From Prevotella sp. (GTDB taxonomy: Bacteria > Bacteroidota > Bacteroidia > Bacteroidales > Dysgonomonadaceae), in contig JAITVV010000032.1 in the NCBI GenBank assembly GCA_031285625.1, forward strand, positions 1 to 30,312: a stretch of DNA of 30,312 nt. The letters are read 5' to 3'. This document shows, in pieces, positions 1-30,312 of the stretch (positions within the stretch are counted from its first letter, which is position 1; each line of letters starts with the position of its first letter). Below the pieces are notes generated by a model, which saw only the letters and a list, made by a program, of their open reading frames with translations, made no database searches and was not told where the DNA came from. The position numbers and the translations under genes are program-made.

Positions 1-1358
1 AAAAATGCATAATAGCTCTTCGTATCGAACCATTCATATTTATAATTCAGTGAAGATTTTGAATAGCCACCTTTATCTGCTCCATAAGGATTACCTCCCA
101 CTACGCTATTTATAGCTGCAGCCTGACGATCTGTCGGATTTTTCCATGGGATTGACTTATGCCAGTTCAAACGCTGTGTCACAGGGGCATCCGGACTTTC
201 CGGACGGACAGGCATTTTAAAGGTAGGATCACCACCATAAGCAGGATCTGCAAGCCTTTCTCTCACTATAGAGTCACGTACCCAGTATACAAATTCACGA
301 TATTGCTTATTAGTCACCTCTGTTTCATCCATCCAGAACGGGCTCACTGCCACTAGCTTACGAGGCACTTCGTCTCCCCAAAGAGGATCAACACCTGTTC
401 CCAGTTCAATATTACCCCCTGGTACTAACACCATATTATCACAAGCACGTGCAATATTATAAGGTAAAAGCAAACGAGTTTCGATAGCCGGATCAATATA
501 TTTAGGTTCTCCAAATTTATAAGTTACACCTAGTGTTGCCTGAGCAATACCATTACTACTCTTATCGCCTCTTTGTCCGTCGAATGCATCATCAATAAGA
601 ATTACACGACCTTCACCGAATATCTGCCAGTTTCTGGTAAAGTTATATCCTAGATTCAAACCTCCACTTCCGCCGAAGAATGTTCCTACCAGATTACCTC
701 TGTGAGCTAGACGTTGATAAAGTCCAACACCCACAAAAGGATTCACTTCAAATTTACGAAGTGGCTTGTATCCGCTTATAAGATTAAGTAAATTCACTTG
801 CACATCTCCAGTTATACTTAAATAACGTAAATGTTGCATATAATATTGTTGATTTGGATATTCTCCTTTTGAACCGATTGGATGATATACAGCGATACCG
901 CTTTCATCAACAGCGCTATATTCGTAGTCAACTCCTTCTACCCAGCCCATATAGTCCCATGCAGGGTCTTTGGTTATTTGTTTAAATCCATCACCGTTAG
1001 TTCCATGTTTCCACCATGTGGTATACGTTCCACTCCAACCATCGTTGAAGCCATGCAAACTACCTCCGGATAATTGTGCACGCAGCGTGACGATATTACT
1101 CATCCTGCGTCCCACAGTCAATGTTGGCGCAAGGGTTAATCTACTAGTAAATGATGTGCGATTACCCGCAACTCCATTATCATCTTCGCCGATATACATC
1201 TGCGCTCCTCCTCCAATGGATATAAACCACACTGGATCTTTTAATAAATATTCATTTCGGGAAGGAACCGAATACTGCTCAGCATTTCCGCTCTGAGCAT
1301 AAGAAACTATTGACACACAGAGCAATAGTAGTGAAGTCAGTAAAGTCTTTTTGTTCAT
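1..1358 (-). CDS. Partial (C-terminus runs off the window): signal peptide + OmpA-like outer-membrane beta-barrel fused to a PorK/GldK-like (FGE/SUMF1-fold) domain
   Basis: Manual translation from ATG 1358 is open for 452 codons to the window edge. Starts MNKKTLLTSLLLLCVSIVSYA/Q. Barrel strands: WFISIGGGAQMYIG, FEVNPFVGVG, WQIFGEGR, QATLGVTYKF (ends ~513). Then MVLVPGG (434), FWMDETEVTNKQYREFVYWVRDSIVRERLADPAYGG (from 338), LNWHKSIPW and LNYKYEWFD, which match PorK/GldK motifs. Confidence 0.85.
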   Translation of the reverse strand, partial: MNKKTLLTSLLLLCVSIVSYAQSGNAEQYSVPSRNEYLLKDPVWFISIGGGAQMYIGEDDNGVAGNRTSFTSRLTLAPTLTVGRRMSNIVTLRAQLSGGSLHGFNDGWSGTYTTWWKHGTNGDGFKQITKDPAWDYMGWVEGVDYEYSAVDESGIAVYHPIGSKGEYPNQQYYMQHLRYLSITGDVQVNLLNLISGYKPLRKFEVNPFVGVGLYQRLAHRGNLVGTFFGGSGGLNLGYNFTRNWQIFGEGRVILIDDAFDGQRGDKSSNGIAQATLGVTYKFGEPKYIDPAIETRLLLPYNIARACDNMVLVPGGNIELGTGVDPLWGDEVPRKLVAVSPFWMDETEVTNKQYREFVYWVRDSIVRERLADPAYGGDPTFKMPVRPESPDAPVTQRLNWHKSIPWKNPTDRQAAAINSVVGGNPYGADKGGYSKSSLNYKYEWFDTKSYYAF

Positions 1359-1398
1359 ATGTTTTGTATCAGTTATAGTAACTATATATCGAATGAGG

Positions 1399-1406
1399 CA
1401 AAGATA
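1399..1406 (-). promoter_or_regulatory. Bacteroidota housekeeping-sigma -7 element (TATCTTTG) for the barrel-PorK gene
   Basis: Matches TAnnTTTG 40 nt upstream of ATG 1358; no clear -33 TTTG. Confidence 0.55.
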
Positions 1407-1484
1407 ATACATTTTTTTTAATTTATTATTTATTTTTCGCGTAAATAATCCCTTTTAGGGAAACTAACAATATTTTAATAACAT

Positions 1485-1520
1485 AAAAAAGAGGGATTCT
1501 GTTCAGAGTCCCTCTTTTTT
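1485..1520. terminator. Intrinsic terminator downstream of PFOR (bidirectional form)
   Basis: AAAAAAGAGGGATTCT-GTTC-AGAGTCCCTCTTTTTT: hairpin flanked by A and T tracts, 16 nt past the PFOR stop. Confidence 0.85.
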
Positions 1521-1536
1521 AACAATTTTATTTGGT

Positions 1537-4500
1537 TTAATTCTGCAATTCAGATGATTCGTCAAACTTATCGAAACTACTATTAGCCAAACGCATATAG
1601 CTATTATACCGCCACTGCGCATTGTTTTGAGCTGCTGAATACAGATCTGTAGCTTCAGTAGGATTCGACTTTTGAAGAGAGGTATAACGTACCTCATTTC
1701 CTAAGAATTCCTGGAATTTAGTCCAATCCGGTTCTTTGCTATCCATTGTAAACGGATTCTTACCTTCTTCTTCCAACATAGGGTTGTAACGCCACAAATG
1801 CCAGTATCCACATGCAACAGCTGCTTTTTCTTCATCCTGAGCATGTCCCATACCTTTTCTCAAACCATGGCTGATACAAGGAGAATAAGCAATAACCAAT
1901 GATGGCCCTTTATATTCTTCAGCTTCTTTTATAGCTTTCAGACATTGTCCCTGGTTAGCTCCCATAGCTACTTGCGCTACATATACATATCCGTATGTAG
2001 TAGCGATCATACCAAGGTCTTTCTTACGAATCTTCTTACCTGCGGCAGCAAATTTAGCAACAGCTGCTATCGGTGTAGATTTAGAAGACTGTCCTCCGGT
2101 ATTAGAGTAAACTTCAGTATCGAGAACTAGGATATTTACATCTTCGCCTGTAGCTATAACGTGGTCGAGACCACCAAAACCTATATCATATGCCCAACCG
2201 TCACCACCAAAGATCCAGATAGAACGTTTGATCAGATATTGTTTCAAAGAATAGATTTCTTTACAATATTCACAATTTTCTTTTTCTTTTTCTAGTAATG
2301 GCAATATCTGAGCAGTAAGCTCTTTTGTCTTTTCAGATTCATCTTTATTAGTTATCCATTCTGCATATAATGCTTTCAGTTCAGAAGAACATTTATCACA
2401 ATCCTGAACCTGAGTCATTAGTTTAGCTAATCTATCACGCATCGTAATATTAGCTAAAGCAAAACCTAAACCATACTCAGCATTATCTTCGAACAATGAG
2501 TTTGCCCAAGCTGGTCCTTTACCTTCTTCATTCTTACGATAAGGAGTAGAAGGAGCAGAACCACCATATATAGATGTACAACCTGTAGCGTTAGCGATCA
2601 ACATACGATCACCAAATAATTGAGTTACAAGTTTGATATATGGAGTTTCGCCACAACCGGAACAAGCTCCGGAGAATTCAAATAATGGTGTTGCAAACTG
2701 AGAGTTTTTCACATTCAATTTAGTATCTACAAGGTGAGCCTTGCTTGTTACATTTTTGATCATGAAATCCCAATTATTTTGTTCAGGGAACTGGGTTCCG
2801 ATCTCAACCATCTTAAGGGCTGAGTTACCTTTTTTACCCGGACAAATATCAGCACAGTTACCACAACCAAGACAGTCTAATACGTCTACCTGGATACGGA
2901 ATGCCATACCATCAAATTGCTTACCCTGAGCTTTTAGTAAAGTTACATCAGCTGGTGCTTTTTCCTGTTCTACCGCATCCAGTACAAACGGACGGATAGT
3001 TGCATGAGGACAAACATAGGCACACTGGTTACACTGTATACAGTTTTCGGCATCCCATACAGGAACAAATGCTGCTACTCCGCGTTTTTCATACTCGGTA
3101 GTACCATGATCCCATGTACCATCTTCACGACCAACGAATACAGAAACCGGAAGGTCATATCCACGTTGTGCATTCACCGGACGAACTACTTTCTTGATAA
3201 ATTCAGGAGCATCGTCTTCTACCGGTTTGCCGACAACAATGTCAGCCCATTCTGCTGGAACTTCCACTTTTTCGATTTCGATACCACGATCTACAGCCGC
3301 ATAGTTTTTCTTTATCACATCTTCTCCTTTACGGCCATATGATTTTACAATGAATTTCTTCATTTGCTCTACAGCCAGGTCGTAAGGAATTACATTTGAT
3401 ATTTTGAAAAATGCTGATTGAAGGATAGTATTTGTACGACCACCAAGTCCAATCTCAGTTGCAATCTTAGTTGCATTGATTATATAAAAGTTGATGTTGT
3501 TTACAGCCAGATATTTTTTCACATTATCAGGCAGGTAATTACCAACATCTTCTTTATCCCATACCGAGTTCAAAAGGAATGTACCATTTTTCTTCAAACC
3601 TTTTGTTACATCATAAAGATGCAGGTAAGCAGGGACATGGCATGCTACAAAGTTTGGAGTATTTACCAAATATGTAGAACGGATAGGGTTATCACCAAAG
3701 CGAAGGTGAGAAGCAGTAAAACCTCCCGACTTCTTAGAGTCGTATGCAAAATAAGCCTGACAATATTTATCAGTATTATCTCCAATAATCTTAACTGTAT
3801 TCTTATTAGCACCTACTGTACCATCAGAACCTAATCCATAGAATTTTGCTTCGTAAGTAGTATCATCTACCGAAACTTCTTCTTTCATTGGAAGAGATTT
3901 GAATGTAACGTCGTCTACGATACCAATTGTGAAATCGTTCTTAGGCAAATTCATGCCTAAGTTTTCGTATACTGACATTATTTGAGCAGGAGTTGTGTCT
4001 TTAGAAGAAAGGCCATAGATACCACCAACAATTGTAGGAGCATCAGCTTTTCCGAAGAAACAATCTTTCACATCCATATATAATGGTTGTCCAAGAGCTC
4101 CCGGCTCTTTAGTACGATCCAGAACTGCAATTTTCTTCGCTGTTTTTGGTACGCAAGAAAGGAATGCTTCTGCCTTGAACGGACGGTAAAGATGCACAGC
4201 AACTAAACCCACTTTCTCACCTTTGGCATTCAGGTAATCTACAGTTTCTTTAATAGCTTCCGTTACCGATCCCATAGCAATAATCACACGGTCAGCATCT
4301 TCTGCTCCATAATAATCAAACAGACCATATTTACGTCCTGTAATCTTATTAATTTCAGCCAGATATTTTTCTACTATTTCCGGAATTGCATCATAGAACT
4401 TATTAGCAGCTTCACGGGATTGGAAGTATATATCGTCATTTTGTGCAGTACCACGGGTAACAGGATTTTCCGGATTCAATGCTCTTTCACGGAATCCTTT

Positions 4501-5106
4501 AAGTGCTTCTTGATCAATCAGAGGAATCAGGTCATCCTGACTCATCTCTTCTACTTTTTGTATTTCATGAGAAGTACGGAATCCATCAAAAATATTCATA
4601 AATGGAATACGGGCCTCAAGAGTAGCCAAATGAGGTACTGCTGATAAGTCCATAACTTCCTGTACCGAACCCGAAAAGAACATGGCAAAACCTGTCTGAC
4701 GAGCTGCCATTACGTCTTGGTGGTCACCAAAAATAGATAACGCCTGTGCTGCAAGCGCACGGGCCGAAACATGGAAAACACAAGGAAGAAGCTCTCCTGC
4801 AATCTTATACATATTAGGAATCATCAACAACAAACCTTGAGAAGCGGTATATGTCGTTGTTAAAGCACCTGCCTGCAACGATCCGTGAACCGCTCCAGCA
4901 GCACCAGCCTCTGATTGCATTTCTTGCACTCTGAGTATCTCGCCGAAGATATTTTTACGTCCGGCGGCTGCCCACTCATCAACATATTCTGCCATTGTTG
5001 ATGATGGTGTGATTGGGTAAATTGAGGCAACTTCGCTGAACATATATGAAATATGCGCTGCTGCCTGATTACCATCACATGTTAGGAATTTTTTTTGTTT
5101 AGCCAT
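1537..5106 (-). CDS. nifJ: Pyruvate:ferredoxin/flavodoxin oxidoreductase, single-chain
   Basis: 1189 aa. YPITPSS; EMQSEAGAAGAVHG; two 4Fe-4S motifs (CIQCNQCAYVCP, CLGCGNCADICP); GACSGCGE; TPP-binding GGDGWAYDIG. Confidence 0.97.
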   Translation of the reverse strand: MAKQKKFLTCDGNQAAAHISYMFSEVASIYPITPSSTMAEYVDEWAAAGRKNIFGEILRVQEMQSEAGAAGAVHGSLQAGALTTTYTASQGLLLMIPNMYKIAGELLPCVFHVSARALAAQALSIFGDHQDVMAARQTGFAMFFSGSVQEVMDLSAVPHLATLEARIPFMNIFDGFRTSHEIQKVEEMSQDDLIPLIDQEALKGFRERALNPENPVTRGTAQNDDIYFQSREAANKFYDAIPEIVEKYLAEINKITGRKYGLFDYYGAEDADRVIIAMGSVTEAIKETVDYLNAKGEKVGLVAVHLYRPFKAEAFLSCVPKTAKKIAVLDRTKEPGALGQPLYMDVKDCFFGKADAPTIVGGIYGLSSKDTTPAQIMSVYENLGMNLPKNDFTIGIVDDVTFKSLPMKEEVSVDDTTYEAKFYGLGSDGTVGANKNTVKIIGDNTDKYCQAYFAYDSKKSGGFTASHLRFGDNPIRSTYLVNTPNFVACHVPAYLHLYDVTKGLKKNGTFLLNSVWDKEDVGNYLPDNVKKYLAVNNINFYIINATKIATEIGLGGRTNTILQSAFFKISNVIPYDLAVEQMKKFIVKSYGRKGEDVIKKNYAAVDRGIEIEKVEVPAEWADIVVGKPVEDDAPEFIKKVVRPVNAQRGYDLPVSVFVGREDGTWDHGTTEYEKRGVAAFVPVWDAENCIQCNQCAYVCPHATIRPFVLDAVEQEKAPADVTLLKAQGKQFDGMAFRIQVDVLDCLGCGNCADICPGKKGNSALKMVEIGTQFPEQNNWDFMIKNVTSKAHLVDTKLNVKNSQFATPLFEFSGACSGCGETPYIKLVTQLFGDRMLIANATGCTSIYGGSAPSTPYRKNEEGKGPAWANSLFEDNAEYGLGFALANITMRDRLAKLMTQVQDCDKCSSELKALYAEWITNKDESEKTKELTAQILPLLEKEKENCEYCKEIYSLKQYLIKRSIWIFGGDGWAYDIGFGGLDHVIATGEDVNILVLDTEVYSNTGGQSSKSTPIAAVAKFAAAGKKIRKKDLGMIATTYGYVYVAQVAMGANQGQCLKAIKEAEEYKGPSLVIAYSPCISHGLRKGMGHAQDEEKAAVACGYWHLWRYNPMLEEEGKNPFTMDSKEPDWTKFQEFLGNEVRYTSLQKSNPTEATDLYSAAQNNAQWRYNSYMRLANSSFDKFDESSELQN

Positions 5107-5197
5107 ACTTTTTGTAATAGTTGATTATCTTTTTTTAGTTTACATTTATTTGATTTGGCCGAGTCAACAGTTTTTCAACTATTGGCTCTGTTTATTC

Positions 5198-6391
5198 TTA
5201 ATACAGAAAACCGAACAGCCAAAGAGGGATAACATTCTTATCGCCCTTTTCCAGATTTGCCACTGCATAGAGCAATTCCGGCTTATTCTTTCCTTTTGTT
5301 TTCTGACCTTCCACTTTAAACTTGTATTTTTCATCATCGTTTTCGATGATAAACATTCCACTTTTCGATCCTTTCTTTAATCTGCAGTCGCTATGATGTA
5401 GCTGGTTGTAGAAGAAGGTTTCCCTCAACTCCTGATCATTTACATCCGATATTTTTAATGGAAATATCAAATTGGTATTGTGCATATATACTAAATCCGG
5501 CTTCTTTGGAAATTCCTCACCTTCACGGTATAGCATATTTATCAATCTGGCGCTTCGCAGATATTCCAAATAATTTGTCACCGTAGCCCGCGATATTTCA
5601 CAATCGATGCTGAGCTGGCTTATATTGGGTTTTCCGGGAGCAGACAAAGACAACAAATATAATAATTTTCTCAGTTTTGGTAAATAGGACATTTCAATTT
5701 GCTTGATAGATAAAACATCTACCTCCAACATCATGTTTACCGTTTTAAGTAAATTTTCTGAAAAATTTCTTTTTTCTAGAAAAAAAGGATAATATCCATG
5801 GTGCATATATCCCCATAAATGATCCAAAGGGTTTATTTTTGTGCAAACCTCTTTTGCTATCTCATGATGATTGTTTACAATTTCATCAAAGCTGTAAGCT
5901 TTGAAGTCTTTGCCAAACTGAATATTTAAAAACTCACGATAAGAGAAACCCCGTAAGTTATACACATCAACTATAGATGCCAGTTCTTCATCTTCGCCCA
6001 GCTTATTTACGGTAGAGCCGGTAAATACAATCTTCAATTGGGGAAAATGCTCATAGCACTCTCTTAATTCTTTCGACCATCCCGGATATTTGTATACCTG
6101 ATCAAGTAATAAGGTTTTTCCTCCCCTGTCTACAAACTCTTTTGCAAAACTGGTAATTGACCGGACGGTGAAATAAAACTGATTCATATTGATATACAAA
6201 CAGTCTCTTCTATCCAAATCAAAAAACTCTTTGGCATATTGCAATAAAAAAGTTGTTTTTCCTACTCCTCTTGTTCCCTTCACTCCAATCAACCGGCGAG
6301 ACCAATCAATCTGTTTCATTAACAGTCTGGGGATTACACCTTCAAACAGATGCTCGACTAAATACCTATGTGTCCGAAAAAATGATTCCAC
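5198..6391 (-). CDS. AAA-family ATP-binding protein (AAA_14/DUF4143-like) with a winged-helix region
   Basis: GTG start. Walker A GTRGVGKT; Walker B LLLDQ; FTGS; GYYPF; HTH-like PNISQLSIDCEISRATVTNYLEYL; C-terminal IPLWLFGFLY. Confidence 0.85.
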   Translation of the reverse strand: MESFFRTHRYLVEHLFEGVIPRLLMKQIDWSRRLIGVKGTRGVGKTTFLLQYAKEFFDLDRRDCLYINMNQFYFTVRSITSFAKEFVDRGGKTLLLDQVYKYPGWSKELRECYEHFPQLKIVFTGSTVNKLGEDEELASIVDVYNLRGFSYREFLNIQFGKDFKAYSFDEIVNNHHEIAKEVCTKINPLDHLWGYMHHGYYPFFLEKRNFSENLLKTVNMMLEVDVLSIKQIEMSYLPKLRKLLYLLSLSAPGKPNISQLSIDCEISRATVTNYLEYLRSARLINMLYREGEEFPKKPDLVYMHNTNLIFPLKISDVNDQELRETFFYNQLHHSDCRLKKGSKSGMFIIENDDEKYKFKVEGQKTKGKNKPELLYAVANLEKGDKNVIPLWLFGFLY

Positions 6392-6488
6392 TCAATATTC
6401 AATTTCATTAGTCGTTTTATATAACTTAGCATTACTCGAAATAAATATCGATCCTTACTCCTTACTTAAAACGTTCTTTAAAATCTGA

Positions 6489-6519
6489 CGAAGATAACTT
6501 TTTTTTATGTCATTGCAAA
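6489..6519 (-). promoter_or_regulatory. Probable promoter for the ATPase (and possibly nifJ)
   Basis: Minus strand reads TTTG (6516-6519)-N19-TATCTTCG (6489-6496), one mismatch to TAnnTTTG with canonical spacing. Confidence 0.5.
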
Positions 6520-6632
6520 GTCCAGATAGCAATTTTAATCATTTTTCTTCAAACCTTATATAAAAAATAAGTGAAAAATAAAAAACAGCATATGAAAAAA
6601 GGAATATAAATCAGAAATTCCAGTATTGATAG

Positions 6633-7445
6633 TTACTTATAATATTTTTTATAAATATCGTTGTATGCTTTTGTATCTTTCATTCGTGTTATCCAAGTAT
6701 CAAGCGAATCAAGCAATATCGGGGAGTTTTTTCTTACTGCCCATGCTTCCAGATGAGTGAATCCGATAAATGTAGAATAATCAATTTCAGGTAATGTTTT
6801 GGCCATGCTGGCTGCTGCTTTTTCGTCACAAACAGCAAAATCAATATCTTTCGAGGCTACCATCATAGCCAGTTGTTCTGAGCCATAAGTAGAGTCTTCT
6901 TTAATATAAATGGTATCTCCTATTTCGTGAGAAAGATTCTGAATCCGCAGTATAACCGGCGACTTGGAAGGCACATAAAGGGTCTTCTTAGCCAAATCCA
7001 AATGGCTCCTTATAGGCTCTATATCGTCATTAAATTTTTTCTTCCTTTGTATCAAAACTTGTCGGTTTTGCGCTACAGACTCAGTAAAATTAATAGAATC
7101 GCGCAACTCTGATGTTACCGGAATATTTCTGGCAACAATGTCATATTTACCCTTTTTTAAATCCTCAATACTTTTCTCCAGGCTCGACTCCAATTGAATA
7201 TCAATTTTTAATGAAGTATAGGATTCGAGCAACTGGATAAGATCGTGATTAAAACCGGCAATCGTATCTCCTGAAACATAGTACCCAACCGAATTGTAAT
7301 CTGTTACAATATGCAATACACCTTCAGCCTCTATCTGGGGAAAATCCTGAGATTCTTTATGTGTATCACTTTTACGCATAAAGATCCAGATTATTACCAA
7401 AATAATAACAATAACAGGTACTATAAGGAAGCTTCTAGTCTTCAT
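6633..7445 (-). CDS. Membrane-anchored family-3 substrate-binding domain protein (MltF N-terminal-like, no SLT domain)
   Basis: Likely start ATG 7445 (MKTRSFLIVPVIVIILVIIWIF, TM anchor). Motifs AGFNHDL, YDIVARNIPVT, IDFAVCD, AWAVRKNSP. Confidence 0.75.
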   Translation of the reverse strand: MKTRSFLIVPVIVIILVIIWIFMRKSDTHKESQDFPQIEAEGVLHIVTDYNSVGYYVSGDTIAGFNHDLIQLLESYTSLKIDIQLESSLEKSIEDLKKGKYDIVARNIPVTSELRDSINFTESVAQNRQVLIQRKKKFNDDIEPIRSHLDLAKKTLYVPSKSPVILRIQNLSHEIGDTIYIKEDSTYGSEQLAMMVASKDIDFAVCDEKAAASMAKTLPEIDYSTFIGFTHLEAWAVRKNSPILLDSLDTWITRMKDTKAYNDIYKKYYK

Positions 7446-7452
7446 AATCTCA

Positions 7453-9549
7453 CTAGTTATTAAATCGCCAGGCAATACCTAGTTTTAAGATACGAGGATT
7501 AACCGGATAACGATAAAGAGAGAAAGATTCGCCATTACCTATTCCGTTAGTCAGGTTGTACATCATTATGAAAAAACGTGTATACTTTAAGTGTAGGTTC
7601 AGATAAGCACTGGTAACAGGGAAATTACCCAATTCCATATCGCGCTGGTTATAAAATTGCATTGTAAGTGGGTCGTAACCAGGCATATAATAATTTGAAT
7701 GAAAGTGAGCATCAGCCCCCAGTTGCAGCGTTAAAACCCTTGCAAGTTTGGTTGTCAAATATAAATTAGTATATAGACTCAATTTAGGTAATGGTATAGC
7801 TTCCTGATCTTCGGAATGCTGAAATACAACCTGATTGTCCCAATGGAAAATTCCTGCCTGAAAATTCTGATCCAATCGTACAGAAATCACTTGTACATCA
7901 CCGGTCTTCTGGGCAGGAAGCCCGTCAGCACCATAATAAATATACCCTTTAATATTTTCTACCCCACCACTAATCTTGGTCTTAGAAAATGATAACTCAG
8001 GGAAGTTGATTTCTCCGCCAAGATAAAACCGATGAGTGTCATCGAAATCTCTTTCCCAGTTCCAATATTTAGAAGAAAAATTATTTTGGAAGAAGCTTGG
8101 GCTGATATTTTTTATATATGCTTTTGCTTTTACAGAAAAATCTTTACCCTTTATTTTCAACATAGTAGAAATCTCACCTTCAAGGCGATAATCGCTATTC
8201 ATCAAATCTTTTTCAGCAGTAGCCCTATAGCGTAAATACCTTCCTTTTTCTTTGGATAATACACCTCCTACGAACAATGCATTTTCACTTTTCTTTTCTG
8301 TAAAGCCCGGGATTCCGGAAACAGTCTTACCATCTTCACTTATCATAAAGATAGGCATTGAATACTTTCTCATATCATATTCAATAAATGCAGTCAGGCC
8401 AAACTTGGTCCATTTACGAAAACCCTCATTCATAGACAGGGCGAGTGTATTCTTAAAGGAATAGTAAGACATATAGTCGTCCATATCCGATATATACTTA
8501 TTATTTCTTTTCAAATTTACCCATTCAGAATTATTCCATGCCATAGAATAATAGAGACTATCCATTTCCGCATAAGTTGTGCTTACCCTTCGTCGCTGAT
8601 CAGTATAATGAGTGGTGAGTATAGCGCTGGCTAATGGTATATAATCTTTCTTTTTGCGCACTCCTACAACGCTATCATTTACCTGATATTCCTCTGTATC
8701 ATCACCCAAGTCGTAACGATTGGTCACATAGAGATGACGTCCACGAAGCTTATTCCACGTATTTTCCATACGTGTAGGAATATCCAATGAGTTTCCTTTA
8801 AAATCCTCCCGAATACTCGGATCATCCGGATTAGTTATGTATAAAGGATTGGTGACTCCGCCATTTTCTACATTTGTGAAATTATTGTTATGGAAGAAAG
8901 CATGCATCTTATATTTATCTCCAATGTAGCTAGCATAGAAATCATAGCTAACACCTTTATTTGATAGAGATTTATAAAACCCGCGGGAGTAAATATAATC
9001 GAAATCAAATCCAATGTTCAACTTCTTACCTATATTCATCGATAGTTCTGACTGAAAACGATTTTCGGCACTTTGTCCACCTCCACCACTCTGGTACTTA
9101 ACCTCAGAATAAGGCATCTTCGTATTCAGAAAATACTGATCTTCGGGATTTTTTCGCCAGAAACGCATACCATCGAGGAAAATGAAACGTGAGGTTTCAG
9201 GACGTTCAAAGAAAATCTTAGACTGTGCAGGGGAACCAACATTGCCCAAATATCCTATAGCAACTCCTTTTCCATCCACTTGCATACTTTGATGAAAATC
9301 CAGAACTGCTGAATCACGTGGAACAAAAACACGCTCACCCAAACGAGGTGTAATCTTCCATGCATAGATGTTAGGTACCTGAATTTTCGCTGTATCTATA
9401 ATGCGTCCACTGGTAGGGAATTGAGTTATTTTTGTCTGAATAGAATCTATATTCTGCTCGATTACAAGGGGCTGGGTATTCTTATCCTGAGCTTTCAAAA
9501 CAGGAAATACCGCAAAAAACAAGAGTAGAAATACTATATTTTTTTTCAT
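7453..9549 (-). CDS. Putative porin (Bacteroidota large outer-membrane beta-barrel)
   Basis: Likely start ATG 9549; signal peptide ends LKA/Q. YLGNVGSP, NTKMPYS, ENGG, amphipathic strands and C-terminal LGIAWRFNN. Confidence 0.8.
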   Translation of the reverse strand: MKKNIVFLLLFFAVFPVLKAQDKNTQPLVIEQNIDSIQTKITQFPTSGRIIDTAKIQVPNIYAWKITPRLGERVFVPRDSAVLDFHQSMQVDGKGVAIGYLGNVGSPAQSKIFFERPETSRFIFLDGMRFWRKNPEDQYFLNTKMPYSEVKYQSGGGGQSAENRFQSELSMNIGKKLNIGFDFDYIYSRGFYKSLSNKGVSYDFYASYIGDKYKMHAFFHNNNFTNVENGGVTNPLYITNPDDPSIREDFKGNSLDIPTRMENTWNKLRGRHLYVTNRYDLGDDTEEYQVNDSVVGVRKKKDYIPLASAILTTHYTDQRRRVSTTYAEMDSLYYSMAWNNSEWVNLKRNNKYISDMDDYMSYYSFKNTLALSMNEGFRKWTKFGLTAFIEYDMRKYSMPIFMISEDGKTVSGIPGFTEKKSENALFVGGVLSKEKGRYLRYRATAEKDLMNSDYRLEGEISTMLKIKGKDFSVKAKAYIKNISPSFFQNNFSSKYWNWERDFDDTHRFYLGGEINFPELSFSKTKISGGVENIKGYIYYGADGLPAQKTGDVQVISVRLDQNFQAGIFHWDNQVVFQHSEDQEAIPLPKLSLYTNLYLTTKLARVLTLQLGADAHFHSNYYMPGYDPLTMQFYNQRDMELGNFPVTSAYLNLHLKYTRFFIMMYNLTNGIGNGESFSLYRYPVNPRILKLGIAWRFNN

Positions 9550-9554
9550 TGGTG

Positions 9555-9562
9555 CAAACTTA
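9555..9562 (-). promoter_or_regulatory. -7 promoter element (TAAGTTTG) immediately before the porin ATG
   Basis: Minus strand reads TAAGTTTG-CACCA-ATG. Confidence 0.6.
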
Positions 9563-9635
9563 CACAAAAAATGAAAATTGAGAAGTTAATGTTTCTATAA
9601 AAACAGAAGTAAGCATTATTTATTGTATAAAATTA

Positions 9636-9677
9636 AATCCGGAAACTGTTTAAAAAAAATTAAACAATTTCTGGATT
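9636..9677 (-). terminator. Terminator-like hairpin after the C1q-like gene
   Basis: Imperfect inverted repeat AATCCGGAAACTGTTTA...TAAACAATTTCTGGATT, followed on the minus strand by TAATTTT. Confidence 0.6.
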
Positions 9678-9705
9678 AGTTACTTTCGATACATTATTAA
9701 TTAAG

Positions 9706-10503
9706 CTATCGTTGTTTTATAGTTGCATAGCTAGTACCATTATTACCTACAGACAAAGCTAACAAGTTACCCCTTCTGATAGCAAATACGATTTGATCGC
9801 CGGCATTTAATGGTAAACCAGCCTGAGTAGTAGCTAACACAACAGATGCGCCCAAAAGAAGTGATCTGCTATCCACAGAAAGTTGTGTATAAGTCGATGC
9901 TGCCGCAGCTTTTTTATATATGGCAACACCATAGGTAGCGGCAACGCCAAGGTCTGAAAATGCGATCTGAGCTTTAATATCATATAATCCATTGTGTTTT
10001 GCAGTAAATACACCGGAAGTAGTATTATATTCTCCGTTTGTATCTATCAGCGCTGTACTATATGGAAAAACCTGCCAATTTGTAGCAGGAGATATCAGAT
10101 TGGCAGAAAGAAGACTAGCACCAGGATTTACAATACCAGCCAAATTAGTATTAATAGGTTCGGATGCCTGAATATTAACCCATTTTTCGCCATCCCACAT
10201 ATTCAATCCCGCTCCGCCTGTAAAACTTATATTAGTATTATATACGCTTAAGCCTGTATGAGCTAATTTTGCTGTAGCATCTGCCGGATCAACCCCTGAT
10301 ATATCATTTAATGCATTTACTGTGGTCAATGATACACGTGGAAAGAGAAAACCTCTCGTGGAATTTGCTCCACTTGATGTATTTTCTTTTATATCTAATA
10401 ATGCTCCATCGACTGGAATATTCCCAGACCCTATTGTAACTTGTGAATATAAATGTAAGGAACCAAGGCCTAAAATAATTAAAAAAGTAAAAAAACCACG
10501 CAT
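9706..10503 (-). CDS. Secreted protein: QVTIG N-terminal module + C1q/TNF-like C-terminal domain
   Basis: Signal peptide ends LYS/Q. QVTIG...ALLDIKE...GFLFPRV...GLSVYN...WDGEKW, then a C1q-like DTNGEYNTTSGVFTAKHNGLY...LNAGDQI. Confidence 0.7.
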   Translation of the reverse strand: MRGFFTFLIILGLGSLHLYSQVTIGSGNIPVDGALLDIKENTSSGANSTRGFLFPRVSLTTVNALNDISGVDPADATAKLAHTGLSVYNTNISFTGGAGLNMWDGEKWVNIQASEPINTNLAGIVNPGASLLSANLISPATNWQVFPYSTALIDTNGEYNTTSGVFTAKHNGLYDIKAQIAFSDLGVAATYGVAIYKKAAAASTYTQLSVDSRSLLLGASVVLATTQAGLPLNAGDQIVFAIRRGNLLALSVGNNGTSYATIKQR

Positions 10504-10581
10504 AGTTTAAAAATATGTAATTGTTCAAAATATTAAACAAATTATATATATAAAAGTTCTATGCCGGGTATATAAAATCAA

Positions 10582-11697
10582 TTAAAGTAATCCCTTAGTA
10601 GAAGGTAATTCATAGTTGAAAATATCTCTTTTCTTTGCCATTTTCAGAGCTCGTGCAAGGGCTTTGAAGATACCTTCTATCTTGTGATGCTCATTTACTC
10701 CCTCAGCTTTTATATTGAGGTTCATCTTAGCAGAATCACTCAGCGATTTGAAAAAGTGCAGAAACATTTCGGTAGGCATATCCCCTACCCGCTCACGATG
10801 AAAATCAGCATCCCAAACAAGCCATGGACGGCCGCCAAAATCAAGAACGACAGAGCATAAACAATCATCCATAGGCAAGCTATAACCATACCGTTCAATA
10901 CCCCTCTTATCCCCAAGGGCCTTATATAAAGCTTCGCCCAAGGCAATTGCAGTATCTTCTATTGTATGATGTTCATCGACATTCAGGTCACCTCTTACCT
11001 TTATAATAAGATCAGTCCCCGAATGTTTGCCTATTTGTTCCAGCATATGATCGAAAAAGCCTAAGCCTGTAGATATGTCACAGTCACCTTTGCCATCCAG
11101 ATTCAGGGCAATATAAATATCAGTCTCTTTTGTTGTACGCTTTACTTCCGCTTTACGTTCTCCTGCAAAAAGGAATTCGCTAATGACATCCCAATCTGTA
11201 GTCTGTAATACACAAGTATTTTTCAGTACTTCTGGAAGAACGACATTTTCCTGTAGAAAAATAGCTTTAGAGCCTAAATTCTTAGCTAATTCAACATCAG
11301 TCAGGCGATCACCTATTACATATGAATTCTGAAGATCATATTCTCCAGACAAATACTTACCAAGCAATCCTGTACGAGGTTTACGTGTTGGAGCATTGTC
11401 TTCCGGAAAGCTTCTATCAATAAGAATATCATCAAAAGTAATTCCTTCACCTTCCAATGTTTTCAACATTTTGTTATGTGCAGGCCAAAATGTATCTTCT
11501 GGAAAAGAAGAAGTACCCAGACCATCCTGATTGGTGACCATCACAAACTCAAAATCCAGATTTTTCTTTATAAAATAAAGATTACGTATTACTTTAGGAT
11601 AAAATTCTAATTTTTCCAGACTGTCCAGTTGGTAATCAACTGGTGGCTCTACAACCATTGTTCCGTCACGATCTATAAATAATACTCTTTTTTTCAT
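10582..11697 (-). CDS. hisB: Bifunctional histidinol-phosphatase / imidazoleglycerol-phosphate dehydratase
   Basis: HAD motif FIDRDGT; TNQDGLGT; RKP; IGPD motifs [26 protein letters not shown]. Confidence 0.97.
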
Positions 11698-11738
11698 CTA
11701 CTTTCTTTAGATTAAGGTCTCAGACCTATTCAATTATT

Positions 11739-12443
11739 TTAGTCAATAATAATATTACGTCTTTTCATATCAGTCATAAGATATGAATCTCCCGTTGTGT
11801 ACTCTTTAGGAAAAATATATCTGTTCTTTGTTTTCTCTTTCAGATCATAAACTTCTAAAGTAAACTCACCCGGATCATTAACCGCCGCATAACCAGCAAT
11901 GATAAACATCTGATTATCTACCCAGAACACAGCATCAGCACTATCAGAATAGCCCCTATATGTAATCAATACGGCACTTTTATCTTTACGATTGAATAGA
12001 GTTATGCCCTGGCTGTCGTCCGACCCGGCATAATGATACTTTCCATCTTCTGCAAGATAGACAAAAGTAGCTTCCATAATATTTAAATACATACTTTTAT
12101 CAGGAGAGTAATCATAAAACTGAGGTGTATATACGTCACGGTCTTTAGTATATTCTATATAATTATAATATGCGTATGTAGTATCCTTCTTTAGTTTATC
12201 AACATCCATCGTAGATTTAACACCCTTCTGAAAATCTGAAATATCCAAATTATAAAACTTCAACCAACCTTCAATGGCCGGCTTTATTTTTACAGCTAAG
12301 TCAGCATCAATATATTCTATCACAGATGAAGTAATGGTATCACCGGGTACCTCAACAGAAATTACAGTTGATTCTGAAGGAGCCTGTTTCTTACAACTAA
12401 TGACAAAACAAAAAAGAATACTTATTACAATAATATTTTTCAC
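11739..12443 (-). CDS. Hypothetical lipoprotein
   Basis: GTG start; lipobox VISC followed by KK; YSPDK beta-propeller-like segment. Confidence 0.7.
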   Translation of the reverse strand: MKNIIVISILFCFVISCKKQAPSESTVISVEVPGDTITSSVIEYIDADLAVKIKPAIEGWLKFYNLDISDFQKGVKSTMDVDKLKKDTTYAYYNYIEYTKDRDVYTPQFYDYSPDKSMYLNIMEATFVYLAEDGKYHYAGSDDSQGITLFNRKDKSAVLITYRGYSDSADAVFWVDNQMFIIAGYAAVNDPGEFTLEVYDLKEKTKNRYIFPKEYTTGDSYLMTDMKRRNIIID

Positions 12444-12554
12444 TATCTAAATTTTATATTAATTACATATTATGCCACGCGACTCGAGGTCGAACCGAAA
12501 ATAAGTATTTTCGAAAAGATTATCTACCAAGAAAAGAACGTATTTCATATATGC

Positions 12555-13583
12555 TTAAAGAGACTGCAATGTTTCTATTAATACTTTATTTTCCTGATCT
12601 GTACCAACGGTAATGCGCAAACAACCAGCACAAAGAGAAACTGAATTCCGGTTACGGACAATTACTCCTTTGTCTGCTAACTGCTTATACAATCCATTGG
12701 CATCATTTACTTTCACCAGAATGAAGTTAGCGTCTGTAGGGTATATTTTTTCTACAAATGACAGTTTTGGTAATTCATTTTTTAGATAATCACGACCTTT
12801 TAATAATATAGATACCCATTCTTTGCGAAGTTCCAATTTATTTAATTCTTCACTAACAAAGTTTTGAGTTAGAATATTTACATTATATGGATATTTCACC
12901 TTATTAAATAGCTTGATGATCTCAGGTGAGGCGAAAGCCATACCCAAACGAACAGCTGCTAACCCCCATGCTTTAGAGAATGTCTGTAGAATAATAAGGT
13001 TCGGATATTCATTCAATTCTCTTAACCATGTAGTTTCAGAAGCAAAATCAATATATGCTTCATCAACAATTACTATTCCCTGAAATGTATTTAATATTTT
13101 CTTTATTTCGCCTCTATCCAGCAAATTTCCAGTCGGGTTATTGGGTGAACATAGAAATATCAATTTTGTATTATTATCTGTTTTGTCCAGAATATTTTGC
13201 GCATTCAGATCAAAATTTTCATCAAGTAAAACTTTACGATATTCTATATCATTTACATCTGCACATACCTGATACATTCCATATGTAGGGTCAATAGCCA
13301 CAATATTATCTACACGCGGTTCACAAAAAACACGGATAACCAAATCGATAGGCTCATCACTACCATTACCTAGAAAGATGTTCTCAGGAACCGTACTTTT
13401 TATTTTAGCTATCTTTTCCTTTAATTTCCACTGCAAAGGATCAGGGTAGCGATTATATTTATCATTAAGCGGGTTCTCATTTGCATCCAGAAAGGCCGAA
13501 GCCTCCCCTTTAAATTCATCCCTTGCTGATGAATAAGGTTTCATATTCCATACATTTTTACGTACAAGTTGTTGCAGATTCAT
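12555..13583 (-). CDS. hisC: Histidinol-phosphate aminotransferase
   Basis: [42 protein letters not shown] lysine in [14 protein letters not shown]. Confidence 0.97.
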
Positions 13584-13615
13584 TCTTCTTTGTTTAAATC
13601 ATATATTTAAAACAA

Positions 13616-13652
13616 TAGCTACAATAATCCATTACTCCATTTATTGTAGCTA
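13616..13652. repeat. Perfect 12-bp inverted repeat between PfpI and hisC
   Basis: TAGCTACAATAA-N13-TTATTGTAGCTA. Confidence 0.75.
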
Positions 13653-13672
13653 CGTTATCTTTCTTCGGTAAA

Positions 13673-14251
13673 TTATAATTCTATTTTCACACCTAGCAGT
13701 TTATAAAATTCTCTAAGTATTGCCGGATGTCCCGGCCATGCCGGAGATGTTGTCAGATTGCCATCTGTAATGGCTTCTGTAGCAGGGATATCTTTATAAT
13801 TACCTCCTGCGAGTGTTACTTCCGGGCCTACTGCTACATAGCATGTTAGAGTTTTACCCTTAACCACATTGGCTGCAGTCAGTATCTGAATACCATGGCA
13901 AATAGCTGCTACAGGCAGATTGTTATCAAAAAAATACTTTGTATATTCTATAACTTTAGGATCGAGGCGAATATATTCCGGTGCACGTCCACCTGTGATA
14001 TACAGTCCGGCATAATCTTCTAATTTTATGCTATCGAAACTCTTATTCAATGTAAAGTTATGACCTCTAAGCTCTACATAAGTTTGAAATCCGACAAAAT
14101 CATGTATTGCTGTTGCAACCTGTTCTCCTGCTTTCTTACCCGGGCAAACTACATCTACATGGAAACCGACACTGGTAAGCGCCTGATAAGGAACCATCAA
14201 TTCATAATCTTCTACGAAATCGCCTGCAAGCATCAAAATTCTTTTACTCAT
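13673..14251 (-). CDS. DJ-1/PfpI family protein (protease/glyoxalase III-like)
   Basis: GDFVEDYE, GGRAPEYIR, nucleophile elbow AICHG, PAWP. Confidence 0.9.
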   Translation of the reverse strand: MSKRILMLAGDFVEDYELMVPYQALTSVGFHVDVVCPGKKAGEQVATAIHDFVGFQTYVELRGHNFTLNKSFDSIKLEDYAGLYITGGRAPEYIRLDPKVIEYTKYFFDNNLPVAAICHGIQILTAANVVKGKTLTCYVAVGPEVTLAGGNYKDIPATEAITDGNLTTSPAWPGHPAILREFYKLLGVKIEL

Positions 14252-14344
14252 GATAATATGGGTTTTAATAGTTTCACAATCAGTTAACTCCTATAAATAT
14301 AGTTATATTTTTAACAAAACAGGATAGTACATCCGTACAGATTG

Positions 14345-14794
14345 TTAATTTGGCTGATAAGTAGTCACCACAAATATAATTAAAGGTTCATCCCCTGTAT
14401 TAACTATTGAGTGATAATTATTACCTCCCTGTATAGAAGTTATATTCCCTTTTTTCAGATTGAACTTCCGTGTTATTTTATCTAAACCTTCACGTTCGAT
14501 ATACTCTCCTTCTCCATGTACCAATACATACAGTTCCTGTTCTTTCTTCGTTCCATGTTCGTGGAAACCCGCCTGATCACCTTTATTTAAGAGTACCATA
14601 TATGTTCCGATACGGTTATTTACAAGTTCGCCTTTTTCAAATATAGACAACATATATACAACACCGTTACCATCATACATCGGATCACGTTTTTCGATGT
14701 CTATAACAGTCCGCTGTGGTTTACCAAATGGAGTTAATGTAATATCTATATATTTCGATACTGTCTCTAATACTTGTTTTTTCTCGTTTTCCAT
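14345..14794 (-). CDS. Cupin-domain protein
   Basis: Cupin metal ligands in GFHEH...ELYVLVHGEG...YHSIVNTG. Confidence 0.85.
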   Translation of the reverse strand: MENEKKQVLETVSKYIDITLTPFGKPQRTVIDIEKRDPMYDGNGVVYMLSIFEKGELVNNRIGTYMVLLNKGDQAGFHEHGTKKEQELYVLVHGEGEYIEREGLDKITRKFNLKKGNITSIQGGNNYHSIVNTGDEPLIIFVVTTYQPN

Positions 14795-14809
14795 TTTTAT
14801 ATTTGCTTT

Positions 14810-15238
14810 TTATATTATCTTTTCCATTTCATAATGAGGAATACCGACTTCAGTAAACTCTTCACCGATTATATTATAATTGTATTTTAAATAAAAGCCA
14901 ACCGCTACCTTCCGGGCATGAAGGATAATTCTATTAAATCCGCGTTCACGGGCAGTTTGTTCTGCAAAATGTAATACTTTAGCACCAATGCCTTTTTTCT
15001 GGATTGAATTATCCACCGCCATCTGACGCAATTGGATTATCCTATTATCAACAGGAGTTAATATACAGCAGCCAATTACCGAACTATTTTCTTCACAGAC
15101 ACACAAAATATCATTCTTCTCCTTTTCCAAATACTCAGGCGAAAAAGTAAGTCCCAATGGTTCCCGTAAAATCCGGTAACGAAGATCAACCATTTTATCA
15201 TAATCAGGTGTATCAGATATAATTACTTTAGTCTCCAT
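14810..15238 (-). CDS. GNAT N-acetyltransferase (ElaA/YjcF-like)
   Basis: LRYRILREPLG; LRQMAV...QKKGIG acetyl-CoA motif; LHAR; FYLK; EVGIPH. Confidence 0.9.
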   Translation of the reverse strand: METKVIISDTPDYDKMVDLRYRILREPLGLTFSPEYLEKEKNDILCVCEENSSVIGCCILTPVDNRIIQLRQMAVDNSIQKKGIGAKVLHFAEQTARERGFNRIILHARKVAVGFYLKYNYNIIGEEFTEVGIPHYEMEKII

Positions 15239-15239
15239 A

Positions 15240-15590
15240 TTACTTACCTAAAAATTTATTCAACTCATCTGTCATATAAGCACCTAAACGATATGTACCT
15301 CTACCATCTTTCAGGTAGGAGCCTCCCCTCTGAATGGAAAGTGTATCCCTGCTTGCAATAAAAATAAGCTGCTCTTGCGGCACAAAATCTGTATTTTCTC
15401 TCTTTGCAGAGCCAATGATATTTACTAACTGTTGAATTTTATCCAAGTCGGTAATTACAATTCGTTCACCAAAAACTTTTTCATAAATAACCTTATCGGC
15501 CTTCATGTACTGGGTTTTATTAATTGAGCCCTCAAAAGTTGAGCAACCAGCAAAAGCCAGAACGGTAAATAGCAGATAGATGTATTTCAT
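15240..15590 (-). CDS. Small hypothetical lipoprotein
   Basis: Lipobox FAGC; ATG overlaps the hisD TGA (ATGA). Confidence 0.7.
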   Translation of the reverse strand: MKYIYLLFTVLAFAGCSTFEGSINKTQYMKADKVIYEKVFGERIVITDLDKIQQLVNIIGSAKRENTDFVPQEQLIFIASRDTLSIQRGGSYLKDGRGTYRLGAYMTDELNKFLGK

Positions 15591-16873
15591 TGTTTCTTAT
15601 CTTTTAATCGTAATGTTACAGCATTTTTGTGAGCAAATAACTCTTCATTCTCAGCCATTATCTCTATTGTTCTGCCCAGATTTTGAATTCCCTCTTTGGA
15701 AATCCTCTGAAAAGTGATCTTTTTAACAAAGCTATCCAGATTGACCCCACTGTAGGCTTTAGCATAACCATTTGTAGGCAATGTATGATTCGTTCCCGAA
15801 GCATAATCCCCTGCACTTTCGGGAGTATAATTACCAAGAAAAACCGAACCGGCATTGACTATTTCATCAGCAATATCCATATATTCAGCAGATTCTATAA
15901 TAAGGTGTTCAGGGGCATATTCATTAGTCATATCTATAATCTCCTGATTGTCTTTCAACAAAATCAATTTGCTATTTTGCAACGCTTTCTCAGCAACTTC
16001 CCGACGAGGCAGTTCAAACAATTGCCTCTCTATCTCATGTAAAACTTCCGATATGAATGGCTCACTGGTAGTAGTCAGTATTACCTGACTGTCCGAACCA
16101 TGTTCTGCCTGAGACAAAAGATCAGCCGCTACAAATGCTGGATTCGCCGTTTCGTCAGCAATAACCTGTACTTCCGAAGGGCCAGCCGGCATATCTATAG
16201 CTACATCTCTGAGGCTCACGAGTTGTTTGGCAGCCATTACATACTGATTACCGGGTCCGAATATTTTATAGACCTTAGGTATCGATCCTGTTCCATAAGC
16301 CATCGCTCCGATAGCTTGTATTCCCCCGGCTTTGAATATCTTATCTACACCTGCTTCTTTTGCAGCAAATAAAATAGCAGGATGTATTTTACCTTCCTTA
16401 TTTGGCGGAGAACAAAGGATAATCTCTTTGCAACCAGCAATCTTAGCCGGAACTGCAAGCATCAATACTGTAGAAAATAAAGGAGCTGTACCTCCCGGGA
16501 TATATAGACCCACCTTCTCTATACCAACAACCTTTTGCCAGCAAGTAACACCTTTCGTAGTCTCTATTTTTTTTGTTTCAAATATCTGGCTTCGATGAAA
16601 AGTCTCAATATTTTCTTTTGCCTGACGTATGGCAGCCTTCAACTCATCAGAAACAAGACTTTCAGATTCATCGATTTCGGCCTTAGACGCAGCTAATGAA
16701 CTCAGTTTTACCTTATCGAATTTTTCCTCATATTCGTAAACAGCTGTATCTCCTCTTTCCTTTATATCGTTTAATACCTCACTCACAGTATTATTCAATG
16801 ATGTAGTGTCAAATACAGGGCGGGCAAGTATTTTTGTCCAATTGGTACGTTCAGGATATATTATAATCTGCAT
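15587..16873 (-). CDS. hisD: Histidinol dehydrogenase
   Basis: GLYIPGGTAPLFST, GPGNQYV, DMPAGPSE, DLLSQAEH, APEHL, GDYASGTNHTLPT. Confidence 0.97.
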   Translation of the reverse strand: MQIIIYPERTNWTKILARPVFDTTSLNNTVSEVLNDIKERGDTAVYEYEEKFDKVKLSSLAASKAEIDESESLVSDELKAAIRQAKENIETFHRSQIFETKKIETTKGVTCWQKVVGIEKVGLYIPGGTAPLFSTVLMLAVPAKIAGCKEIILCSPPNKEGKIHPAILFAAKEAGVDKIFKAGGIQAIGAMAYGTGSIPKVYKIFGPGNQYVMAAKQLVSLRDVAIDMPAGPSEVQVIADETANPAFVAADLLSQAEHGSDSQVILTTTSEPFISEVLHEIERQLFELPRREVAEKALQNSKLILLKDNQEIIDMTNEYAPEHLIIESAEYMDIADEIVNAGSVFLGNYTPESAGDYASGTNHTLPTNGYAKAYSGVNLDSFVKKITFQRISKEGIQNLGRTIEIMAENEELFAHKNAVTLRLKDKKQ

Positions 16874-16876
16874 ATT

Positions 16877-17560
16877 TTAATTGTTTCCGTATATTAATAT
16901 TTGAGCAATATCCGGTATATTTAATTGCTCCTTTTCATTTATTGCTGATAACCTGTTTGCAAAAATATCTAGTTCTTTCTTCGTTCCATCAATTGCTTTT
17001 GCCAGATCTTCTTTTGAAACTTCAACATACAAATCGTTATGTTCAGGTACAAAGCCCTCTGATACATTAGGATGTTCCAGATCAAAAACAACTGTATCTC
17101 CCTTATTAACAATAGATGGTGAGGGATGACCTATCCAAAAATATGGATTCTCGTCATTAGTCAAAAGCCTTTCCCATTCAGAAATATCCCCTAAGTCACC
17201 ACAGCATTGAGGATAGAGTTTATCTAGTCCGGTGATATTAAGAACATAACCTCCTACGAGAGTAGATAGATTCTCCACATCTTTATCTGAATCCTCCCAT
17301 TCATCTTTTATTAATTTTAGCAGATTTGCATCGGTAATGTCAGATAAAGAATATAAACTTCCGCCTCTATCATATGAATTCATTTTGTCCGGGAAGCCTG
17401 CCTTTTTCAGGCAATCCTCTTTAAATGTATCCCAGGCCTCAGCATATTTCCAGTAAGGGCCATCCATTGGTGAATTATCACCAAAACTATAATAAGTTAT
17501 TTCAATAACAGGCATAAGTTTTACATTCATACTGCTCAATAATTTATTGCAAAAAATCAA
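16877..17560 (-). CDS. Hypothetical acidic cytoplasmic protein (start may be ATG 17530 or 17515)
   Basis: 227-aa ORF in operon orientation with GGYVL...PQCCGDLGDISEW and WIGHP segments; ends 3 nt before the hisD start. Confidence 0.7.
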   Translation of the reverse strand: MIFCNKLLSSMNVKLMPVIEITYYSFGDNSPMDGPYWKYAEAWDTFKEDCLKKAGFPDKMNSYDRGGSLYSLSDITDANLLKLIKDEWEDSDKDVENLSTLVGGYVLNITGLDKLYPQCCGDLGDISEWERLLTNDENPYFWIGHPSPSIVNKGDTVVFDLEHPNVSEGFVPEHNDLYVEVSKEDLAKAIDGTKKELDIFANRLSAINEKEQLNIPDIAQILIYGNN

Positions 17561-18108
17561 AGATTTAAAGAACTAACAGGCATATATAAACCATTTGATT
17601 TTAAAGACTTTATAAAAGTCTCAGCATTATCTTCATATAAATTCTTAATTTCAACACTATACCCAATGTGTGTATTAGGTAAATAAGTTTTGATCCCTTT
17701 CCAAAATATTTCTAAATCATTATCAGAAACACAATATAAAGTCAAACGATACTTATCTTTTGTATAAAAAATAAAATCTCTTGTTTTCAACAGAGTAATT
17801 CCCGCTACAGATGTCTTATCAATAATAGGTTTGATCCAGACAATATCATCAGGATTATTCTGAATCAGATCAATCCAAAAAGAATCGGGAACTGCCTCTT
17901 TTCGAGTTCTATTTATTCGAATAATGACTCCTATTATGAAGCCTATCCCCAGAGCTATAGGATATAATGAATAGGAGGATGACATTTCTTTTCCTACATA
18001 TATTAAAAGAGCTGCTATTGCAAAGCATATAATAATAAACAATGGAGATACTTTAGACTTATATTCTCTATTTTCAATTAATAATTTTTCAAACTCTTCA
18101 TTCATCAT
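17557..18108 (-). CDS. Hypothetical membrane protein with two N-terminal TM helices
   Basis: Hydrophobic stretches LFIIICFAIAALLIYVG and LYPIALGIGFIIGVII; packed tightly in the operon. Confidence 0.7.
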   Translation of the reverse strand: MMNEEFEKLLIENREYKSKVSPLFIIICFAIAALLIYVGKEMSSSYSLYPIALGIGFIIGVIIRINRTRKEAVPDSFWIDLIQNNPDDIVWIKPIIDKTSVAGITLLKTRDFIFYTKDKYRLTLYCVSDNDLEIFWKGIKTYLPNTHIGYSVEIKNLYEDNAETFIKSLKSNGLYMPVSSLNL

Positions 18109-18122
18109 TCAGCTTTAATAAT

Positions 18123-18647
18123 TTATTGATATTCCTTCCTCAATAAGCTATATACAGCAATATCTGTAAAAACATTGTCTACTAGTAATTCACCATCCCT
18201 TTCTATACCTTCCATTTGGAAGCCCAGTTTTTCAGGAATACGACGGCTCTTATTGTTACCTACTGCCACCTTGATCTGGATACGGTTCATACCCATTTCA
18301 TTGAAGGCATATTCTACAAGTTTAGATACCGACTGTGTCATGATACCCTTTCCCTGAGCATTTTGGGACAGCCAATAGCCGATCTCTATTTTCTTATTAT
18401 CGGCATCTGTATCTTTGAAACCTATAAGCCCTACAAACTGATCGTTATAATATATAGTGAACTGCTTATCTGCTGTCTGCAACACATATCTTACATAATT
18501 TCCGGTATCTTCTACTTCACGTGTGGTATCTACAAAAGGAAGCCATTCACGCAAATATTCCCTTTCATTATTCAGAGTATTGAATATCTTAAAGATATCA
18601 TCTACAGACAACGGATATAGGGCAATATCATCTGAAACCTGTATCAT
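18123..18647 (-). CDS. RimJ/RimL-type GNAT acetyltransferase (YdaF-like)
   Basis: YLREWLPFV, EIGYWL, QGKGIMT, NRIQI, NNKSRRIPEKLGF; ATGA overlap with the hisG stop. Confidence 0.9.
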   Translation of the reverse strand: MIQVSDDIALYPLSVDDIFKIFNTLNNEREYLREWLPFVDTTREVEDTGNYVRYVLQTADKQFTIYYNDQFVGLIGFKDTDADNKKIEIGYWLSQNAQGKGIMTQSVSKLVEYAFNEMGMNRIQIKVAVGNNKSRRIPEKLGFQMEGIERDGELLVDNVFTDIAVYSLLRKEYQ

Positions 18648-19498
18648 AAAATCATTTTTTCAATTGGTAAAACAATTATTCCTTCTGCACCCGAAGCTTT
18701 CAGTTTAGTGATCACTTCCCAGAAACGTTTATCTTCGATAACCGATTGCACAGAGCACCATCCTTTGGTGGCCAACGGAGTAACAGTCGGACTACGCATC
18801 CCCGGCAAGATATCAAATATTTCGTCAAGTTTATCTTCCGGTGCATTCAGAAGTACATATTTTTTACCTTCGGCACTTTGTACAGCTTCTATTCTGAATA
18901 TCAGTTCATCCAGAATATCTTTTTTTTCCTGAGACAAATCTTTAGTTGCAATCAATAATGCTTCCGATTGCATTACCACTTCTACTTCTTTCAGCCGATT
19001 ACTTACAAGGGTTCCCCCCGAACTTACAATATCAAAAATAGCATCCGAAAGCCCTATACTAGGCGAAATTTCAACAGAACCGGTTATTATATGGATCTCC
19101 GATTCGATACGCTGCTTTTCTAAATATTTATTGAGAATATGAGGATAGGAAGTAGCAATTTTTTTACCTTCAAACCACTGCACACCCTTATAATCCTCGT
19201 CTTTAGGGATCGCCAGAGATAATCGGCATTTACTGAATCCAAGACGCTTTATTATATCTGCAGCCTCATCTTTTTCCATATATTCGTTCTCTCCCACAAC
19301 ACCTACGTCTGCGACACCTGTAGCCACAGCTTGTGGAATATCATCATCGCGAAGGAAAAGTATTTCGACCGGAAAATCCTTTGCCGGAATAAGCAATGTA
19401 CGCTTGATGTTATTCAGTTTGATACCTGCTTCGCGTAGAAGCTCCATTGTTTCTTCAAATAGCCGACCTTTCGACTGAACTGCAATTCTTAATACCAT
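18644..19498 (-). CDS. hisG: ATP phosphoribosyltransferase, long form
   Basis: IAVQSKGRL, LRDDDIP, ATSYP, GSVE, DIVSSGGTL and C-terminal regulatory domain PGMRSPT. Confidence 0.97.
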   Translation of the reverse strand: MVLRIAVQSKGRLFEETMELLREAGIKLNNIKRTLLIPAKDFPVEILFLRDDDIPQAVATGVADVGVVGENEYMEKDEAADIIKRLGFSKCRLSLAIPKDEDYKGVQWFEGKKIATSYPHILNKYLEKQRIESEIHIITGSVEISPSIGLSDAIFDIVSSGGTLVSNRLKEVEVVMQSEALLIATKDLSQEKKDILDELIFRIEAVQSAEGKKYVLLNAPEDKLDEIFDILPGMRSPTVTPLATKGWCSVQSVIEDKRFWEVITKLKASGAEGIIVLPIEKMIL

Positions 19499-19531
19499 GA
19501 TATGTTTGTTTTATATTATTTCCTGTATAAC

Positions 19532-19564
19532 AAAAAAAGAGCTCACCTATCAGGCAAGCTCTTC
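19532..19564 (-). terminator. Terminator hairpin of the his attenuator
   Basis: RNA AGAGCUUGCCU-GAU-AGGUGAGCUCU (11-bp stem with G-U pairs) followed by a U-tract, 33 nt upstream of hisG. Confidence 0.88.
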
Positions 19565-19594
19565 TATATTTTTGCAGACACCACATCAATATAC

Positions 19595-19648
19595 TTACTC
19601 ACCCAATGGCAGTAACGTAAAATGATGATGATGTAATTTATTGCTCAT
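19595..19648 (-). CDS. hisL: His operon leader peptide MSNKLHHHHFTLLPLGE
   Basis: 17-aa ORF with four tandem CAT codons, lying between the promoter and the terminator upstream of hisG. Confidence 0.9.
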   Translation of the reverse strand: MSNKLHHHHFTLLPLGE

Positions 19649-19668
19649 AATTATATGCTTTACAGAAA

Positions 19669-19699
19669 CAAAAGTAAATATTATTTACAATAAACCAAA
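19669..19699 (-). promoter_or_regulatory. his operon promoter
   Basis: Canonical TTTG (19696-19699)-N19-TACTTTTG (19669-19676). Confidence 0.8.
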
Positions 19700-19721
19700 C
19701 TTAATGTCAATATTTTTTCAA

Positions 19722-20192
19722 TTAATCCATTTTTTCACCTTTGTGATATTTCTCCCTGTGACGCATCAACGCATCTTCTTTAAATTTAATATCGGCTGTT
19801 CTATATTTCTCTATTTTCTCTGCCGACAATATTTCTGCAAACTTTTTGTAATACTCCAGTTGCAACTGGGAGGATCTTTCTTCCGACTCCAGATTTAATT
19901 GCGTTATACGTTTATAGTCTGCATCTGTTTTCTTTTCTTTTCTTTTCAGTTGCCGTGTTTCTCTGCGAGCATCACGGTTCACTTCATACTTCTTCATCGA
20001 AAACTCGATCTCTAATGGAAGAAATAATTTGGCCTCAGCGTCTGTGAGATTTAATTCTGTTTTTAAGTACTCAGACTTTTTCTTCATGAAAGCCTCTATA
20101 TCAGACCTGTCATATTTTCTTTTATTCTGGGCCGTCACTGAAAAGGTAAAGCTAAATAGCAATAACAATACCAGAATACTTTTCAATTTCAT
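19722..20192 (-). CDS. Exported alpha-helical protein (Spy/CpxP-like), associated with the ECF cluster
   Basis: Signal peptide ends VTA/Q; ELNLTDAEAKLFLP and ILSAEKI repeats resemble LTxxQ motifs; highly charged. Confidence 0.65.
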   Translation of the reverse strand: MKLKSILVLLLLFSFTFSVTAQNKRKYDRSDIEAFMKKKSEYLKTELNLTDAEAKLFLPLEIEFSMKKYEVNRDARRETRQLKRKEKKTDADYKRITQLNLESEERSSQLQLEYYKKFAEILSAEKIEKYRTADIKFKEDALMRHREKYHKGEKMD

Positions 20193-20205
20193 ATAGATAT
20201 CTTTA

Positions 20206-20565
20206 TTAATAATTATATAACATTTCTTTATATTGAGATTTTCTCACCTCATCCTGCAAGAACAGATAATAATCTTCTACATCATCCTCATCAAGGTATG
20301 TATCGACAGTTTCTACTTCATCCTTTTTTTGTTCTGCAATAAATTTACCAGGATTTACATCACCATTAAATACCCCGACAAAGAAAAGGACTCCCAAAAG
20401 GGCAGCGGCTACCGCAGTCCAAGGCAATACCTTCCTCCACAATGGAACAATCTTTGTTTTCGACTCTTTTTCAGGAAGTTGCTCCATTATCTTCGCATTA
20501 AAATTCTCGAAATAATTCTCCGGAACTTTAAACGGACTCTTGTTTTTGTCAATATTATTTAACAT
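20206..20565 (-). CDS. Putative anti-sigma factor, single TM
   Basis: PFKVPENYFE motif, one TM (WTAVAAALLGVLFFVGVF), acidic tail; directly downstream of the ECF sigma. Confidence 0.6.
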   Translation of the reverse strand: MLNNIDKNKSPFKVPENYFENFNAKIMEQLPEKESKTKIVPLWRKVLPWTAVAAALLGVLFFVGVFNGDVNPGKFIAEQKKDEVETVDTYLDEDDVEDYYLFLQDEVRKSQYKEMLYNY

Positions 20566-20598
20566 AATCGTTTAATCTTAGAAACTCTATCTGTAATA

Positions 20599-20625
20599 TA
20601 GACTAGAAATTAGATAAAAGGTTTA
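20599..20625 (-). promoter_or_regulatory. Candidate ECF-type promoter overlapping the sigma stop codon
   Basis: Minus strand TTAAACC...GTCTA gives AAC-N17-GTC. Confidence 0.45.
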
Positions 20626-21174
20626 ATTCTCTATTGATAAAAATTCTTCAATTTTTTTTACGGCATGATGATATGATGCTTTCAGCGCTCCCACAGAGGT
20701 ATCCAGAATATCCGACATATCTTCATATTTCATCTCATCAAAATATTTCATATTAAAAACAATACGCTGTTTTTCAGGTAGGGTTAGTATTGCTTTTTGT
20801 AATTTCAATTGTGCTTCGTCTCCATCAAAATATTCATCGCTTTCGAGACGCCCTAGAAGAAATGAATCGGCATCGTCTACGGATATATTATTTTGTGTAC
20901 GTTGTTTATTAAGAAATGTAATACCTTCATTAACGGCTATACGGTATAGCCATGTAGACAATTTAGAATCTCCCCTGAAATTCTCAATACTAGTCCACAC
21001 TTTAATAAAAGTATTTTGAAGAACATCGTTTGCATCATCATGGCTCAACACTATTTTACGTATCTGCCAATACAATGGTTCACTATATTCTTTTACCAGT
21101 TCCGAAAAGGCTGCCTGTTGTGTTTTAGGATCATGAAGCCTTTCCACTAATTTATTCTCCGTCTCCTGTGACAT
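20623..21174 (-). CDS. ECF RNA polymerase sigma-70 factor
   Basis: Region 2 DANDVLQNTFIKVW...STWLYRIAVN; region 4 LPEKQRIVF...YEDMSDILDTSVGALKASYHHA. Confidence 0.95.
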   Translation of the reverse strand: MSQETENKLVERLHDPKTQQAAFSELVKEYSEPLYWQIRKIVLSHDDANDVLQNTFIKVWTSIENFRGDSKLSTWLYRIAVNEGITFLNKQRTQNNISVDDADSFLLGRLESDEYFDGDEAQLKLQKAILTLPEKQRIVFNMKYFDEMKYEDMSDILDTSVGALKASYHHAVKKIEEFLSIEN

Positions 21175-21197
21175 TTATTCTATTTATACTTTTTCTA

Positions 21198-22241
21198 TCA
21201 GTTTGTGCCTTCTTCCATATCCGAATCATCTCCAAAGTCTGCTTCTTCATCCACACCTTGTCCATGTTCAAACCATTCGATAAAATTATCTACTTGTGTC
21301 TTATTGTTATTCCACCATGCTAGTGATTCAGGAAAATAGGCGACACTCACATACCGGCAGTATGTATCAAAATGCCCCGACCCCAATATTTCTTCATAAG
21401 TAGGTACAAAGAAAAACCAGAGTAGTCCACTTTGTGTATCATTCTGCATTTGCGAGATTGTAAAGAAAACCAATTTTGAGGCTTCAACAAAATAAGAATA
21501 CACTGAAGCACTATCTGTTCCTTTTGGCTTCTTTAGCTGTATGTTTTTATAAAGCCATTCCCTGTCTATTCCATCTTCGGGGGTTAGTCTGGTTGATCCA
21601 GGCTCTAATTTCATATTCAAGATATCAACCATTTCGCCAAATGCATCTTTCGACCGCTCTGTATTTGGTTCCAGAAGGAGGAAGAAATGAAATGCATAGA
21701 AACTTTGCACCCACTGATCAAGGTCGTTAAGTGCATAGGCATATAATAAAAAAGCACTTGCATGAGTAGCATCTATTTCAATAGCCTTACGCAAATGGTA
21801 AGCAGCCATTTTATTATCTTTATTATTAAAATATGATAGTCCCAGATTAAAATGAAGCAGGTATTCATCCCCACATCTAACGACAGCTTCATTCAGTGTT
21901 TTAATAGCCTCATTCATCTTGTTCATATTTGCCAGAGCAGTACCCTTAACAATATATGCATCTACTAATAATGGCTGAAAATTAGCATTTATAACTTTCG
22001 AACTCAGAGCTAAAGCCTTATCATTATTCTTCAACTTAAGATATGACAAAGACATTTCATATACGGCTGACATTGAGGTAGGATTCACTTTGAGTGCTTC
22101 CTCATAACATGTAATGGCATCTTTATAACGTCCTTTATCATGCAAACTCACTCCTTCCCTTATCAGCTTTTCGGATGAAGTTTGAGCTTGAATTATTATT
22201 GATGTAAATAATAGAACCAGTATAGTTATGATTTTTCTCAT
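21198..22241 (-). CDS. Exported tetratricopeptide-repeat protein
   Basis: Signal peptide ends IQA/Q; multiple TPR motifs (GRYKDAITCYEEALKVNP, HFNLGLSY). Confidence 0.85.
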   Translation of the reverse strand: MRKIITILVLLFTSIIIQAQTSSEKLIREGVSLHDKGRYKDAITCYEEALKVNPTSMSAVYEMSLSYLKLKNNDKALALSSKVINANFQPLLVDAYIVKGTALANMNKMNEAIKTLNEAVVRCGDEYLLHFNLGLSYFNNKDNKMAAYHLRKAIEIDATHASAFLLYAYALNDLDQWVQSFYAFHFFLLLEPNTERSKDAFGEMVDILNMKLEPGSTRLTPEDGIDREWLYKNIQLKKPKGTDSASVYSYFVEASKLVFFTISQMQNDTQSGLLWFFFVPTYEEILGSGHFDTYCRYVSVAYFPESLAWWNNNKTQVDNFIEWFEHGQGVDEEADFGDDSDMEEGTN

Positions 22242-22265
22242 GCCACAAAAATAGTTTAAGAACTA

Positions 22266-22273
22266 CAAAAGTA
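22266..22273 (-). promoter_or_regulatory. -7 promoter element (TACTTTTG) for the TPR-ECF cluster
   Basis: TAnnTTTG match 24 nt upstream of ATG 22241. Confidence 0.55.
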
Positions 22274-22341
22274 AGAAAATACTCCAAAATCCGTGCGAAT
22301 AATGAAACTCTTAGTTTTTTTTATTAAACTATACTTAATAT

Positions 22342-22372
22342 AAAAAGAGCGTATACCTGAACGTACGCTCTT
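22342..22372 (-). terminator. Intrinsic terminator after the 502-aa surface protein
   Basis: Minus strand AAGAGCGTA...TACGCTCTTTTT. Confidence 0.75.
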
Positions 22373-22396
22373 GTATTTAGAATTTTCACTTATAAG

Positions 22397-23905
22397 TTAA
22401 TTTGCTGCATGTAGATCTTTTACACAGCGCACCGAACATCCGCTTGCTCTTTCCTGTAACTGATTAGCAAGCAAAGTATAAGGTTGGAAAAACAAATTAT
22501 ATGCTTTAAACTCATTTGTGTTTGTTCCGCTTGTAGCATTCCAATAGTGACCTTCAATTCCAACAGAAGATTCGGTTGAGGAAATTGCAGATACAGCGAA
22601 ATTTCCCGATAATGGACTTCTATAACCCGCTGCAGGGGAGTATCCCATAATCCCATCTACTCCTGTACCATCACTGAAATTACCGGGAGTAGGCAATCCT
22701 GTAAACGGGGAATTTCCGGGCGTATCTACATAGGCGACACGCCAGCCCGGAGGACACGGATCGTAAGGAGTTTTCTTTAATAGATTAGAGTCATACCACA
22801 GGTTATCATCCTGGTCAGTTTTATTGGTACTGGAAGTATACCAGTCACCCAAAGAAGTATTTGAAAAATAAAATGTCAGGGGTGCTTTTATAGACTCCCT
22901 CAAATTATTGTTATAGGTATTCGGTAGTGTGCTGATATCAACTTTCGCAACTGTAGGATGTAATATGTCTATATATGAATAAAGTACTTTTTCTGTTCCA
23001 CTGGTAGTCGTTGCTGCTCCCGGGAAAGGATCTTTGCGACCCCATTGGTACAATAGCCCCATGGCTCCCAAAGCACCAAATGTAGCGCTACTAGATCCCA
23101 AAGTACGGTCCATAAACCGCAAACCGTTAAAGTCTTTATATTCAGTTGCGGGATCGTAATCTGTTACCCAAATATGCCAGCTCCAATAAGTTGTGCTACC
23201 GATCATAAATGCTATTACCGCATTTCCCGATCTCAGTCCTGTTACTGCAAACGTCGACTGGTCACCGATATCCGAAATCACAGGTGTATACCTGACTACA
23301 CCGGGAGCATCCTGCCAGACCAGATTCATTGTCCGGTCTCCAACTGCATCCTGCAATTCGTTATCCTGCAACTTCTGAGCCCATACCGCATAGGCTTTCA
23401 TAACAGGGATTTTGATTGTCTGGCCAGGTTTTACAATATAGCAATTAGATAAGTCCAAAGCTAAAGGATCCATGGGGTCTGTAGGAATAGGTTCAACAAT
23501 AATAGTATCCGACCCGCCTCCATTTCCACTCCCGCTCCGAGCCAAGAGCATATCCCACCGCTCCCCGTCCCAGTAGTAGAATCCGGGAGATATACTATCA
23601 GCTTTAATGGTTGCAACATTATATACAAGTAACCCTACACTTTCTTTTTTTGTAGCAGCAGTATAATTAGGATCAGTAGTTTCCATAAATGGCTGCAAAG
23701 TATTTAACTTAACAAGTTCGACTCGCGGAGGTAGAAATCCCCCTGTCTTACTTGTAATATTATTCGCATCAGCAGTTTGATCTTTTATTTGTAATAACGC
23801 CGTTTTTGCCGGGGCTTCCCCCATACCAATTGTAACCTGAGCAAAAAGTGAAGTGCTAAATGGAATGAATATGGCTATTACGATTAGCCTTACTGACGCT
23901 TTCAT
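22397..23905 (-). CDS. Secreted protein: QVTIG N-terminal module + Bacteroidota fimbrial-associated/FISUMP-like C-terminal domain
   Basis: Signal peptide ends LFA/Q; QVTIG module; Gly/Pro linker; then SNCYIV, WSWHIWVTDY, MDRTLG, GLLYQWGRKDPF, DPCPPGWRV, PAAGYR, SVRCVKD. Confidence 0.75.
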   Translation of the reverse strand: MKASVRLIVIAIFIPFSTSLFAQVTIGMGEAPAKTALLQIKDQTADANNITSKTGGFLPPRVELVKLNTLQPFMETTDPNYTAATKKESVGLLVYNVATIKADSISPGFYYWDGERWDMLLARSGSGNGGGSDTIIVEPIPTDPMDPLALDLSNCYIVKPGQTIKIPVMKAYAVWAQKLQDNELQDAVGDRTMNLVWQDAPGVVRYTPVISDIGDQSTFAVTGLRSGNAVIAFMIGSTTYWSWHIWVTDYDPATEYKDFNGLRFMDRTLGSSSATFGALGAMGLLYQWGRKDPFPGAATTTSGTEKVLYSYIDILHPTVAKVDISTLPNTYNNNLRESIKAPLTFYFSNTSLGDWYTSSTNKTDQDDNLWYDSNLLKKTPYDPCPPGWRVAYVDTPGNSPFTGLPTPGNFSDGTGVDGIMGYSPAAGYRSPLSGNFAVSAISSTESSVGIEGHYWNATSGTNTNEFKAYNLFFQPYTLLANQLQERASGCSVRCVKDLHAAN

Positions 23906-24122
23906 ATTCTTTTGCGTTTGTTGTGAATTATTAACCTGTATTTGTCAATTACTTATACAACATATTATACCTTTCTTTTGTTTATATAATTTTATATATT
24001 TTTTTATAAAAAAATCACTCTCCGGTAAAAAATCTGCTCTATACATGAAATCATATAAATTTTGCTGAATGGCAGATAGAAAAATGATATTAAAAATTTA
24101 TCTTTTAACTATTATTTTTTAT

Positions 24123-24130
24123 TATATTTG
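24123..24130 (+). promoter_or_regulatory. Candidate -7 element (TATATTTG) for aconitase
   Basis: TAnnTTTG match about 100 nt upstream of ATG 24227, in a very AT-rich region where chance matches are likely. Confidence 0.4.
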
Positions 24131-24226
24131 TTTCTATATCATCAGAAATACTTTTTTTCGCATATCTCCAAATGATATTACTATTTCCCTGCAACTAAGA
24201 AAACAAATAAAAATAACGGAACGATT

Positions 24227-26494
24227 ATGATAAAAAACGGAACTTTTGACATTAATATAATTCGTAAATTCTATGAGTCATTTCCTACAAAAGTAGAAGA
24301 GGCTAAGCAGATACTCAAGCGTCCTTTAACACTTAGTGAGAAAATTCTTTATGCACATCTATCCACAGAAGAGCCTCTTAAAGATTATATCCGGGCTACG
24401 GATTATGTCAATTTCTCACCGGACAGAGTGGCTATGCAGGATGCCACCGCACAAATGGCATTATTACAATTAATGAACTCCGGACGCACAAAGGTAGCCG
24501 TGCCATCGACAGTACATTGCGACCACCTTATACAGGCTTATAAATCAGCAAAAGAAGACCTTAACACAGCCGAAATAACAAACAAAGAAGTATATGATTT
24601 TCTCAGTGCAGTATCCAATAAATTCGGAATCGGATTCTGGAAACCGGGTGCAGGTATTATCCACCAGGTAGTACTTGAAAATTATGCTTTCCCCGGAGGG
24701 ATGATGATAGGAACAGATTCGCATACTCCAAATGCAGGTGGTCTGGGTATGATAGCTATCGGCGTAGGAGGAGCTGATGCCGTAGACGTTATGGCCGGGA
24801 TGCCATGGGAACTAAAGATGCCTAAAATAATAGGTGTAAAACTCACGGGAAAGCTGTCGGGATGGGCTTCACCCAAAGATGTCATCCTTAAATTGGCCGG
24901 TATACTTACGGTAAAAGGAGGAACAAATGCCATTATTGAATATTTTGGAGAGGGAACAAATTCTCTCTCGGCAACAGGAAAAGCTACCATTTGCAATATG
25001 GGGGCCGAAGTAGGTGCAACCACATCTATATTTCCATATGATAAAAAGTCATCTGATTACCTGAAGGCTACAGAACGCGCTGATGTTGCCGAATTGGCTG
25101 ACAAGATAATTGAATGTCTGCAACCGGATAAAGAAACCGTAAATAATCCGAAAGAATATTTTGACCAGGTAATAGAAATCAATTTATCTGCTTTAGAACC
25201 ATATGTAAACGGACCATTTACACCCGATGCTGCTCATCCAATTTCTGAATTTGCAAAAATAGTTAAAGAAAAAGGATATCCTCAACAGATGGAAGTAGGC
25301 CTCATAGGTTCGTGCACTAACTCTTCTTATGAAGACATGTCACGTGCTGCATCAATAGTAGCTGACGCTAAAAATAAGAATATAAAGGTAAAAGCACAAT
25401 TTATTATCAATCCCGGCTCTGAGCAAGTACGTTATACTGCCGAAAGAGATGGTATACTTCCTATATTTGAAGAAGTAGGAGCAACTATTATGGCAAACGC
25501 CTGCGGCCCGTGTATAGGACAATGGAAACGTGGAAGTGATAATCCTGAACGTCCGAACTCTATAGTAACATCATTCAACCGTAATTTTGCCAAAAGGAAT
25601 GATGGAAATCCAAATACACATGCTTTTGTCACTTCTCCCGAAATAGTAGCAGCATTAAGTATTGCCGGTGATCTTTGTTTCAACCCTATGACCGATATGC
25701 TGATCAACGAAAAAGGAGAAAAAATAAAATTGAAAGAACCTGAAGGATATGAATTACCTCCTAAAGGATACGACATGGAAGATTCAGGTTATATTGCTCC
25801 TATTACCGATGGATCAGGTATTGAGATAAAAATAGCTCCGGACTCCCAACGTCTTCAAGAATTAAAACCATTCCCCAAATGGGATGGAAAAGACATTATT
25901 GCACAGCCTTTGCTCATCAAAGTAAAAGGAAAATGTACTACAGACCATATATCAATGGCGGGACCATGGTTACGTTTCCGTGGGCATCTGGATAACATCT
26001 CTGACAATATGCTCATAGGTGCAGTAAATGCATTTAATGATGAAACCAATAGTGTACTCGATCCCGAAACCGGACAATATACAGGTATCCCTAAACTTGC
26101 CAGGAAATTCAAAGCTGAAGGATTAGGGTCGATAGTTGTTGCTGAAGAGAACTATGGAGAAGGTTCTTCCCGTGAACATGCTGCTATGGAGCCTCGTTTT
26201 CTTAATGTAAAAGCAATACTTGTCAAATCATTTGCACGTATTCACGAAACAAATCTGAAAAAGCAAGGGATGCTGGCACTTACCTTTGTGAATAAAGATG
26301 ACTATGATAAAATCCAGGAAAACGATAAAATAAGTATCTTAGGACTGACTGATTTCAAACCGGGTAAAAACCTAACCATTGAGCTTACCCATAAAGATGG
26401 TTCGAAAGAGTCGTTTGAGGTTGCCCATACTTATAACGAAATACAAATAGAATGGTTTAAGGCTGGTAGTGCTTTAAACTATATGAAAGAATAA
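24227..26494 (+). CDS. acnA: Aconitate hydratase (mitochondrial-like Bacteroidota type)
   Basis: [21 protein letters not shown], Fe-S cysteines in [11 protein letters not shown] and [22 protein letters not shown]. Confidence 0.96.
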
Positions 26495-26534
26495 TATCTT
26501 TATCTATTTATGTTAAGTTCTGCATAAGTACAAT

Positions 26535-26584
26535 AAGGTGACAAAATAAATATATCAAAAACCTGTTACTTTTGTCACCTTTTT
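26535..26584 (+). terminator. Terminator-like inverted repeat after aconitase
   Basis: AAGGTGACAAAA-N23-TTTTGTCACCTT plus a T tract; the 3' arm overlaps a TACTTTTG promoter-like motif (26567-26574). Confidence 0.55.
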
Positions 26585-26599
26585 ATTAGAATAAGAAAA

Positions 26600-27199
26600 A
26601 TGCAAATAACATTCAATATTATACTTTTTCCTGACTTTGAAACTTTAGATGTATTTGGACCTGTAGAAGTTTTTGGTAAAGTTGAAAATTGGAGTATGCA
26701 ATACTATTCTATGCAGGGAGGATTAATCTCTAATCAAGATAATTTACGCATAAAGACTGTAACTATCGATAAATTCAATCCTGAAGGAATAAATGTCTTA
26801 TTCATACCCGGCGGCTTAGGCACAAGAAAGGAAATTGATAATAATGAATTCATTAAGAGAATAAAGTTTTTAGCGGAATATTGCCAATATGTTTTTACTG
26901 TATGTACAGGTAGTGCCCTTCTTGCTAAAACAGGATTACTGAATGGGAAAGAAGCAACCTCCAACAAACGTGCTTTTGACTGGGTAATGGATAGTTCTGA
27001 CAAGGTAATTTGGAAAAGGCAAGCCAGATGGGTCATAGATGATAAATATTACACCTCATCAGGCATCAGTGCCGGAATAGATATGGCTTTGGAATTTGTA
27101 TCAAACCTCAAAGGAATAGATGAAGCCAGAGAGATTGCTCATAGAATTGAATATAACTGGCAGGGAGATAAAGATGCTGATAATTTTTACAATCAATAA
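26600..27199 (+). CDS. DJ-1/PfpI family protein (isonitrile hydratase-like subgroup)
   Basis: FETLDVFGPVEVF, IPGGLGTR, VCTGS, SGISAGIDMAL. Confidence 0.88.
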   Translation: MQITFNIILFPDFETLDVFGPVEVFGKVENWSMQYYSMQGGLISNQDNLRIKTVTIDKFNPEGINVLFIPGGLGTRKEIDNNEFIKRIKFLAEYCQYVFTVCTGSALLAKTGLLNGKEATSNKRAFDWVMDSSDKVIWKRQARWVIDDKYYTSSGISAGIDMALEFVSNLKGIDEAREIAHRIEYNWQGDKDADNFYNQ

Positions 27200-27511
27200 T
27201 GGCTTTAGACATACAAAAGAAGGAGTTCATTGGATTTATGGTATAGATAGCGGGGATATGGTCCTCTTTATGAGCTTTTCACCTTGTTTTACCAGCAAAG
27301 CGGAATTATGTTTCATGAGTATTGCGATCCTTCACCTCTCACTGTCGGACATCAGAAGTTGATGCTGAAATTGATTGATAAAGATATTGAGCAAACCGAT
27401 TTAAATAAAGATAAGGCTAAAACTGTGACCATAATAAAATTCAAAGCCCTCTTGGAATACGGGATAAAACATAATATCAAGCTCTGTTTTGTGGGAGATA
27501 GTTGTAGTTAG
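27199..27511 (+). pseudogene. Frameshifted small hypothetical gene (~105 aa if repaired)
   Basis: ATG 27199 overlaps the PfpI TAA. MALDI continues as TKEGVHWIYGIDSG in a second frame and GYGPLYELFTLF...TDLNKDK...VGD in a third. Confidence 0.55.
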
Positions 27512-27614
27512 TTAGATACATTTTGTATTTTAAAACATACATCTAATAAAAACCCAGTTAAGTTAATTTTTGTTTAATAAAAGAATATCATTGATAACTA
27601 TAAAAAAACACACT

Positions 27615-28973
27615 ATGTATAAAGCAAAAGACCAGGAAATAATAAACAGAATATCGAAAACAGTAGATTCGTCTTGTAATATAGACAATGAGTTATTTAA
27701 ATCATTTAACGTGAAACGGGGCCTTCGCAATGAGGACCACACGGGTGTTATTGTAGGTTTGACCAAAGTCGGTGATGTAGTCGGCTATGAACGCGACGAA
27801 GACGGGAAATTAACCCCAATACCGGGCAGACTTATTTACAGGGGTATTAGCCTGGAGGATATAGTAAAAGGAGCCCAAAAAGAAAACAGGCTGGGTTTTG
27901 AAGAAGTAGTCTATCTCATCCTTTCCGGTAACCTGCCAAACAAAGAAGAGTTAAGCGAATTCTCAAGCATGATGAGCAGAACGATGGACCTGAATCCCAA
28001 AATCGTAATGCATATATTAGACCTGGTAGGTACGGATATTATGAACTATCTATCAAGATGCGTTCTTGAACTTTATACATTTGACGATACGCCGGATGAC
28101 ACAACACCGGAAAATCTGATCAAGCAATCTATAAACCTGGTAGCTACATTCCCTACAATTGTGGCATATGCACACAATGCATTAAGGCATGATCAAGGAA
28201 AATCATTACATATAAGGCATCCTCAGCCGGATTTATCTCTTGCTGAAAACTTCCTTTATATGATGAAAGGACATCACTATACCCCATTGGATGTAAAAAT
28301 TCTGGACCTCGCTCTTATGGTTCACGCAGACCATGGTGGTGGTAATAATTCAACGTTTACTGTACGGGTAACAAGTTCGACAGGTACGGATACTTATTCT
28401 GCTATTGCAGCAGGTATCGGTTCTCTAAAAGGACGTTTGCATGGAGGGGCCAACCTGAAAGTAATTGACATGCTGAAAATGATAAAAACCACAATAAAAG
28501 ACTGGACTAATGTGGAAGAGATTGACAATCTGCTTCAGAAAATATTAAAGAAAGAAGCCTACGACAAAACCGGGCTTATTTATGGTATTGGTCATGCTAT
28601 TTATACAATATCAGATCCCCGGACAGTACTTCTCAAAGAGATGGCGCGCGAACTGGCAATAGAAAAAGGAAGAGAGGCTGAGTTTGACTTTTATAGCCTT
28701 CTGGAAGAACGTGCGATACATAATTTCATGGAGATCAAAGGGAAAAATGTAAACAAGCAAGTGTGTGCCAATGTCGATTTTTACTCCGGATTTGTATATG
28801 ATATGATAGGGTTGCCACAAGAAATATATACGCCATTATTTGCCATGGCGCGTATTGTAGGGTGGTCTGCACATCGTATAGAGGAACTCAATTTTAAACA
28901 AAAACGCATTATTCGCCCAGCATATAAGAATGCCGCCGAAATACGCGAATATACACCTATTGATAACAGATAA
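27615..28973 (+). CDS. gltA: Citrate synthase family protein
   Basis: Likely start ATG 27615. VKRGLRN, LIYRG, HADHGGGNNSTF, LHGGAN, GIGHAIY, DPR, ANVDFYSG. Confidence 0.92.
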   Translation: MYKAKDQEIINRISKTVDSSCNIDNELFKSFNVKRGLRNEDHTGVIVGLTKVGDVVGYERDEDGKLTPIPGRLIYRGISLEDIVKGAQKENRLGFEEVVYLILSGNLPNKEELSEFSSMMSRTMDLNPKIVMHILDLVGTDIMNYLSRCVLELYTFDDTPDDTTPENLIKQSINLVATFPTIVAYAHNALRHDQGKSLHIRHPQPDLSLAENFLYMMKGHHYTPLDVKILDLALMVHADHGGGNNSTFTVRVTSSTGTDTYSAIAAGIGSLKGRLHGGANLKVIDMLKMIKTTIKDWTNVEEIDNLLQKILKKEAYDKTGLIYGIGHAIYTISDPRTVLLKEMARELAIEKGREAEFDFYSLLEERAIHNFMEIKGKNVNKQVCANVDFYSGFVYDMIGLPQEIYTPLFAMARIVGWSAHRIEELNFKQKRIIRPAYKNAAEIREYTPIDNR

Positions 28974-29362
28974 TGAAACAATTTGTATTGGTTACTGCCG
29001 GTATATATGGAATGCTCTCAGTCATACTGGGAGCATTTGGTGCACATGCCTTCAAGAAAATATTATCTCCTGAAAAATTGATTAGTTTTGATACAGGAGT
29101 ACGCTATCAGATGTATCATGCAATAGTACTCCTTATTATAGGATTAGCTCTATCATTCGCTTCTTCCATCGAGAAATGGTCCGCTATCTGTATTATAATA
29201 GGTGTATTCCTTTTTTCATTTAGTATTTACTTTTTAGCATTTTCTGAATACTGGAATATAAACCTGCGATTCCTTGGCCCTGTAACGCCTATAGGAGGTA
29301 TGTTCATGATTGCAGGATGGCTGATGCTGATTTTATATTTCATTAAAAATAAAATTCTTTAA
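28973..29362 (+). CDS. DUF423/TMEM256 (YgdD-like) membrane protein
   Basis: LGAFGAH, YQMYH, LFSFSIY, GPVTPIGG; start overlaps the gltA stop. Confidence 0.9.
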   Translation: MKQFVLVTAGIYGMLSVILGAFGAHAFKKILSPEKLISFDTGVRYQMYHAIVLLIIGLALSFASSIEKWSAICIIIGVFLFSFSIYFLAFSEYWNINLRFLGPVTPIGGMFMIAGWLMLILYFIKNKIL

Positions 29363-29379
29363 AAAAAATTTATTTTTCT

Positions 29380-29408
29380 TGTAACCAAATTAGAACTTGT
29401 TGCGTCAT
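29380..29408 (+). promoter_or_regulatory. Candidate ECF-sigma promoter for the GIN lipoprotein
   Basis: TGTAACC-N16-CGTCAT, i.e. AAC...CGT ECF consensus, about 35 nt upstream of the ATG. Confidence 0.55.
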
Positions 29409-29443
29409 ATCTGTAAAGTAACAACAATTTAATATTTATAGAC

Positions 29444-30160
29444 ATGAAATCAATTTTGTACACAATCAGCATTAGTTTATTAGTTTTAATGGTTCAGTCT
29501 TGCTCTTTCAACTCGGTGAGAGGTAATGGAACTATCGTTGAAAATGAAGTCAGTATTTCAGACTACAGTGAAATAGAGTTTAGTGGAGGAAGCGCTCTTA
29601 TCTATGAGCAAAAGCCGGATGCGGCACCATATATTCGTATCGAAACAGACGAAAATATTTTTCCGCTATTAAGTGTAAAAGTCGATGGAAATACACTCTC
29701 GATAAAAAATAAAGAAAACGTGAGTCCTACCAAGTATAATATATACACTAACTCCAAAGCTCTTACCCGCCTTAGCATAAGCGGTTCGATGAAAGCAAAC
29801 CTGGTTGGAAAGCTGGAAACATCGAACCTGCATATATCGGTTTCTGGCAGTGGCAATATTACAGCAGACAGCCTTATATGTAATACTCTATCAACCAATG
29901 TATCAGGATCTGGAGATGTAACAGCAACGGGTAAAGTAACTAATATTGACAGCAGAATATCAGGAAGCGGAAAGGTAATGGCCTCTAACCTCATAGCCGA
30001 TTCCGTTAAATGTTCGGTATCAGGAAGCGGAGACTTCTACGTATATGCGACAGAGTATTTGAATGTAAGTATATCAGGAAGCGGAAGTGTAAAATATAAG
30101 GGAAGTCCTAAAATTGATCAGTCGATATCCGGATCGGGCAAAATTTCAAGAGAAGATTAA
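29444..30160 (+). CDS. Head GIN domain (DUF2807) lipoprotein
   Basis: Lipobox VQSC; VRGNG; DENI; repeated (I/V)SGSG beta-helix units. Confidence 0.88.
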   Translation: MKSILYTISISLLVLMVQSCSFNSVRGNGTIVENEVSISDYSEIEFSGGSALIYEQKPDAAPYIRIETDENIFPLLSVKVDGNTLSIKNKENVSPTKYNIYTNSKALTRLSISGSMKANLVGKLETSNLHISVSGSGNITADSLICNTLSTNVSGSGDVTATGKVTNIDSRISGSGKVMASNLIADSVKCSVSGSGDFYVYATEYLNVSISGSGSVKYKGSPKIDQSISGSGKISRED

Positions 30161-30194
30161 CAAACGAATTATATAAACATAAAGGCTATCATAA

Positions 30195-30312
30195 TGAACT
30201 AGCCCCTAAAAGTTGGACAGATTAAATATTTAATATTTAGAATGAGTTCGGTATTTAACCGGGCTCATTCCATTTAACGACAGTTTGATTCTGTCATTGT
30301 TATAATAATAGA
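30195..30312 (-). mobile_element. Right end of an IS3-family (IS150-like) insertion sequence, extending beyond the window
   Basis: Terminal sequence TGAACTAGCCCCTAAAAGTTGGACAG resembles IS3-family inverted repeats, and a transposase C-terminus is adjacent. Confidence 0.85.
30230..30312 (-). CDS. IS3-family transposase, C-terminal fragment
   Basis: Manual translation ...YYYNNDRIKLSLNGMSPVKYRTHSKY* fits the YNxxRxxxxLxGxSPxxY motif of IS3 OrfB. Confidence 0.85.
   Translation of the reverse strand, partial: YYYNNDRIKLSLNGMSPVKYRTHSKY

Follow-up and report, generated by a model that had tools for sequence, protein, structure and literature searches.

A genus-wide Dysgonomonas gene joins an OmpA-type barrel to a divergent second PorK copy in a split and partly duplicated type IX secretion core

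A gene found across the genus Dysgonomonas joins an OmpA-type outer-membrane β-barrel to a divergent second copy of PorK, a ring lipoprotein in type IX secretion systems (T9SS), and the core porKLMN genes of these bacteria are split and partly duplicated, with one K-N pair in one place and a second K followed by porL, porM and a second porN in another. We refer to the divergent PorK paralogue and its PorN-like partner as K2 and N2, and to the canonical pair as K1 and N1. The DNA analysed here (the window) is the opening 30,312-base stretch of contig C18 (G000:C18:1-30312) of a 4.84-Mb genome assembled in 96 contigs. Its first bases probably belong to the leading gene of an accessory T9SS operon (barrel-PorK2, porL, porM, PorN2) carried by most of the genus, whose K2/N2 module a peptide bond would couple to the outer membrane.

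On the minus strand of the window, an open frame extends from base 1412 to base 3 and continues past the window edge. Counted from the ATG at 1358 (MNKKTLL...), the start used by all homologues, it comprises 452 codons (3..1358), in agreement with the preliminary description of this DNA, which had noted an open frame of at least 452 codons. Because the contig start cuts the fusion gene, it is incomplete in the window, which holds its 5′ two-thirds; along its full length the product shares 93% identity with its nearest homologue, the 720-aa protein P0001. The N-terminus is the same in all 24 homologues extracted, and residues 1-21 (1296..1358, minus strand; MNKKTLLTSLLLLCVSIVSYA followed by Q) form a signal peptide with predicted type I cleavage, consistent with a helix at residues 3-20 of the structural model. 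This peptide ends in ...SIVSYA/QSG, and its sole cysteine, at aa 14 within LLLC, is preceded by Leu at -1, which makes a poor lipobox. No lipobox was found by inspection of the window product, and the mature protein begins with the barrel. The type I signal (SYA/Q, no good lipobox) proposed earlier is supported, as is the proposal that the barrel takes the place of the lipid anchor, since it lies where the anchor would sit.

The mature product is composed of three parts, all on the minus strand. An eight-stranded OmpA-like outer-membrane β-barrel occupies aa 44-282 (513..1229), with a long loop at aa 106-172 and a last strand ending ...LGVTYKF at aa 282. It is followed by a conserved 26-aa tether (GEPKYIDPAIETRLLLPYNIARACDN, aa 283-308, 435..512) and then by the N-terminal 144 residues of a PorK/GldK-type domain of the FGE fold (aa 309-452, 3..434), the remainder of which lies past the contig end. 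The NCBIfam GldK model TIGR03525 matched from aa 308 with 96.4 bits over profile positions 35-168, a score that refers to the truncated window product only, and the motif FWMDETEVTNKQYREFVYWVRDSIVRERLADPAYGG was found in the same product. The order of barrel to aa 282, 26-aa linker and PorK/GldK part given in the preliminary description is thus confirmed. Pfam returned the FGE-sulfatase model PF03781 at aa 306-395 (42.4 bits, and 180 bits in the homologous protein of locus L005 from a Dysgonomonas metagenome-assembled genome) and gave no match over the first 300 residues of the window product, its barrel models not hitting the barrel. The K domain of the window is 53% identical to PorK1 of its own genome.

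The fusion is present well beyond this assembly. A continuous barrel-K frame of 696-751 aa was found in 26 of the 34 other genomes of the genus, among them one assembled as a single contig (G116), and in a collection of 5.8 billion proteins 45 clusters of 678-746 aa matched at 46-93% identity over 97-100% of the query. Those clusters that bear a name are Dysgonomonas, apart from some metagenome-assembled genomes labelled Prevotella. Among 151 species-representative genomes of the family, the barrel domain was matched in 47 (the genome of the window included), and the 696-751-aa fused frames were restricted to the genus of the window; genomes of one genus are kin, so these counts describe a clade and not independent events. 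Mean pairwise identity among 26 fused proteins was 0.77 for the tether versus 0.65 for the barrel, and 0.76-0.84 for tether and K domain. The gene ends at a contig edge and the rest of its operon is missing from the assembly, which could suggest an assembly chimera, a frameshift artefact or a decaying pseudogene. However, the intact frame in 26 other genomes and 45 clusters excludes a misassembly or frameshift at the junction, a possibility raised earlier, and the conservation of tether and K domain also speaks against an explanation of this kind, which we consider extremely improbable.

Because the window gene stops at aa 452, the C-terminal half of K2, including the cysteine site discussed below, was read from homologues only. 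The full-length homologues scored 361-396 bits against the GldK cut-off of 350 in 25 of 26 genus genomes, the exception being G134 with 337 bits. Their alignment to the solved PorK of P. gingivalis spans chain residues 50-472 (E ~1e-107), including the PorK-specific insert, and K2 and K1 are 46-53% identical over the whole K domain. As the preliminary description had supposed, the C-terminal part is therefore GldK-like and not a generic FGE protein. An outer-membrane-anchored enzyme of the FGE type, or some other protein with no link to the T9SS, could be argued from Pfam, which sees FGE-sulfatase only, and from the public name 'SUMF1/EgtB/PvdO family nonheme iron enzyme' that some of the fused proteins bear, others being named 'lipoprotein GldK'. 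In the ESM Atlas, a look-up gave the cluster of the protein itself and otherwise generic FGE clusters. The FGE-sulfatase match shared with FGE/SUMF1 enzymes (PF03781) reflects a fold that is common to PorK, and the enzyme explanation is made very improbable by the GldK equivalog scores, by the alignment to solved PorK through its specific insert, and by the operon shared with porL, porM and porN.

To the PorK/GldK ring lipoproteins (TIGR03525; PDB 9ots, 9mzu, 9myj, 9p6h) K2 thus shows an end-to-end likeness of the K domain, but it differs from them at both points of attachment. PorK1 carries a lipid, for which K2 has a barrel. In P. gingivalis, PorK Cys356 forms an essential disulfide to Cys232 of PorG (PMC12365241), and its equivalent in F. 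johnsoniae GldK, Cys343, bonds both SprF and PorG (PMC12635249). Cys356 aligns to Leu604 of P0001, and all 24 fused genes compared (those of L093 and L111 were left out of this comparison) have Leu (23) or Met (1) at the site together with an adjacent 5-residue deletion, whereas the cysteine is present in 4 of 4 K1 and 7 of 7 other canonical PorK proteins. The loss of the partner-binding cysteine from the fused paralogue was absent from the preliminary description. The tether is of near-equal length in the two forms, with 26 aa from barrel to domain in the fusion versus 27 aa from lipid cysteine to domain in PorK1. A full-length model of the fusion gave low pLDDT at residues 288-299, within the tether, and was poor beyond about residue 600. 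The tether holds a cysteine of its own (ARACDN, aa 306), about 24 residues past the barrel, in 21 of 24 fused genes and lacks it in the other 3.

In a tree of 49 rows, all K2 sequences grouped together (SH-aLRT 100) in a clade whose stem measures 1.14 changes per site and which is weakly placed (86) as sister to the canonical K of Dysgonomonadaceae including K1. Unlike a usual PorK, K2 is a long-branch paralogue that stands alongside a canonical PorK1 in one genome, and its relatives show that it lacks both the lipobox and the partner-binding cysteine. Unfused K2 proteins of 473-475 aa, with a type I signal, no lipobox and Lys at the cysteine site, were found in genome G072 and in cluster P0050, and that of G072 occupies the same operon position as fused K2. 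They may be an intermediate or may have lost the barrel secondarily: they nest among the fused forms in a quick tree, but an AU test does not reject monophyly of the fused forms (p 0.284).

The barrel was modelled with AlphaFold2 from window residues 1-308 and a 92-row alignment, which gave eight long strands at a pLDDT of 85.3 and a pTM of 0.79. Searched against the PDB with Foldseek, the model matched the OmpA transmembrane domain best (9fzc_A, E 7.6e-8, TM-score 0.66 normalised to the target), with further matches to Ail, OmpW, OmpX and NspA, in support of the earlier assignment of the N-terminal part to the OmpA type. An exhaustive phmmer search of 1.84 billion representatives returned 297 relatives of the barrel at E<=1e-3. 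Among the best 150 of these, 79 were scanned and 52 carry the peptidoglycan-binding OmpA_C domain. The nearest unfused relatives from other genera of the family are barrel+OmpA_C proteins of 449 aa and 475 aa, and the paralogues in the genome of the window, on contigs C52 and C95, are barrel+OmpA_C proteins of 386 aa and 390 aa. OmpA_C (PF00691) was matched neither in the window product nor in the full-length L005 protein, which have the PorK domain in that place. The fusion barrel is therefore homologous to, and folds like, those of Bacteroidota OmpA-family proteins, but differs from them in the exchange of OmpA_C for a PorK domain and in the long insert (aa 106-172) in one loop.

The small barrel PorG, which matches DUF6089/NF052316, was considered as the origin of the fusion barrel and rejected: the barrel had no match to NF052316 at E<=10 (family cut-off 130 bits), and BLASTP against PorG of Porphyromonas gulae gave only a 32-aa stretch at E 0.008. 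A genome-wide scan with NF052316 found one PorG, which is encoded on contig C4 (223 bits, tail ...ARVCPCLNSD) and is not the fusion gene. The idea of a PorG-PorK Rosetta stone, put forward in the preliminary description, is not upheld, since the PorG model does not recognise the barrel and PorG is encoded by a gene of its own. C-terminal tail cysteines were also sought in 15 small barrels of the PF13568 type in the same genome, none of which has a tail.

The gene order around the fusion was read from relatives. Locus L005 encodes, in order, pyruvate:ferredoxin oxidoreductase (PFOR), the fused K, PorL, PorM and PorN, with scores of 366.5 bits for GldK (cut-off 350), 124.6 for PorL (68.3) and 505.7 for PorM (180); its PorN, which is N2, reached 83.6 bits in NCBIfam (85.9) and 95.1 with Pfam GldN (23). 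N2 proteins are slightly below the NCBIfam GldN cut-off (82.7-83.6 versus 85.9 bits). The order is repeated in L006, L116 (G116) and L128 (G097). By coordinates, each genus genome has one GldM match above cut-off, which in 26 of 26 fusion genomes lies about 1 kb downstream of the fusion on the same strand, and a frame of 287-317 aa corresponding to N2 follows porM in the same 26 of 26. N2 is present in all 27 K2 genomes, 26 of them with the fused form and one with the unfused form. That K2 is encoded with porL, porM and a porN is a further likeness to PorK/GldK.

The assembly of the window, which is 94% complete, contains no porL, porM, N2 or remainder of the fusion gene by HMM scans or by tblastn with the L005 proteins, the matches being confined to C18 and to the K1-N1 locus on C75. 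Because of this, the operon in this genome is deduced from synteny (PFOR followed by K2), and the rest of it was evidently lost at the contig break. The earlier proposal that the gene heads an operon holds in so far as porL, porM and porN follow it in relatives, but in its own assembly the sequence ends and the operon cannot be seen.

Upstream of the fusion lies the gene for PFOR (1189 aa, 1537..5106, minus strand), the conserved upstream neighbour of the K2 operon, which also adjoins it in L005, L006, L116, L127 and L128 and precedes porL in L120. A terminator scan found two terminator-like sites in the window versus 0.1 expected, and one of them, a G+C-rich 17-bp hairpin with A/T runs on either side (1484..1521), is placed just after the PFOR stop, where it could terminate the PFOR gene. 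About 40 nt before the ATG stands TATCTTTG (1399..1406, minus strand), a match to TAnnTTTG, which we take to be the Bacteroidota -7 promoter word. The preliminary description had given the fusion gene its own promoter after a terminator, of which hairpin and word were indeed found. As TAnnTTTG words are frequent in the window (51 versus 37.9 expected by chance), that at 1399-1406 is weak evidence alone, so the promoter gains little from it. A sigma-70 promoter scan gave 0 sites, the sigma-70 consensus being uninformative for Bacteroidota.

The canonical pair is encoded elsewhere. In the genome of the window, contig C75 carries a PorP-like gene, then PorK1 (525 bits, lipobox ...LFTSC/GKS) and then PorN1 (166.5 bits), with neither porL nor porM between K1 and N1; with PorG on C4, both the canonical lipoprotein PorK and the PorG that the preliminary description had suggested looking for are thus found. 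By coordinates, K1 and N1 are adjacent with no L or M between them in all 33 genus genomes that have K1, and PorP also precedes K1 in G116. The usual order K-L-M-N is seen in Proteiniphilum, D. macrotermitis, a Dysgonomonadaceae metagenome-assembled genome and other Bacteroidales. The division into porP-porK1-porN1 and K2-porL-porM-N2 did not figure in the preliminary description.

In six genomes (G004, G062, G124, G067, G109 and G132), K and N each occur once. For the first five, which are 98-100% complete, the GldK, GldN and GldM models each gave a single match above the cut-off, and their porL-porM has no adjoining K or N and comes directly after PFOR in G004. As these five near-complete genomes keep K1, N1, L and M without K2 and N2, the latter two are best read as an accessory module, and K1/N1 with L/M as the probable core. 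The preliminary description had also taken the fusion as a possible marker of a second T9SS machine. This was not sustained: the single porL/porM of the relatives sits in the very operon of the fusion, and the genome of the window has one SprA (2724 bits) and one PorG, so that with only the K/N pair duplicated there is no second machine.

On these data a likely mechanism can be put forward in which the fusion would be exported by Sec and inserted by BAM, its barrel holding the K2 domain beneath the outer membrane at the distance that the lipid tether sets for PorK1 (26 versus 27 aa). K2 and N2 would pair into a ring or track segment of the PorK/N type driven by the PorLM motor, and a peptide bond would join every K2 subunit to an integral protein of the outer membrane, in place of the canonical lipid and disulfide links. 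A predicted complex of the K2 domain with N2 of G116 scored 0.00, below the mark, and speaks neither for nor against binding. Dysgonomonas may then possess a two-ring or two-track T9SS with one type of PorLM motor, the K1/N1 ring being lipidated, disulfide-competent and carrying clients of the PorG/PorP type, and the K2/N2 ring having each subunit peptide-bonded to its own barrel. This arrangement is offered tentatively, at somewhat less than even confidence.

Two other arrangements of the same parts have to be weighed against it. K2 and N2 could be minority subunits within the K1/N1 ring, to which they would lend a small number of barrels that stay attached for good. Such a mixed ring would suit the presence of just one porL/porM pair and a single SprA, as well as the 46-53% identity that K2 retains to K1 across the K domain, and in P. 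gingivalis PorG is itself sub-stoichiometric, at about 6-7 per ring of 32-33 subunits (PMC12365241); it might even be speculated that the free cysteine of K1 could lie, in principle, within reach of the tether cysteine that 21 of 24 fused genes have. However, K2 is accompanied by an N2 in all 27 genomes that have it, in better accord with a dedicated K2/N2 pairing, and the long stem of K2 (1.14 changes per site) suggests altered interfaces, making the mixed ring unlikely in our judgement. Alternatively, instead of being a moving track, K2/N2 could be locked in the outer membrane by the barrels and form a fixed structure around the PorLM motors, whether bearing, scaffold or envelope tether. With some 30 barrels per ring drag would rise, K2 has lost the cysteine for carrying moving clients, and the relatives of the barrel are OmpA-family envelope tethers (OmpA_C in 52 of 79 scanned). 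OmpA_C, the part expected to immobilise the protein, is nevertheless exactly what was replaced, and the track is proposed to pull small barrels, PorG and SprF among them, along through the membrane (PMC12635249), so that a static anchor appears still more doubtful.

According to two papers of 2025, T9SS and gliding machineries tie outer-membrane barrels by disulfide to a moving track based on PorK/GldK (PMC12365241; PMC12635249). The fusion resembles these PorG-PorK and SprF-GldK adducts in having a small barrel whose C-terminal extension into the periplasm links it covalently to a PorK-type subunit. It differs in that K is linked through its N-terminus by a peptide bond and not by a disulfide at the Cys356/Cys343 loop, which would make the tie of barrel to K2 1:1 and irreversible, and in that, unlike the barrel of the PorG-PorK adduct, that of the fusion stands outside the PorG family, a separate PorG with a C-x-C tail being retained. 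A second parallel is found in Flavobacterium johnsoniae, in which extra paralogues of the FGE fold (GldJ) and of the PorN type (GldO, beside GldN) accompany one GldLM motor (PMC12635249; PMC9127263). GldJ is a lipoprotein, whereas K2 scores as GldK and not as GldJ, with 366.5 versus 97 bits in the L005 protein. In the T9SS literature covered by our full-text search, to the extent that its text was accessible, we found no natural barrel-PorK fusion, no account of T9SS organisation in Dysgonomonas and no cysteine-less PorK paralogue; supplementary alignments may hold wider cysteine surveys. What appears to be new here is a PorK paralogue predicted to be anchored and coupled by a different chemistry, in a T9SS core that has been rearranged and duplicated in part.

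The split and partial duplication of porKLMN matters for the automated annotation of the T9SS. The barrel-K2 fusion can be regarded as an evolutionarily permanent version of the tie between barrel and track, and as a natural construct for asking whether the covalent link must be reversible, how many barrels one ring can carry and whether the PorK/N ring moves relative to the outer membrane. If the two-ring reading is true, the covalent coupling of barrel to track found in 2025 would have a natural counterpart in Dysgonomonas, made by 'genetic fusion', with which one could test directly if outer-membrane proteins are dragged through the membrane by PorK/N rings.

In 33 of 33 genus genomes in which K1 was found, porP, porK1 and porN1 (the latter two encoding the canonical lipoprotein PorK and its PorN partner) are contiguous, with porL and porM absent from between them. 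In the window's own genome this locus lies outside the window, at G000:C75:79000-82800; further loci for this observation are L117, L119 and L121. The porL-porM genes of the genus are instead located away from the K1/N1 locus, adjoining a gene for pyruvate:ferredoxin oxidoreductase, whereas the K-L-M-N order is retained in other Dysgonomonadaceae.

The PorG gene of the window's own genome (G000:C4:56967-57587) encodes a C-terminus reading ARVCPCLNSD, whose C-x-C twin-cysteine tail is of the F. johnsoniae type, while the P. gingivalis PorG tail carries a single cysteine. The divergent PorK paralogue K2, when fused to its OmpA-type barrel, also has a cysteine in the barrel-K tether, found in 21 of the 24 fused genes and represented here by Cys306 in the motif IARACDN (window 441-443). 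That this cysteine might pair with the free cysteine of K1, or with another partner, is pure speculation.

The remainder of the window (5198-30160) is ordinary in gene content. It encodes an AAA_14 ATPase, a solute-binding protein, a Porin_10 porin, an ECF-type sigma factor, a TPR protein, aconitase, citrate synthase and a DUF2807 protein, together with histidine biosynthesis genes (IGPD, an aminotransferase, histidinol dehydrogenase and HisG) interspersed with short ORFs that have no assignment and with a GNAT gene. No ORF of at least 150 aa was found in 14252-15586.

In several genus genomes, GldM matches of 37-51 bits, below the cut-off and restricted to the C-terminal third of the model, occur in proteins about 350 aa long that are encoded away from the T9SS loci (for example G100:C10:433107-433622 and G043:C1:96445-96981). 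Many genomes of the genus encode additional FGE-fold proteins, 511-555 aa long, whose GldK matches are weak and split (for example G116:C1:128559-129401 and G090:C1:637794-638582). These may be either GldJ-like proteins or FGE lipoproteins unrelated to it; the genome to which the window belongs yielded none.

Two genus genomes lacking K2, G067 and G109, encode proteins of 663 aa (L124:2959-4950) and 683 aa (L126:2588-4639) in which a barrel of the same type precedes a weak OmpA_C match and the C-terminal part is a TPR region, another architecture based on the K2-type barrel. K2 is unfused in G072 (L127:8821-10248), where it is the first gene of the L-M-N2 operon, N2 being its PorN-like partner. 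Unfused K2 (G072 and protein cluster P0050) comprises 473-475 aa, bears a type I signal peptide without a lipobox, and has Lys at the position equivalent to P. gingivalis Cys356, the cysteine that forms the disulfide to PorG. Such a product would be PorK-like, soluble and located in the periplasm.
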